Assembly: GCA_963665115.1 (NCBI GenBank)
Contig: OY762007.1
Span: forward strand, 4,864,001-4,928,000
DNA: 64,000 bases
Origin: an uncultured Rivularia sp.
GTDB lineage: Bacteria > Cyanobacteriota > Cyanobacteriia > Cyanobacteriales > Nostocaceae
Direction: 5' to 3'
In this document: positions 1 through 64,000 of the stretch, piece after piece
Numbering within the stretch: the first letter of the stretch is position 1
Layout: each line of letters starts with the position of its first letter
The notes under the pieces: generated by a model
What the model saw: only the letters and a program-made list of their open reading frames with translations
The model's database searches: none
What the model was told of the DNA's origin: nothing
Position numbers and translations under genes: made by a program

Positions 1-195
1 AAATAGCCATGCTACAAAAAATGTTGCTGCGGTAAATAGTTGAGTTAAATCTAATGCTGACAAATAACCATCTGACAATGATGCAATACTTCTATCTGTA
101 ATACCAAATAGCCAACATGATACGCCAAACAACCAAATCCCATTTTTGAGATTTACAATAAATTCTTTCGCTTCTGGCGATTTTTGCTTATTCAT
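1..195 (-). CDS. Cyanobacterial membrane hypothetical protein, 5' part (runs off window)
   Basis: Manual translation from ATG at 195: MNKQKSPEAKEFIVNLKNGIWLFGVSCWLFGITDRSIASLSDGYLSALDLTQLFTAATFFVAWLF; open to the window edge. Confidence 0.7.
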   Translation of the reverse strand, partial: MNKQKSPEAKEFIVNLKNGIWLFGVSCWLFGITDRSIASLSDGYLSALDLTQLFTAATFFVAWLF

Positions 196-480
196 AATGT
201 CCTATTTTGTTGAGAAAAATAGCAAGCAGTAAGTACGAATGCCCCCATACCTCTCGATTAATAATTCTTAACTTAGTGACTATATGTTAATAAATATTTC
301 CTAAACTTGACAGATGCCGCTTGATACAAATTAAAAATTGCAGTTGATTAATTGTAAGCGAGTCATTCAAATCGTTTTGTGCCAAGTTTGACCAAATGCT
401 TTACAAATATTTAACTTTCTTCAAATAACTGTATTAGATACGGCATAATTACCCGTAGAAAGCTCGAACAAACAAAACAA

Positions 481-503
481 AGCCCGTCTGTCTACACGGG
501 CTG
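481..503. terminator. Hairpin, probable terminator of the 520-1360 genes
   Basis: AGCCCGT-ctgtctac-ACGGGCT inverted repeat, preceded on + by an A-rich tract (U-rich tail on -). Confidence 0.55.
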
Positions 504-519
504 GATTAGGAATTATTTT

Positions 520-912
520 CTAGAGTGTTGTATTTATTTGATTGCTCGCTTTTCGCGATGCAGCAATGATAAGGCAAGCTGGTGGCATCATTAACCAGAA
601 ACCAGAAATTGGAATTGCGATCGCACCAATAATTGAAGTTATCAGCAGATTCCAGCCAATAGCTTCTGGTAATGAAATCTTATGAGAATGCGCCCAAAAA
701 CATAGTTGTGCCAAAATTATAAAAAATGCTGTCAATGTCATAAACCAAAATGCATCTTCTCGTGCAAAATCAGGTGCAAATGGGTTTGGAGCAACACTAT
801 TAAAAAATCCGTTGCGAACAATTTCTCCTAATGGCTCTCCATAAAGCCAGAAGCCAACAATCACATGGATGATACTCGTAACTACTAACCAATATCCGCT
901 AAATTGAAGCAT
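520..912 (-). CDS. DUF6463-like small membrane protein
   Basis: Four hydrophobic segments, IIHVIVG, AFWF and PISGFWL motifs; probable start MLQFSG right after the upstream stop. Confidence 0.65.
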   Translation of the reverse strand: MLQFSGYWLVVTSIIHVIVGFWLYGEPLGEIVRNGFFNSVAPNPFAPDFAREDAFWFMTLTAFFIILAQLCFWAHSHKISLPEAIGWNLLITSIIGAIAIPISGFWLMMPPACLIIAASRKASNQINTTL

Positions 913-913
913 A

Positions 914-1360
914 TTAAACCTCGTTTTCCTCTGAAACCAAACCAAGCTGTTTCATGACTTCGAGCAGGTTGCATTCATACCACCACTCGATAATCTTGCC
1001 TTCAATAATTCTCAATAAGGTAAAGTCATTCGCTTTGACTGCTTTATTTGTTGCTGGAGTACCTAAAAATTCCCCTGTATTCGTCCCCTCAATTGTGGTT
1101 CGATAAACAACTTTGTCATCTTCAGCAATTACATCTTCAATTTGCTGTTTGATATCAGGGAATCCTTCAAACAAACTTAGATTAAATTCTTTATTCGCTT
1201 CTAATCCCACAATCGGCTCGGCAAAACTGTTGAAGTGATACACAACATCGGGACTCATTAATTCATCCCAAACCTCTCTCCAGTTAGCATTTATGCCCCA
1301 TCCTTCTTTCGCAAAGCGCAATGCTGTTACTCTGTTTTGTTCTGCAATGATATTCATCAA
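914..1360 (-). CDS. SnoaL-like ester cyclase family protein
   Basis: FPDIKQQIEDVIAEDDKVVYR, GTNTGEFLGTPATNK and GKIIEWW motifs. Confidence 0.9.
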   Translation of the reverse strand: MMNIIAEQNRVTALRFAKEGWGINANWREVWDELMSPDVVYHFNSFAEPIVGLEANKEFNLSLFEGFPDIKQQIEDVIAEDDKVVYRTTIEGTNTGEFLGTPATNKAVKANDFTLLRIIEGKIIEWWYECNLLEVMKQLGLVSEENEV

Positions 1361-1380
1361 CTTTTTCCTTTTTTTTATTT

Positions 1381-1447
1381 AATACGCTACCGTATGGTTG
1401 TAGATTATTACTTAAATTAGTTGACTGTCAATACGCTGCCGTATGGT
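1381..1447. promoter_or_regulatory. Two palindromic TetR-type operator sites in the divergent promoter
   Basis: ATACG-ctac-CGTAT (1382-1395) and ATACG-ctgc-CGTAT (1431-1444); the second overlaps the TetR ATG. Confidence 0.7.
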
Positions 1448-2007
1448 AAAAAAGAAAGAAACTATCAAACTGGGGCGAAAAGATTGGATTGGACAAGGAT
1501 TAAAAGTTTTAGGAGAAAGTGGTGTGGAAGCGGTACGAGTGGAAACCCCTGGCAAAATTAATGGATGTAACAAAAGGTAGCTTTTATTGGCATTTTAAAA
1601 ATCGAGATGAATTGTTAGAGGCGCTTTTGCAGGAATGGGTAAATAGTCAAACAAAAGGTATTATTCAACAAGTGGAAGGGAAAGATGGTGATGCGATCGC
1701 CAAGTTGATGGATTTGTTTGAACTGGCAATTGAGGATGATGGTAAAGTCGAAAATGCAATCCGGGCTTGGGCTACAAACGATGTCAAAGCTGCCAATATT
1801 TTGGCTGAGGTTGATTCGCATCGTTTGGAGTATACGCGAGATTTATTTTTACAAGTTGGATTTTCTGGAATTGATGCGATGGTGCGTGCCCGAATGGCTT
1901 ATTACACATTGGTAGTTGGTGAATTTACTGTCGGTACCAGAATGAATCAAGCTGAAAGATTGACTGAGGCAAGATTGCAGCACGCTATTCTTACTCGTCG
2001 GGATTGA
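1443..2007 (+). CDS. TetR/AcrR family regulator (+1 frameshift near 1545)
   Basis: ATG 1443 gives MVKKKETIKLGRKDWIGQGLKVLGESGVEAVRVE; an extra A shifts into PLAKLMDVTKGSFYWHFKNRDELL (HTH). Confidence 0.85.
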
Positions 2008-2248
2008 ATTAAATTATTACTTTTATCTCTCTTTATCTCTTTCTTCCGCGCTCTTTGCGCTCTCTGCGGTTTTTGAAATCAACGATCTTCTGACTTAATA
2101 GCAGCTATACCTGAATCCTTTTTGGAGGTAGAATTAATCCGTGGGGTATCCACAATTCTGGGAGACGTAGCAGTGCTACGTCTCTACATCAGTGTTATGT
2201 TTTGATTTAAATTTTATTTATTCTAGTTATCAATAATTATTAATAAAT

Positions 2249-3850
2249 ATGGCAATAGCAATCGATTTTGGCACTAGTAATACCGTTATTGCTCGTTGGA
2301 ACCCGGTAACTCAGCAGCCAGAAAATTTAAATATACCGGAATTATCTATTCAACAAGGTTTAAATCCACCGTTAATTCCTAGTTTGTTATATGTGGAAGA
2401 TGCTTCAAAATCGCGAGTTTTAGTTGGGCAGCAGGTAAGAAATCGCGGTGTTGATATAAAAGGTGATTCGCGATTTTTCCGCAGTTTTAAACGTGGAATT
2501 GGTGCTGATATTCAAGGTTTTTTGCCTGAATTAGATGGACATAATATTACTTTTGAGCAAGTTGGGGAATGGTATTTACAAAAAGTAATTGAACAATTAT
2601 CTTCTATGGAAGGTGGTTTGGATTCCTTAGTATTAACCGTTCCCGTAGATAGTTTTGAGGCTTATCGTCACTGGTTGGGAAAGGTTTGCGAATCGCTACC
2701 CGTGGAACAGGTACGGATGCTCGATGAACCGACAGCAGCGGCTTTGGGATATGGTTTGACAGAAGAAGATTTGTTACTAGTAGTTGACTTTGGCGGCGGA
2801 ACTTTAGATTTATCTTTGGTGCGTTTAGATAAAAGCGTACAGCAAACAAATAAAAAACCTTTGGGATTTTTACTTAAGTTTGGCAATAAGTCATTAGCAG
2901 AAGATTCCAAACAAAAGGTGAAAACAGCTCGCGTACTTGCAAAAGCCGGTCAAAATTTAGGCGGTACGGATATTGATAATTGGTTAACGGATTACTTCGC
3001 AAAAACTCAAGATTTAGCGATAAGTCCTTTGACAACAAGATTAGCCGAAAAAGTTAAAATTCAGCTTTCCACGCAAAATCAAGCCAGCGAAGTTTATTTC
3101 AACGACGAAACATTTGAAAGTTACGAATTGGAATTAAACCGCGATACTTTTGAAGCTATTTTGCAAGAACATTCGTTTTTTGCAATGCTTGACGAGTCAA
3201 TGGCACAATTATTGCAGCAAGCACGACGGCAGGGAATAGAAGTTGCAGATATTAACGCCGTTTTGTTAGTTGGCGGTACCTCGCAAATTCCCGCCGTGCA
3301 GACATGGATAAAAAATTACTTCGATGCCGATAAAATTCGTAGCGAACAAGCTTTTGAAGCCATTGCCCACGGAGCATTACAATTAGCTCAAGGTTTTGAA
3401 ATCAAAGATTTTCTCTATCACAGCTATGGAATCCGTTACTGGAATCGTCAGCAAAACCGCCATAGTTGGCATCCGATTGTAAAAGAAGGGCAGCCTTACC
3501 CGATGAATAAACCAGTAGAACTATATTTGGGTGCTTCCTTAGAAAATCAACCCAGCATAGAATTAATTATCGGAGAATTGGGAGCAGAATCCGGCGGCAC
3601 CGAAGTTTATTTTGATGGCGATCGCCTAATTACCCGACGTGCAGAAAGCAGCGAAACCACGGTAAAACCACTCAACGACAGCGATGGTGCAAAAAATATT
3701 GCTAATCTTACACCACCAGGATTTCCAGGAAGCGATAGAGTTAAGGTATTTTTAGAAGTTGATAGTGAAAGATTTTTAAGAATTACCGTTGAAGATTTAT
3801 TAGCTGGTGAAACTTTGTTAGAAAACCAAATTGTAGCTCAGTTGAGTTGA
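2249..3850 (+). CDS. Hsp70/DnaK-like family protein
   Basis: IAIDFGTSNT, DEPTAAALGYG, VVDFGGGTLDLS and LLVGGTSQIP motifs. Confidence 0.92.
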   Translation: MAIAIDFGTSNTVIARWNPVTQQPENLNIPELSIQQGLNPPLIPSLLYVEDASKSRVLVGQQVRNRGVDIKGDSRFFRSFKRGIGADIQGFLPELDGHNITFEQVGEWYLQKVIEQLSSMEGGLDSLVLTVPVDSFEAYRHWLGKVCESLPVEQVRMLDEPTAAALGYGLTEEDLLLVVDFGGGTLDLSLVRLDKSVQQTNKKPLGFLLKFGNKSLAEDSKQKVKTARVLAKAGQNLGGTDIDNWLTDYFAKTQDLAISPLTTRLAEKVKIQLSTQNQASEVYFNDETFESYELELNRDTFEAILQEHSFFAMLDESMAQLLQQARRQGIEVADINAVLLVGGTSQIPAVQTWIKNYFDADKIRSEQAFEAIAHGALQLAQGFEIKDFLYHSYGIRYWNRQQNRHSWHPIVKEGQPYPMNKPVELYLGASLENQPSIELIIGELGAESGGTEVYFDGDRLITRRAESSETTVKPLNDSDGAKNIANLTPPGFPGSDRVKVFLEVDSERFLRITVEDLLAGETLLENQIVAQLS

Positions 3851-3983
3851 ATTTGGGGATTGGTCCGTAGTTGCGCTTTAGCGCCAAAAATCTTGAGTAA
3901 CAATTGGTAATTGGTAATAATATTCTTGTGGGATGGGCATCCTTGCCTGTCCGATTTAGGTGTTGAAATTTGCAATAACAGTC

Positions 3984-4568
3984 ATGCAAACTACAGAAAC
4001 TACTATCGAACTTCGTCTGTGGACAGTCGAGGAATACCATCGGATGGCAGAAGCTGGTATTTTTGATGAAGACGAACGAGTTGAGCTTTTAGAAGGAAAA
4101 ATTATTTGTAAAGATAAAATAGGAACTGTACATCGTTCCGCTACAGGAAGAATCAATTATTTATTACAAAATTGGCTAGAAAATCAAGCTTGGATATTAG
4201 TAAAAAATTCAATACAGTTAGATAATTATTCAGAACCAGAACCAGATATTGCAGTTGTAAAAATCGACTCATTAGACTACGCAGGCCACCATCCTACAGC
4301 AGATGAAGTTTATTTAGTTATCGAAGTTGCCGATACTACCTTTAAAAAAGATTGCGAAACAAAAGGGAAAGCTTACGCAGCAGCAGGTATTATAGATTAT
4401 TGGGTTTTAGATGTAATTAATCGTCAACTTCATGTATTTAGAGAAGCTTCGGATAATGGTTATAAAAGTGAAGTGATATTAAAGGAAAATGAGAGTATTT
4501 CGCCTTTAAATTTTCCAGATTTTAATATTGATATTTTTAAAATGCTACCGCCAGTGGTTGGTAAATGA
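3984..4568 (+). CDS. Uma2 family (DUF820) endonuclease
   Basis: WTVEEYHRM, ERVELLEGKI, SEPEPDIAVV, VIEVADTT and GIIDYWVLD motifs. Confidence 0.9.
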   Translation: MQTTETTIELRLWTVEEYHRMAEAGIFDEDERVELLEGKIICKDKIGTVHRSATGRINYLLQNWLENQAWILVKNSIQLDNYSEPEPDIAVVKIDSLDYAGHHPTADEVYLVIEVADTTFKKDCETKGKAYAAAGIIDYWVLDVINRQLHVFREASDNGYKSEVILKENESISPLNFPDFNIDIFKMLPPVVGK

Positions 4569-4575
4569 TACTCAA

Positions 4576-4627
4576 TTAAATGCATATTCTAGTTCTTTCA
4601 ATCCCCACCATGCTATAAAAATTTCAT
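4576..4627 (-). pseudogene. Remnant of a DUF5615/PIN-like toxin (only the two termini remain)
   Basis: ATG overlaps the DUF433 stop (ATGA) and reads MKFL*; another frame reads SMVGIERTRICI*, resembling the xIVVIExxRIRI C-terminus. Confidence 0.45.
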
Positions 4628-4851
4628 GCTTCAATTAAAGGTAATTCACGTTCGGTAACTGCGGAGGCTGCATAACTGAGAGCTTCTTTAATATCTTCTG
4701 CTTGCAAATCTGGTAAAGCTTTCATTATTTCTTCGTCTCGCATTCCTTCAGCAAACATTCCCACAACAGTGGCAACCGGAATTCGTAATCCTTTAATACA
4801 AGGAACTCCACTCATCTGATTTGGATTTACTGTAATGCGCGTAAATTTCAT
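4624..4851 (-). CDS. DUF433 family antitoxin
   Basis: RITVNPNQMSGVPCIKGLRIPVATVV...PDLQAEDIKEALSYAA. Confidence 0.9.
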   Translation of the reverse strand: MKFTRITVNPNQMSGVPCIKGLRIPVATVVGMFAEGMRDEEIMKALPDLQAEDIKEALSYAASAVTERELPLIEA

Positions 4852-4898
4852 AATGTTTTTGAGCTTTTTTAGCCGATCGGTATTTGCTCCACGATAAA

Positions 4899-5915
4899 TC
4901 AAATAGAATAATAAAGCGGAAAAGATTTAGCGTCTTTCGGCTTAACATAAACCCGTTGCTGGGGTTCTAAATTCAACTCATCAAATCTATCTCTGGTCAA
5001 ATGAGCGCTTACAACTTGTCCGTCATCTAATGTCAACTCTACTTGAATTTCCCAACCTAAATGTATTAATCTACTGATTCTAGCGGGAACTGTAGTTCCG
5101 TTAGGGGAAGTTTCTACTATTACATCTTGGGGACGCAAAAACATTTCCGACTGAGGAGAATCAAATCCGTTACTTTGGAATATGCCAGAAGTACTTGGTA
5201 AGACGTTCACCGGACCAATAAAACTCATTACAAATGCTGTAGCGGGATGGTCGTAAATCTCTGCTGGTGTACCAATCTGCTCGACTTGACCTTTGTTCAT
5301 TACCACAATTTCGTCGGAGACTTCCATCGCTTCTTCTTGGTCGTGGGTGACGAATACCGTGGTAACGTGGACTTCATCGTGTAATCTCCGCAACCAAGCA
5401 CGTAAATCTTTACGAACTCTTGCATCGAGCGCTCCGAAGGGTTCGTCTAATAGCAATACTTTGGGTTCTACCGCTAAAGCTCTTGCTAATGCAATTCTTT
5501 GTCTTTGTCCCCCCGAAAGCTGGGATGGATATCTGTCACCGAGTCCGCTTAATTGAACTAAATCTAATAATTCATCAACTCTAGCTTTGATTTTCGCTTT
5601 TGGTGCTTTGCGAATTTCTAAGCCAAAAGCAATATTTTTCCTTACCGTCATATGCTTGAACAAAGCGTAATGTTGAAACACAAAACCTATGTTTCGCTCT
5701 TGCACGCTTTGATATGTGGCATCCTTGCCAGTTAACAAGATTTTGCCGCTATCTGGCATTTCCAAACCGGCAATTAGTCGTAACAGAGTAGACTTTCCCG
5801 AACCAGAAGGTCCCAACAAAGCCACCAGCGAGCCGCTTTTGATTTCCAAGCTGACATTATCAACGGCTTTAAAACTGCCAAACTGCTTGCACGCGCTTTC
5901 AACTACTATGCCCAC
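4899..5915 (-). CDS. cysA: Sulfate ABC transporter ATP-binding protein
   Basis: [37 protein letters not shown] motifs and a C-terminal TOBE-like domain. Confidence 0.92.
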
Positions 5916-6166
5916 TGTTCAAAAATCCTCTGCAACTAATCTACGGTTTGTTGGTAGAGATACCGTATTTTATATATACCACAGTATGGATTTTGGATTT
6001 TAACAACGGATGCTTTTGTTTTGGATTGTAGGATGTGTAACGGTATGAACAATGCTAGGAAAATAAAGACAATACTGTTTTAGCCGTAACGCACCACCAT
6101 CGATTAAATAGCTGACTATTAATTAAAATAAAATTATTACAGTAATTATAAAAGCCATTAATTATT

Positions 6167-6916
6167 ATGACGGCTGCAAAAAATTCGGAAGCGCTTACTA
6201 AATTGACTGTACTAAGAGAACCAGAAAATATTATCATTCCACCATGTAACTTAGAAAGTGATGAACCGCCTTTGGAAAGTGATTTACACCGGGATCAAAT
6301 TGAGTTATTGTTAGCTTCTCTCAAGTGGTTGTGGCAGGAACGCAATGATTATTACGCTACTGGTAATTTGACGATTTATTACAGCGAAGAGCATATTACC
6401 ACGCGGGATTTTAGAGGACCAGATTTTTTTGTGGTGTTAGGTACCCAAAATCGTCCCCGTCGCAGTTGGATGTTATGGGCTGAAGAAGGTAAATATCCAA
6501 ATGTAATTGTGGAATTGCTTTCCAACAGTACTCAAAAAGTTGATAAAACGACAAAAAAAGAACTTTACCAAGATACCTTTCGCACTCCAGAATATTTTTG
6601 GTTTCATCCAGAAACTTTAGAATTTCAAGGTTTTCGTTTGATGTCTAGTAAATATCAACCGATAAAAGCAACTCAGGAAGGATGGTTGTGGAGCGAGCAA
6701 TTAGAGTTGTTTTTGGGAGTTAGCGATTCAAAGCTAAGGTATTTTACTCAAGATAAACAGTTGGTTGTAACACCTGAAGAAAGAGCGATGGTAGCGCAAC
6801 AGCAAGTTGAAGCAGCACAACAACAAGTTAAGGAAGAACGAAAACAAAAGGAAATTGCACAGCAACGAGTAGAAGCATTACTGGCTAAGTTGAAAGATTT
6901 AGGAATCGAACAGTGA
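6167..6916 (+). CDS. Uma2 family endonuclease with coiled-coil tail
   Basis: SDEPPLESDLH, FRGPDFFVV, YPNVIVELLS and TPEYFWF motifs. Confidence 0.9.
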   Translation: MTAAKNSEALTKLTVLREPENIIIPPCNLESDEPPLESDLHRDQIELLLASLKWLWQERNDYYATGNLTIYYSEEHITTRDFRGPDFFVVLGTQNRPRRSWMLWAEEGKYPNVIVELLSNSTQKVDKTTKKELYQDTFRTPEYFWFHPETLEFQGFRLMSSKYQPIKATQEGWLWSEQLELFLGVSDSKLRYFTQDKQLVVTPEERAMVAQQQVEAAQQQVKEERKQKEIAQQRVEALLAKLKDLGIEQ

Positions 6917-6958
6917 ACAATTATCAATTATCAATCTTTAACTGTAGATTAACATTTA

Positions 6959-7114
6959 CTGACTTCTTACACCATTATTAACTAGCCCTCAAAACCTATA
7001 AACTTCATACGTTGAAACGTACTAAAAAGTTTACTCAGTCTGATTTATCAGACTTTGCCTATTAGCCTGGGAATTCATTCCAAGGCGGTTATTGTAACTG
7101 GTACGAGATGTCAG
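6959..7114. mobile_element. MITE with imperfect TIRs and 5-bp target duplication
   Basis: CTGACTTCTTACACC ... GGTACGAGATGTCAG; flanked by ATTTA on both sides (6954-6958, 7115-7119). Confidence 0.6.
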
Positions 7115-7126
7115 ATTTATCAACTA

Positions 7127-7393
7127 TCAAGCAAAGAACCATAATATTATATTCAAACTTATTAAAACGGCTAAAAGTACGCCATTTACTATAAAATCGT
7201 GTTTGTGCTGTTTAAATTTTCTTTCAAATAAAGCTCCTCCGGTGGTAAATAAAAAACCTTTTATGGGTTTGGGGATTTTGTCATAATAAGGTTTGTAGCG
7301 CAGCAAATTTATAATTAGTTGAACTGTTCCGAAAAAGGTGATTCCGAAAAGCCCTAAACGGAAGATGCTGTATAGATTAAAGTAGTTCTCCAT
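7127..7393 (-). CDS. Small two-TM hypothetical protein
   Basis: 88 aa, two hydrophobic helices; start overlaps the upstream stop (TAATG coupling). Confidence 0.6.
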   Translation of the reverse strand: MENYFNLYSIFRLGLFGITFFGTVQLIINLLRYKPYYDKIPKPIKGFLFTTGGALFERKFKQHKHDFIVNGVLLAVLISLNIILWFFA

Positions 7394-8415
7394 TAGATGT
7401 GTTTGAGGATTATTTTTACGGCGATCGCCAATATTGCTGCGATGATACTACCAGTTAATGTGATTCTGACAATGCGGTTATATTTCCGCACTTCTATATC
7501 GGCTAATTCTTCTGCAACTTCAATTCCTTTACTTGCTGATTGCTTAGCATATTTACTCACCTCGAAAGCTAAGGTAGAGGCAACGGAAACAATCACCGCG
7601 ACATCATCTGTAAGTCCTAATACGGGAATTACATCGGGAATCGCATCGAAAGGAGAAATCAGATAAAGCAAAGAACCGATTGCTAATGCTTTTGATGTCC
7701 AAGCAGCTTTAGGATCTAAAACCATTTGGAATAATGATTGAATTTTTGGCCAAATTTCTTTAATAGGACCTCGATTCATTGACGGTAATTTTTCGGTAAT
7801 TTTCTGAATATCTTTTTGAATATTCTGCGGATTAACAGATTTAACCAGTTTATTAAATATATTCTTGATTTTATCGGAATTACTCGCGGTTTTTAACCTT
7901 TCATCAACTTCTTCAATCGCTTCTTCTGTTTTTACTACTTCTTTTTCTTTTTGAGTTAACTGACTAAATAACTTTTTTATTTTATTGGAACTGGTTTTTG
8001 AACTTGTTTTTACTGGTGGTTCGCTTATAATCACCGGGTTAACTTCTTCAATCGTATTTTCAATAGTAGATTCAGCCGTAACATCCGCATTTTTCTTAAA
8101 TACATTTTGTATAATCGATTGCAATCTATTTTCTTTCTTAACTTCTTTGTTATTTTCGGTTTCTACTTGTGGATTAATTGGTTCGACATCTGATGCAATT
8201 TCTGTTTTAATTTCAGCTTCTTCTTTGGCTGTTTGATCCGAATGCGAGTCTTTGCGGAACTTACTCCATACTTGTTTAATAAATCCCTTTTCTGTTTCCG
8301 AAGATATTTCATCTGGAGGTGATGGTTGGATATCTATCGTTATTGGGTTCTCTATTTCATCCGATTCTTGTTTCGTTTTTCCAAAAAGCCTATCCTTGAT
8401 TCCCATACCCATCAC
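7393..8415 (-). CDS. YkvA/DUF1232 domain protein with long charged N-terminus
   Basis: LLYLISPFDAIPDVIPVLGLTDD motif. Confidence 0.85.
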   Translation of the reverse strand: MMGMGIKDRLFGKTKQESDEIENPITIDIQPSPPDEISSETEKGFIKQVWSKFRKDSHSDQTAKEEAEIKTEIASDVEPINPQVETENNKEVKKENRLQSIIQNVFKKNADVTAESTIENTIEEVNPVIISEPPVKTSSKTSSNKIKKLFSQLTQKEKEVVKTEEAIEEVDERLKTASNSDKIKNIFNKLVKSVNPQNIQKDIQKITEKLPSMNRGPIKEIWPKIQSLFQMVLDPKAAWTSKALAIGSLLYLISPFDAIPDVIPVLGLTDDVAVIVSVASTLAFEVSKYAKQSASKGIEVAEELADIEVRKYNRIVRITLTGSIIAAILAIAVKIILKHI

Positions 8416-8537
8416 CTCATATTCACAGTCACTTACTAAATATAAGCAAATATTCTGCGACCATGCATCAAACTAAGTGAATGTAAATGAACTATTGCTA
8501 GATTTATCAAAAATCTATCTTTAGTAGGAAGATATTT

Positions 8538-9326
8538 TTACTTCGACTCGCAGGCAATCCCATCATTGTCCCTATCCTTCTTACTAGCCCAGGGGTTGAT
8601 AGCAACGTCAATATTTTTGATACCTCGTGCCCTTAATTCTTTACAGGTACCAGATTGTTGAGGAATAACTTCACCAGAGCTTGTAGTAACTCGCTGCTTT
8701 TTATCAACGGGGGTAGATTTGGCATCTGTAGGGTTTTTCGCCACCGTACAGAATTGACTTCTATACTCTTCTACTAAACCTTCCGCTCTTTCGGGATAAT
8801 CAGCAATACTTTTTTTCACCGCTTGTCTAATTTGCTTTCTGCTCAAACCCTGCAAACTTTGAGGATTGTAGTTTGCGATCGCGATTGTCGCGACTTGAAT
8901 TTTATATTTTTGATTTACCTTACCGCACCCAATTTTATCGCTAATATCTGCAACTAGCTTATCTACAGAAACTGGCTTTTCAGCAGTAATCTTTGACTTA
9001 ACAACAGTTTTATTAATTACGGGTTTAACAGTCTCTTTGATTGAAGGTGTTGCTTTTAAAGTTGGGATTGATGTTTGTGCTGTAGATTTACCAGCAGGTT
9101 TTTCTGGTTGTATTAATTTAATAACGGGTTTAATTGGCTTGATTTCGGGTACTGCTTTTAAAGTTGGTATTGATGATGGTGCCTCTTCAGGTAGGATGCG
9201 AGATACAGGAGTACTTTCGGCTATAGGCTCTTGTAATTGAGATGATTCAACTGGTTTATTTGTAGAAGTCGAATCGCAAGCAGCAACAGTTAAAGCAATT
9301 ATTGTAAGTATAAAAGTTTTATTCAT
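8538..9326 (-). CDS. Lipoprotein with C-terminal excalibur-like Ca-binding motif
   Basis: Lipobox VAAC, Pro/Lys-rich linker, CKELRARG...DRDNDGIACE terminus. Confidence 0.75.
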   Translation of the reverse strand: MNKTFILTIIALTVAACDSTSTNKPVESSQLQEPIAESTPVSRILPEEAPSSIPTLKAVPEIKPIKPVIKLIQPEKPAGKSTAQTSIPTLKATPSIKETVKPVINKTVVKSKITAEKPVSVDKLVADISDKIGCGKVNQKYKIQVATIAIANYNPQSLQGLSRKQIRQAVKKSIADYPERAEGLVEEYRSQFCTVAKNPTDAKSTPVDKKQRVTTSSGEVIPQQSGTCKELRARGIKNIDVAINPWASKKDRDNDGIACESK

Positions 9327-9586
9327 GGTGGTTTATTGGTAAATTTACCCAGAGTACATTTACCATAATTATTTTGCGTGTAAAGTGATTTAAATCACTC
9401 TTTATTGCAATTGTTCTAACTGTAGAAGCTCTATATAAGTGATTTAGAAGCGGTAGTTACTCCTTTCCCGTCTCTATTTAAATACCATTCTTGATTCATA
9501 AATTAATGTTGGGTTACGACGAAAAATCAATTGATTGGCGGATAGTTAAATCTTGTCGTGCGTCTAACCCAACCTACAATTACTAA

Positions 9587-10528
9587 TCAACTAACAACCA
9601 ACGACAAAAACATACATTCCCAAACTAAACGCGGTTGCGCGTAAGAAAGTAAAGCTTTACGGGTTTTTTCAAGCTGTTGAATAATACTTGGTTGTCGGCT
9701 ATTTTGCCAATATGACTGTTGTAAATAATCAACTAACCATAACTGCGCTTCGTTATCTAATTCTTTATCAACTTGTTTCGCTAATTCCAATGCAGAGCGG
9801 TAACTTTTAGGTGCTTGAGTACAAAAGCGCAATAAATCAAGAGGAATATTTTGCATTTGTTCGTAAGCTTCAACCGCTTTTCCCGGACTTCCTGCTGCGA
9901 TACTTAAAACTGTAGGATGATTCAATATTTCGCTATGTCCCGATAATGCCAGTACTTGAGACATTGCGGCAGTATCTAAACAGTAAAAAGGAATTTTTTG
10001 ACACCGAGAAACCAATGTTGTCAAGATAGAATCGGGTGTTGGTGCAATCAAAATCAGCGTTGCTTTTCCCGGTTCTTCCAAGGTTTTGAGTAAAGCATTA
10101 GCAGCTGATTCTGCCATCGTTTCGGCTTGCTCCAACACTACTATATTTCTTGGCGCTTCTAAAGGTGGACGACTGAGAAATTCCGCTATTTGGCGAATTT
10201 GTTCTAAGCGAGTTATGGGGGGTGCTTTACGTTTTAACCCTTTTTCTGCGGCTTCTTCAGCACTGAATAATTTTCCTTGATGTAGATAAGTAGGCTGTAC
10301 CCAAAGTAAATCGGGATGATTCCTTTTTTCTATTTTGCTTTTAACAACAGTAATATCGCGATTATTTTGAGTAAACAGTAATTCCGAGAAGCATTTTGCA
10401 GTTAAACTTCGTCCGATTCCAGGAGAACCCACAAACAAATATGCTGGTGCAATTCTGTCTTTTGCAACAGCTTGTTTTAATAATTCTACAGCTTGGCTTT
10501 GTCCTATAAGCGGTGCGAAGGAATCCAT
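9587..10528 (-). CDS. holB: DNA polymerase III delta' subunit
   Basis: AYLFVGSPGIGR, HPDL, AANALLKTLEEP and SRCQ motifs; follows tmk. Confidence 0.95.
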   Translation of the reverse strand: MDSFAPLIGQSQAVELLKQAVAKDRIAPAYLFVGSPGIGRSLTAKCFSELLFTQNNRDITVVKSKIEKRNHPDLLWVQPTYLHQGKLFSAEEAAEKGLKRKAPPITRLEQIRQIAEFLSRPPLEAPRNIVVLEQAETMAESAANALLKTLEEPGKATLILIAPTPDSILTTLVSRCQKIPFYCLDTAAMSQVLALSGHSEILNHPTVLSIAAGSPGKAVEAYEQMQNIPLDLLRFCTQAPKSYRSALELAKQVDKELDNEAQLWLVDYLQQSYWQNSRQPSIIQQLEKTRKALLSYAQPRLVWECMFLSLVVS

Positions 10529-10563
10529 TTTCAGTTATCGCCATATATTCTACTAATGCCCAA

Positions 10564-11214
10564 TTAGCAATTACCAATCCCCCATTCTTCCAATTTAAAA
10601 GTTAATATTTGCTGAATTTGCTTTTGTACTTCTTCTTTACTCAAACCAGCTTCTATTCTAAAATTTCGTTCTGGAGATAAAGCTGCTTGTTCCTTATATC
10701 CTTTTTGGACGCGACGATGAAATTCAATTTTTTCTTGCTCGATTCTATCTGCTTTTTCGCCGGTTTTTCGCTTGCGTGCCATTCCTTGCTCAACGTCTAA
10801 GTCTAACCACAAAGTTAAGTCACTTTTCAATCCCGATGTTGCTATTAAGTTAAGTTGGTCGATTAAATTCATGTCTAAATTACGACCGTAACCTTGATAG
10901 GCTATCGTCGAATCAATATAGCGATCGCACAATATAATTTTTCCCGCTTCCAGATTCGGAAGCAGTTCTTGTTCTACGTGTTGAGAGCGATCGGCGGCGT
11001 ACAATAATAGTTCTGTGGTGGCACTTATTGCTTGATTTTGATTACTTTCCAACAACAAAGAGCGAAGATGCAATCCTAATTGAGTTCCCCCCGGTTCGCG
11101 AGTTGTTACCACGGCTATACTTAAACTTTGCATCCATTCATAACAAAGCTGCATTTGCGTAGTCTTACCGCAACCTTCTACCCCTTCAAAGACAATTAGT
11201 TTACCTTTCATCAC
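10564..11214 (-). CDS. tmk: Thymidylate kinase
   Basis: FEGVEGCGKTT, TREPGGT, LLYAADRSQH and CDRYIDSTIAYQGYG motifs. Confidence 0.97.
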   Translation of the reverse strand: MMKGKLIVFEGVEGCGKTTQMQLCYEWMQSLSIAVVTTREPGGTQLGLHLRSLLLESNQNQAISATTELLLYAADRSQHVEQELLPNLEAGKIILCDRYIDSTIAYQGYGRNLDMNLIDQLNLIATSGLKSDLTLWLDLDVEQGMARKRKTGEKADRIEQEKIEFHRRVQKGYKEQAALSPERNFRIEAGLSKEEVQKQIQQILTFKLEEWGIGNC

Positions 11215-11261
11215 GTTAAAGTCTGCTGCCAGTAACTCTTTAACATACCACCTTTACCTTA

Positions 11262-11950
11262 CTAATACTCCACCACATTAATTTTGCGGGGTTCTAAGCA
11301 GTCGATTAAAAAAAAACCGCAGAGGGCGCAGAGTACGCTAAGGAAGAGGAAAGAGAGAATTAATTCGAGAGGAATAAAATTGATGTTATCTAGCAAAACT
11401 TATATGGTGGAGTACTAATAATCCTTTTCATTAATTTTAACGGGTTGTAGAGACGTTATACATAACGTCTCCCGAAGGTTACGGGAAAAACGAACCCTTC
11501 AGAATTTATGCAATCAACTACTAATATTCCACCACATTAGTTTTGCGGGGTACGTAGTTGCGCTTCAGCGCCTCATATTCCTGTATCCGGAGGCGCTGAA
11601 GCGCAACTACGAACAATTATTAACCCCGCAAAATTAATGTGGTTGGGTACTAATAGTCCTTTGCATTAATTCTGAGGGGTACGTTTTCGACCTAACGTCG
11701 GGAGACGTAGCACTGCTACGTCTCTACAACCCATTAAAACAAATGAAAAGGACTACTAATAGTCCTTTTCATAAATTCTGAGGGGTACGTTTTCGACCTA
11801 ACGTCGGGAGACGTAGCACTGCTACGTCTCTACAACCCATTAAAACAAATGAAAAGGACTACTAATACTTCACCACATTAATTTTGATGGGTATCCGGGA
11901 GTGCAAGCCGGAAAGCTCGCTGGTTGTCACGAACGAGACGCTCCCACTAT
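11262..11950. mobile_element. Tandem array of six MITE-like cassettes delimited by CTAA
   Basis: CTAA at 11262, 11415, 11521, 11650, 11756 and 11862. Units 11266-11414 and 11525-11649 have TA(C/T)TCCACCACATTA TIRs; 11866- has only the left TIR; 11419-11520, 11654-11755 and 11760-11861 are 102-bp units with TAGTCCTTT-type TIRs. Confidence 0.8.
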
Positions 11951-12057
11951 GAGAAATCAAAGAAAGTAAATAGCAAACATCTCGAAAAAAAGTAAAAATC
12001 AAAACAGTTTTTAGCTTTTACCTTTCAACTTTCACAATCTCTCTTTCTCTTTCTAGC

Positions 12058-12381
12058 TCAGAGATACTGTGTTAAAGTTTTAATTAAGGTTGTTTTTGGT
12101 ACTGCACCCACAACCGTATCGACTTGCCGACCGCCTTTAAATACTATCAGCGTTGGAATGCTGCGAATACCATAGTGACTAGCAACAGTGGGATTTTGGT
12201 CTGTGTTGAGTTTCACCACTTTAACTTGTCCTTCGTATTCCCCAGCAACTTCATCTACTACCGGAGCAACCATTCGACAAGGACCGCACCAAGGTGCCCA
12301 AAAGTCTACCAGTACAGGAACTTGGCTTTCGAGGACTTCTTGCTTAAAAGTGGCTTCTGTCACATTCGTAATGGATGACAT
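12058..12381 (-). CDS. trxA: Thioredoxin (TrxA2-type)
   Basis: [11 protein letters not shown] active site; divergent from an ArsR regulator. Confidence 0.95.
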
Positions 12382-12411
12382 ACTTGTCCTCCTATTAATA
12401 TTATTTCTATA

Positions 12412-12428
12412 ATTCGAGAAAATCGAAT
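12412..12428. promoter_or_regulatory. Palindromic candidate operator between trxA and rexT
   Basis: ATTCGA-gaaaa-TCGAAT. Confidence 0.55.
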
Positions 12429-12465
12429 AATTAAAATATAGACCTTTTTAAGACAACCTGCAACA

Positions 12466-12804
12466 ATGAGATTTCTTTATCATCCAGAGCAAAAAAATAT
12501 ATCTTTAGCGGGAGTGCTTTATGCGTTAGGGGACCCTGTTAGATTAGAGATTGTCCGACAGTTAGCCACGAAAAAAGAGCAATGCTGTGGGGACTTCGAT
12601 TTTGCGATCGCGAAGTCAACAATGTCTAATCACTTCAAAATATTGCGAGAGTCAGGGTTAGTATTAACTAGAAAAGAAGGCACCCAGCACATAAACACTC
12701 TGCGAATTGAAGATTTAGAAGAATTATTTCCAGGGCTATTGGAAGCCATATTGAATTCCGCTCAACCATTCATCATCCCTCAGAAAGAAGCTGTTATCAG
12801 TTAA
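12466..12804 (+). CDS. rexT: ArsR/SmtB family redox-sensing repressor, RexT-like
   Basis: LYALGDPVRLEIV, vicinal Cys40-Cys41, KSTMSNHFKILRESG; divergent from thioredoxin as in Anabaena trxA2/rexT. Confidence 0.8.
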   Translation: MRFLYHPEQKNISLAGVLYALGDPVRLEIVRQLATKKEQCCGDFDFAIAKSTMSNHFKILRESGLVLTRKEGTQHINTLRIEDLEELFPGLLEAILNSAQPFIIPQKEAVIS

Positions 12805-12844
12805 CAGTGGGCAGTAAACAGTGGACAGTTATCAATCATTATTA

Positions 12845-12940
12845 ACTCCCTACTTTCTACTCCCTACTTTCTACTCCCTACTTTCTACTCCCTACTTTCT
12901 ACTCCCTACTTTCTACTCCCTACTTTCTACTCCCTACTTG
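12845..12940. repeat. STRR tandem repeat (CTCCCTA/CTTTCTA alternating)
   Basis: 14-bp period ctccctactttcta, about 6.5 copies, between convergent genes. Confidence 0.9.
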
Positions 12941-13764
12941 CTACTCTTAACCGTGTTCGTAAAGTCGCTCAATCCTAATTTTGCATTGTTGAAGCTAGCA
13001 TTGGTGAGATCGGAGCCTTGGAATGATGTTACTGAATAAGTAGTAATTTCTTTAATGGCGTAGCGAAGGGAAATTAGAGTGAATCCAATATAAGTTAATG
13101 ATAAAAAGCTTAAACTAAATCCCCATATAAGATTTTGAGTACTTAGAAAAGCAATTGCTCTTGTTCCTGCTAAAAAACCAAATGCATAGCTGTAAATTGT
13201 TCCTGCTATAGATAAAGTAATTGGGATAAACCCTTTTTTAAAATAAAAGCTGCTAATTGCCATTATTAATGCTGCAATAACAGCAGAGGCAATTGCTACT
13301 TGTGGATTTTTTCCACCAGCAGCGGTTCCACCATAAAAGAATCCTAAAATAGATCCTGAAGTTGCACCGGAAATAATTGTAGTAATACGTTTAAAAATAG
13401 ATTTTCTTTCAGTTAAACTCATTGCAGCAGAGGCTATACCGGCAATAGCTAAGCTAATAGATAAAGCAATAGCATATACCCAAACTGGACTTTCAGGAGT
13501 TCTTTCTATGACTCCAAATGCCATTTTACTAACCGCATGAAAGACTATGATAGTTGTTATAAAAGTGATAGCTATTAAAGATAAAAATATTTTAGTTGTT
13601 TGACCTGCTTTAATATGATCAAAATTAGCTCCTCGCAATAAACTATTACTAAAATCGCAACCGCGAACATCGGATGCATTGAAGTTAGCACCATTAAGAT
13701 TTTGACCTTTGAAAGAACGCTTTCTTAAATCTTGATTGCTAAAATTAAAATTTTCAGAGTTCAT
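12934..13764 (-). CDS. Pentapeptide repeat membrane protein
   Basis: DLRKRSFKGQNLNGANFNASDVRGCDFS repeats flanking several TM helices. Confidence 0.85.
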   Translation of the reverse strand: MNSENFNFSNQDLRKRSFKGQNLNGANFNASDVRGCDFSNSLLRGANFDHIKAGQTTKIFLSLIAITFITTIIVFHAVSKMAFGVIERTPESPVWVYAIALSISLAIAGIASAAMSLTERKSIFKRITTIISGATSGSILGFFYGGTAAGGKNPQVAIASAVIAALIMAISSFYFKKGFIPITLSIAGTIYSYAFGFLAGTRAIAFLSTQNLIWGFSLSFLSLTYIGFTLISLRYAIKEITTYSVTSFQGSDLTNASFNNAKLGLSDFTNTVKSSK

Positions 13765-13836
13765 GTTATCAGTTATCAAACGTAAAATACTCAATACTTT
13801 CTACTCCCTGTTGCCCGTTCCCTATTCCTTTTTTCA

Positions 13837-14748
13837 ATGAATAGTTCTACAAATCAAAGCCAATTTCTATATTCAAACAAATTCATATTTACAACTGCAA
13901 CGGGTTTTCTACTATTATTACCGCTGATACTTTATGGTTGGCGATGTTTTTCGCGTCCACCTCAAACTGATTCAGAAGAGAAATTATTCAAAGGTATTGT
14001 CTACAAACGTAATTTTGGTTTGACAGCACGTCCGGCAATCGTTCATATTGTGACTATTGATTTATCAGTGCCAGGGGTGAAAGTGCTGGTAACTCCACCA
14101 CGAGCTATCGATCAAAATAGTACTTTAGCGCAAACTACTTCACAATTTGTGCAAAAATTTAAACTTCAATTAGCTATAAATGCTAATTATTTTCATCCTT
14201 TCCGCGAAAAAACTCCTTGGGATTATTATCCTCATAATGGAGATGTTACCTATGCTATAGGACAAGCAATTTCTAATGGAAAGCGTTATTCAAAAGCCGA
14301 TCCGAAATGGGCAGTTTTATGTATTGTTCAAAACAACCGCGCCCAAATTTTAGAAACTGGAAATTGTCCTAAAAATACGCTTCAAGGTGTTGCGGGAAAA
14401 GATGTGTTTATTAATAATGGTAAACCTGTAAAATTAAACTCCGAGCCAGATAAACCTTACCCACGGGTGGCAGTTGCGACTAATAAACAAGGAAATATTC
14501 TTTGGCTGATTGCTGTTGATGGGAAACAGCCACTTTACAGCGAAGGAGCCACGATGGCGGAGTTGACACGAATTGTTCAAGGTTTGGGCGCATATACAGC
14601 TTTGAATTTAGATGGTGGGGGTTCAACCACTTTAGTCATAACAAAGAATAATAAACCAAAGCTATTAAATGCACCAATTCATACTAAACTACCAATGCGC
14701 GAACGTCCGGTTGCTAATCAGTTGGGTTTTTACGCAGATCGCCTGTAA
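13837..14748 (+). CDS. Phosphodiester glycosidase (NAGPA/DUF2233) family protein
   Basis: AINANYF, PRVAVA, VDGKQP, ALNLDGGGSTT and RPVAN motifs. Confidence 0.88.
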   Translation: MNSSTNQSQFLYSNKFIFTTATGFLLLLPLILYGWRCFSRPPQTDSEEKLFKGIVYKRNFGLTARPAIVHIVTIDLSVPGVKVLVTPPRAIDQNSTLAQTTSQFVQKFKLQLAINANYFHPFREKTPWDYYPHNGDVTYAIGQAISNGKRYSKADPKWAVLCIVQNNRAQILETGNCPKNTLQGVAGKDVFINNGKPVKLNSEPDKPYPRVAVATNKQGNILWLIAVDGKQPLYSEGATMAELTRIVQGLGAYTALNLDGGGSTTLVITKNNKPKLLNAPIHTKLPMRERPVANQLGFYADRL

Positions 14749-14910
14749 TTTAAGTGTCTCTGAAATATTCAGTAATTGTAAATTGAGTTACTTGACTCTC
14801 ACGTAGTCAATAAATTAATTAAATGATTATTACAAACCATTGGTAGTCGATGCGTTGTAAAAAATCAAAAGCTAAACTAGTACCGTACTCAGAATTAAAG
14901 GACTAATAAA

Positions 14911-15516
14911 ATGATTCAAGAGCGCGACTATACATTAATTATTGATAAAAGCGGTAGTATGTCAACTCCAGATCAAGCTGGTGGTAAAAGTCGATGGGAG
15001 ATAATGCAAGAATCTACCCTTGCTTTGGCTAGAAAGTGCGAGCAGTTCGATCCAGACGGGATGACTGTTTACCTGTTTTCCGGTAGATTTAAGCGTTTTG
15101 AGGATGTGACTTCAGATAAAGTAGCGCAAATATTCATGGAAAACGATCCAGCCGGTACTACCGATTTAGCGGGTGTTCTCAAAGATGCTACCGATGATTA
15201 CTTCAAGCGTAAAGCAGCAAACCAAACTAAGCCCAACGGCGAAACGATTTTAGTTGTTACAGATGGCGAACCTGACGATAGAAAAGCAGTTTTTGAGGTA
15301 ATTGTCAATGCTTCCCGTCAGATGGAGAAAGATGAAGAATTAGGAATCTCTATCGTTCAAGTTGGTAGTGATGCTCAAGCAACAAAATTTCTTAAAGCTT
15401 TAGACGATCAAATGGAATCGATTGGCGCAAAATTTGATATTTGCGACACTGTAACTTTCGATGATATGGAAGATATGAGTCTTGCAGAGATATTAACTAA
15501 TGCAATTACTGATTAG
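14911..15516 (+). CDS. Stand-alone vWA domain protein, paralog 1
   Basis: MIDAS DKSGSM, GTT and VVTDGEP motifs; 201 aa. Confidence 0.9.
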   Translation: MIQERDYTLIIDKSGSMSTPDQAGGKSRWEIMQESTLALARKCEQFDPDGMTVYLFSGRFKRFEDVTSDKVAQIFMENDPAGTTDLAGVLKDATDDYFKRKAANQTKPNGETILVVTDGEPDDRKAVFEVIVNASRQMEKDEELGISIVQVGSDAQATKFLKALDDQMESIGAKFDICDTVTFDDMEDMSLAEILTNAITD

Positions 15517-15574
15517 GTAATTGGTAATTGGTGATAGTAATAAATAGATCAATTAGCTTACAGGAAAATGAATT

Positions 15575-16180
15575 ATGTTAGAAAATCGCGACTATACCTT
15601 AATTATTGATAAAAGCGGTAGTATGTCAACTCCCGATCAAGCAAGTGGTAAAAGTAGATGGGAAGTAATGCAAGAATCTACTCTTGCTTTGGCTAGAAAA
15701 TGCGAAAAATTAGATCCTGATGGGATGACGGTTTATCTATTTTCCGGTAAATTTAAGCGTTTTGACGATGTGACTTCCGATAAAGTCGCGCAAATATTTA
15801 TGGAAAACGATCCTGCGGGTACGACTAATTTAGCGGGAGTTCTCAAAGATGCTACAGATAATTATTTTAAGCGTAAAGCAGCAGGTCAAACCAAAGCCAA
15901 CGGGGAAACAATTATAGTTGTAACTGATGGTGAACCCGACAATAGGAAAGCAGTTTTTGAAGTAATTGTTAATGCTTCCCAGCAGATGGAAAAAGATGAA
16001 GAATTAGGAATCTCTCTTGTTCAAGTTGGTAGGGATGCTCAAGCAATGAAGTTTCTTAAAGCTTTAGACGATCAAATGGAATCAATTGGTGCAAAGTTTG
16101 ATATTTGCGACACCATAACTTTTGATGATATGGAAGATATGAGTCTTACAGAGATATTAACTAATGCAATTACTGATTAA
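15575..16180 (+). CDS. Stand-alone vWA domain protein, paralog 2
   Basis: DKSGSM and TDGEP motifs; 201 aa, very close to paralog 1. Confidence 0.9.
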   Translation: MLENRDYTLIIDKSGSMSTPDQASGKSRWEVMQESTLALARKCEKLDPDGMTVYLFSGKFKRFDDVTSDKVAQIFMENDPAGTTNLAGVLKDATDNYFKRKAAGQTKANGETIIVVTDGEPDNRKAVFEVIVNASQQMEKDEELGISLVQVGRDAQAMKFLKALDDQMESIGAKFDICDTITFDDMEDMSLTEILTNAITD

Positions 16181-16249
16181 TTAGGGAATAGAGAACAGGG
16201 AACAGGGAAAAGTGAATACTAATAAATAAATTAAGAGGAGAATTGATCG

Positions 16250-16855
16250 ATGTTAGAAAATCGTGATTACACTTTAATTATTGATAAAAGTGGTAGCATG
16301 GCAACCCCCGACCAAAAAGGTGGTAGAACTAGATGGGTAGCAGCAGAGGAATCAACCTTTGCTTTAGCGAGTAAATGCGAACAGTTCGATCCAGATGGTA
16401 TTACCATTTATACATTTTCTGGGCGATTTAAAAGATATGAAAATGTTACATCCAAGAAAGTGATGCAGATTTTTCAGGAAAACGATCCCTCCGGAACTAC
16501 CGATTTAGCTTCAGTATTAAAACACGCTACAGATAATTATTTTCAACGCAAAGCTGCGGGTGAAACAAAGGAAAATGGTGAGACAATCTTAGTAATTACC
16601 GATGGCGAACCCGATGACAGAAAAGCGGTGATGAAAGTGATTATTGAAACTTCTCGTCGTATGGATAAAGATGAGGAATTAGCAATTTCCTTTATTCAAG
16701 TTGGAACCGATCCTCATGCAACTCGCTTTCTCAAAGTCTTGGATGACGAAATGCAAAGTGCAGGAGCTAAGTTTGATATCTGTGACACGATTACAATGGA
16801 TGATATGGAAGACTACAGTCTTTCAGAAGTATTGCTAAATGCAATTATTGATTAG
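16250..16855 (+). CDS. Stand-alone vWA domain protein, paralog 3
   Basis: DKSGSM and TDGEP motifs; 201 aa, more divergent. Confidence 0.9.
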   Translation: MLENRDYTLIIDKSGSMATPDQKGGRTRWVAAEESTFALASKCEQFDPDGITIYTFSGRFKRYENVTSKKVMQIFQENDPSGTTDLASVLKHATDNYFQRKAAGETKENGETILVITDGEPDDRKAVMKVIIETSRRMDKDEELAISFIQVGTDPHATRFLKVLDDEMQSAGAKFDICDTITMDDMEDYSLSEVLLNAIID

Positions 16856-16882
16856 TTATTGCCATTAATCGGAATTAAACCA

Positions 16883-17320
16883 ATGGATTCCATCGATAAA
16901 ATTTTGTCCGAGCTTCAAGCTGAATATCAACAATCAGCTAATTCTCAATCTGGGAAAACAGAGGAAGTAAAGAAGGTTAAACAAGTAAAGAAAGTAAAGC
17001 TTGATTCATCTCCACCTTCCTCACTTTTTACATCATCATCAAAAGGAGATGTAATTGATAATATATTAGCTGAAGTTAAACAAGATATTGAAGAAAAAGA
17101 AGTTTTAGAAGAACAACAAAAACAGCAAGAGCTTGAAGAAGAACGAATTCGACAAGAAAAAATTAAAGCAAAGCAATTAGAAGCCTTAAAAGCTCAAGCT
17201 CAACAGTGGTTACAAAAATTAGAACCATTATCTACCGAAGGAATGTGGTTTGAAACTTTTGCTAAAAGCTACCCTTCTAAATTAGAAGCAGCAATTGAGT
17301 ATTTAAGCAGTGAGCAGTGA
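16883..17320 (+). CDS. Coiled-coil protein, Slr1339-like salt-stress family
   Basis: MDSIDKILSEL start, Q/E-rich coil, WLQKLEPLSTEGMWFETFAKSYPSKLEAAIEYL C-terminus. Confidence 0.7.
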   Translation: MDSIDKILSELQAEYQQSANSQSGKTEEVKKVKQVKKVKLDSSPPSSLFTSSSKGDVIDNILAEVKQDIEEKEVLEEQQKQQELEEERIRQEKIKAKQLEALKAQAQQWLQKLEPLSTEGMWFETFAKSYPSKLEAAIEYLSSEQ

Positions 17321-17694
17321 TCGAGTACTATTTAATAGTAAAAAATCAACTTTTTGCTATACATAGCACTCTATCGCAACCCTAAATTAGTTGAAAAAAA
17401 ATTATGCTTATTTATATATAAAGTAGTGCGCTAGCGCAGCGTGTCCGACAGGACATGCATCTTGCTCGCTATTGCCTATATATAAATTGTCCGAATTTAA
17501 GCTGCTCGCAAACCTATTTTTTTGAAAAAGACTGAATTTATTAATTATCAAAAATAGCGAATACTTTATTTATTTATATATTTATTTATTTATTAGATTA
17601 ATTTTGTACGGCTATTGTTTACAAACGAACCCTATTTTTCATCTAAATACTGATAATTGATAATTGATAATTGATAATTGTTAACTGCTCACTG

Positions 17695-18027
17695 CTAACT
17701 GCTGACTGTTAAATGCTTCGCTCCCCATTCATGCATTGCATTGAGAATTGGTTGCAAACTTTCTCCTAAAGATGTCAGCGAATATTCTACTTTTGGGGGA
17801 ATTTCAGCATAAACTTCGCGATGTACGATTCCATCTTGTTCCATTTCTCTTAATTGCTGGGTTAGCATTTTTTGAGTGACTCCAGGTAAAGCACGCTGTA
17901 ATTCTCCAAAGCGTCTTATACCTAATAGTAATTCTCTAATAATCAATACCTTCCAGCGCCCTCCTATTATTTGAAGCGTTGTTTCTACTTCACAGCTAAC
18001 TATCTTTTTAGGGTTTTCCGCTTTCAT
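17695..18027 (-). CDS. HxlR family winged-helix regulator
   Basis: [33 protein letters not shown] and PPKVEYSLT motifs. Confidence 0.92.
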
Positions 18028-18224
18028 TTTTATAGTTACTTTTTGGTAAGTATCTGACTTTTAAGTGGGTACTTTACATCATACCTTTATGTGGGTTAAG
18101 GTTGAGCCGGTATTAGTTAGATGACAAAACAATTAGTACAAATCATCAGCTTATTCAAGTCGAATGCTTTAAAATAAATTGCATTTTGGCTAAAAGTTTG
18201 CTGTCATTTTTTGAGGAGAACACT

Positions 18225-18461
18225 ATGAATCAACCTGTAATTGCCGATAAAAAACCTGCCGTAATGGAATTAGAAGCCGGTACTTATTACTGGTGTAGCT
18301 GCGGTAAGTCTAAAAACCAATCTTTTTGCGATGGTTCTCATAAAGGTAGTGAATTTACACCAGTTGCTTTTGAAGTAACGGAGAAAAAATCTGTAGCAGT
18401 ATGTAACTGCAAGCATACTAGCAATCCACCCTATTGTGATGGTTCTCATAGCAAACTTTAA
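18225..18461 (+). CDS. CDGSH iron-sulfur protein with two CDGSH motifs
   Basis: WCSCGKSKNQSFCDGSH and CNCKHTSNPPYCDGSH; GAGGAG RBS before ATG 18225. Confidence 0.92.
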   Translation: MNQPVIADKKPAVMELEAGTYYWCSCGKSKNQSFCDGSHKGSEFTPVAFEVTEKKSVAVCNCKHTSNPPYCDGSHSKL

Positions 18462-18645
18462 TTAATTCCGAATCTAAAACTCAGGAACCCGGTATTGTTA
18501 AATATATCGCGTTTCGGAGTTTTTATCAGTTGAAACTTTTTTAATCATTTAATGAAAATTTCTCTAAAATCAATCAAATATTGAGCAGTAATCAACATAA
18601 ATTGACCGGCATAATCAATTAGTAACTTGTAATTAGAGACAAATT

Positions 18646-19146
18646 TTATCTAGAAGTAAAGTTTAAAAACTTACTCACAATATTATCAACAGAACGTTTT
18701 AGTTGATTCTTGCGATACCATCTTTGAAAAGCTGCTTCATACTCTTCACCTTTCATTTGAAAAGTATTCCAGCCATCCAAACCTACAAACAGCCCCCAAA
18801 ATAGTACAATATAAAGCGCCCAGTTAATACCTCCACCCGTAAGCAAATCCAGCGAGACTAAAAAAGTATTAACAATCGCGTAATTGCCAGCACGCTTTTT
18901 GAATCTTCTTTTACGATGGACATTAAATGCTTGTCTGTGCTGAATTTCACCTTGTTTTGTTACCCAATCTGCTTCTGCTAAATTAAGAGTTTCCAGGGAG
19001 ATATCTAACTCCGCAGCGATTTCCAAAAGCACCTCGTGAGAAAACTCCTTATCATCATCAACTTGACGTGCGATCGCCAACTGCAAAATCTGCTGTACGT
19101 CTTCTTGGCTATAACAACGACTAATTTTATCTCCCGAATTCGTCAT
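18646..19146 (-). CDS. 2TM domain-containing protein
   Basis: YSQEDVQQILQLAIARQ, LLEIAAELDI, two TM helices ending FWGL. Confidence 0.8.
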   Translation of the reverse strand: MTNSGDKISRCYSQEDVQQILQLAIARQVDDDKEFSHEVLLEIAAELDISLETLNLAEADWVTKQGEIQHRQAFNVHRKRRFKKRAGNYAIVNTFLVSLDLLTGGGINWALYIVLFWGLFVGLDGWNTFQMKGEEYEAAFQRWYRKNQLKRSVDNIVSKFLNFTSR

Positions 19147-19324
19147 ACTTATAATCTCTTCTATTACTTTTAATAGAGAATTTCTTCTTTTAGCACACAG
19201 AGTACTGCTATTACCTCTAGAGTAACAAATCAATCAGTTGAATTTTGGATTTTGGATTTTGGATTTTGGATTGAAAGTTATGAGTTAGGAGTAGTGAGTA
19301 GTGAGTAAGGAATTAGGGGTTAGT

Positions 19325-19432
19325 TACTCCCATTCCGCTTTAAGATTACTTATCTCTCTTTATCTCTTTCCTCTAGGCTCTCAGCGTCTCTGCGGTTTTT
19401 ATAATCGGTAATCTTCTGCCAGGAAGGGAGTA
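19325..19432. mobile_element. Small MITE-like element
   Basis: TACTCCC...GGGAGTA termini; cargo (tatctctctttatctct...ctctgcggttttt) also at about 2024-2074 and, inverted, in array unit 1. Confidence 0.5.
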
Positions 19433-19601
19433 GTTAGTTAGTTAGTATTTATTTATTCTCCCCCCCTCTTCCCCCTCTCCCCCCTCTTCCCCCTCTTCCC
19501 CCTCTCCCCCCTCTTCCCCCCCTCCGTCCCTTTCTTAATCAATCCTTTACCTAAAAATAAGAAAATCACAATTGGAGATTGCTTTTTACACTTGGGGAGA
19601 A

Positions 19602-20312
19602 ATGTCAGTGGAATCTAATCAAAATATCCGTACATTATCGGTTGATATTGGTGGTAGTGGCGTAAAGGTAATGGTTTTGGATATTAAGGGTAATCCTTTA
19701 ACTAAGAAATTGCGGGTAGAAACACCCCAACCTGCTTCTAAAAAATTAGTGCTTGAAGCGATTTTAGAGTTAGCTGGAATGGCAGGTGAATTTGAACGGG
19801 TTTCGGTTGGATTTCCTGGTGTGGTACGAAATGGAATAACCAATACTGCGGTTAATTTACATCCTGACTGGATAGATTTTGATTTAGCAACAGCTTTATC
19901 TCTATTGCTAAAAAAGCCGGTTAAAGTAGTTAATGATGCGGATATGCAGGGTTTAGCAGCAATTTACGGGCAAGGAGTGGAACTGGTAATTACTTTAGGA
20001 ACGGGATTTGGTTCGGCTTTATTTGTAAATGGTAAATTGGTTCCGAATCTGGAAATGGGACATCACCGCTTTCGTAAAAGTGAGACTTACGAACAACAAT
20101 TAGGGCGTGCTGCTTTAGAAAAAATTGGCGATGAAAAATGGAATAAACGTTTGGGGAAAGCGATAGATTCTTTACAACATTTGTTTAATTATGATTATCT
20201 ATATATTGGTGGAGGTGAAGCAGAAAAAATCAATCTCAATTTATCCGCTAATGTAAAAGTTATTCCTAATGTTTTTGGGTTATTAGGTGGTATTGCATTG
20301 TGGCGGAATTAA
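19602..20312 (+). CDS. ppgK: ROK family polyphosphate glucokinase
   Basis: VDIGGSGVK, VGFPGVV, VVNDADMQG, ITLGTGFGSAL and PNLEMGH motifs. Confidence 0.8.
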   Translation: MSVESNQNIRTLSVDIGGSGVKVMVLDIKGNPLTKKLRVETPQPASKKLVLEAILELAGMAGEFERVSVGFPGVVRNGITNTAVNLHPDWIDFDLATALSLLLKKPVKVVNDADMQGLAAIYGQGVELVITLGTGFGSALFVNGKLVPNLEMGHHRFRKSETYEQQLGRAALEKIGDEKWNKRLGKAIDSLQHLFNYDYLYIGGGEAEKINLNLSANVKVIPNVFGLLGGIALWRN

Positions 20313-20362
20313 AAGAAAGGGTTGGGGGGTTCGGGGGGAACGGGAAACAGTGGGAAGACAAA

Positions 20363-20836
20363 TTAGGTACTAGTAGGTGATGTCGTTGTATCCGTTGTAT
20401 TTTGTATTGATTCCTTTGAGAACAATTTTTGAGAAATCCAGTAGGTGAAAATGTGAGAAAGTAAACCTAAAGGACCTGCAAATAAGCAAAGTGCAAGGGA
20501 ATGAAAAGTCCAAACACTTGTTTTAACACCAGCTAAATATATATAGCGTCCTACAAATAAATCCATCACTAAGAAGTGAATCCATCCAGTTGCAGCAGCA
20601 GTTTCATCACCAAAAAATCGAGCAATATCTGCTAATTGAGGATTTGATAAAGCCTCTGCATTCTCTGGTGTAACGCTGCTAATAAATAAATATAAATATA
20701 GTCCAGCTAAAGGTATAAATGGGATGTACGATTCCATTACTCGTTGTGTAACTTTCCACTTTGGCAGAAAAATCATCAACGCCCAAAAAGGCAAAACAAA
20801 AAGATTCGCAATATTAAATAGTTCGCTGACAGACAT
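20363..20836 (-). CDS. ABA4-like (DUF4281) membrane protein
   Basis: LPFWALMIFLP, GWIHFLVMDLFVGR and GPLGLL motifs. Confidence 0.88.
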   Translation of the reverse strand: MSVSELFNIANLFVLPFWALMIFLPKWKVTQRVMESYIPFIPLAGLYLYLFISSVTPENAEALSNPQLADIARFFGDETAAATGWIHFLVMDLFVGRYIYLAGVKTSVWTFHSLALCLFAGPLGLLSHIFTYWISQKLFSKESIQNTTDTTTSPTST

Positions 20837-21055
20837 AAGATAACTCCACGTTAAGCACCGATCGTAATTAGTATAAATCTATCGCGTACATTTAATTATT
20901 TTCTATCATATTATTGTGGATAAAAAATACTTATTATACTGATTCCGAAAGCAGTTAAAATATTTAATTGCAGCAAAAAATAATTGTAATAGAATACTTT
21001 CTATAATAATATATTTATTACCTCTAACCTTTGACCTAAAACAGGATGGCATCTC

Positions 21056-21784
21056 TTGGCAACTATTAAATGCAAAGATAAAACTTTTTCTAATATACAA
21101 GCAATTTTATTTGATAAAAACGGTACCTTAGAAGACTCAGAGGTGAATTTACGTTACTTTGCTCAAAAAGCAGCCAGAATTATAGATGCACAAATACCGG
21201 GTATCGGCGAACCTTTATTAATGGCATTTGGTGTTAATGGCGATACTTTAGATGCTGCGGGATTAATCGCGGTAGCAAGTCGTCGGGAAACAGAAATCGC
21301 GGCAGCAGCTTATATTGCCGAAACGGGAAGAGGTTGGATTGAGTCTTTGAAAATAGCCAGTAAAAGTTTAGATGAAGCAGATAAATCTCTGAGTGATTCT
21401 TCTTCACCTTTATTTGCAGGTAGTTCAGAAATATTACAAAAGCTTTCGCAAGCAGGTTTAAAGCTGGGTATACTTTCAGCAGCGACAACCCAAGAAGTAA
21501 ATAGGTTTGTACAAGTTCATCAACTGGGTGAATATCTAAATTTAGAAATGGGAGTAGACGGTAATATTTTTAAACCAGATCCAGCTTTGTTTATCCAAGC
21601 TTGCGAAAAATTGGGAGTAGAGCCAAGCGCTACGTTGATGGTGGGAGATTCCGTTGCCGATATGCAAATGGCAGGCGATGCAAAAGCCGCTGGATGTGTT
21701 GGTATTACTTGGATTGGGAAGTCGGATAATGTTCGAGGTGCGGATGTTGTGATTAATAAATTAGATGAAATTCAAGTTTGTTAA
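21056..21784 (+). CDS. HAD family hydrolase
   Basis: FDKNGTL, KPDP and MVGDSVAD motifs. Confidence 0.88.
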   Translation: MATIKCKDKTFSNIQAILFDKNGTLEDSEVNLRYFAQKAARIIDAQIPGIGEPLLMAFGVNGDTLDAAGLIAVASRRETEIAAAAYIAETGRGWIESLKIASKSLDEADKSLSDSSSPLFAGSSEILQKLSQAGLKLGILSAATTQEVNRFVQVHQLGEYLNLEMGVDGNIFKPDPALFIQACEKLGVEPSATLMVGDSVADMQMAGDAKAAGCVGITWIGKSDNVRGADVVINKLDEIQVC

Positions 21785-21851
21785 TCAACAAATAATGTAG
21801 AGACGTTGCATTGCAACGTCTTCGTAAATTGTGATTTTTATCGAGAATTCC

Positions 21852-21950
21852 TCAAAACGAAGACTGCAACCCAAGTGTAAATTGCCAATCCGTTTCTAAT
21901 TGAGGTCCATCTAAGTCGCGCAAAATGGGTAATTCAAATTCCATCGCTTT
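21852..21950 (-). pseudogene. C-terminal remnant of an outer-membrane beta-barrel protein
   Basis: KAMEFELPILRDLDGPQLETDWQFTLGLQSSF*: alternating beta pattern and terminal Phe; upstream sequence is a dispersed repeat. Confidence 0.45.
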
Positions 21951-22066
21951 AAATTTCGCGGGTTGTAGAGACGCGATATATTGCGTCTCTACAGTATTTT
22001 GAGGATAAAGAAACCCGGTATCTTCAAGATACCGGGTTTCTGAATTCAACTATTATTTGTAATTTC

Positions 22067-22588
22067 CTAAGGTTGCACAACTACTGTTGTTCCGACTGAT
22101 GCCCAATTAAATATTTTTTTTGCATGATTGGGCGCTACATTTACACAACCATGACTAACAGGGGTACCAAAATTGTTATGCCAGTATGCACCATGAATTC
22201 CATAACCGCCCTGATAATACATTGTGTGAGGAACATTTTTGACATCGTAATCTTCCCCTTTCATCCGAGTTTTGACCAACTTTGTATAAATATTAAATAC
22301 GCCAGTGGGGGTAGGAGTAGATTTTTTACCAGTGGAAACAATAACCCCAAAAACAGGTTTATTCCCTTGCCAAGTAATTAATCTTTGTTCAGATAAATCT
22401 ACTTGAATCCAACGTTTATTGGAATTTTTAAGTTGCTTAACTTTCTGACTGACTTTGTGCTGAGACTTTTGAGTGTGATGCGCTGTAGCCTTATTCGTAG
22501 GCAGACTTCCAAAACTAGCTGATAGCGCTATTGCCGCTACAAGAACTTTTATATAGCGAATATACTGAGGCAAAATTAACAATTTCAT
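22067..22588 (-). CDS. L,D-transpeptidase (YkuD)
   Basis: [19 protein letters not shown] and [21 protein letters not shown] motifs; signal peptide. Confidence 0.92.
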
Positions 22589-22689
22589 AGTAAATATTCT
22601 CAAATGTAAGTGTTTATTGTTTATTCTCTTTTATAGCTGTATTTAACAATTGATTTCTGTCACTAGCTATTAATATCTCTATTTCTATC

Positions 22690-23343
22690 TTAATTCATAT
22701 TTTCAAGTAGCATTTCTGCTCGTCGAGTTATTAAGTCCCATTCTCCAGACATAACTAGATGTTTTGGAAACAACTCGCTGCTCAACCCTATGGCGATCGC
22801 ACCTACTTTGAGAAATTCAGCAGCGTTTTCTATAGTTACACCTCCAGTTGGAATTAAGGGAATTTGTCCCAATGGAGCCTGCAAACTTTTGATGTATTGA
22901 GCGCCACCAACTACCTGTATGGGAAATACTTTGACGCAGCTTGCACCATTCTTCCAAGCTGTAACAATTTCAGTTGGAGTTAGCGCTCCGGGTATAACTG
23001 GTACGTTTTGATTAACAGCCGCTTGAATTATTGCTAAGTCAGTATGGGGAGTAAAAAGGAATTGCGCTCCTGCAAGTACAGCCTGTTGCATTTGTTCTAT
23101 ATTTAACAGCGTACCCGTACCGATAATGCAGTCAGGTAATTCTACACGTAGTTGTTCAATTAACTTGCCAGCTTCGGGAGTATTCCAAGTTATTTCTATC
23201 AAATGCATTCCAGCAGATGCCACTGCTAAAGCCATTTTTCGGGCTAAGTGTTTTTCTTGGGCACGAATAACAGCAATAACACGATGTTTTTCTAAAAGTG
23301 TTAACCAAGCAGAATTAGGAATTGATAATTGGGCATTGGGCAT
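22690..23343 (-). CDS. eda: KDPG/KHG aldolase
   Basis: IAVIRA, IEIT, IGTGT, PGALTPTEI, KVFP and IPTGGV motifs. Confidence 0.92.
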   Translation of the reverse strand: MPNAQLSIPNSAWLTLLEKHRVIAVIRAQEKHLARKMALAVASAGMHLIEITWNTPEAGKLIEQLRVELPDCIIGTGTLLNIEQMQQAVLAGAQFLFTPHTDLAIIQAAVNQNVPVIPGALTPTEIVTAWKNGASCVKVFPIQVVGGAQYIKSLQAPLGQIPLIPTGGVTIENAAEFLKVGAIAIGLSSELFPKHLVMSGEWDLITRRAEMLLENMN

Positions 23344-23651
23344 TGGGAGTTGGGTATTTGGTATTAATAATCAGAAATTGCAAAACTTTGATTTCAAGTC
23401 TTGTTTTATGATATTTAAGCTGTATAAAATCAATTCACCTTACAATCTAAGTTGAATTATTTATTTTTCCATAGAATAATAATCACTTATTTATTAATGC
23501 AAGTTTTCTTCTATCTTCTACTGTAAAGAAGAAATAAACTCAAAATTTCATCTTTTTTTTGATTAATTATGTATATATGTATAGCTAATGTGCTAAAAGC
23601 TAAGTAAATAAACGCAATTGTAACAATTTAGTCATTGAGCCTTTAGTTAAC

Positions 23652-24743
23652 ATGATTCACAAACAATTTTTTCACAAAAGCTTTATAGCTTCGGTTGCAG
23701 CAGCGACAGTTATTGTCTGTGGAAGCCAATTAGATCGCACTTTTGCTCAAACCGCACCTCGATCGACTACAGCATCTTCACAATCAAAACCTGCTTTTAC
23801 TTTGCAGGGACATATATGGACTATCCAAGCTTTAGATTTTAGTCCAGATGGGCAAACTTTAGTCAGCGGTAGTTACGACCACACCGTGAAAGTCTGGAAC
23901 CTGAATAATGGTAAACTCATTCGCACCCTTGATGGACATAAAGATGGGGTAAACGACGTGGCGATCGCTCCCGACGGAAAACTGTTTTTCACTGCTGGTG
24001 GAACGGCAGAACCCAATACCAGTAAGGTAATTAAGGTATGGGATATGAAAACAAAAAAATTACTTCGCACCTTCAAAGGACATACTTTAGGAGTGACTTC
24101 CCTAGCAATAACCCCAGATGGTAAAACTCTTGTTAGCGGTAGCTACGACAAAACAATTAGATTATGGGATGTAGATAAAGGTATAAGAAAACGTACTTTA
24201 ACCGGACATACCAGCCCCGTGCGTTCAATTGCAATTAGCCCAGACGGAAAAACTCTCGCTAGCGGTGGTGGCTCGCTTAAAAGTGATTCCGACAAAACAG
24301 TTAAATTATGGAACCTGCAAACAGGAGAATTAATTAGCAATATTAAGGGAAACGAAAACGTTATTAGCTTTATCGGCTTTACTCCCGACGGAAAATATCT
24401 TGTCAACTCCACAGATCCAAAAATCAACGTTTGGAATTTAAGTACAGGTAAACTAGTGAATCGTTTTGGAGTATCCGACATCGAAGGAGTGACTTCTGCA
24501 ACTTTAGGAAACGATAGTAAAAGTATCGTCACAACCACATTAGATGGTGCCGTAACAATGTGGGATTTAACCACCGGAAAAGCGATCAAAATTTTAGTTG
24601 AAGCCGCCAACAATCCTCAAAACTACGACCAACTTTATCCCACAAGTACCGCATTCAGCCCCGACGGTAAAACCATTGCCATTGGTGAGGGAGGTGGAGC
24701 TTACAATTCAAAATTTTCGATTAGCATTCGACGAATGCCTTAA
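23652..24743 (+). CDS. Secreted WD40 repeat protein
   Basis: Signal peptide plus about seven GH...SPDG...SGSYDxTxKxW repeats. Confidence 0.92.
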   Translation: MIHKQFFHKSFIASVAAATVIVCGSQLDRTFAQTAPRSTTASSQSKPAFTLQGHIWTIQALDFSPDGQTLVSGSYDHTVKVWNLNNGKLIRTLDGHKDGVNDVAIAPDGKLFFTAGGTAEPNTSKVIKVWDMKTKKLLRTFKGHTLGVTSLAITPDGKTLVSGSYDKTIRLWDVDKGIRKRTLTGHTSPVRSIAISPDGKTLASGGGSLKSDSDKTVKLWNLQTGELISNIKGNENVISFIGFTPDGKYLVNSTDPKINVWNLSTGKLVNRFGVSDIEGVTSATLGNDSKSIVTTTLDGAVTMWDLTTGKAIKILVEAANNPQNYDQLYPTSTAFSPDGKTIAIGEGGGAYNSKFSISIRRMP

Positions 24744-24910
24744 ACAGTTAACAGTGAGCAGTGAACAGTTAGGGGATGAGGGAGAGGGGGAGAGGGGGTA
24801 GAGGGGGTAGAGGGGGCTGGTAACTGTTCGCTAATTTCTGCCCATATATGAACAAGTCTACCGGAATGTCCATATAATGATTGGTAGTAATAAAGGTAGT
24901 TACTATAGAC

Positions 24911-25546
24911 ATGAACCAAGAAGACATGACAGTCAGTATTGGAGAAGCGGCTGATAAGTTGGGAGTTTCGGTGAAGACAGTTAGGAGATGGTCTGACGCT
25001 GGTAGACTTAGATGTGAACGAACTCCAAGTGGTCATCGTAGGTATTACACCTCAGACATTATCCGGATGACCACCAAGCCTGCCAAAGAAGAGCGTAAAA
25101 CGCTGGTGTATGGCAGAGTTTCGAGTCATGACCAAAAAGATGATTTAGTGAGACAAACAGAAGTACTTTCCCAGTTTTGTGTAGCCAAAGGCTGGGAGTA
25201 CGAGGTGATTATTGATTTGGGTAGTGGTTTGAATTATAAGAAGAAGGGACTTAAGAAACTCCTTAAACTCATACTGACTAACCAAGTAGAGCGAATTGTA
25301 CTCACGCACAAAGACCGATTGCTTAGATTTGGTTCTGAATTGGTTTTTGCGATGTGCGAAGAATTTCAAACAGAAGTCGTAATCATAAATAAAACCAAAG
25401 AAGACAGCACTTTTGAAGCCGAACTAGTTCGGGACATGATCGAACTCGTAACTGTGTTCTCAGCTAGGTTGTATGGTTCTCGCAGCAGGAAGAACCAGAA
25501 GATAGTAGACAATATGGTCACATCTGTACAAAAAGATTTAGAATAA
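24911..25546 (+). CDS. tnpA: IS607 family transposase (MerR-type HTH + serine recombinase)
   Basis: SIGEAADKLGVSVKTVRRW, RTPSGHRRY, YGRVSSHDQKDDL (catalytic Ser), DLGSGLN, HKDRLLRFG and FSARLYGSRS motifs. Confidence 0.95.
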   Translation: MNQEDMTVSIGEAADKLGVSVKTVRRWSDAGRLRCERTPSGHRRYYTSDIIRMTTKPAKEERKTLVYGRVSSHDQKDDLVRQTEVLSQFCVAKGWEYEVIIDLGSGLNYKKKGLKKLLKLILTNQVERIVLTHKDRLLRFGSELVFAMCEEFQTEVVIINKTKEDSTFEAELVRDMIELVTVFSARLYGSRSRKNQKIVDNMVTSVQKDLE

Positions 25547-25560
25547 ATCCACTTTATGTG

Positions 25561-25589
25561 TTGACAATTGATAGGCATGGGCATATTTT
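25561..25589 (+). promoter_or_regulatory. Sigma70-type promoter upstream of the tnpB-like gene
   Basis: TTGACA-N17-TATTTT in the 75-bp tnpA-tnpB gap. Confidence 0.6.
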
Positions 25590-25621
25590 AAATATAAGGT
25601 CGAACAAAACAGGAATTTCAA

Positions 25622-27142
25622 ATGGGTACAAAAACATTCACGACGGAGTTACCAAAACCTTTAGTTGGTTTCGCCGTCAGATATTCCAAAAAACAAAAAG
25701 AGAATCGTAATAAAGCTTTGGACTTAGTTAGTAGTGATATAGCCAAAACCAAACAAAACCAAGAGCTACAAAAACTTGGTTACAATAAAAGACAGGCGAA
25801 TTCCCTACTAATTGATATTGAAGGTAAAATCGGTTCTGCGTCCGAATGCCGTGAAGCTCATGTCGAGACTCTTGAAGGTAAAATAAAATCTGCTGTAGAA
25901 CAAATAAAAGAGTGGGAGGATAAGCTAGCCAAAATTGAATTGCCTGCTTGCCGAGTTCGCCGTAATCAGTTTAAATCTAGACAACACGAACTGAGATTTA
26001 AAATTCACCACAAACGCCGTTATGTAATAGCTCAACGAAGAAAGGTAGATAAGCTTAAAGAGCAGCCCGTTCACGTAAACCTTGGGACTGAATTTAACTT
26101 TTCGTTAGTTGGTAGCCAAGGTGAATCCAAAGGTAATCAGATATGCCAATATGACCATATAAAGAAGTCTTTAAAGATTCGCGTACCAGTAGAATTTGAA
26201 GCTGAGTTTGGTAAATATGTTTCTGCTAATCTAGAGTTCGCCTACGGACAAGATTGTATAGAAGCGGCTTTAATGCGCCGTTCGGAAAATAGTAAAACTT
26301 TAGAAGTAATTCCCGAAGGTAAAGGAGAAGCGCTTTCTTGGCGAATTTTCTTTAAGAACAATCGCTGGTACATTGCGGTTTCTGTCGAAGTTACAGAAGT
26401 TCCTTTATATTCCAAGCCAGTTAGATACGGCTGTATTGGTGTTGACTTGAATCCCGGTGTTATAGGTTGGTGCTATGCTGACCTTAATGGGAACCCTGTA
26501 GCCAAAGGTCAGATTAAGTTAAACTTACATTCTCGCCGTTCCGGACAAGTTAAAGCAGAACTCTCAGACGCTATTAAGAGTTTAATCCGACTAGCCGAAT
26601 TGTACTGTTGCCCAATAGTTATCGAAAAACTTTCTTTCTCAGCTAAAAAGAAGCGAATGCGAGAAGAAGGTCGTCGATACTCTAGAATGCTTAACTTCTT
26701 TGCTTACTCTGCCTTCGGCGAAGTTATACAATCTCAGGCGAAAAATAAAGGTATCCAAATAATTAAAGTTAATTCTGCTTACTCTTCATTAATCGGATTA
26801 ACCAAGTTTATGTCCTTGTACGGTATGAGTTCTGATACCGCAGCAGGACTAGTATTAGCTCGTAGAGCTATGAGACTTAGTGAGTCTGTACCTACCCATG
26901 TCGCTCTCCCTTCTGTGATGGATGGAACGAGACACGTATGGAGTTCATGGTACAGAATTAATAAGTCGCTCAAGTCGGTACGCCGTCATGAGTACTATAA
27001 CCAACAGGTGTTAACAGCGCACCTCAGCCATTACTCTACAAGCGACAAGCTTGTTGAGGTGGGTAAATCCGATGTGATTCCGGTTGAGGAACCCAGTGAA
27101 AGTCTGGGCTGTAATCCCGAACTAGCCGTTAAGGTCGGGTAG
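25622..27142 (+). CDS. tnpB: TnpB-related RuvC nuclease, zinc-finger-less type
   Basis: RuvC-I IGVDLN (D275), RuvC-II IVIEKL (E335), VNSAYSS..G..KF...G.SSDTAA (D405); directly downstream of IS607 tnpA. Confidence 0.85.
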   Translation: MGTKTFTTELPKPLVGFAVRYSKKQKENRNKALDLVSSDIAKTKQNQELQKLGYNKRQANSLLIDIEGKIGSASECREAHVETLEGKIKSAVEQIKEWEDKLAKIELPACRVRRNQFKSRQHELRFKIHHKRRYVIAQRRKVDKLKEQPVHVNLGTEFNFSLVGSQGESKGNQICQYDHIKKSLKIRVPVEFEAEFGKYVSANLEFAYGQDCIEAALMRRSENSKTLEVIPEGKGEALSWRIFFKNNRWYIAVSVEVTEVPLYSKPVRYGCIGVDLNPGVIGWCYADLNGNPVAKGQIKLNLHSRRSGQVKAELSDAIKSLIRLAELYCCPIVIEKLSFSAKKKRMREEGRRYSRMLNFFAYSAFGEVIQSQAKNKGIQIIKVNSAYSSLIGLTKFMSLYGMSSDTAAGLVLARRAMRLSESVPTHVALPSVMDGTRHVWSSWYRINKSLKSVRRHEYYNQQVLTAHLSHYSTSDKLVEVGKSDVIPVEEPSESLGCNPELAVKVG

Positions 27143-27216
27143 ATGTCCAGATATGTTCATATTTGGGTATATTTGTACACTTTTTATGTAACGGTAGAAA
27201 AAATCAAAATCCTAAC

Positions 27217-27303
27217 AATTACCAATTACCAATTACCAATTACCAATTACCAATTACCAATTACCAATTCCCAATTACCAATTACCAATTACCAATTCCC
27301 AAT
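27217..27303. repeat. STRR heptamer repeat (AATTACC)n
   Basis: About 12 copies with AATTCCC variants. Confidence 0.9.
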
Positions 27304-28256
27304 CACTTCTCATACTTTTCGTATGCAGCAACAATACGCTGTACTAAAGCATGACGCACCACATCTTTTTGAGAAAATTCACAAAAGGCTATGCCTTCTA
27401 CGTTTTTTAAAATTTGAAAGGCTGTTACTAATCCCGATTTTTGCTGTGATGGTAAATCGGATTGCGTCATGTCACCTGTTACTACCATGCGGGAATGAAA
27501 ACCCAAACGAGTTAAAAGCATTTTCATCTGGGCTGGTGTGGTGTTTTGGGCTTCATCCACAATTACAAAGGCATTATTTAAAGTTCTTCCTCGCATATAA
27601 GCTAGTGGCGCAACTTCGATTATGCCTCTTTCGATTAACGACGGTACTTTATCTGGCTCGATAAATTCGTTGATTGCATCGTAAAGCGGGCGCAAATAAG
27701 GGTTAACTTTTTGCTGCAAATCTCCAGGTAAAAAGCCGAGTTTTTCACCTGCTTCGACGGCAGGACGAGTTAAAATTAGTTTCTCGTATTTATTATCAAG
27801 CAATGCTTGAACAGCGACAACAACTGCCAAAAACGTTTTACCAGTTCCCGCAGGACCAATACAAAATGTCAAGTCACGCTTGCGTAGTGCTTCAATATAC
27901 TGTCGCTGGCGAAATGTTTTTGCACGAATTTGTTCGCCGCGACGAGTTTTAGCAAGTACATCTTTTTGTAATGTTTGCAGTTCATCTTCTCGATGAGTAT
28001 CGAGGGCTTGACGTGCTGTCAATATATCCGTGACAGTTAATGTATTGCCCTTCGTCCAAACATCTTCCAATGACTTTACCAATCGACTAACCAAATCGAT
28101 TTGTTTTTCCGTACCGCTAACGTATAATTCTTGTCCGCGCAGTACAACAGTAGCTCCAGTTTGTCGCGCTAAAAGCTTAAGGTTTTCTTCTTGGTTTCCC
28201 GCTAATGCCATAGCACTTGGGATGTCGGGCAGTTCTATTGTTATGGCATCTGCCAT
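27303..28256 (-). CDS. phoH: PhoH family protein
   Basis: GPAGTGKT, RPAVEAGEKLGFLPG, LAYMRGRTL and DEAQN motifs. Confidence 0.95.
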   Translation of the reverse strand: MADAITIELPDIPSAMALAGNQEENLKLLARQTGATVVLRGQELYVSGTEKQIDLVSRLVKSLEDVWTKGNTLTVTDILTARQALDTHREDELQTLQKDVLAKTRRGEQIRAKTFRQRQYIEALRKRDLTFCIGPAGTGKTFLAVVVAVQALLDNKYEKLILTRPAVEAGEKLGFLPGDLQQKVNPYLRPLYDAINEFIEPDKVPSLIERGIIEVAPLAYMRGRTLNNAFVIVDEAQNTTPAQMKMLLTRLGFHSRMVVTGDMTQSDLPSQQKSGLVTAFQILKNVEGIAFCEFSQKDVVRHALVQRIVAAYEKYEK

Positions 28257-28436
28257 AGTATTTATTATTGGTAAGCAGTGATTTTTACAAATTACTCCCT
28301 TTACGGGAGATGAATCTTATTTTCTGACCGATTGGTGAAAATAGCAATATTTCTTAATAATTCACGTTCTTTTCTATTTACTATCAGCCATAGGGCTGAT
28401 AGCGAATAAAACACGAAACAACTTTTATTGTTTCAT

Positions 28437-28874
28437 TCAAATGCGAGTTTGGGGCTTGGTGAAATCTCTACGTCCGTCACCACGTCTTACTTTAGGCTTG
28501 GGCATTGGTAATACTTTATGCCGTTCTTCACTATTAGATGCGGGTGCATCAATTCGATCGTTACTGCCGTAAATATCTAGATATGCCGATTGTTCGGCAG
28601 CTTGAGCGGCCAAAGAAATCACGGTGCGAATAGCTTGGATGTTGCGTCCTCCACGACCAAAAACTTTGCCTTTATCTGCACTGTCAAAGGCAATGCGAAT
28701 CCAAACTCGTTTAGTACTACGAGAAATTTCACAATCAACGCTTAGAGAGTCTGGAGATTCCAAAAACGGCTGCATCAAAAAATTGACTAGACCAACATAA
28801 TCTGGAGTCGTACCGGAATTGGTATCTGTTACTGTATCAGGATGCAGTTGCTGCACGGACTTGTTCAAAAACAT
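28437..28874 (-). CDS. khpA: KH domain RNA-binding protein
   Basis: [19 protein letters not shown]; downstream of rpsP. Confidence 0.85.
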
Positions 28875-29097
28875 TATTTTTTTCTAAAATGCGACGCACG
28901 GTGTCAGTTGGTTGAGCGCCCTGTTGTAGTCGCTTGACAATACCATCAACGTCTAATTTTACTTCTTTAGTTCTAGGATTATAAAATCCCAATTCTTCGA
29001 GGGGACGACCGTCACGACGAGCAAGATTATTCATGGCGACTATACGGTAACTTGCTTCTCGTTTTTTACCAATTCGCTTAAGGCGCAGTTTAATCAT
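28837..29097 (-). CDS. rpsP: 30S ribosomal protein S16
   Basis: [21 protein letters not shown]...[14 protein letters not shown]...GAQPTDTV. Confidence 0.98.
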
Positions 29098-29283
29098 GAT
29101 TAAGAGGTTATTCTCCTACTTCGTAAGGTATTAATTTACAACTAAAGTTCGTAACAAATCCATTTAACATTATGAAAGCATTTCCACCAAAAGGGTAATC
29201 TTTCTCCCCGTGGAAGATAAAAAATTCCCACAAGTAGCAGATGCTAATTTTAGCACTTGCACGGCATGAAGTGCTATTGAATC

Positions 29284-29346
29284 TAAAGGTCAAAGGTCAA
29301 AGGTCAGAGGTTAAAGGTTAAAGGTCAAAGGTTAAAGGTCAAAGGT
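29284..29346. repeat. STRR heptamer repeat (AAAGGT[C/T])n
   Basis: About nine copies. Confidence 0.85.
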
Positions 29347-29372
29347 AACTGCTCACTGTTAACTGGTAACTG

Positions 29373-30806
29373 TCAAAGCGTACCAAAACCTTTTTTCTTC
29401 TTAGCTTTTTTCGGCTTCTTTTTACTGCCAGCATTTCCAGCAGCCATTGGATTTCCGCCGCCACCAAACATTCCGCCTCCTCCTGGCATCCCTGGGAAGT
29501 TACCTTGTCCCATTTGCTGCATCATGCTTCGCATTTTCTGGAAGTCGCTCACCAGTTTGCTGACATCTTTTTCTCTATACTTAGGTTCACCGCATCCCTT
29601 TGCAATCCGTCGCCTTCTACTGGGAGAACTCGCTAATAAATCCGGATTTTTGCGTTCTTCCGGAGTCATGGAATTAATCATCGTCTCGGAGCGTTTAAGC
29701 TGAGATTGCCCTTGCTCTAGTTGTTCGTTGGAAATTTTGTTCATCCCTGGAATCATCTTCATGATGCCTCCGAGGGAACCCATATTTTTCAACAGACGCA
29801 GTTGTTTGAGAAAATCGGTAAAATCAAACTGTGCCGACAGCATTTTCTCTGTCATTTTTTCGGCATCGCCGATGTCAAATTCTTCCTGGGCTTTTTCTAC
29901 CAGAGTTAAGACATCTCCCATCCCCAAAATCCGTGATGCCATTCTATCGGGATAAAAGGGCTGTAGGGCTTCGACTTTTTCACCTACACCAACAAACTTA
30001 ATTGGCGCACCGGAAATTCTCCGCACCGACAACGCCGCACCACCACGGCTATCACCATCTAACTTAGTTAAAATTGCACCGCTAATACCAATTTTATCGT
30101 GGAAAGTACGGGTCAAGTTTGCTGCTTCTTGACCAGTCATTGCATCCACTACCAGCAGCGTTTCGTGGGGCTGCACGGCTTGTTTAACATTGGCTAATTC
30201 CGCCATCATGTTTTCGTCAATTTGCAGACGACCGGCGGTATCAATAATTACGGTATCGATTCCTTCCGCCTTTGCACGTTCCACACCTTGACGGGCAATC
30301 TCAACTGGGTTTGCGTCGCTTCCCAGTTCAAATACCGGCACGTCAATTTGTTTACCTAAAGTTATTAATTGGTCGATCGCAGCAGGACGATAAACGTCTG
30401 TCGCCACCATCAAACAATTGCGTTCTAATTTTCTGAGGTGTAATGCTAACTTAGCCGTAGCGGTAGTTTTACCAGTACCTTGCAAACCAGCCATTAAAAC
30501 AATAGTTGGTGATTCTTCGGCTTGCACGAGGGGGACATTAGTTTCCCCCATCACATTTACTAATTCATCATGAACAATTTTGATAAACTGCTCGCCAGGA
30601 CGTACTCCATTCAATACCTCAGCACCTTGTGCTTTGGTTTCAACTTCGCTAATAAATTCTTTAATTACTTGGAGGTTGACATCCGCTTCCAACAAGGAGC
30701 GACGTACTTCCCGCAAAGCTTCCTGAATATTGGATTGGGAAATTTTACCTTGTCCCCGGAGCTTTTTCCAGGTAGATTCTAAACGGTCGGCTAGTGCGTC
30801 AAACAT
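29373..30806 (-). CDS. ffh: Signal recognition particle protein
   Basis: GLQGTGKTT, DTAGRLQ, TKLDGDSRGGAALS motifs and an M domain. Confidence 0.98.
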   Translation of the reverse strand: MFDALADRLESTWKKLRGQGKISQSNIQEALREVRRSLLEADVNLQVIKEFISEVETKAQGAEVLNGVRPGEQFIKIVHDELVNVMGETNVPLVQAEESPTIVLMAGLQGTGKTTATAKLALHLRKLERNCLMVATDVYRPAAIDQLITLGKQIDVPVFELGSDANPVEIARQGVERAKAEGIDTVIIDTAGRLQIDENMMAELANVKQAVQPHETLLVVDAMTGQEAANLTRTFHDKIGISGAILTKLDGDSRGGAALSVRRISGAPIKFVGVGEKVEALQPFYPDRMASRILGMGDVLTLVEKAQEEFDIGDAEKMTEKMLSAQFDFTDFLKQLRLLKNMGSLGGIMKMIPGMNKISNEQLEQGQSQLKRSETMINSMTPEERKNPDLLASSPSRRRRIAKGCGEPKYREKDVSKLVSDFQKMRSMMQQMGQGNFPGMPGGGGMFGGGGNPMAAGNAGSKKKPKKAKKKKGFGTL

Positions 30807-31001
30807 AATTCAGTTACTATTACTCAGCCAGCAAAGTATTTAAGCGTTATCTACCAGCTTAATAGTTTTTAACTGGTAAAAGCTAGCGGTAGGCAGCCAT
30901 TACTACTTGTATGGTGAGGGACTTACGCAAAGCTCCCCTTTTCTAAGGGGAGCCACTGCATTATATTTGATAACTATTTAAAGCCCTATCAAGTTCAAAC
31001 C

Positions 31002-32675
31002 TTAAACTTTTGCTTGAGAAAACATTGCTTTAGTTGCTGATTCTCCTGCTAATCTAACCTGCTTGATTAAATGCCGATTCAATAATCCTAAAATAACTAG
31101 TTGGCAAAGAAAAGCAATAAAAATGCTGGTAACTGTAGACTGCTCGACAGTAAACCAGAAAGCAACCGTGAATAGCCACAAAATATTTTCTGGTTGAATG
31201 TTTAGAATAGCAAAAACTATTATTGGTGAAATAATTATTGCACTTGTAGTTCCCATTGCCCATAAAGTGCGCTTAGAGTTTTTCAGCATCAACATGATTT
31301 GAGCAATAGTAGCGTAAATCGTGATTAAACTGACAAAAACTAATAAGGTACTCAAAATCCATAGAATTGTCTTGCTTGAATTTGAGTTATCAATATTTGC
31401 TTTTAAAAATAGTACAACAAAGGCACTTGCAGCAATTGATAGATCGATCGCGATTGCTAAAATAGCTGGGCTTTTCTCACCGAACATTAATTCTGAAAGT
31501 ATAGACTTTTTAGATGCATCCTTCTGATATCGAAATCGCGCCCAGTCTTGTATCGCTTGACGATGAGGTAACAAAAGAGCAAAAAATGGCACAATCAAAA
31601 ACAGATTCCATGCATATAAACTGAGGATACCCTCATACAAGCCGTTCCAGCGAGTATAATCTTCGGAAACATAAAATCCTAAAATCATTACCTCAAAACT
31701 TGCAACAATCAAATAACTTTGCTGTTTACTGATAATCGTTGCATTAGGATTGCGAAAACAACGTTTTAATCCTTGCCAAGCCCAATATGTCCAGAGAGCG
31801 TAATTTAATAAATGTATTCCTACTACACCAACAAAACTTTTCCCCAGAGCGAAATTAAAAAACTCTAAATCTTGTAGTGCTGAATTTGAATTAGACAGGT
31901 TTGGAAAAAGATAATTAGCTATATCCGTAGGGCTAAATAATCTAAAAAAAGCAATGTAACTGTGATAATTACCTGCGAAAGTTATAGGCACGTTTATCCA
32001 CAAAAATAGTAGAACTAAACCACTACCTAACCAAGGCTTAAAACCACTAAACGCAGAACCACCGAATATACCAAATAATGAGGCAAGACTGTAGAAGAAA
32101 ATACAGCTAGCTGAAAGCATTAAGTAGAAACAGAATATATTACCCAAGGAAGTATTTCCACTTATTCCAGTCAAAATATGAAAAGGAATTGCGGCGATAA
32201 CTGCTAGATAAATTAAAGCTGGAACACCTAATATTTTTCCAGCAAAGATACTTGTTTCCGACTGCGGACTGAGGCGAATAAAATTCAGAGTACCTTTACG
32301 TTCTTCTTGTGATAAATCGTTAACTATTAAGTAAGTTCCCGCTACCAACAGCGTGAAAATAAAAATCATGCTGAGCGTTATAAATATATATCCAAAATGG
32401 TCTTGCCACCACAATTGAATATCAATTTGATTTGTAGGACATCTCTCATAGCTGTAATTGTTTTGAGAGTTTAATTTGCAATATTTATCATTGATATAAA
32501 CATTGCTATTACTACTTAAATTAGGAGCCTGTATGAAGTGGATTAGGAATAATATAAACTGAGTTGCAAAAGATGTTACTAAAGCTATAATTACGGGAAA
32601 CTTTTTGAGACGACCTTTTAATTCCCTAAAAAGTTGTGGGTTCCATTCACCGACTTTATCGATTAAGTTAAACAT
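31002..32675 (-). CDS. ABC-2 type permease-like membrane protein, paralog 2
   Basis: WNPQLFRELKGR, EERKGTLNFIRLSPQS, GKILGVP motifs; multiple TM helices. Confidence 0.85.
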   Translation of the reverse strand: MFNLIDKVGEWNPQLFRELKGRLKKFPVIIALVTSFATQFILFLIHFIQAPNLSSNSNVYINDKYCKLNSQNNYSYERCPTNQIDIQLWWQDHFGYIFITLSMIFIFTLLVAGTYLIVNDLSQEERKGTLNFIRLSPQSETSIFAGKILGVPALIYLAVIAAIPFHILTGISGNTSLGNIFCFYLMLSASCIFFYSLASLFGIFGGSAFSGFKPWLGSGLVLLFLWINVPITFAGNYHSYIAFFRLFSPTDIANYLFPNLSNSNSALQDLEFFNFALGKSFVGVVGIHLLNYALWTYWAWQGLKRCFRNPNATIISKQQSYLIVASFEVMILGFYVSEDYTRWNGLYEGILSLYAWNLFLIVPFFALLLPHRQAIQDWARFRYQKDASKKSILSELMFGEKSPAILAIAIDLSIAASAFVVLFLKANIDNSNSSKTILWILSTLLVFVSLITIYATIAQIMLMLKNSKRTLWAMGTTSAIIISPIIVFAILNIQPENILWLFTVAFWFTVEQSTVTSIFIAFLCQLVILGLLNRHLIKQVRLAGESATKAMFSQAKV

Positions 32676-32800
32676 TTTATTAATTAGTTAAGAGTTAGGG
32701 ATGAGGAGTTAGAAGTTGGACTTCAAAGCCTCCAGATAATTTGTAGGAGTAAGAAGAAAACGCAATTAAAACTGAAAAAATTAATTGCGAGATTTTAATC

Positions 32801-34519
32801 CTAAACTTTCGCTTGAGAAAACATTGCTTTAGTAGCAGATTCTCCGGCCAATCTAACTTGCTTGATTAAATACCAATTCAACAATCCTAAAATAACTACT
32901 TGGCAAGCAAAAGCAGCAAATATTTCAGGAAATGTACAGTACTCAGCAGCGAACCAGAAAGCAACAGTGAATAGCCCAAAAATATTCTCGGGTTGAATGT
33001 TTAGAAACCCTGAGACTAATATCGGTAAAATGATTAATGCGCTTGTTGTACCCGCAGCCCATAAAACACGTTTAGAGTTTTTCAACATCAGCATGATTTG
33101 AGCAACTGTAGCGTAAATCATTATCAAACTTACAAAGACTAACAAGGTACCCAATAGTTTTGAAAAGTTTTCGGTGCTATGTAAGGTATCAATATTTGTC
33201 TCAAAAAATAGTATAACAACTGCACTTGCTGCAATTATTAAATTGATTGCTATTGCTAATATAGCCGGACTTTTTTCGCCGCCGATTAATTCTGACAGTA
33301 AAGATTTTTTGGAATAATCTGTTTTATGCTCCTCTTTATGGAATCGAAATCTTGCCCAATCTTGTATCGCTTGCCTCGGAGTTAACATCAGAGCAAATAA
33401 CGGCACAATTAAACACATATTCCATAAAAATAAAACAAACATATTTCCAGAAAACTGCCTCCAATAGCTACGATATTCGGAATAATTATAATCAATGGAA
33501 ACAAATAATCCGATAAGTACTATTTGAAAACAGGTGAAAATTAAGTAACTTTGCTGTTTGCTAAAAATCGTTGCATTAGGATTACGAAAACAACGTTTTA
33601 ATCCTTGCCAAGCCCAATATGTCCATAATGCGTAATTCGATAAATGTAGCGCAATTACACCAATAAAACTTTTTCCTACAGCAAAATTGAAGAACTTTAA
33701 TTCTTGTAATGCTGGAGTTTGAGAATTAAGAAAACCAGGAAAAAAATAATCAGCTATAGTCGTAGGGCTAAGTAATGCAGCAAAACCCATAAAGTTTACT
33801 AAGTCAGAATCCCTACTCTTGAACAATTCTGCTGATAAAAATAAAACTAGAAAAACGAAACCACTACCCAACCAGGGTTTAAAACCGCTCAATGCTGAAC
33901 CACCGAACACACCAAATAATAAAGCATAGCTATAAAAGGCAATACAGCTAGCAACAAGAATCAAATAAAAGCATAAAATATTGCCAAAAGGAAGATTCCC
34001 ATTTATTCCTGTCAATATATGAAAAGGAATTGCAGCTAGAACTACCAGATAAATTAAAACTGGAACTCCTAACATCTTTCCACTAAATATAGTAGTTTCT
34101 GATTGCGGACTTAGACGAATAAAATTTAGAGTACCTTTACGTTCTTCTTGAGATAAATCGTTAATTATCAAGTAAGCTCCTGCAACCAACAGCGTGAAAA
34201 GAAAAATCGCGCTGAGTGACAAGAACATATATTTCCAATGTTCTTGCCACCACAACTGCATATTAATTTGGTTGGGAGGGCAAGATACCATATTTCGATA
34301 TTCCTTTTTAAAACCCAATTTGCAAAATTTATCAAGAATATAAATATCAGTTTTACTCTCTAAATCGGGAATTTCTCGTAATTGATATAGAAATATTACT
34401 AATTGAGTAGCTAGAGATGTTACAAACGCGATAATAACGGGAAACGGCTTCAAACGACCTTTTAATTCTCGAAAAAGCTGTGGATTCCAATCGCCAATTT
34501 TATCAATTGAAGTAAGCAT
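32801..34519 (-). CDS. ABC-2 type permease-like membrane protein, paralog 1
   Basis: Same motifs as the neighbour; identical C-terminus LIKQVRLAGESATKAMFSQAKV. Confidence 0.85.
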   Translation of the reverse strand: MLTSIDKIGDWNPQLFRELKGRLKPFPVIIAFVTSLATQLVIFLYQLREIPDLESKTDIYILDKFCKLGFKKEYRNMVSCPPNQINMQLWWQEHWKYMFLSLSAIFLFTLLVAGAYLIINDLSQEERKGTLNFIRLSPQSETTIFSGKMLGVPVLIYLVVLAAIPFHILTGINGNLPFGNILCFYLILVASCIAFYSYALLFGVFGGSALSGFKPWLGSGFVFLVLFLSAELFKSRDSDLVNFMGFAALLSPTTIADYFFPGFLNSQTPALQELKFFNFAVGKSFIGVIALHLSNYALWTYWAWQGLKRCFRNPNATIFSKQQSYLIFTCFQIVLIGLFVSIDYNYSEYRSYWRQFSGNMFVLFLWNMCLIVPLFALMLTPRQAIQDWARFRFHKEEHKTDYSKKSLLSELIGGEKSPAILAIAINLIIAASAVVILFFETNIDTLHSTENFSKLLGTLLVFVSLIMIYATVAQIMLMLKNSKRVLWAAGTTSALIILPILVSGFLNIQPENIFGLFTVAFWFAAEYCTFPEIFAAFACQVVILGLLNWYLIKQVRLAGESATKAMFSQAKV

Positions 34520-34631
34520 GGTATTAGATAGTTGATAGTTGATAGTTGTTAGTTGATAGTAATGAGGAATTAGGAGTTAGGAGTTATTATTTAACCTTTG
34601 ACCTCTAACCTTTAACCTTTGACCTTTAAAC

Positions 34632-35582
34632 TTAAGAAGCTTGTTTGTGTCCGAGTTTGAGGAAAATACTTTCTAAATCTTCTTGGGTACAGTGAAATTC
34701 ACTTAAAGGGATTCCGGCGGTGACAAGAGAACGCAATAAATCGGCTGAGTCTTTTTCTTCCCCAGTAAAGTTGATTTTGACGCTATTTTTATTTGCTAAT
34801 ACTTCCCACTCTTCAACCAAAGGATTATTTTTCAGTTCGCTTAATAGCGCTTCCTGTTTTCCTAAAGTTGAAATCACTATCTGCTGGGTAGCGCAACTTT
34901 TATAAAGTTCTTCGAGTGAAGTACTTTCAACTAAAAATCCGAGTTCCATAATTCCCACCGAAGTACATAATTCGGCTAAATCGCTCAAAACATGGGAGGA
35001 AATCAAAATTGTCATTCCCGCTTCCTGCAATACTTTGATGATTTCCCGAAACTGCATTCTAGCAATGGGATCGAGTCCGGAAACTGGTTCGTCGAGCAGC
35101 AGTATAATTGGCTCGTGAATAATCGTTCGAGCCAAACACAGCCGCTGTTTCATCCCCCTTGATAGAGTTGAAATTAAACTATTACGCTTATTTTCTAGTT
35201 GGATTAACTCTAAAACTTCATGTAATCGTTTAGTACGCTTGGGTTCTTTGAGAAGATATAACCGAGCGAAATAATCCAGATAATCCCAAACAGTTAGCTC
35301 CTTATATAAAGGATAGTCATCCGGTAAATAACCCAAACGACGCTTCAGGGTTGGATTTGTTTTATCCCGACGCAGGCGATCGCCATTTAAATAAATTTCT
35401 CCTGCGGTTGGTTCCTCCGCTGCTGCTAACATCCGAATCAGCGATGTTTTCCCAGCGCCGTTTGGTCCGATGAGTCCGTAAACCTCACCTTCACCTATTT
35501 CTAAATCAATATTGTTAACGGCTATATGTTTGTCAAATTGTTTATATAGCCCACTGGTGCGAATTGCTAATTCTTTGACCAT
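34632..35582 (-). CDS. ABC transporter ATP-binding protein
   Basis: GPNGAGKTS, LSRGMKQR, LLLDEPVSGLD and SSH motifs. Confidence 0.93.
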   Translation of the reverse strand: MVKELAIRTSGLYKQFDKHIAVNNIDLEIGEGEVYGLIGPNGAGKTSLIRMLAAAEEPTAGEIYLNGDRLRRDKTNPTLKRRLGYLPDDYPLYKELTVWDYLDYFARLYLLKEPKRTKRLHEVLELIQLENKRNSLISTLSRGMKQRLCLARTIIHEPIILLLDEPVSGLDPIARMQFREIIKVLQEAGMTILISSHVLSDLAELCTSVGIMELGFLVESTSLEELYKSCATQQIVISTLGKQEALLSELKNNPLVEEWEVLANKNSVKINFTGEEKDSADLLRSLVTAGIPLSEFHCTQEDLESIFLKLGHKQAS

Positions 35583-35953
35583 TATTTTTAACGTCAGATT
35601 TATTGTTTATCAACTAACTTAACTGTTCCCTACAGCTTTGACATGAGTGATTTCGAGGATTAATAATTATTTTTTCTTAAATTTTTCCTAAAACTTCAAT
35701 TTTTCACTGTATTTACTTCTTAAAACTGAAAAATATAAATCCTGTTTAACTCGAAAGTATTTTCTGTTTTTAATAAATAATATTAAGTTAATTTAAGTTA
35801 AATAAACATATTCTGATATTCAACAACAATATTTCAATATCACTGCGACTTGCTATTAGTCGAAATAAAAAGGGACAACACCACTCTACAAATAGGTACA
35901 GTTGCCCGGTATGATATTAAATCTGCCCAATTTAACAAATATGTAAAAACACT

Positions 35954-37039
35954 ATGACCCAGAACTACCGCATTACCTTACTTCCCGGCGATGGCATTGG
36001 TCCCGAAATCATGGCAGTAGCGGTAAATGTACTCAAAGTCGTAGGAAAGAAGTTTGATATACAGTTTGAATTTCAAGAAGCCTTAATTGGTGGTGCGGCA
36101 ATAGATGCAACTGGCGAACCTTTACCGGAAGCGACATTAAACAGTTGTCGCGGTAGCGATGCAGTTTTACTCGCTGCGATCGGTGGTTATAAATGGGATG
36201 AATTACCATCCGATAAACGTCCCGAAGCAGGTTTATTAGGATTGCGTGCTGGTTTAGAATTATTTGCAAATTTACGTCCGGCAAAAATCATACCCCAGTT
36301 AATTGACGCTTCAACTCTCAAAAAAGAAGTTGTAGAAGGCGTTGATATTATGGTGGTGCGCGAATTGACTGGTGGAATCTATTTTGGTAAACCCAAAGGA
36401 GTTTTTGAAACGGAAACTGGCGAAAAGCGTGGAATAAATACAATGGCGTATACTGAAGCGGAAATTGAACGCATTGGTAAAGTCGCTTTTGACGCAGCCC
36501 GCAAACGAGGAGGAAAACTCTGTTCTGTAGATAAAGCCAACGTTTTGGAAGTATCTCAACTGTGGCGCAGCAAAATTACCAAACTGGCTGAAGAATACCA
36601 AGATGTAGAATTAAGCCACCTTTATGTAGATAATGCTGCCATGCAGCTACTACGCGCTCCCAAACAGTTTGATACTATCGTTACCGGCAACTTATTCGGC
36701 GATATTCTTTCCGATGCGGCAGCCATGCTTACCGGCAGTATTGGTATGTTACCATCTGCTAGTCTAGGAGCAAATGCACCAGGAGTATTTGAACCAGTTC
36801 ATGGTTCAGCCCCTGATATTGCCCGACAAGATAAAGCCAATCCTTTAGCACAAATCTTGAGTGCAGCAATGATGCTACGCTACGGTTTAAACCAAGCGGA
36901 TGCAGCAGACTACATCGAAAAGGCAGTGTTTCAAGTATTACAGACAGGTTTCCGTACCGGAGATATTATGTCCGAAGGAATGAATCATGTGGGTTGCCAA
37001 GCTATGGGTGAAGCACTGATTCAAGCTTTAGAAAAGTAA
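35954..37039 (+). CDS. leuB: 3-isopropylmalate dehydrogenase
   Basis: [35 protein letters not shown] and [11 protein letters not shown] motifs. Confidence 0.98.
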
Positions 37040-37173
37040 TTAGAAAAATAATTACCAAAATAATTAGGAAAATAACTAATTTTCTAATTTCCGTCGGAAT
37101 CAATTAGTCTCCCATTACCGGAAACTTTTGGATAAACTTAATTGCAAACCTAGTCATAAAACAAAAGTAATTC

Positions 37174-37434
37174 GTGTACGCATTACGACAAGGGCAAGAA
37201 AATTTTACAAATCCCGTAACGCAATCTCCGTTGATTGACTCTTCTATCATCAGAGCGGCGGGCCAAATTTACTATACATACTGCGAAGTGCATCCAGAAA
37301 TCGCTGGACAACCTTCAGGAGTAGCGATTAATCGCGGCAATCATCGAGGAAAAGTAATTTTTACACAACAACCAGTTCTTTTACCCCAAGAGTGTTTCGT
37401 TCCATTGAATCAAATCGAATCTCATATGTATTAA
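37174..37434 (+). CDS. Conserved cyanobacterial hypothetical protein
   Basis: 86 aa between leuB and pilD; PSGVAIN...RGKVIF..PVLLPQECF. Confidence 0.7.
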   Translation: MYALRQGQENFTNPVTQSPLIDSSIIRAAGQIYYTYCEVHPEIAGQPSGVAINRGNHRGKVIFTQQPVLLPQECFVPLNQIESHMY

Positions 37435-37624
37435 GAGTTAGTTGTTAGTGGTTAGTGGTTAGTTGTTAGGAGTTATCGGATTTTGGATCAAAAATTCTAC
37501 CCCCTCTACCCCCTCTACCCATTCCCAATTTTTCGTCAATCAAAGTTACGTACAATCCGGGTAATTACTAATTACTAATTAAGAATTACGAATTACTTTG
37601 GACGAATGATTTTGGGATAACTTG

Positions 37625-38452
37625 ATGGATGAGTGGATTGCCGTACCGGCAAGTTTGATTGTTTTCTTATTAGGTGCATCTATTGGCAGCTTTATCAACG
37701 TTGTAGTTTATCGATTACCAGCTGGTTTGTCGATTCTTCATCCTCCTTCCCGATGTCCCCGTTGCTTAAATCGGCTAAAAGCTTACGATAATGTTCCGGT
37801 ATTGGGTTGGCTGTGGTTGCGGGGGCGTTGTCGCTACTGTAAAAATAAAATCTCTCCTCGTTATCCAATTGTAGAAGCGGTTACGGGGATAATATTCGTA
37901 CTGGTTTTTGTAATATTTCAATTTTCGCCATTAACAATCGGTTATTGGCTATTTTGTAGCTGGTTATTAGCGCTATCTATAATTGACTTAGACACGATGA
38001 CACTACCTGGAGAACTTACAAAATCGGGTTTAATGTTGGGTATTTTGTTTCAAATGATATTAGGATTCACTTCAGAGTCTGGTTGGTTGGGATTAGTCAA
38101 TCAAATGATGCTAGCAATCGCAGCAGCAGTTTTAGGGCTATGGTTGTTTGATGGAATTGCCCGTATAGGTACGATTATTTTTCGCAAAGATGCAATGGGC
38201 GCAGGAGATGCCAAATTAGCAGCCATGATGGGAGCTTGGCTGGGTTGGAAATATTTGCTTTTAGCTAGCTTTATTGCTTGTATTGCCGGAGTTGCAGTAG
38301 AAAGTTCCGCCATTCTCCTAGCACAGAAAAACTTAAAAAGAAATAAACCCTTTCCTTTTGGTCCCTACTTAGCCCTGGGTTCGGCGATCGCCCTTTTTAG
38401 CGGTGAAGCAATTTTATCTACTTATTTACAATTATTTTTTCAAGGAAACTGA
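37625..38452 (+). CDS. pilD: Prepilin peptidase
   Basis: GSFINVVVYRLP, two CxxC pairs, IDLD, MGAGDAKL and PFGPYL motifs. Confidence 0.93.
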   Translation: MDEWIAVPASLIVFLLGASIGSFINVVVYRLPAGLSILHPPSRCPRCLNRLKAYDNVPVLGWLWLRGRCRYCKNKISPRYPIVEAVTGIIFVLVFVIFQFSPLTIGYWLFCSWLLALSIIDLDTMTLPGELTKSGLMLGILFQMILGFTSESGWLGLVNQMMLAIAAAVLGLWLFDGIARIGTIIFRKDAMGAGDAKLAAMMGAWLGWKYLLLASFIACIAGVAVESSAILLAQKNLKRNKPFPFGPYLALGSAIALFSGEAILSTYLQLFFQGN

Positions 38453-38467
38453 GTGAAAGGGGGAGAT

Positions 38468-38581
38468 TATTAAAGTAGTGAGTAATGAGTAGCGAGTAAA
38501 AATAGACGGGCAGAAGCAGCGATATTAAAGTAGTGAGTAATGAGTAGCGAGTAAAAATAGACGGGCAGAAGCAGCGATATT
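38468..38581. repeat. Exact 55-bp tandem duplication
   Basis: tattaaagtagtgagt...gcagaagcagcga at 38468 and again at 38523, followed by tatt. Confidence 0.85.
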
Positions 38582-38781
38582 TATGACATAAGCTTTTATG
38601 CACTTAATTTGTATAGTACCCTTCGTGCAAGATGCTTGTCCTGGCGGACAGGCTGCGTTAGCGGAGCGAGACGATAGTCTTAGGCAGCACTACGGTATTT
38701 TCAACTTTATGTCCTTCGGACACGCTGCGCTAATGCATTATACAATTTAGCTGCACATCAGCTTAATAATAAAAAGTGATT

Positions 38782-38880
38782 TACTTGCTACTCTCTACTT
38801 GCTACTTGCTACTTGCTACTCTCTACTTGCTACTTGCTACTTGCTACTTGCTACTCCCTACTCCCTACTCCCTACTCCTA
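38782..38880. repeat. STRR heptamer repeat (TACTTGC/TACTCCC)
   Basis: About 14 heptamers that switch type along the tract. Confidence 0.85.
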
Positions 38881-39312
38881 ACTGCTCGCTGGTAACTGTT
38901 CCCTGTTCCCTAATAGCTGTAAAATTCATTACGGGCTGCTGGACGCTGTTTTCGGACTTGCAAGTTATTGCCAGCAAACCGAGAAACTTTGTTTTTAGAT
39001 AATGTGTCTTGGAATATTTATCACAAGCATGAAGGGTTGCATCGTCCGTTGTGAACTGCATTACTGTTGAGTTGGTTATACAAACATATATTATAAGACT
39101 TGAATTGTTTTACATATTTTCGTTAAGCTGACAAGCACGGATGATTAACTCCTTGCCTCTATTGCTTAGAAAACATTGAGGAATAATATAAGTGTCTCGT
39201 ATGAAAAGTTATATATTTTTAATATTGTTTAACATTCATGCAAAAGACAGAATATAACATTCCCCGTATTCTTGACTAAATTTGACATATAATTCACTTG
39301 CATAAGATACAA

Positions 39313-40281
39313 ATGGCAAACAACGACGAAACACGCGGTTTTAAATCTTTATTTGATTGGTTTGCGAACCGACGTAAAACGGAATCTATTGGTGTTGAAC
39401 GTCAAGAACGTGAAATTGCTGATGGATTGTGGCACAAATGCACTAAATGTAGTGTATTGACCTATACGAAAGACTTGAAAGCAAATCTAATGGTTTGTAG
39501 CGAATGCGGACATCATAATCGAGTTAATAGCGATGAACGCATCCGTCAAATTGTAGATGCTAATACCTGGATGGAAATGGATGAACATTTGCTTCCTACA
39601 GATCCCTTGCAATTTCACGATCGCAAACCCTACAGCGATCGTTTGCGAGATATGCAACAAAAAACTGGTTTAACAGATGCTGTTAAAACGGGTTTGGGAG
39701 AAATAAATGGTTTACCTCTCGCTTTAGGTGTAATGGACTTCCGGTTCATCGGTGCTAGCATGGGTTCTGTTGTCGGAGAAAAGCTGACACGTTTAATCGA
39801 ACAAGCTACCCAGCGATGCTACCCTGTAATTATTATCTGTACTTCTGGTGGAGCCAGAATGCAGGAAGGATTGCTCTCTTTGATGCAGATGGCAAAAATT
39901 TCAGCAGCATTAGAACTTCATCGTCAACAAAAACTTCTCTACATTCCTGTCTTGACTAATCCTACAACTGGTGGAGTAACTGCAAGTTTTGCCATGTTGG
40001 GCGATATAATTTTGGCAGAGCCAAAAGCAACTATTGGTTTCGCAGGTAGACGAGTAATTGAACAAACCCTGCGAGAAAAATTGCCTGAAGATTTTCAAAG
40101 TGCGGAAGATTTACTCAAGCATGGCTTTGTAGATGACATCGTTCCCCGCACTCAATTAAAGAAAACTTTGACACAATTAATCGCTTTACATCAACCACCC
40201 TCAATGAGCGCAAATAACAGTTTAGTTGTATGGGAAACAACGAAAAACTTTAGCCACAGTGTTGTTAACAGCGAACAGTAG
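39313..40281 (+). CDS. accD: Acetyl-CoA carboxylase carboxyltransferase beta subunit
   Basis: C4 zinc finger, [29 protein letters not shown] and [11 protein letters not shown] motifs. Confidence 0.97.
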
Positions 40282-40522
40282 TCAATCAACAAAGTAGTCA
40301 ATCAACAATGAACAATTATCAATTATCAAAGTTTTATAGACGCGATTGCTGATAATTTGATAATCCATAAATCTAGTTGGTACAAAAAATTAATAGAGAC
40401 GTAAGATTTTACGTCTCTACATCAAAAAAAAGATTTATCTGTTGTTTTACAGCTCGATATAAATTACCGTTGTGAACCTTGCAAGTGAATATTCTTCACT
40501 GTTCATTGATAATTGTTAACTG

Positions 40523-42037
40523 TTAACTGTTAACTGGTAACTGCAATTTACGGAAACCTTGAAATATCTTGGTTAAAGATTGTCTCCGAGCTTCTTGTAC
40601 AAACAAAAGTGGAACGAGTGCTATTAAACGGAACCCTACAGACATCATAAATAATCCCGATAAGCCTCCTGCAAAGGCATTTTCTGCAATAAAACCGCCG
40701 ATTGTTGTGCCAATTGCACCGCTAGCACCAGCAGCAGCAGCAGCGGTTGCAAAGTAAACTGACTGCATTCTTACGGGTGCAATACTTATCTGTATATTGT
40801 TGCTGCATAACTCAATTGCTGCGGTGGTACCTCCGATGAGAATATGCAGTAAAGGCAACCACAACCAAATACTTAAAGTATCTACACCAATTCCCACCCA
40901 TAAAAGTGGAATTACTGCAACCAAGATTCCAACTAAAAATAAGATGGTACGATTTCCTACTTTGTCAGCTAATTTTCCCCATAAAATCAGCATTAACATT
41001 CCAGCACCGGCTTGAAAACTACCGTAAACACTCACCCAACTGACATCGATGTCTAGGGTATCCAACATATAAAGATTAAAAAATGGCGTACTCAGGTTGA
41101 AAGCAAACATCCATAAACTGAAGTAAGCCAAGAATATTAAAAAATTTGAGTCCTTCCACATACTGGGAGGCTGGTTGGAATTTCGATTTGTAATTTCTGA
41201 AGCTTGGGAAACAGCCACAAAATTATCTTCTTTTTCTGTATTATTTGAAGCTTTATTTTTATTAAAATCTTTTATTTCCGAATCATTATGAGACTTGGGA
41301 TTAATATCTGCCTTCAAAAACTGACAAGCAAGACTTGCCACACCAGCAACCAAACCCAAAATCAAAACTAATCCATAACCTTGCATCGTACCACCAGGCC
41401 AAAAACTGACTATCAAACCAGCTACTGGTACACAAAGCAATCTTGTAAAGCTAGCCATACTATTTCGTACACCGAAATACCTTCCTCGTAACTGCCGAGG
41501 AACCAGCATTGCCATCCAACTTAACCAAGATGCACTTCCTAAAGCTGTTAATACGTGACTCGCTAAAATTACTAACAGCGTTAAAATAACTACCTGGTGA
41601 TTTTGCAAATCTCCCCAACCCCAACTCGCTGCACCAATGGCGATCGCCAAAAATAACCATACGAATCTAGCAGCACCATGAGTCCAAAGACAGTAGCTGT
41701 GACGGCTATCGAGACGCTCGGAAACGTAAGCACCTAAAGGCTGCAAGAGATTTACCAACATGGGAATGGAAGAAAGCATCCCAATCTGTACGGCATTTGC
41801 ACCTAACTCTACTAAAAAGTTACTTAACAGGATTCCAGTAGTAGTGATATCAAATACCGCAGCAAATACTCCATCCGCAGTTGAAGCTTTCAAGCTTTTA
41901 CGGATGTCATTTTTAGAAATTCTTTGATTTTGAGAAACTTGAATTTTGTAGCTTTCAGAAAGTACTGACGGTAAAAGAGTACTCTGAGTGTTTTCCGGAA
42001 CTTCAAGAAATTCTGTATTTACCTGAACAGATTGCAT
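40523..42037 (-). CDS. MFS transporter
   Basis: About 12 TM helices; RGRYFG and WGKLADKVGNR motifs. Confidence 0.88.
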   Translation of the reverse strand: MQSVQVNTEFLEVPENTQSTLLPSVLSESYKIQVSQNQRISKNDIRKSLKASTADGVFAAVFDITTTGILLSNFLVELGANAVQIGMLSSIPMLVNLLQPLGAYVSERLDSRHSYCLWTHGAARFVWLFLAIAIGAASWGWGDLQNHQVVILTLLVILASHVLTALGSASWLSWMAMLVPRQLRGRYFGVRNSMASFTRLLCVPVAGLIVSFWPGGTMQGYGLVLILGLVAGVASLACQFLKADINPKSHNDSEIKDFNKNKASNNTEKEDNFVAVSQASEITNRNSNQPPSMWKDSNFLIFLAYFSLWMFAFNLSTPFFNLYMLDTLDIDVSWVSVYGSFQAGAGMLMLILWGKLADKVGNRTILFLVGILVAVIPLLWVGIGVDTLSIWLWLPLLHILIGGTTAAIELCSNNIQISIAPVRMQSVYFATAAAAAGASGAIGTTIGGFIAENAFAGGLSGLFMMSVGFRLIALVPLLFVQEARRQSLTKIFQGFRKLQLPVNS

Positions 42038-42398
42038 TAGCCACCCTTCGGAATAGTTGTTTTTAAATGACCAGCTATTTAAATGTTTTTAACTGTCGTG
42101 CAGACAAACTTCTGTTAATCTTACATTACAAAAGTTCATAAAGATATATATAAGTACAAATTAAGAATAGTATTATTCGCAATTTTTTAAACATTATAGG
42201 ATTGGTTTGAGCGAAAAATCCTCACAAAGTAATAGTTTTAGTCAATATTTTTTCTCTCCGAAGTTATAAATATTAAAAAACTATAAAATATCTTCAAAAA
42301 GATTTGTGACGCTGGTATTGTATGTCGCCGATCGAATCTGCCAGCAATTCATTGATAATTAACTTAGGCTCAATATCTTGTTTGCTAACCGAATCGTC

Positions 42399-43677
42399 AT
42401 GAACAAAAAACTATTTAGTTTTTTAGGAATCTTACTGGTATTTATCTTGTTGACAGTCAGTTTTAATAACCTATTCTTATCAAAATCTTCTATGTCATCA
42501 GATATAGTTACTATCAAGCTCAGCGGTTGGGGTGCAAGTTTCCGTTGAACAAAAGCTGTTAAAACAATTGCTGCAAGATTTTGAATTAAAGCATCCAGCA
42601 ATAAAAGTGAAATACGAAGTCATCAACGATCAATATATGGATGTAATCAAAACTCGCTTAATTGGGGAAGCAGCGCCAGACGTGTTTTATCTGGATGCTT
42701 TAGAAGCACCTTTCTTAATGAGTCAAAATGTTCTCGAACCTTTAGATAGTTATATAAAAACGGAATTTAATTTAAGTGACTTTGAACAAACTTTGCTAAA
42801 CAGCTTTAAATACGAAGATCGGATTTATGGGCTTCCGAAAGATTACTCAACTCTTGGTTTATTCTTTAACAAATCAGCCTTAATCAAAGAAGGTTTTACT
42901 AATCCCCCTGCAACTTGGAAGGAATTACGCAGTTACTCGCAGAAATTAACAGAAGACAGTAACAAAGATGGCAGGATAGATAAATATGGTTTTGGAGAAA
43001 TTCCCGAATTAGCCAGACAAGCTTATAAAATCAAAGCTTTCAACGGACAAATTATTGGTAAAAATGGTTATGCAGCTTTTGCTTCCCCCGAAGCTTTGAA
43101 AGGATTGCAATTAGCTGTGAAGCAATATATAAAAGAAAAAACTTCCTCCCAAAAAACAGATGTAGGGACAAACTCTGGCAGCGAAATGTTTGCTCAAGGT
43201 AAAGTTGCAATGGTAGTAGAAGGTAACTGGGCAATTCCTTATTTAGAAGAGACTTTTCCTAACTTAGAATTTGGTACAGCAGAAGTGCCGACGATAAATG
43301 GGAATAAAGGCACAATGGTATTTACAGTTGCCTACGTCATGAATAAAAAAGCAAAGCATAAAGTCGCAGCTTGGGAATTAATTTCTTACCTTACAGGGAA
43401 ACAAGGTATGGAAAAATGGACTAAAAACGGTATTGCTTTACCAACCCGAAAATCCGTAGCCGAGAAATTAGGTTACGAACAAGATAATTTACGCTCTGCA
43501 TTTGTAGCGGGAGTAGATTACGCTATTCCTTGGCAGATTGGAAAATATTCTGCACCAATCATAAACAATTTTGAAAATCAATTTACCAGCGCTATTTTAG
43601 GACAGCAACCTTTAGAAAAGGCGATGAAAAAGGCTCAGCTAGAAGCGAATAAGCAAATTAAAATGATGGAATATTGA
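42399..43677 (+). CDS. Sugar ABC transporter substrate-binding protein (+1 frameshift near 42540)
   Basis: ATG 42399 gives signal MNKKLFSFLGILLVF...IKLSGWGAS; an extra base shifts into VEQKLLK...APDVFY, YGLPKD, GKVAMVVEGNW. Confidence 0.85.
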
Positions 43678-43766
43678 TTGTTAAACTGTGTTATTGCTAA
43701 GCGTAGGCACCGGATTAAGGATCATCTCATATTATTCAAAATAAATGCTTTATTTATATAGATTAT

Positions 43767-43913
43767 TGGCGTTGCTGATTAAAAGTAAATAGCCCCCTAA
43801 CCCCCAATAATGGGGGAAAAGAATAATTAATTGAAAGTCCCCCAATTTTGGGAGATTTAGAAAGCTTTACTGTGTTGAGAAAAGTGAATTCATATTTCAA
43901 TTCAGCAACGCCA
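43767..43913. mobile_element. MITE-like element
   Basis: Perfect 12-bp TIR TGGCGTTGCTGA...TCAGCAACGCCA enclosing CCCCCA...TGGGGG hairpins; no target duplication seen. Confidence 0.65.
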
Positions 43914-44130
43914 GGTCTTTTTATCTTTAACCTTAAATAATTGAATATACAAGATAAACACTATTTAATCAAACCCTAGATAGTTAGAGATTCTGTATGC
44001 TCGAACTTACACTATTAGTTGATATATATATCTTCCTTGAGAAAGAACGATAAAACAACTTTAAAGGCATATATTGGCTACTACCAATCAAAAATAATTT
44101 TTATCAGGTGAAAATTAAAACTTAAAGTTT

Positions 44131-44700
44131 ATGAAAAGTAGATTGAGTTTGCATATCTCCAATGCAGCGAAAAGGTTTTATCTTATTTTATTTTTTAGTT
44201 TACTGTCTGGTGCGGGTTGCAGCATACAAAAAACTCAAGGAGGAAGTTTGAATGAAGCAGATATTAAAACTGTTGGCTGGGTAGAAAATGGCAAGATTCT
44301 CGGTATTAATAAAGATGTAAAATTTAAGCTTGATACGGGAGCTAAAACAACTTCAATTAATGCCGAAATTTTAGAACAGCCAGATAATGAATCTGAATCT
44401 GGCGGCACAATCAAATTTAGATATACCAACACAGAAGGAGTTACAAAAGTCTTTGAACGTCCCGTAGAAAGATGGGTAAAAATTAAAGGTGAACAACGTC
44501 GTGCGGTAGTGCGAATGAAATTTTGTGTTGCAGGTAGGTGGATTGAAGAAGAAGCTAACCTTGCCGATAGAGATGATTTCAATTATTCAGTTCTCATCGG
44601 ACGTAATATGTTGAAAAAAGGCAAGCTAGCTGTAAGCTCTGCTGAAACTTTTACCGCAAAACCAAATTGTCAAGCAGAGGAGGGACAAAGTGAATCGTAA
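44131..44700 (+). CDS. Retropepsin-like (RimK-associated, so-called ATP-dependent zinc) protease, probable lipoprotein
   Basis: VGWVE, KLDTGAKTTSI, NLADR and LIGR motifs; lipobox-like GAGC. Confidence 0.85.
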   Translation: MKSRLSLHISNAAKRFYLILFFSLLSGAGCSIQKTQGGSLNEADIKTVGWVENGKILGINKDVKFKLDTGAKTTSINAEILEQPDNESESGGTIKFRYTNTEGVTKVFERPVERWVKIKGEQRRAVVRMKFCVAGRWIEEEANLADRDDFNYSVLIGRNMLKKGKLAVSSAETFTAKPNCQAEEGQSES

Positions 44701-46321
44701 TTTTCATGCTTTAATATTAGCTTTATTTTTAGCCGCGATAGGTTTAGCAGTTTTTATTCATAAGGTGACTGCTACAGATATTCCGTTACTACCAAATCAA
44801 GCTTATAAAAATTGGTATGTTGAAGCTAAATTAGCGGTAAATTCTGAAGGAAGAGTATTAGATTCACAAAACGCACTGCCAAGTGAAATTGAACTACAGC
44901 TTCCTCAAGCTTCTCCCGGTTACGAAATAATCAGTGAAGATTTTATTAATGATGGTTATAATCGCCAAGTTAAAACACAGAAAAACTCATCAAATCGCAT
45001 AGCTGTGTTCTCAAACCAAAATGCCAAGGGAAGCGAAGCAATATTTTATCGAGCAATTATTGATAAAACAGATTTAGCTAAAACGGATTCTAAATCGGGT
45101 AGCGAAGTTTCAGTTACAGGAGATAAAATTGTTGAGCAGCAGTTGAGTAACTTTGGTAAAGATAACGCACTCGCTGAAGATAATTTAAAAGAAAATTTTC
45201 CCACAGCTGAAGTTGAATCAATTTTAAAAGAAGCAAGACAATCGGGTGATAATACTTTAGATTTAGCAAAACAAGTTTATCAAATAGCACTTAATCCCGA
45301 TGAAATTAGAGTTCGTGCTATTCGCAGAACTTTGGGTATTAAAGAATCAACTCCAGAATTAACAGCCTTTTTATTAAAACAAGCCAAAATTCCAGCGCGG
45401 GTTGCTAACGGTATTTTGTTTAACAATGAAGAAGTCTATTCAACCGATTTTATTCAGTGGTTGGAGGTAGAAACAGATAAAGGTTGGCTAGCTTACGATA
45501 GTATTGACCGTAATTTTGGAACCCAAGATAGATATTTAACTTGGTGGTACGGAACCAGTAGTGCTTTAAGTGCTAAAGGTTCGGGAGATGTCAATTTAGA
45601 AGTAGTAGTTAGACCAAATACTGACAAAGGAATTAACCAAGAACTTTGGGAAAAACAGAAAGCGGCAAATCCCTTTTTAGAATATTCCTTATTAAATTTA
45701 CCCTTAGCAACACAGCGAGTATTTAGGGTATTAGTGTTAGTTCCAATTGGTGCATTAATTATTTCCGTATTGCATCAAATGATCGGATTGCAAACTTTCG
45801 GAACATTTACACCAATATTAATTGCCCTTGCATTTAGAGAAACCGGACTTATAGTTGGTATACCTCTGTTTGTTTTAGTTGTAATTATTGGGCTGGTAAT
45901 TCGTGCTTACCTAGATAAATTACAGCTATTAATTGTACCCAGACTCGCCGCAATTTTAACGGCAACAGTTTTAACAATTGGAGTATTAGCAATAATCTTG
46001 CAAAGGTTCGGGATAAATTTAGGATTATCGATTTCCTTATTCCCAATTGTTATCCTAGCCATGCTCATAGAAAGAGCCGCTTTAAGTTGGGAAGAATCAG
46101 GAGCAAAAGAAACAATAATCGCCGCGCTAGGTACCGTCTTTGTCGCCGCTATCGGTTACTTATGCGTAATTAATCCTTACATCCAACATTTAGCATTTAC
46201 CTTCCCAGAACTTTTGTTATTAGTCTTAGGAATTAATATTCTTGTCGGACGTTATAACGGTTACAAGTTGACAGAATATTTCCGATTCAAGTCAATGCAG
46301 AAGCAGTTGAGTCAATCTTAG
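44690..46321 (+). CDS. Inactive transglutaminase fused to 7TM domain
   Basis: IPARVANGI, WLEV, GLQTFGTFTPILIALAF, PRLAAIL, FPIVILAMLIER and GRYNGYKLTEYFRF motifs. Confidence 0.88.
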   Translation: MNRNFHALILALFLAAIGLAVFIHKVTATDIPLLPNQAYKNWYVEAKLAVNSEGRVLDSQNALPSEIELQLPQASPGYEIISEDFINDGYNRQVKTQKNSSNRIAVFSNQNAKGSEAIFYRAIIDKTDLAKTDSKSGSEVSVTGDKIVEQQLSNFGKDNALAEDNLKENFPTAEVESILKEARQSGDNTLDLAKQVYQIALNPDEIRVRAIRRTLGIKESTPELTAFLLKQAKIPARVANGILFNNEEVYSTDFIQWLEVETDKGWLAYDSIDRNFGTQDRYLTWWYGTSSALSAKGSGDVNLEVVVRPNTDKGINQELWEKQKAANPFLEYSLLNLPLATQRVFRVLVLVPIGALIISVLHQMIGLQTFGTFTPILIALAFRETGLIVGIPLFVLVVIIGLVIRAYLDKLQLLIVPRLAAILTATVLTIGVLAIILQRFGINLGLSISLFPIVILAMLIERAALSWEESGAKETIIAALGTVFVAAIGYLCVINPYIQHLAFTFPELLLLVLGINILVGRYNGYKLTEYFRFKSMQKQLSQS

Positions 46322-46519
46322 GATGAAGGGATGGGGAGATGGGGTAGAGGGGGAGAGGGGGTAGATAGCGAGCGAGACGCATATCCTTGCGGGACACGCT
46401 TCGTTAATGCACTACAAAGATGTGGAGAAATGTTAATTCATAACTCCTAACTCCTAACTCATAACTCCTAACTTAATTAACTAATCCAAAATCCAAAATC
46501 TAAAATCCAAAATTGAAAG

Positions 46520-47461
46520 ATGTTTCCATTTACACTGATGCGTGAAGGGGTTCTCGGAATCAACGCTCGTAATGTTGATTATCTTTTTCCTAGCAACCCA
46601 CGTAAGCTTTATAAGTTGGCTGATAACAAATTAGAAACAAAAAGAATTGCAGAAGAACTTAACGTACCAATTCCAGAAACTTACGGTGTGATTTCTTTTC
46701 AAAATGAAGTAGGAAAGCTATCCGAGATTATCGAAGGACATGATTCCTTTATCGTTAAACCCGCTCAAGGTAGTGGTGGGGATGGAATTGAAGCGATTGT
46801 TGAAGTTACCGACGAGGGTTTCAAAAAACCTAGCGGTAAGATTCTCTCTAAATCCGATTTGCAATATCATATTCACAATATCCTTGGTGGAGTATTTTCC
46901 CTGGGTGGATTAAGTGATAAAACAATTATTGAATATGCGGTGCAGTTCGATCCGGTTTTTGATGAAATTGCTTATCAAGGTGTTCCGGATGTACGGGTAA
47001 TTATTTATCAAGGTGTCCCCGTGATGGGAATGTTACGTTTACCAACTAAAGCTTCTGATGGTAAAGCTAATTTACATAGAGGTGGTTTAGGCTTAGGAAT
47101 TGACCTTGGTACGGGGAAAACATTGACTGCAATTCAGAACAATCGCTACATTGAAAAGCATCCCGATACTGACGCAACCTTGCGCGATCGCCAAATTCCT
47201 CACTGGGATACTATTTTAAATATGGCAGCTAAGTTATGCGAAAAAACGGAGTTTGGCTATCTCGGTATTGACGTGGTTTTAGATGAAGAAAAAGGTCCAT
47301 TGCTGCTGGAAATCAATGCTCGTCCGGGACTTTCAATCCAAATTGCTAATCAAGAAGGGCTGATTCCCCGATTAAAAACAATTGATTCAAATGTAAATAA
47401 AATTTCCGGAATTGAAGACAAAATCGCTTTTGCAAAAGATAAATTTGCGGTAAATAACTAG
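46520..47461 (+). CDS. Alpha-L-glutamate ligase-like ATP-grasp protein
   Basis: LGINARN, KPAQGSGGDGI, GVPDVRVI, GKANLHRGG and LEINARPGLSIQIAN motifs. Confidence 0.9.
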   Translation: MFPFTLMREGVLGINARNVDYLFPSNPRKLYKLADNKLETKRIAEELNVPIPETYGVISFQNEVGKLSEIIEGHDSFIVKPAQGSGGDGIEAIVEVTDEGFKKPSGKILSKSDLQYHIHNILGGVFSLGGLSDKTIIEYAVQFDPVFDEIAYQGVPDVRVIIYQGVPVMGMLRLPTKASDGKANLHRGGLGLGIDLGTGKTLTAIQNNRYIEKHPDTDATLRDRQIPHWDTILNMAAKLCEKTEFGYLGIDVVLDEEKGPLLLEINARPGLSIQIANQEGLIPRLKTIDSNVNKISGIEDKIAFAKDKFAVNN

Positions 47462-47559
47462 ATGATTAATGTTGTAACTATAAACACTAGAATTTATACG
47501 GACGAAAGATAAGTCAATTGAATGGGTAAGATAACATATACTATTATCTCTGGTTTCCG

Positions 47560-48123
47560 ATGTTATCCGATATTGATTTGATTCGAGAGTTTGTTAAACT
47601 ATCCATACAAAAAAAGCAAGTTTTATTAGCAAATTCAACATTACAGGGTGAAGCAGTTTATAAAAGCAATCAATTAATGGCAAAAAAAGAAGGGATAATT
47701 GCCACAACTAAACTAGAGCGTACATTAAATCCATTTTTTATTAAACACAAGTCAAATTACTGGCAATTGATTGGCCAGGTATTAGCCGAATATAACTTTA
47801 TCCTTATGGGAGAAGTTGATAGTCGTGGCTTTTATCAGTATGAATACTGCCAGATTCCACCAGGTTATGAAATGCATTGTCAAAAATCGGCTATGTTGTG
47901 GCGAACTTGGTGGAAATATCGTCGCAAAATTGAGGGTAGAATAATTCAATTAGAACTTCTGATCCGCATCAGAAATACATGGTATCCCATCAGGGGTTTA
48001 GCAATTAGCGATGGAATGATTTATATCGAAACATTAGGAAGTGAGATTGCACTTGGTTTAGAAGATACGGTGATTTGGTTGAGTAAAATAAAGGAGAAGA
48101 AATCAGAAGCTAATTCTGAATAG
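47560..48123 (+). CDS. Conserved cyanobacterial hypothetical protein
   Basis: 187-aa ORF with LWRTWWK and WYPIR motifs. Confidence 0.7.
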   Translation: MLSDIDLIREFVKLSIQKKQVLLANSTLQGEAVYKSNQLMAKKEGIIATTKLERTLNPFFIKHKSNYWQLIGQVLAEYNFILMGEVDSRGFYQYEYCQIPPGYEMHCQKSAMLWRTWWKYRRKIEGRIIQLELLIRIRNTWYPIRGLAISDGMIYIETLGSEIALGLEDTVIWLSKIKEKKSEANSE

Positions 48124-48161
48124 CAGAATTTTTGAGTTGCTTCTGGGAATACTAGTTTTGT

Positions 48162-48680
48162 ACAAAGTTATTAAACACAATCGAGAACAATACAGATTTG
48201 TATAGTTCTGATTCACCACTCCAACTCACATCAGAAGAAAACAAAAAAATTATTAATCAACTTGATGGGGATATTTACACAGTTACAAGAATAAAACTGT
48301 ATGTCTTAATACGTCTCAATGATGCTATTTCTAATCCCAAGATAACCTATTCACAATATCCAACAATTGAACACGTACTTCCACAAAATCCTCCTCAAGG
48401 AAGTGAATGGGAACAATGGTTTCCTAGTCAAGAAGAAAGAGAAAAATATTTACATCGTTTAGGTAACTTAGTTTTACTCTCTGCTTCCAAAAATAGCGAA
48501 GCCCGAAATTATGATTTTATGAAAAAAAAGCAGAAATACTTTACTACTAAATCAGGAGTTTCTCCTTTTGCATTAACAACTCAAGTTTTAACACAAAGCG
48601 AATGGACTCCTCAAATTGTTGAACAAAGACAAAAAGATGCGGTTGATAAACTTAAACAAATTTGGCGTTTGCAATCTTAA
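48162..48680 (+). pseudogene. C-terminal DUF1524/HNH fragment of a GmrSD-type restriction protein
   Basis: TIEHVLPQ...LHRLGNLVLLS..KNSEARNYDF..KK..YF; no N-terminal DUF262 domain and no ATG start. Confidence 0.7.
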
Positions 48681-48820
48681 CAATTCTTCTTTATATCGGT
48701 GGTTGAAACCGCATCTACGTTTTTTGACCCATTTGCATGGGCTATTTTAGTTCAAATAACTTTTCTACCACTAAGAATATTAGTAAAATTATATTTTGAT
48801 CTTAAATTAAGGGAGAAGCT

Positions 48821-49285
48821 ATGGTAACAGCGCAGGATATCGCAAACTATTTTATTTGGCTAGCAAACGATAGCGGCTCTTTTATAAGTAATCTTAAGCT
48901 GCAAAAATTAGTTTATTACGCTCAAGCTTGGTATTTGGCTATTCACGATCGGCCGTTATTTGATGAAGACTTTGAAGCCTGGGTTCACGGTCCTATTATT
49001 CCTTCTTTGTATCAAAAGTATCGAGATTTCAATCGAATTCCTATTGTTGAAGAAATCAATTATCAGCAGCTTGCTCAGAAATTGGGTGATGATATACATT
49101 TTCTACAGGATGTTGCTGACGAATATTTTTCCTGCGACACTTATGAACTTGAGCGCATGACACATATCGAAGATCCTTGGATTAAAGCAAGGAAAGAATT
49201 GCCAAATGATGTACCTTCTAAGGCGATAATTGATAAGGAGTTAATGAAAAAGTATTACGGTTCGCGTGTCAAAGAAGAAGCCTAG
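48821..49285 (+). CDS. Panacea (DUF4065/GepA/SocA-like) antitoxin
   Basis: ISNLKLQKLVYYAQ, FEAWVHGP and LERMTHIEDPW motifs; GGAGA RBS. Confidence 0.9.
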   Translation: MVTAQDIANYFIWLANDSGSFISNLKLQKLVYYAQAWYLAIHDRPLFDEDFEAWVHGPIIPSLYQKYRDFNRIPIVEEINYQQLAQKLGDDIHFLQDVADEYFSCDTYELERMTHIEDPWIKARKELPNDVPSKAIIDKELMKKYYGSRVKEEA

Positions 49286-49421
49286 AAAAACACAAATTCC
49301 TCGTAGTCAAACGAATAAAATTCAACGAACATCTTTACCTCCTCTACAAGGAGTACGCCAATTCTCGCACCTGGACTTTTCACTACGCCTTCCAATAAAG
49401 CTGCTGCTTGGATATCGTTGA
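49266..49421 (+). pseudogene. Truncated putative cognate toxin
   Basis: GTG start overlaps the antitoxin end; basic MSKKKPRKTQIPRSQTNKIQRTSLPPLQG, then a stop at 51 aa. Confidence 0.4.
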
Positions 49422-49489
49422 TTTTGATTAACTTATTTTGAGATGACATATCAAATTATTAATATCTGAGAACAGTATTGATTTTCTCA

Positions 49490-50001
49490 TCAACTGAAAT
49501 TCCAAGTATGAGGAAGCTTCGCTGCACAAACCGAGCAAATAAATAAATTATCTTTAACAATATTTACTTGGTTGCAAGCACAACAGCGTCGAAAAATAAA
49601 TTCAATGGTAAACGAAGACGGATGCGAAATATTTATTAAATCGAGAGCTTTTATAACGTGCTGCCAAGATTCTGGCTCAGGACAAAAACCTGTTGATTGA
49701 TTTGTAATTTCAGCTACTTCCAACCCATTTTTACCTTTTTGAAAAAATATTTCTCCTGCCGATTGCACCGATTTACCACCAGCACAAGCAATATGTTCGG
49801 AGTGTCTGTCAGCAATTCTTAAATAACCTTCGTAATCTATAACAAAAGTAGCTGCAATTAATCCCCAAGCGTCTTTCTGTTGTTTGGTTTCTCGAATCCA
49901 ATTATCAATATGATTAATTGATAAAATGATAAAATTCTCTTTCCCGGTGGTAAATGGGCTGTATTCTGGCGAATTTGATCGGCACCCACGTATTTATACA
50001 C
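49490..50001 (-). pseudogene. Hypothetical protein with C-terminal zinc ribbon, frameshifted by an 8-bp duplication
   Basis: VYKYVGADQIRQ...RILS / INHIDNWIRE...TFVID..G.LRIADRHSEHIACAGG...SAGEI...TNQSTGFCPEPESW...CxxC..CxxC; TGATAAAA duplicated at about 49918-49933. Confidence 0.7.
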
Positions 50002-50073
50002 TTTTTAAAGCTTTGTATGTCAATCTTGAGACACTAAAACAAAAATGGTGCGTTGCACGCAGCAAGCAACACA

Positions 50074-50428
50074 CCCTACTTCCTACTTCCTACTTCCTAC
50101 TCCCTACTCCCTACTCCCTACTCCCTACTCCCTACTCCCTACTCCCTACTCCCTACTCCCTACTCCCTACTCCCTACTCCCTACTCCCTACTTCCAACTC
50201 CCTACTTCCTACTTCCTACTCCCAACTCCCTACTCCCAACTCCCTACTTCCAACTCCCTACTTCCTACTCCCTACTTCCTACTTCCTACTCCCAACTCCC
50301 TACTCCCAACTCCCTACTCCCTACTTCCAACTCCCTACTCCCTACTCCCTACTCCCAACTCCCTACTTCCAACTCCCTACTTCCTACTCCCAACTCCCAA
50401 CTCCCAACTCCCAACTCCCTACTCCCCA
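50074..50428. repeat. Long STRR heptamer tract (CTACTCC/CTACTTC/CAACTCC)
   Basis: About 50 heptamers over about 350 bp, abutting the sdhB stop. Confidence 0.95.
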
Positions 50429-51435
50429 CTCCCTTCACTTTCCTTTTCCCGCTCAACAGCTTCCATCAAGGAACGCACCTGCTTAGATCCTTGTGAAGGT
50501 TCAAACTTCAAAGGAAATTTACTTTTAGTCATCATTCGTAAACCGAGAGGAGCAATACTTAATAAACCTTTGATGTCTTTAAAATTATTGCCAACAACTC
50601 GCAAACCAAATAATCTCTCATCAATCCAACCACCTTCTTTAACTAAATCTATCAATGCTTTACGGTGACGAATCGAACGACTATCTCCCGCTTCTTTGGT
50701 TTTGAGAATAGACTGTTTGATTTTACTAATTTGGTCTAAAGGTGCCACTTCCATCGGACAAACACTATTGCAGTAATAACAACGAGTGCAACCCCAAACT
50801 CCTTTAGTACCTTCGCTATATTGCTCCAAACGCTTTTGTGTTTCATCATCGCGTTTATCCTCTACCATCCGATAAGCTTTAGCCAGCGCATGAGGACCAA
50901 CAAAATCCGGATTTACTTCTAATGCATTGCACTCGGAGTAACAAGCACCACACATTATACAATTACCAGTTTCCTCAAGCTGCTTTCTTTCTTCTGGTGT
51001 TTGTAAAAACTCTCGCTCGGGCACTTTTCTTGCAGCAGTGCTGACATAAGGAGAAACAGTTTCTAAGCTGTTCCAGAAACCATTCATATCAACAATTAAA
51101 TCTTTTAGTACAGGCATATTACCCAATGGGGCAATAGTAATTTCAGGAATAGATAATCGTTGATTCTCCTGGGATATTTGTTGTCCAAATCGAGCAATTT
51201 CGCTGCCAACATTTTCTTTACAAGCTAAAGCGGAACGTCCATTAATGCGTATGGCGCAACTTCCGCAAATCGTATTGCGGCAATTTTTACGAAATGCTAA
51301 AGTTCCATCTTGCTCCCATTTAATCCGATTAAGACAATCAAGGATTGTATTACCCTCTTCTACATCCAAAAGGTAAGTTTGAACTGTGGGAGATGTTTTC
51401 TGATTTTGTCGAATAACTTTAAAATTAACTTTCAT
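50419..51435 (-). CDS. sdhB: Succinate dehydrogenase/fumarate reductase Fe-S subunit
   Basis: CRNTICGSC, CIMCGACYSEC and CTRCYYCNSVCP clusters. Confidence 0.95.
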   Translation of the reverse strand: MKVNFKVIRQNQKTSPTVQTYLLDVEEGNTILDCLNRIKWEQDGTLAFRKNCRNTICGSCAIRINGRSALACKENVGSEIARFGQQISQENQRLSIPEITIAPLGNMPVLKDLIVDMNGFWNSLETVSPYVSTAARKVPEREFLQTPEERKQLEETGNCIMCGACYSECNALEVNPDFVGPHALAKAYRMVEDKRDDETQKRLEQYSEGTKGVWGCTRCYYCNSVCPMEVAPLDQISKIKQSILKTKEAGDSRSIRHRKALIDLVKEGGWIDERLFGLRVVGNNFKDIKGLLSIAPLGLRMMTKSKFPLKFEPSQGSKQVRSLMEAVEREKESEGSGE

Positions 51436-52890
51436 TTTACCCCGTGTCCCGATTTTAATTTTTTCCAGTTTGCTTATCGAAGCAAATGAATTTTTATGTA
51501 GTAGTTTTCCTCTCCAGGAGCAGCTTATCCTTTTATTACTCCAATTTAAATCGCTGCTTAGGACTGATTGATCGTCAAAGAGAATCTATTATATGGCTGA
51601 TGCTCGATAAGACAAATATAGTAAACGAATTCCCTTGCCTTCATAAATTAACCGCACAGCGCTCGCTACGCGAACAACCTGCTTTGTATAGAAGTAGAAT
51701 TTTTTCTGTTTCTCGCTCAATTTCCTACTCTAAAGTCAGAACAACCTAAAAACTCACAGACTATTACTATTAGCCCGAGCAATAGCACGAGCTTTAATAT
51801 AAGTTTACTCTCCAAGAAAATTTGAGAAGGATTTTTGAGGCACGGGCAGTGGAAACATGATTTTTGCGAACAAATCAATGAAATAGCTCAACGAATATTT
51901 TTTTAAACATACCAATCGGTTATAACTGCTTTATTATTCAATAACTACACCATTCTTCATGCTCTTTATCTGAAAAAACCTTTATTAGCCTGCTTCTGCC
52001 ACTCATTTTCTAGATTATTATAGAAAACTTAAACCCAATGATTAACATTTCCGATATCACCTAAAACTTGTCGCTCTACTTGCACATCAGCTAGTTTTAC
52101 AGAGACGAATATTTTGTGAAAGTGGGATATGTAACAATCAAATAAAAAATAGCGATTACAAACTTGATGAATTTTTATGAAATTCTCATCGCAACACCTA
52201 CTCCCAACCGAAGTGAACATTAGATAAAAGCATAATCGCAAAAATAATTAAAACTTAAACAATTATTTTGCTATTATTAGTCCATGTTAGTATTTAATAT
52301 AAATTATGAGGAAACAAAACCATAATAAATTGCCGTACAAGCGCGGTACCTATAGCTTTGTTTCTTCGTAATCTAGGGGCATAAAAATTTTTGTCTCTAT
52401 TGGCAGTATAAAAGGATTTATCCTCGTAAATCCTTAGTAATAAGTATGCTGTCTTAAGCCATAGAGCGATGTTAGGGAAAATCCTGCAACTCTTAGAGTC
52501 TAAAAGACTTTGGCTGCAAATAAAATGCCTGTTGACTTCTTGAGTCTGCCCGCTTATTTAAAAGCAGGCTCGCATAGTTTGAAAAAGCAAATTACAGTTA
52601 ATTAGCTTTGTTTAAAAGCCGAGTGAGAAAAATTTTTCATCTCTGATGGTAAACATGACGATTAGCTGTGTCATAAGCCTGAAACTAATTTCTTTTAAAG
52701 ACGGTAGTTTATGAGTAAAATGTTGTGGAATCACGTCAACATAATTCTCATAGGATTAGACTTTCAGGAATTGAGGCTTACTTAAAGTCTAAAAAAGCTT
52801 AATGTAAGGATGTCAAAAAATCGCCTTTAGGCAAGGCATAAAACCGCATTATTTATCGCGAAAGCACAGATTAAGGAAATTTTGAGTGTA

Positions 52891-53305
52891 ATGAGTGAAA
52901 CAGCAACAGCGCCATTAACAGGAAAAACACTGCTTGCCAAAGTTAAAGAACTATCTAACTTGCCAAGACGAGAAAGAGCAAAGCAGTGCGGTTATTACAC
53001 TACTACTAAGAATGGTCAGGTACGAGTAAACCTAACAGATTTTTACGATGCTTTGTTATCGGCCAGGGGAATTCCCTTGAGTCCGGAAACACCAAAAGAT
53101 GGTCGAGGGACGCGAACCGACATACAGAGTTAGCGTTCACCAAAACGGTCAAATTGTTATTGGTGCTACATATACCAAGGCAATGGGTTTAAAATCGGGA
53201 GATGAGTTTGAAATCAAGTTGGGATACAAACACATCCACTTAATTCAAGTTGACGGCGCAAGTCAAACAGACGAAGATTCTGATGAAGAATCAGAAGAAG
53301 AGTAA
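52891..53305 (+). CDS. calA: Cyanobacterial AbrB-like regulator, CalA/cyAbrB1 type (+1 frameshift near 53108)
   Basis: MSETATAPLTGKTLLAKVKEL...AKQCGYY...KDGRG; an extra G shifts into REPTYRVSVHQNGQIVIGATYT..MGL..GDEFEIKLGYKHIHL. Confidence 0.85.
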
Positions 53306-53373
53306 GTTTTTCTTATCGCAGGGATAAGAAAGGAAGACAATTTTTTATTACTTTTCCCTGCACTTATAAGTAG

Positions 53374-53434
53374 ATAGTTGTTTTGGCGGATTTTCAGTTA
53401 ATTATTGAAAATTTTAATATGCCAAAACAACTAT
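53374..53434. terminator. Long hairpin downstream of cyAbrB
   Basis: ATAGTTGTTTTGGC ... GCCAAAACAACTAT perfect 14-bp IR with a partial inner stem. Confidence 0.55.
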
Positions 53435-53643
53435 ATTGCTCTGAAAAATTTTGGGCGTTTGATTGAAAATAGCCAAAAAGTACGATTCAATTGCGAGTCA
53501 TAGTTATAGGGAATAGAGAAGTATTAACGTGATTGATGCTTCTCTTTTCTGTAGCTAAATATTAAAAGCTAAGTAAATATTTTTCTCTTTTTAACAAAAA
53601 ATCTTTAGAAAGCTATTAGTCGTTGTGTTTATGATGGTTAATT

Positions 53644-54486
53644 TTGACAGATTTATTTGAGCCGTTTAGTAATAAGTTGGTGTCTCAGTGGGAAAATGCA
53701 CCCGCATACGTTGTAGTCATAGTTTTTTTTATTGCTTGGATAGTGTGTTGGCTACCAATAGCATCTATTTTGGCAAAAGTGCTGCATTGGACACCGAAGC
53801 AACCTTTGCAACCAGAGCAAAAAAATGCTTTACTAATTTCTCTTTATTTATTAGCTCCGGCAATCTTACTCCTAACTAATTTGCTGACAAATCAATCTTT
53901 CGCAGCTTACGGTTGGATAGGTGATTTTTCAATTTTATATTCGCTTTTTTTAGGCTTTGGCTGGGGAGTCGTAAGTTTAGCCTTCGTATTCGGTTGTCAG
54001 TTATATTTCGGTTTATGTAAGTTTAAACTACCGAATCTAGAATCACTTCCATCTACATTACTCTCTATAATGCTGGTAGCGTTATTAGTGGGTGCTATTG
54101 AAGAATTAGTGTTTCGAGGTTTTCTTTTTACTCAACTCGAAAAAATGCATTCAGTTTGGGTTGCAGCAATAATTTCGGGTTTAATTTTCGCATTATTGCA
54201 TTTAGTTTGGGAACGACGCGAAACAACTCCCCAACTTCCTGGATTATGGCTAATGGGAATGGTTTTAGTATTAGCAAGATTTGCCGATAATGGGAGCTTA
54301 GGTTTAGCTTGGGGACTTCACGCTGGTTGGGTGTGGTCAATAGCGAGTATTGATACGCTTAACTTAGTTGATTACACTGATGATAAATTTAAGTGGATAA
54401 CAGGTAAGAATAACAAACCCTTAGCAGGTGTTGCCGGAATATTTTGTATGGTAATAACCGGCACAATTTTATATTTAATGCTTTAA
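53644..54486 (+). CDS. CPBP (CAAX/Abi) intramembrane metalloprotease
   Basis: EELVFRG, FALLH and GLHAGW motifs. Confidence 0.92.
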   Translation: MTDLFEPFSNKLVSQWENAPAYVVVIVFFIAWIVCWLPIASILAKVLHWTPKQPLQPEQKNALLISLYLLAPAILLLTNLLTNQSFAAYGWIGDFSILYSLFLGFGWGVVSLAFVFGCQLYFGLCKFKLPNLESLPSTLLSIMLVALLVGAIEELVFRGFLFTQLEKMHSVWVAAIISGLIFALLHLVWERRETTPQLPGLWLMGMVLVLARFADNGSLGLAWGLHAGWVWSIASIDTLNLVDYTDDKFKWITGKNNKPLAGVAGIFCMVITGTILYLML

Positions 54487-54553
54487 TTATTTTTCCGTAG
54501 TAAGTGGCTCTAGCCCTGTCATCCGAGGACTAAAGTCCTTACTACGAGCCAGT

Positions 54554-55667
54554 TTACCCAAACGGAACCAAACGCTTGAGGGCACGACCTACAACGTCAC
54601 CGTAACGCAATTGTCCGCATAGAATTTGCCCCATAATCTGACTGCCAGTCGGACGTTTTACACCTGCTTTGTAGCCAACACCGGGGAAGCGATAGAATGC
54701 ACCGGCTAACTTTTGCGCCCAAGCCATATCACTGCCCCATTCTTCCGCGATTACTTCAGTGTATTGTTCTAAAGCATTAGCATCACCACCGAGTGCTTTA
54801 TGAATGGCTTCAGCAGCTTTCATACCGCTAAAAATAGAAGGACGAATTCCTTCGGCTGTCATCGGATCGACTACACAAGCTGCTTCTCCAGCTAAAACTG
54901 CGTTTTGAGTGTGTAGTGTTTTATTCCCATTCCATACGCATACGGGATGGCTGTACTCCTTAGCAGTACTGACATCCACACCAAGCATCGAACTGCAATC
55001 TTTGAAAATTTTGGTGAAATTACCTGGTTCTCCACCAAGGAAGGTTGTAGCACCGATAGACACACCATCAGCTTTGGGGAAGCTCCAGATATAGCCGTTT
55101 TTAATTGTGCCGAATTCAAACAGAATTTTAGATTTATCTTGTCCCGGTGCAGCAGGTGCTTCCAAAGCAGCAGCTAAACGGCGCTTAGGTTCTTTAAAAC
55201 CAAGCCATTTTGCCATTGGGGCCAGCCGCACCATCAGCAGCAATTAAATAACGTGCCGAAAATGTACCATTTGCCGTACTTACTTCCCAATGGTCGCTTT
55301 TGAACTCAATAGATTTTACTTCAGTACTATCCTTGAGTTCCGCGCCTTGCGTCACAGCTTGCTTAACTAGAAAATGGTCAAAAACATCTCGCTGTACCAT
55401 CCATACTGGTTCGATGGTCTGTATCTTGGTTTCTACTGGATCTCCTTTTTTCCAAGTAAACTTGATGGTGTCTACCTTCATGGAAATTGCAGGGCTGAAA
55501 TCGAAGTCAAACCATTTGGCGATCGCAGGTGATACGCCACCACCACAGGGTTTATATCTTGGTAGAGATTCTCTTTCTAAAACAAGTACCGAACGTCCTT
55601 GTTTTGCTAAATGATACGCAGCAGTTCCACCAGCAGGACCCGCACCGACGATAATGCAATCGTACAT
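54554..55667 (-). CDS. Geranylgeranyl reductase family FAD oxidoreductase (+1 frameshift near 55220)
   Basis: IIVGAGPAGG, RYKPCGGG, IAADGA in one frame; GYIWSFPK and LAGEAACVVDPMTAEGI in the next. Confidence 0.88.
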
Positions 55668-56242
55668 ACTGTTAAACTTTTACTCCTTAATAAACGGTCT
55701 GTATTTAGGTCTTATCATCAACTGTTACCGATAAAATGACTCAAATTATTCGCCATTTTACTTGGAATTATTTGTATTTATCTGAATCTCTATTCTTGAA
55801 TAACTATATCCATCCGTAAATATAACTAATTAAAATTCATTTTTAACCGATTTATTATATTTATGCTTTTAGTATTTTTTTTCTGTACTGATATGCTCTG
55901 CATAATTTAAATTTGCTTATATGTATTTAACTTTACAGTTTAATTAATATAAGTTGTATTACCGCTAATAAATTATAATTAACTGCCTTGACGAATTAAA
56001 AATTTTTGGTTAAGTATTGAAGATATATTATTAAGTTTGAATAAATTTAATATTGACTCTGCTACAGTTTATCGTGGTTGAGTGCTATTTATTATCGAAA
56101 ATGACTCAGTATTCTTTAATAGAAGATAAAATATTCACGATCGAGTGTTTCTAGTTATCGAACAAAAAAAAGCCTAGAGTCAGAAGTTAGCATAAAACCA
56201 TTAGCTCATAACTTCCAACTCTAAGCTCGTTTAATTCACATC

Positions 56243-56791
56243 TTAAACAGTTGTGATGTCTTTTTCTTTTTCTCCGAATAAATCGTCTATTTTACTCGTA
56301 TACTTGTTTGTCAATTTTTGCACTTCGTCTTGCAAATCTCGCGATTCATCTTCAGAAATTTCAGCAGCTTTCTCCTGTTTCTTAACCGTATCTAAGGCAT
56401 CCCGACGAATATTACGGATAGCAACGCGCCCTTCTTCGGCATACTTAGCAGCGAGTTTGACAAATTCTTTACGACGTTCTTCAGTCAAAGGCGGAATATT
56501 TAGCCTGATGATAGAACCGTCGTTGTTGGGAGTTAAACCCACATCCGACATCGAAATCGCTTTTTCGATTGCACCCAAGCTGCTTTGGTCGTAGGGTTGA
56601 ATTGTTATAGTGGTAGCATCCGGCGTACCCATGTTCGCCAAAGACTTTAAACTAGTAGGTGCCCCATAATAGTCAACCATAATTTTATCCAGCAGACTGG
56701 AATTAGCGCGACCAGTCCGAATCGTATTGAAAGAACGTTGAGTAGCTTCAACGGTCTTTTGCATTGTACTTTCAGCTTCAGCTAATTTCAC
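56243..56791 (-). CDS. frr: Ribosome recycling factor
   Basis: [17 protein letters not shown] and [10 protein letters not shown] motifs; GTG start overlapping the end of pyrH. Confidence 0.97.
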
Positions 56792-57506
56792 AAGAACCTC
56801 CCACAATGGTGCCAATAGATTCTCCCATGACTGCGCGGTGAATATTACCTCGCACATTCAAGTCAAAGACAAGAATTGGGATATCGTTTTCTTTACATAA
56901 GGCGATCGCAGTACTATCCATGACTCGCAAATCCTTATTTAAGACGTGCGCGTATGTTAGCGATTGGTAACGCTTAGCTTCGGGATTATCCTTTGGATCG
57001 GAATCGTACACTCCGTCTACCTTCGTAGCTTTAAAAATTACTTCCGCATCGATTTCAGCTGCTCTTAATGCAGCAGCAGTATCGGTAGTAAAAAAGGGAT
57101 TACCCGAACCCGCACCAAAAATAACCACCAGTCCTAATTCTAGATGACGGATGGCTTTACGACGTATATATGGTTCGGCTACTTCTTGCATTGCGATCGC
57201 GGTTTGTAGGCGCGTCTGTACGTCTATTCTTTCGAGGGATTCTTGCAGCGTCATAGCGTTCATTACTGTGGCAATCATCCCGATGTAGTCGGCAGTTGCC
57301 CGATCCATACCAGCGGAAGCAGCTTTCATACCGCGAAATATATTTCCGCCTCCTACTACTATGGCAAGTTGAACGCCGGTGGCTACAACCTCTTTTACTT
57401 CTGAAGCTATAGAATTAACCACCTCGGGATCAATTCCGTAGCCCATACTGCCCATTAAGGCTTCACCGCTCAGTTTAAGTAAAACCCGTCGGTAACCTGT
57501 ACCCAT
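56778..57506 (-). CDS. pyrH: UMP kinase
   Basis: [32 protein letters not shown] and VMDSTA motifs. Confidence 0.98.
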
Positions 57507-57576
57507 GAAGTTAAGCTTTATCCAATATTTGTATTTGCCTCCAGTTTAAGATATCAGTCTCCCACACTATCTGTCT

Positions 57577-58131
57577 CTAATTTCGCCATACCAAACTACT
57601 ACCAGAGGCTTCTGTTTCGGTTACGGCGATTTCTTCTGAGTTGAATAAACAGGTAACGGCATTCTTCAAATAAGATTTTTCAGATGTATCTTGTTTTTGA
57701 GCATTGCTATCAACTTGCCCTCTGTAGCGTACAACACCATCTTTATCGATCAGAAATGCTGTTGGCGTTTTTGTGGCACCGAAGCTACGAGTCACATCTT
57801 GTGTGGAGTCCCATAGATAAGGAAAATTTAATTGGTTTTCTCTGGCAAAAGCTTTCATAGAATCAAAACTTTCCGACGGATCGTTATGGGCGATATTCCC
57901 GTTGACTCCAATTAAAGTAAAGCCGTCTTTGCCAAGTTCTGTCTGCAATTTTTTTAGTTTATCTATATACAACCCTACGTAGGGGCAGCGGTTGCACATA
58001 GAAATTACGCCAACTGCACGGAATTTTTCTAAATAACGTCTTAGATGGTGTACTTGATCGTCAATTCCTGGCAGTTCAAAATCAGGTGCGTATTTTCCTA
58101 TGCGGGTATCCATTGTTTTTAGTACACTCAT
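57577..58131 (-). CDS. Thioredoxin/AhpC-TSA family protein
   Basis: APDFELPG, CNRCPYV, NFPYLWD, GATKTP and YRGQVD motifs. Confidence 0.85.
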   Translation of the reverse strand: MSVLKTMDTRIGKYAPDFELPGIDDQVHHLRRYLEKFRAVGVISMCNRCPYVGLYIDKLKKLQTELGKDGFTLIGVNGNIAHNDPSESFDSMKAFARENQLNFPYLWDSTQDVTRSFGATKTPTAFLIDKDGVVRYRGQVDSNAQKQDTSEKSYLKNAVTCLFNSEEIAVTETEASGSSLVWRN

Positions 58132-58875
58132 ATTCTCGGTTGCTGGAAGGAAATGGAAACAGCAAAACACATTTTTCATGTAGTGGGCGTGCGTCCATTT
58201 TCAAGCCACCCTCTGTGTAGATGCTTAACTGATATCCAACAATTTTATAGTTCGCACTCAATAGTCGTAAATTGTAAAACTACTGAATCGCAGCAAAAGT
58301 TCTAGATATGGGGGAGCATTTAATAGTGTTTATATTTTTTTTCATTCGTCAAAATAGGGCAAATTTTTTCCTCAGTATTCAATTGCAGCAATAATCAATA
58401 GAAGATATGTAGGATAGCAGTTTTCGAGAAATGTTATTTCGATTTTATATGCCCTATGTATAGTTATTTATAGTCAAAAAAATCATTTGGGTTGAAGTTC
58501 ATCTGTTGAATTTGCATCAGAGAAAATACTGTTAACTATTTATTCAAAAGATACTTTTAACATCCGCTATCTGGTTATTGTTAATTTTTATGTATCAAAG
58601 TAAGATTTCACCATCTCTCATTCTTTCACGCCTGTTTGTTAAAAATAATCTTGAAGCAGGGAAAATCGCTCGTATTAATTTTTATCGAGGTAAAAATACT
58701 AGCTTTCCTATAACCAGAATAATGAGTAAACTGATTGTATATACGAGTAAAAAGTAAGTTTCCCTGCTTTGCCTTAAGAAACAAAGTTTGGAATTGCTGG
58801 GACAATAAAAATATCAATCCGGTGCGGTTTCCATTTTTGCGTTTATTTAATTTATATATATAAAATTGATTTTCT

Positions 58876-59772
58876 ATGAGTACTTCTATTTCCACCCCAG
58901 TATTTAGCTCGACAAAAACCTGGATGTGGCAAGGTTTTCCCATTTGCTATCAAACTCAAGGAACTACTGGCTCGGCTGTTGTTTTGATACATGGGTTTGG
59001 TGCTTCTTGGGGACATTTTAGAAAGAATATCCCGGTGTTGGCAGAAAATTGTCGGGTTTATGCAATTGATTTGATTGGATTTGGGGGTTCAGCTAAACCC
59101 AAACCGGGTGAAGAAATTGCTTATACTTTTGAAACCTGGGGACAGCAGATTGCTGATTTTTGCCGCGAAGTAGTAGGTGAATCTGCTTTTTTAGTAGGAA
59201 ATTCTATTGGCTGTATAGCAGCGATGCAAGCTGCTGTAGATAATCCAGATATTGCGTTAGGCGTAGCACTGCTTAACTGTTCTCTACGGCTTTTACACGA
59301 ACGAAAACAAGCAGAGCTACCGTATTATCGCCGTATGGGAGCGCCTTTACTACAGCGCATACTATCTATTAAGTCAGTAGGTAAATTCTTTTTTAATCAA
59401 ATAGCTAAACCCAAAACCGTGCGTTCGATTCTACTGCAAGCTTATCCTACTGGTGAAGCTGTAACAGATGAATTGATCGATATTTTAATGACACCAGCAA
59501 GAGATCCAGGTGCTGCGGCGGTGTTTTTAGCATTCACGGCTTATTCTCAAGGTCCTTTAGCAGAAGACCTTTTACCCAAGCTACCATGTCCAGCTATTAT
59601 CTTGTGGGGAACAGCCGATCCTTGGGAACCAATAGAATTAGGTAGAGAGCTAGCTGAATTTCCGCAGGTGATGAAATTTATACCTTTAGAAGGAATAGGG
59701 CATTGCCCCCAAGATGAAGCCCCAGAATTGGTAAATCCAATTTTGCACGATTGGATTTCGGAGCTTTCTTAG
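58876..59772 (+). CDS. Alpha/beta fold hydrolase
   Basis: HGFGAS, DLIGFG, GNSIG and GHCPQDE motifs. Confidence 0.92.
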   Translation: MSTSISTPVFSSTKTWMWQGFPICYQTQGTTGSAVVLIHGFGASWGHFRKNIPVLAENCRVYAIDLIGFGGSAKPKPGEEIAYTFETWGQQIADFCREVVGESAFLVGNSIGCIAAMQAAVDNPDIALGVALLNCSLRLLHERKQAELPYYRRMGAPLLQRILSIKSVGKFFFNQIAKPKTVRSILLQAYPTGEAVTDELIDILMTPARDPGAAAVFLAFTAYSQGPLAEDLLPKLPCPAIILWGTADPWEPIELGRELAEFPQVMKFIPLEGIGHCPQDEAPELVNPILHDWISELS

Positions 59773-59794
59773 AATAGGGAATTGGTAATTGGTA

Positions 59795-59929
59795 TAGTCA
59801 TTCCATCCAATTAATTTCTGTAGTGCGTTAACGCAGTGTATCCGACAGGATATGCATCTTGCGATTTTGTACCGAACGAGCTTTTCGGCTCGCACTACAA
59901 ACCATCTGTTTTTTCCGCAGGAATCACTA
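59795..59929. mobile_element. MITE-like element carrying a dispersed repeat
   Basis: TAGTCATTCC...GGAATCACTA termini; cargo resembles repeats at about 17424-17472, 46367-46416 and 38625-38740. Confidence 0.45.
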
Positions 59930-60259
59930 AAATTGGTAATGGGGAATATTCAAAATCCAAAATCCGTCGAGGATGCGTTTTGGGGGAAGAAAATCTACAC
60001 CCCAACGCCACTTCTCTCAACTTTCCGCAAAATCCAAAATCGAAACGGAGAATGACCTCTTCAAAATACTGAAGAGGCAATTATTCGATGTTTTAATGTG
60101 GTCAAAAATAATCGCCGAGCTACAAGTAACGCTCAATTTTTCTACAGAATTGAAAATAATGAATAAATTCTAAGAACTGTTTTGATGTCTGCGATAATAC
60201 AATTACGTCAACTTAGGAAGGCTACTAGCTGCTATTTGAAAAGCGCAGTTGCAGCATAA

Positions 60260-61700
60260 TTACAACAATGGGATATCATCCGAAGATTCAGGAGCGTCCA
60301 GTTTTTCTAACCAATCTTTACCTACCTGAATACTAATGTCGGAATTAAGGCTACCAGTACTTTCTACGCGCACTTCCCCAAATCCTAAAAGGCTGCGGAC
60401 TGATTCTGCGCTGTTTTCATCTCCTTGTTGAGCAACAACACGAGTTACTTTTAAAGGCTGACTCCAGCTTTTAGCTACGTAAATTCTTCCATAACCGGCT
60501 TTTCGTAAATTTCTCATTAAGCGTCGGAAACTAACGTCATCGCTGCCAGTATGATTTTGAATAGCAATTCGTAAAGACGATGGATCGACAGGTTGTAATT
60601 CATCTTCAGTTTCTATGCCAAAGTGTTGAGCCATCATGCTACTTATACGACGAGGAGAAGGTATCCAGTAGCTAGCGTTGTACTCTTTTGGAGTGCTAAA
60701 GCGTCCGGGCAACATTAACATTTGCATATTGGAGCGATTGGTTCGTACTCCAAAACCTACCAGCGCTAATAATTCCTCAACTGTCAAGTTAGTATCTATA
60801 TGTTCTTTGACTACGTTAAGAATTTTAGGCAATTGTGCTAGTGTCGCCGGATTAAGCGCCTGATCCATTAATGCTCGCATAACCAGTTGCTGGCGTTGAA
60901 TCCGACCAATATCTCCTCTTCCATCGTTACGGAAGCGTAAAAGCTGTAGTGCTTTGTCTCCATCAAGATGCTGTTTACCCGCTTTCAAATTGATGTATAA
61001 ATGCTGGGAATCATCTTGATACTTTAAATCTTCGGGTACATTTACCGTTACTCCTCCCAAAGCATCGATTAGCTTACCTACACCTAAAACGTTAATCCGC
61101 ATATAGCGGTCGATCGCCACTCCTTCTAAAAGGTTACTTGCAGTTCTAGCACTTAAAGCAGGACCCCCCAAGGGTGTTAGATGCGTTGATTTTTTTTATC
61201 CCATACCCATCGATTCTAGTTCGAGTATCTCTAGGAATGGAAAGCATGGTCAACTTTTTATTCTGAGGATCGAACTTTATCAGTAGCATGACATCAGCAA
61301 GACCATCAAAAGAATTGACTTGAGGTAAGTATCCTAAATCTCTGACTTTAGATGGAGCATTTTGTGTATCTGGGGGAAGTACGCTCATTCCCATAACTAA
61401 AACGTTGACAGGGCGAGTTAATTCGGAAAAACGTAGCCCGCCCCCGGCAATGCTATCACTCTCGAATACAGCCGCTTCATCCGCACTCAGATTGGCTTGC
61501 ATTAAAGGGGTACTGCTTAAAGAAACCGCTAACAGCGCTCCTGCGGTAGCAGATACCATTGCAATACCACTCATACCTACCCAGAACCATAACCACCTTC
61601 CGGATTTAGAATTATTCCCTTTTTTGTCATTTGATTTAGGAGGGGACGCAGAATGGCTATCTTGCGCCGAAGTTCTTTGAATGGTCACTGACTTCCTCAC
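60260..61700 (-). CDS. LCP (LytR-CpsA-Psr) protein with LytR_C domain (+1 frameshift near 61165)
   Basis: TM anchor, NVLVMG, DVMLL, SIPRDT, KINA; an extra G shifts into IDALGGV, LLRFR..GDIGRIQRQQ. Confidence 0.9.
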
Positions 61701-61992
61701 ACTTATTGATAAAAATTCAAATTTTTGCTTTGCATTACTTGCAGACGAATCAACCCATAATAGCTAACTCTTAATTATCAGTGCTAACTACACGAATGCA
61801 CGTGTCAACCACAACACTTATAGCAGTATTTCTCCTATTTTTTTAGTTAATCCGGAGATGTTTTATGGAAGTATGGCAACTTTATACTAAATCTGACTGT
61901 AAAGATATAAAAATCTAAGTGTAATAAAAACTTTTGTTTAAAGTATTTAGTCCGCTAACAACCAATATTTCTACCTAATATTTATACTTAAA

Positions 61993-62400
61993 TCAAGATA
62001 AATATTTAGTTAAGACTTTCTCAGCAAATTCACTGAATCCTGGTACCCGTTGAGACTTGCCTTTAAACGTGCGAATAATCAACCAGGCACTGACTACAAA
62101 ATAGCCGCTTGTTACAAAGCTGTTGAGAATTTGGAAGCGTAGTGCGAAAAATTCTGAAGTTGAAGCTCCACTTCCCAACAGGATGTATCCTAAGCACCAA
62201 GTTAATGCTAATGTAATTGACAAACGAGAGGTTCTTAATTGTTCCCGGCTTCCTTCACGACGATAAAGCGTCCACAAGGATGGAAAAAAACCAATTACTG
62301 GGATTACGTATATAAGCATTCCAAGAAGGGAAATATCTTGTTTTTTAATTTTGCTGGAATTAGTAGATTCAAAATGCTTCATTAGTCTGAGTAAAATCAT
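61993..62400 (-). CDS. Membrane hypothetical protein
   Basis: Three hydrophobic segments; YVIPVIGFFPSLWTLY. Confidence 0.7.
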   Translation of the reverse strand: MILLRLMKHFESTNSSKIKKQDISLLGMLIYVIPVIGFFPSLWTLYRREGSREQLRTSRLSITLALTWCLGYILLGSGASTSEFFALRFQILNSFVTSGYFVVSAWLIIRTFKGKSQRVPGFSEFAEKVLTKYLS

Positions 62401-62493
62401 GAACTAGGGGGATGAGCGATCTGTCTTTAGTCGGGGATAATAAGCTTATAATTCCCGTATTTAATTAGTTGTCAACGGCAATCGGCTCTTTTT

Positions 62494-63690
62494 ATGCATA
62501 CACTTAAGGTTTATTATTGGTGGCAAAGCTTAACACCAATAGCGCGAATCGGCGCGATCGCCGTTGTTGCTCCGCTGTTAGTGATTAACGGTTGGGCGTT
62601 TTCAGTAATTTTTGATTACTTCCACTCGCTGATAGTCATTGTAGCCGGAGCTTCGGTACTAGCGTTTCTGCTCAACTATCCCGTAAGCTGGATGGAGCGT
62701 CAAGGTCTACAGCGCGAACCGATCGCAATTTTAGTATTTTTACTGACTTTATCTATCTTATTAGCGTTAGGTGTTACACTCGTTCCCTTAGCACTTACTC
62801 AAGCTCAACAATTGGTAGCTCGTCTACCAGAATTAATAGATTCGGGGGGACGCAGCCAATTGATGATACTGAACGAAAAAGCAGACGGTTTGGGTTTGCC
62901 AATCAATCTAGATGCTTTACTAGTACAGATTAACGACCGGGTAAAAGGACAATTACAAGCTATTGCCGGACAAGTCTTGAATTTAGCGGTAGTCACGGTA
63001 ACAAGTTTGCTCGATATTGTTCTAACTATGGTTTTAACCTTTTATCTGTTACAGCATGGGGGGGAACTTTGGCAAAGCTTGGTAGGTTGGCTTCCTGCAA
63101 GATTTCGCAACCCTTTTTCGGAGACAGTTCGTCTTAGCTTTCAAAATTTCTTTATCACTCAACTCATTTTATCTATTTGCATGGCCTCAGCCTTAATTCC
63201 GGCATTTTTATGGCTAAAAGTACCTTTTGGTTTACTGTTTGGTTTGACTATCGGTATTATGGCGTTAGTGCCCTTTGGCGGCTCTGTAGGTATTGCCCTT
63301 ACCACATCCTTAGTTGCATTACAAGATTTTTGGATTGGTATGAGGGCATTAATGGCTGCCGTCATCGTACAGCAAATACTAGAAAATATCATTGCTCCAC
63401 GAATTTTAGGTAGCTTTACAGGTTTGAATCCCGTTTGGGTTTTAATTTCTGTATTAACGGGGGCTAGAATCGGTGGATTGTTGGGTGTAATTGTAGCGGT
63501 ACCTAGCGCTGTTGTCATCAAAACAGCAATAGAAGCAGTACGCCCTTCAATTTCTAATTCTAATAAAGATGATATTACTTTGGAACAAAGTGAAGATTCT
63601 TACCAAAAACAAACAGAGGACACTAATTCCGAACTTAGCGTCCCTTCTGTTGATGTAGTTGCACCAAAAACATCTCCTCCGACGGCTTAA
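62494..63690 (+). CDS. AI-2E family transporter
   Basis: LAFLLNYPV, LVPFGG, PRILGSFTGLNP and GLLGVIVAVP motifs. Confidence 0.92.
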   Translation: MHTLKVYYWWQSLTPIARIGAIAVVAPLLVINGWAFSVIFDYFHSLIVIVAGASVLAFLLNYPVSWMERQGLQREPIAILVFLLTLSILLALGVTLVPLALTQAQQLVARLPELIDSGGRSQLMILNEKADGLGLPINLDALLVQINDRVKGQLQAIAGQVLNLAVVTVTSLLDIVLTMVLTFYLLQHGGELWQSLVGWLPARFRNPFSETVRLSFQNFFITQLILSICMASALIPAFLWLKVPFGLLFGLTIGIMALVPFGGSVGIALTTSLVALQDFWIGMRALMAAVIVQQILENIIAPRILGSFTGLNPVWVLISVLTGARIGGLLGVIVAVPSAVVIKTAIEAVRPSISNSNKDDITLEQSEDSYQKQTEDTNSELSVPSVDVVAPKTSPPTA

Positions 63691-63829
63691 TTTAAGTTTG
63701 GTTATCAATTATTACTTTTTATAAGCCTGTAAATAGGTTCTAAAAAGCTAATTTTTCGAGGATTACGAAGCCTTTATTCCTAATATAATTTATCGGTATT
63801 TTATCTTCTTACTATTTCCCGTTCCCTAT

Positions 63830-64000
63830 TCAAGAAACTGGTTCAACAATTGAACCCATAAATAAAATAGTTCCGGTTTGATTATCTCGAATCGTGCAGA
63901 AAAAGGGACGATTCACAATCATTTCAAATGGCTTTTGAGGTAGTTTTGCTGACAACATTCTTATTCCCACTGAAGTTGCGGCAGCAGCCTCCGTTCCCTG
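63830..64000 (-). CDS. Serpin, C-terminal part (gene starts beyond the window)
   Basis: Manual translation QGTEAAAATSVGIRMLSAKLPQKPFEMIVNRPFFCTIRDNQTGTILFMGSIVEPVS*: hinge plus serpin signature. Confidence 0.92.
   Translation of the reverse strand, partial: QGTEAAAATSVGIRMLSAKLPQKPFEMIVNRPFFCTIRDNQTGTILFMGSIVEPVS

Follow-up and report, generated by a model that had tools for sequence, protein, structure and literature searches.

Can a TnpB still cut DNA when it has the canonical D-E-D triad but neither the C4 zinc finger nor most of the bridge-helix hairpin, and what would such cutting do for its transposon? The question is raised by a tnpB gene in the window, i.e., the whole 64,000-nucleotide stretch of an uncultured Rivularia sp. 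genome analysed here, whose product a preliminary description had taken for an atypical RNA-guided nuclease and a possible relative of CRISPR-associated effectors.

A complete IS607 element and its copies

The gene lies on a complete IS607 element of 2,378 bp (24817-27194) with GG at both junctions (Table 1). The bounds are derived from locus L038 of a relative, an exact empty joint in which a G run is followed directly by the 20 nt that stand 3' of 27194 in the window. Position 27194, where conservation ends and beyond which flanks vary among copies, is the exact right end; the interval annotated earlier, 25622 to 27194, was therefore correct on the right side, but the element begins at 24817, well upstream of it. 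That the gene sits on an autonomous-looking transposon without an array holds, as an IS607 tnpA and both ends are present and no CRISPR array exists at the locus. TnpA scores 221 bits against NF033518 (cut-off 110) and contains MerR and Resolvase domains; its reading frame opens at TTG 24881, and ATG 24911 is the likelier start. On the left side, where the element end spans ~64 bp, GGG immediately precedes all 13 distinct ends found by blastn, with G (10) or A (3) at position -4 (one further match was dropped as an empty site, and the tnpB type is established for 10 of the 13). The same motif is invariant in the nine-locus left-end alignment A3, and the right ends terminate in CGG.

All 12 orthologous loci fetched from relatives lack the element, with the WD40 gene adjoining the phoH gene, and the variable short repeats that make up the spacer cause the empty sites other than L038 to differ. 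Two convergent genes flank the insertion site (24743-24816 and 27213-27302), a hypervariable spacer of short tandem repeats that measures 70-259 nt in relatives and whose G-rich repeat provides the target motif. The locus itself is an ordinary IS607 insertion.

Table 1. Positions, in window coordinates, of the IS607 element, its parts and its neighbours
Feature	Position	Strand	Basis
Host WD40-repeat gene, left neighbour outside the element	23652..24743	+	PF00400
G-rich target motif GGGG, a predicted TAM whose final GG is the likely recombination core	24813..24816	+	left-end comparison
IS607 left end	24817..24880	+	conservation begins at 24817 across 9 loci; empty site in L038
tnpA, IS607 serine recombinase with MerR-type HTH	24911..25546	+	NF033518, PF00376 and PF00239
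tnpB, 506 aa, zinc-finger-less, D275/E335/D405	25622..27142	+	protein conservation up to about residue 460
Long helical hairpin, residues 56-147, part of REC, predicted coiled coil	25787..26062	+	AlphaFold
RuvC-I Asp275 to RuvC-II Glu335, 60 aa apart; most of the bridge-helix hairpin absent	26444..26626	+	alignment
Helix in place of the C4 zinc finger (residues 386-404) and RuvC-III Asp405	26777..26836	+	alignment, AlphaFold
Predicted omegaRNA scaffold, whose last ~50 nt (3' side) also serve as right end of the transposon	27022..27194	+	covariation
Predicted guide, in the host sequence that follows the right end	27195..27214	+	flanks differ between copies; L038 joint
Host phoH-like gene, right neighbour outside the element	27303..28256	-	PF02562

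The window's genome (G000) holds a single copy of the element. A 97% identical element, with a frameshifted tnpB, occupies a different site in genome G269, and more distant members with Asp at RuvC-III (Asp-type) were fetched as four copies from G115 and three from G031, with identical RNA ends and different flanks. Among the 10 closest genome loci, three are frameshifted and one is partial. At E <= 1e-30, 68 of 301 family genomes contain a relative, and a profile search finds relatives in 15 of 301 genomes of the phylum; the named close homologues come from Rivularia and Calothrix, which makes a heterocystous cyanobacterium of this kind the probable host. Metagenomes yielded 368 confirmed loci; among the best 80, the triad reads D-E-D in 64, D-E-G in 10, D-E-A in three and D-E-H in two and is incomplete in one, and 24 of the 39 with at least 900 nt of upstream sequence have an IS607 tnpA there. 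No exact excision joint appears among the joints listed for four DNA runs, in which contigs drop rare variants. One of these runs, X4, contains a variant element on a contig with other flanks at a depth of 66, with the WD40 and phoH genes at ~300; this variant belongs to a subpopulation or to another strain.

Six further IS607 elements of the same genome (G000:C1 8133728-8135794, 3187129, 1510937, 294128, 3772622 and 4091873) carry canonical-type TnpB genes. At all six places checked, the element shares the window's left-end motif, each time after RGGG; one of them encodes a TnpA 78% identical to that of the window, and the last ~50 nt of the window element are common to canonical-TnpB IS607 elements of this genome. 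Since the same left ends stand before canonical-type tnpB genes, TnpB-RNA modules of distant clades use one transposon chassis, which suggests that TnpB-omegaRNA modules swap on this IS607 chassis, with possible mobilisation in trans. Such sharing agrees with the polyphyletic transposase associations of TnpBs reported in the available text of PMC10691335. Elsewhere, a His-type relative from Thermaerobacter (L067:785-3961) lies directly behind an ISLre2-family transposase, not an IS607 TnpA, an arrangement that may be a chance insertion.

The TnpB protein and the predicted RNA at the right end

The open reading frame 25622-27142 encodes 506 residues with D275, E335 and D405 at the positions first assigned to them. 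The protein contains no CxxC anywhere, as had been noted, and the segment quoted at the time in place of the zinc finger corresponds to residues 386-405. Among the best-listed 120 of 672 homologues, D275 and E335 are invariant, no CxxC stands between RuvC-II and RuvC-III, and residue 405 is D (99), A (19) or H (two). D405 aligns with the catalytic RuvC-III Asp of seven canonical zinc-finger TnpBs of the same genome. In an AlphaFold model built from the 120-sequence alignment (mean pLDDT 82.7, pTM 0.66), strands hold D275 and E335, and D405 opens a helix, a predicted arrangement in which the triad residues occupy the expected RuvC strands and helix of an RNase H fold. A helix (388-400) sits where the zinc finger would be, and two long helices (56-104 and 120-147) match the long N-terminal coiled-coil insertion read earlier from the sequence; this REC hairpin is present in His-type relatives too. 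D275 and E335 stand 60 aa apart; in a canonical TnpB encoded elsewhere in this genome, the spacing is 84 aa. The missing ~25 residues fall in a helical hairpin between RuvC-I and RuvC-II that we take to be the bridge-helix region, and the gap is common to the zinc-finger-less rows shown, including the His-type and Thermus rows.

In profile searches, the protein scores 33.3 bits against TIGR01766 (cut-off 32) and 48.3 bits against NF040570 (Typical/Derived TnpB), below the cut-off of 100, and the C4 zinc finger is also absent. Foldseek ranks Cas12f structures first (E 9e-9, 11% identity, TM 0.44) and ISFba1 TnpB at rank 30, and neither sequence nor Foldseek searches found a close solved structure. 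Compared with ISDra2 TnpB, as described in the accessible part of PMC10097598, the window TnpB has the same WED-REC-RuvC layout and D-E-D triad, and a disordered C-terminal tail that overlaps the omegaRNA, the C-terminal domain being dispensable in ISDra2. However, ISDra2 TnpB has a zinc finger (CCCC), spaces its triad more widely (D-E 87 and E-D 83 aa, versus 60 and 70 in the window TnpB) and is carried by a Y1 (IS605) rather than an IS607 element. With ~460 functional residues, the window TnpB, earlier proposed as a candidate compact editor, is larger than ISDra2 TnpB.

About 100 residues do follow RuvC-III, as originally described, but protein-level conservation covers only ~55 of them and ends near residue 460. 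Five comparisons with the window TnpB (half of one saturated) give a dN/dS of 0.07-0.14 over residues 1-460, i.e., purifying selection, and of 0.58-0.84 over residues 461-506; synonymous divergence is 0.11-0.34 in this tail versus 0.47-0.82 upstream. The high dN/dS and low synonymous divergence argue that the last 46 codons are constrained as nucleic acid, not as protein; residues 461-506 are the predicted omegaRNA read in frame. AlphaFold shows residues 464-506 as disordered, with pLDDT <50 from 464 on.

An omega/reRNA overlapping the last ~200 nt and the ORF tail had been postulated, and the last ~170 nt indeed covary as a structured RNA with a pseudoknot. The predicted structure comprises a stem (27022-27029/27082-27089), two hairpins (27092-27108 and 27116-27139) and a pseudoknot pairing 27126-27131 with 27189-27194. 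Alignment A2 runs from codon 456 to the right end in 22 distinct loci of ~41-100% protein identity and leaves out the more distant group L020-L034 and L060-L066 (except L022). In this alignment, 98% of cells in the hairpins and pseudoknot are paired and 13 of 18 pairs show double-sided change; the pseudoknot by itself is 100% paired, with double change in only two of its six pairs, and the upstream stem is 90% paired. None of 500 shuffles scored as high and slid controls reached at most 47%, counts that overstate significance because the structure was read from the same sequences, which are related. Codon statistics give independent support to the RNA constraint on the ORF tail, and folding of the single sequence yields z = -2.3. 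At E <= 1, model R1 matched 10 of the left-out distant loci and the partial L004 among 27 loci searched, and none of nine non-cyanobacterial loci; no Rfam family, RAGATH-18 included, matches the window RNA.

The frameshifted copies among close relatives, together with the ~50 terminal nucleotides that canonical-TnpB IS607 elements of this genome also carry, might suggest a decaying passenger with no current function, in which the RNA-like conservation reflects transposase binding sites only. We regard this as very improbable: the low dN/dS (0.07-0.14) speaks against it, the window tnpB is intact, and the compensatory pairs are located upstream of the common end motif, 55-170 nt in from the end.

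Absence of the usual right-end motif at the expected distance was seen in five of six D-E-G metagenome loci (L131, L134, L136, L138, L140 and L143) and in two of 54 other metagenome loci, the comparison being limited to loci with at least 300 nt downstream. The five motif-less loci retain tnpA; in the Gly variants, the omegaRNA may have changed or disappeared.

Placement among zinc-finger-less TnpBs

Of the five major TnpB clades, one is zinc-finger-less. The available text of Altae-Tran 2023 (PMC10691335) defines RIIIr-4 as a major clade without the C4 zinc finger and with His in place of the RuvC-III Asp. Nety 2023 (PMC10278001), in the part available, includes one RIIIr-4-labelled orthologue (no. 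39, 529 aa, His type), whose omegaRNA was processed and which was inactive in a TAM screen where 27 of 59 orthologues were active and 32 of 59 inactive. The window TnpB resembles RIIIr-4 in the missing zinc finger and the length of ~500-580 aa, yet it differs in having Asp at RuvC-III instead of the clade-defining His and in falling on a separate, mostly cyanobacterial branch (support 98). The accessible portion of the RIIIr-4 paper (PMC10691335) contains no description of the short RuvC-I/II spacing or of the RNA structure seen here.

Relatives were also found in plasmid (38) and phage (1) records, and all nine that were translated, out of 10 fetched, lack the zinc finger. Seven of these have His at RuvC-III (Thermaerobacter, two Pseudomonas, Rhizobium, Priestia, Clostridium and Mycolicibacterium) and two have Asp, namely the Thermus-associated L074 and L076 (Thermus plasmid, phage phiLo). 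These two Asp-type proteins branch apart from the window's group. The Mycolicibacterium protein, which by eye resembles orthologue 39 motif by motif, has 5,423 homologues, with His in 119 of the 120 listed; the Thermaerobacter protein has 983, and the 120 listed comprise 95 with His, one with Tyr, one mis-parsed and 23 unparsed. HHalign links the window profile to the Mycolicibacterium protein (actinobacterial group) with a probability of 99.4 and an E value of 2.9e-21.

In an IQ-TREE quick tree of 56 rows and 170 columns, with the RuvC-III column removed and all seven outgroups taken from one genome, the 49 zinc-finger-less rows form one clade against the seven canonical TnpBs (support 99). 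The window's group, with 20 sampled rows, forms a sub-branch (support 98) in a tree that does not fix the basal order, and a 92-row FastTree is similar. An AU test weakly rejected placing all His rows together (p = 0.041), with at least four Asp/His changes, a marginal result in view of long branches, a group named after seeing a tree and outgroups from a single genome; it leans towards a reversion from His to Asp. Since the protein is probably kin to RIIIr-4 and shares its build but has no His, we file it as an Asp-type variant rather than a plain member, and in the trees it belongs to a sub-branch of zinc-finger-less TnpBs that bears Asp and is mostly cyanobacterial. Its unusual trait for this clade is the RuvC-III Asp in place of His. 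The clade had been called poorly characterised, which is apt in that no close solved structure was found, but zinc-finger loss is a published hallmark of RIIIr-4, with thousands of members.

Proteins with a D-E-A triad form a sub-branch (19 of the 120 homologues listed; P0082, P0086, P0090, P0098 and P0118), a D-to-A change occurred independently in L025, and such members are candidate nuclease-dead RNA-guided binders. A second zinc-finger-less TnpB of the same genome (G000:C1:5965091-5966833, minus strand; 580 aa, 30% identical) has Gly at RuvC-III and lies, without an intact tnpA, among small genes that are presumably phage-like.

The suggestion of a type V-U relation and an evolutionary intermediate fared worse. 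A CRISPR-related V-U effector, or a TranC-like transposon-CRISPR intermediate, still on its transposon, would be in keeping with the top fold matches to Cas12f structures (E ~1e-8, 11% identity), the weak PADLOC matches to Cas12u3 (35 bits) and Cas12f (26 bits), and a size above that of canonical TnpB. However, the likeness is confined to overall fold (TM ~0.44), whereas identity is ~11%, profile scores fall far under their cut-offs (22.8 bits against 450 for NCBIfam Cas12f2), and the window has neither an array nor cas genes. A repeat scan covered 66 loci from genomes and plasmids, a count that includes duplicates and flanks that often span just 1.5 kb, and 80 metagenome loci, 47 of which extend 600 nt or more downstream. 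It found no CRISPR array; the one array-like hit, a degenerate repeat upstream of the gene in L064, is by inspection not CRISPR-like. In the genome of the window TnpB, a CRISPR-like array occurs no closer to the gene than ~125 kb. The window RNA is a single transposon-end scaffold; TranC, according to the available text of reviews (PMC13639567, PMC13565253, 10.64898/2026.03.27.714800), has a split tracrRNA/crRNA. With no array beside the relatives scanned, the intermediate reading is unsupported, and on the array scans and profile scores, the trees being of TnpB sequences only, we consider this explanation highly unlikely and, for the window locus, largely refuted.

Possible cutting or binding at the excision joint

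The gene encodes the TnpB of a complete IS607 element, of the Asp sub-branch, and we think that this protein probably binds the predicted right-end omegaRNA and cuts the post-excision site. The closest known cycle is that of CboIStron, in which, according to the available text (10.1101/2023.11.20.567912), TnpB cleaves the joint, TGGG plus target, that forms after precise TnpA excision at GG cores, and favours retention; a G at -3 tells joint from self and blocks self-cleavage. Like CboIStron and ISFba1 (accessible part of PMC11061315), the window element has a serine TnpA, a GG core, an xGGG left flank, and a right end in CGG that coincides with the 3' end of a predicted pseudoknotted omegaRNA. 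As the CboIStron sequence features are all present here, we infer the same cycle with an RGGG TAM. The window element differs from CboIStron in having no group I intron and a left end of only ~64 bp, and its zinc-finger-less TnpB is longer than ISFba1-type TnpB (330-433 aa), as far as the available text of these studies goes.

By analogy with CboIStron, TnpA would excise the element at the GG cores and join RGGG to the downstream flank, and the omegaRNA, with its guide derived from the 3' flank and a predicted 5'-RGGG TAM, would lead TnpB to this joint. TnpB would then cut the joint, with repair from another chromosome copy that still carries the element, and a break repaired from such a copy would result in retention. 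The filled site would escape cutting because there the guide-matching flank follows ACGG, not GGG. The most speculative step is that helix 388-400, the conserved segment 436-460 and the long REC hairpin may replace the zinc finger and the bridge-helix hairpin. At the level of sequence, the locus supplies a transposase gene, both ends, the empty site of a relative, copies elsewhere, a covarying RNA, an intact triad and purifying selection on residues 1-460.

Several points weigh against cutting. The RIIIr-4 orthologue no. 39 was inactive and some close copies are broken; loss of the zinc finger and the bridge-helix hairpin could impair strand loading; and the third triad residue is freely replaced in the wider branch, often with tnpA kept, so that cutting may be dispensable. 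It is accordingly possible, if rather unlikely in our judgement, that the same element and omegaRNA serve a TnpB that binds guide-matched DNA without double-strand breaks, with Asp405 tolerated at a relaxed site. Variants would be a nickase or a single-strand- or RNA-only nuclease, and the benefit would be joint occupation, RNA maturation or repression. Binding alone fits a His-type RIIIr-4 orthologue that processed its RNA yet had no dsDNA TAM activity, a family in which Asp, His, Ala and Gly all occur at RuvC-III, with at least four Asp/His changes on the tree, and a protein with no zinc finger and little of the bridge-helix hairpin. It fits less well with D275 and E335, invariant in the best-listed 120 of 672 homologues, or with the retention of Asp over most of a branch spanning ~35-100% identity, and one negative in-vitro screen is weak evidence where 32 of 59 orthologues were inactive.

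Returning to a cutting TnpB, a more far-reaching proposal can be made, which we hold to be doubtful: an active dsDNA nuclease without zinc finger or bridge-helix hairpin, whose Asp was regained from His, with RuvC-III acting as a cutter/binder switch and modules being swapped on an IS607 chassis with the same ends and RGGG target. Such an enzyme would have a different nuclease lobe, braced by the long REC coiled coil and by its own pseudoknotted RNA.

New here is the Asp-type variant of an already catalogued zinc-finger-less TnpB clade. Structure searches found no solved structure of this clade, and in the literature covered, with subscription papers mostly outside, no demonstrated cleavage by it was found and one member is reported inactive. 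The locus makes a complete test system, in which the triad is canonical and comparative evidence sets the ends and the predicted TAM, guide and scaffold. It could decide whether TnpB cuts without the zinc finger and the bridge-helix hairpin, and whether the His at RuvC-III marks a rearranged or a dead site; if no cutting occurs, a non-nucleolytic role would be indicated for a very large family. What matters chiefly is that the activity of a catalogued, almost untested TnpB clade becomes directly testable.
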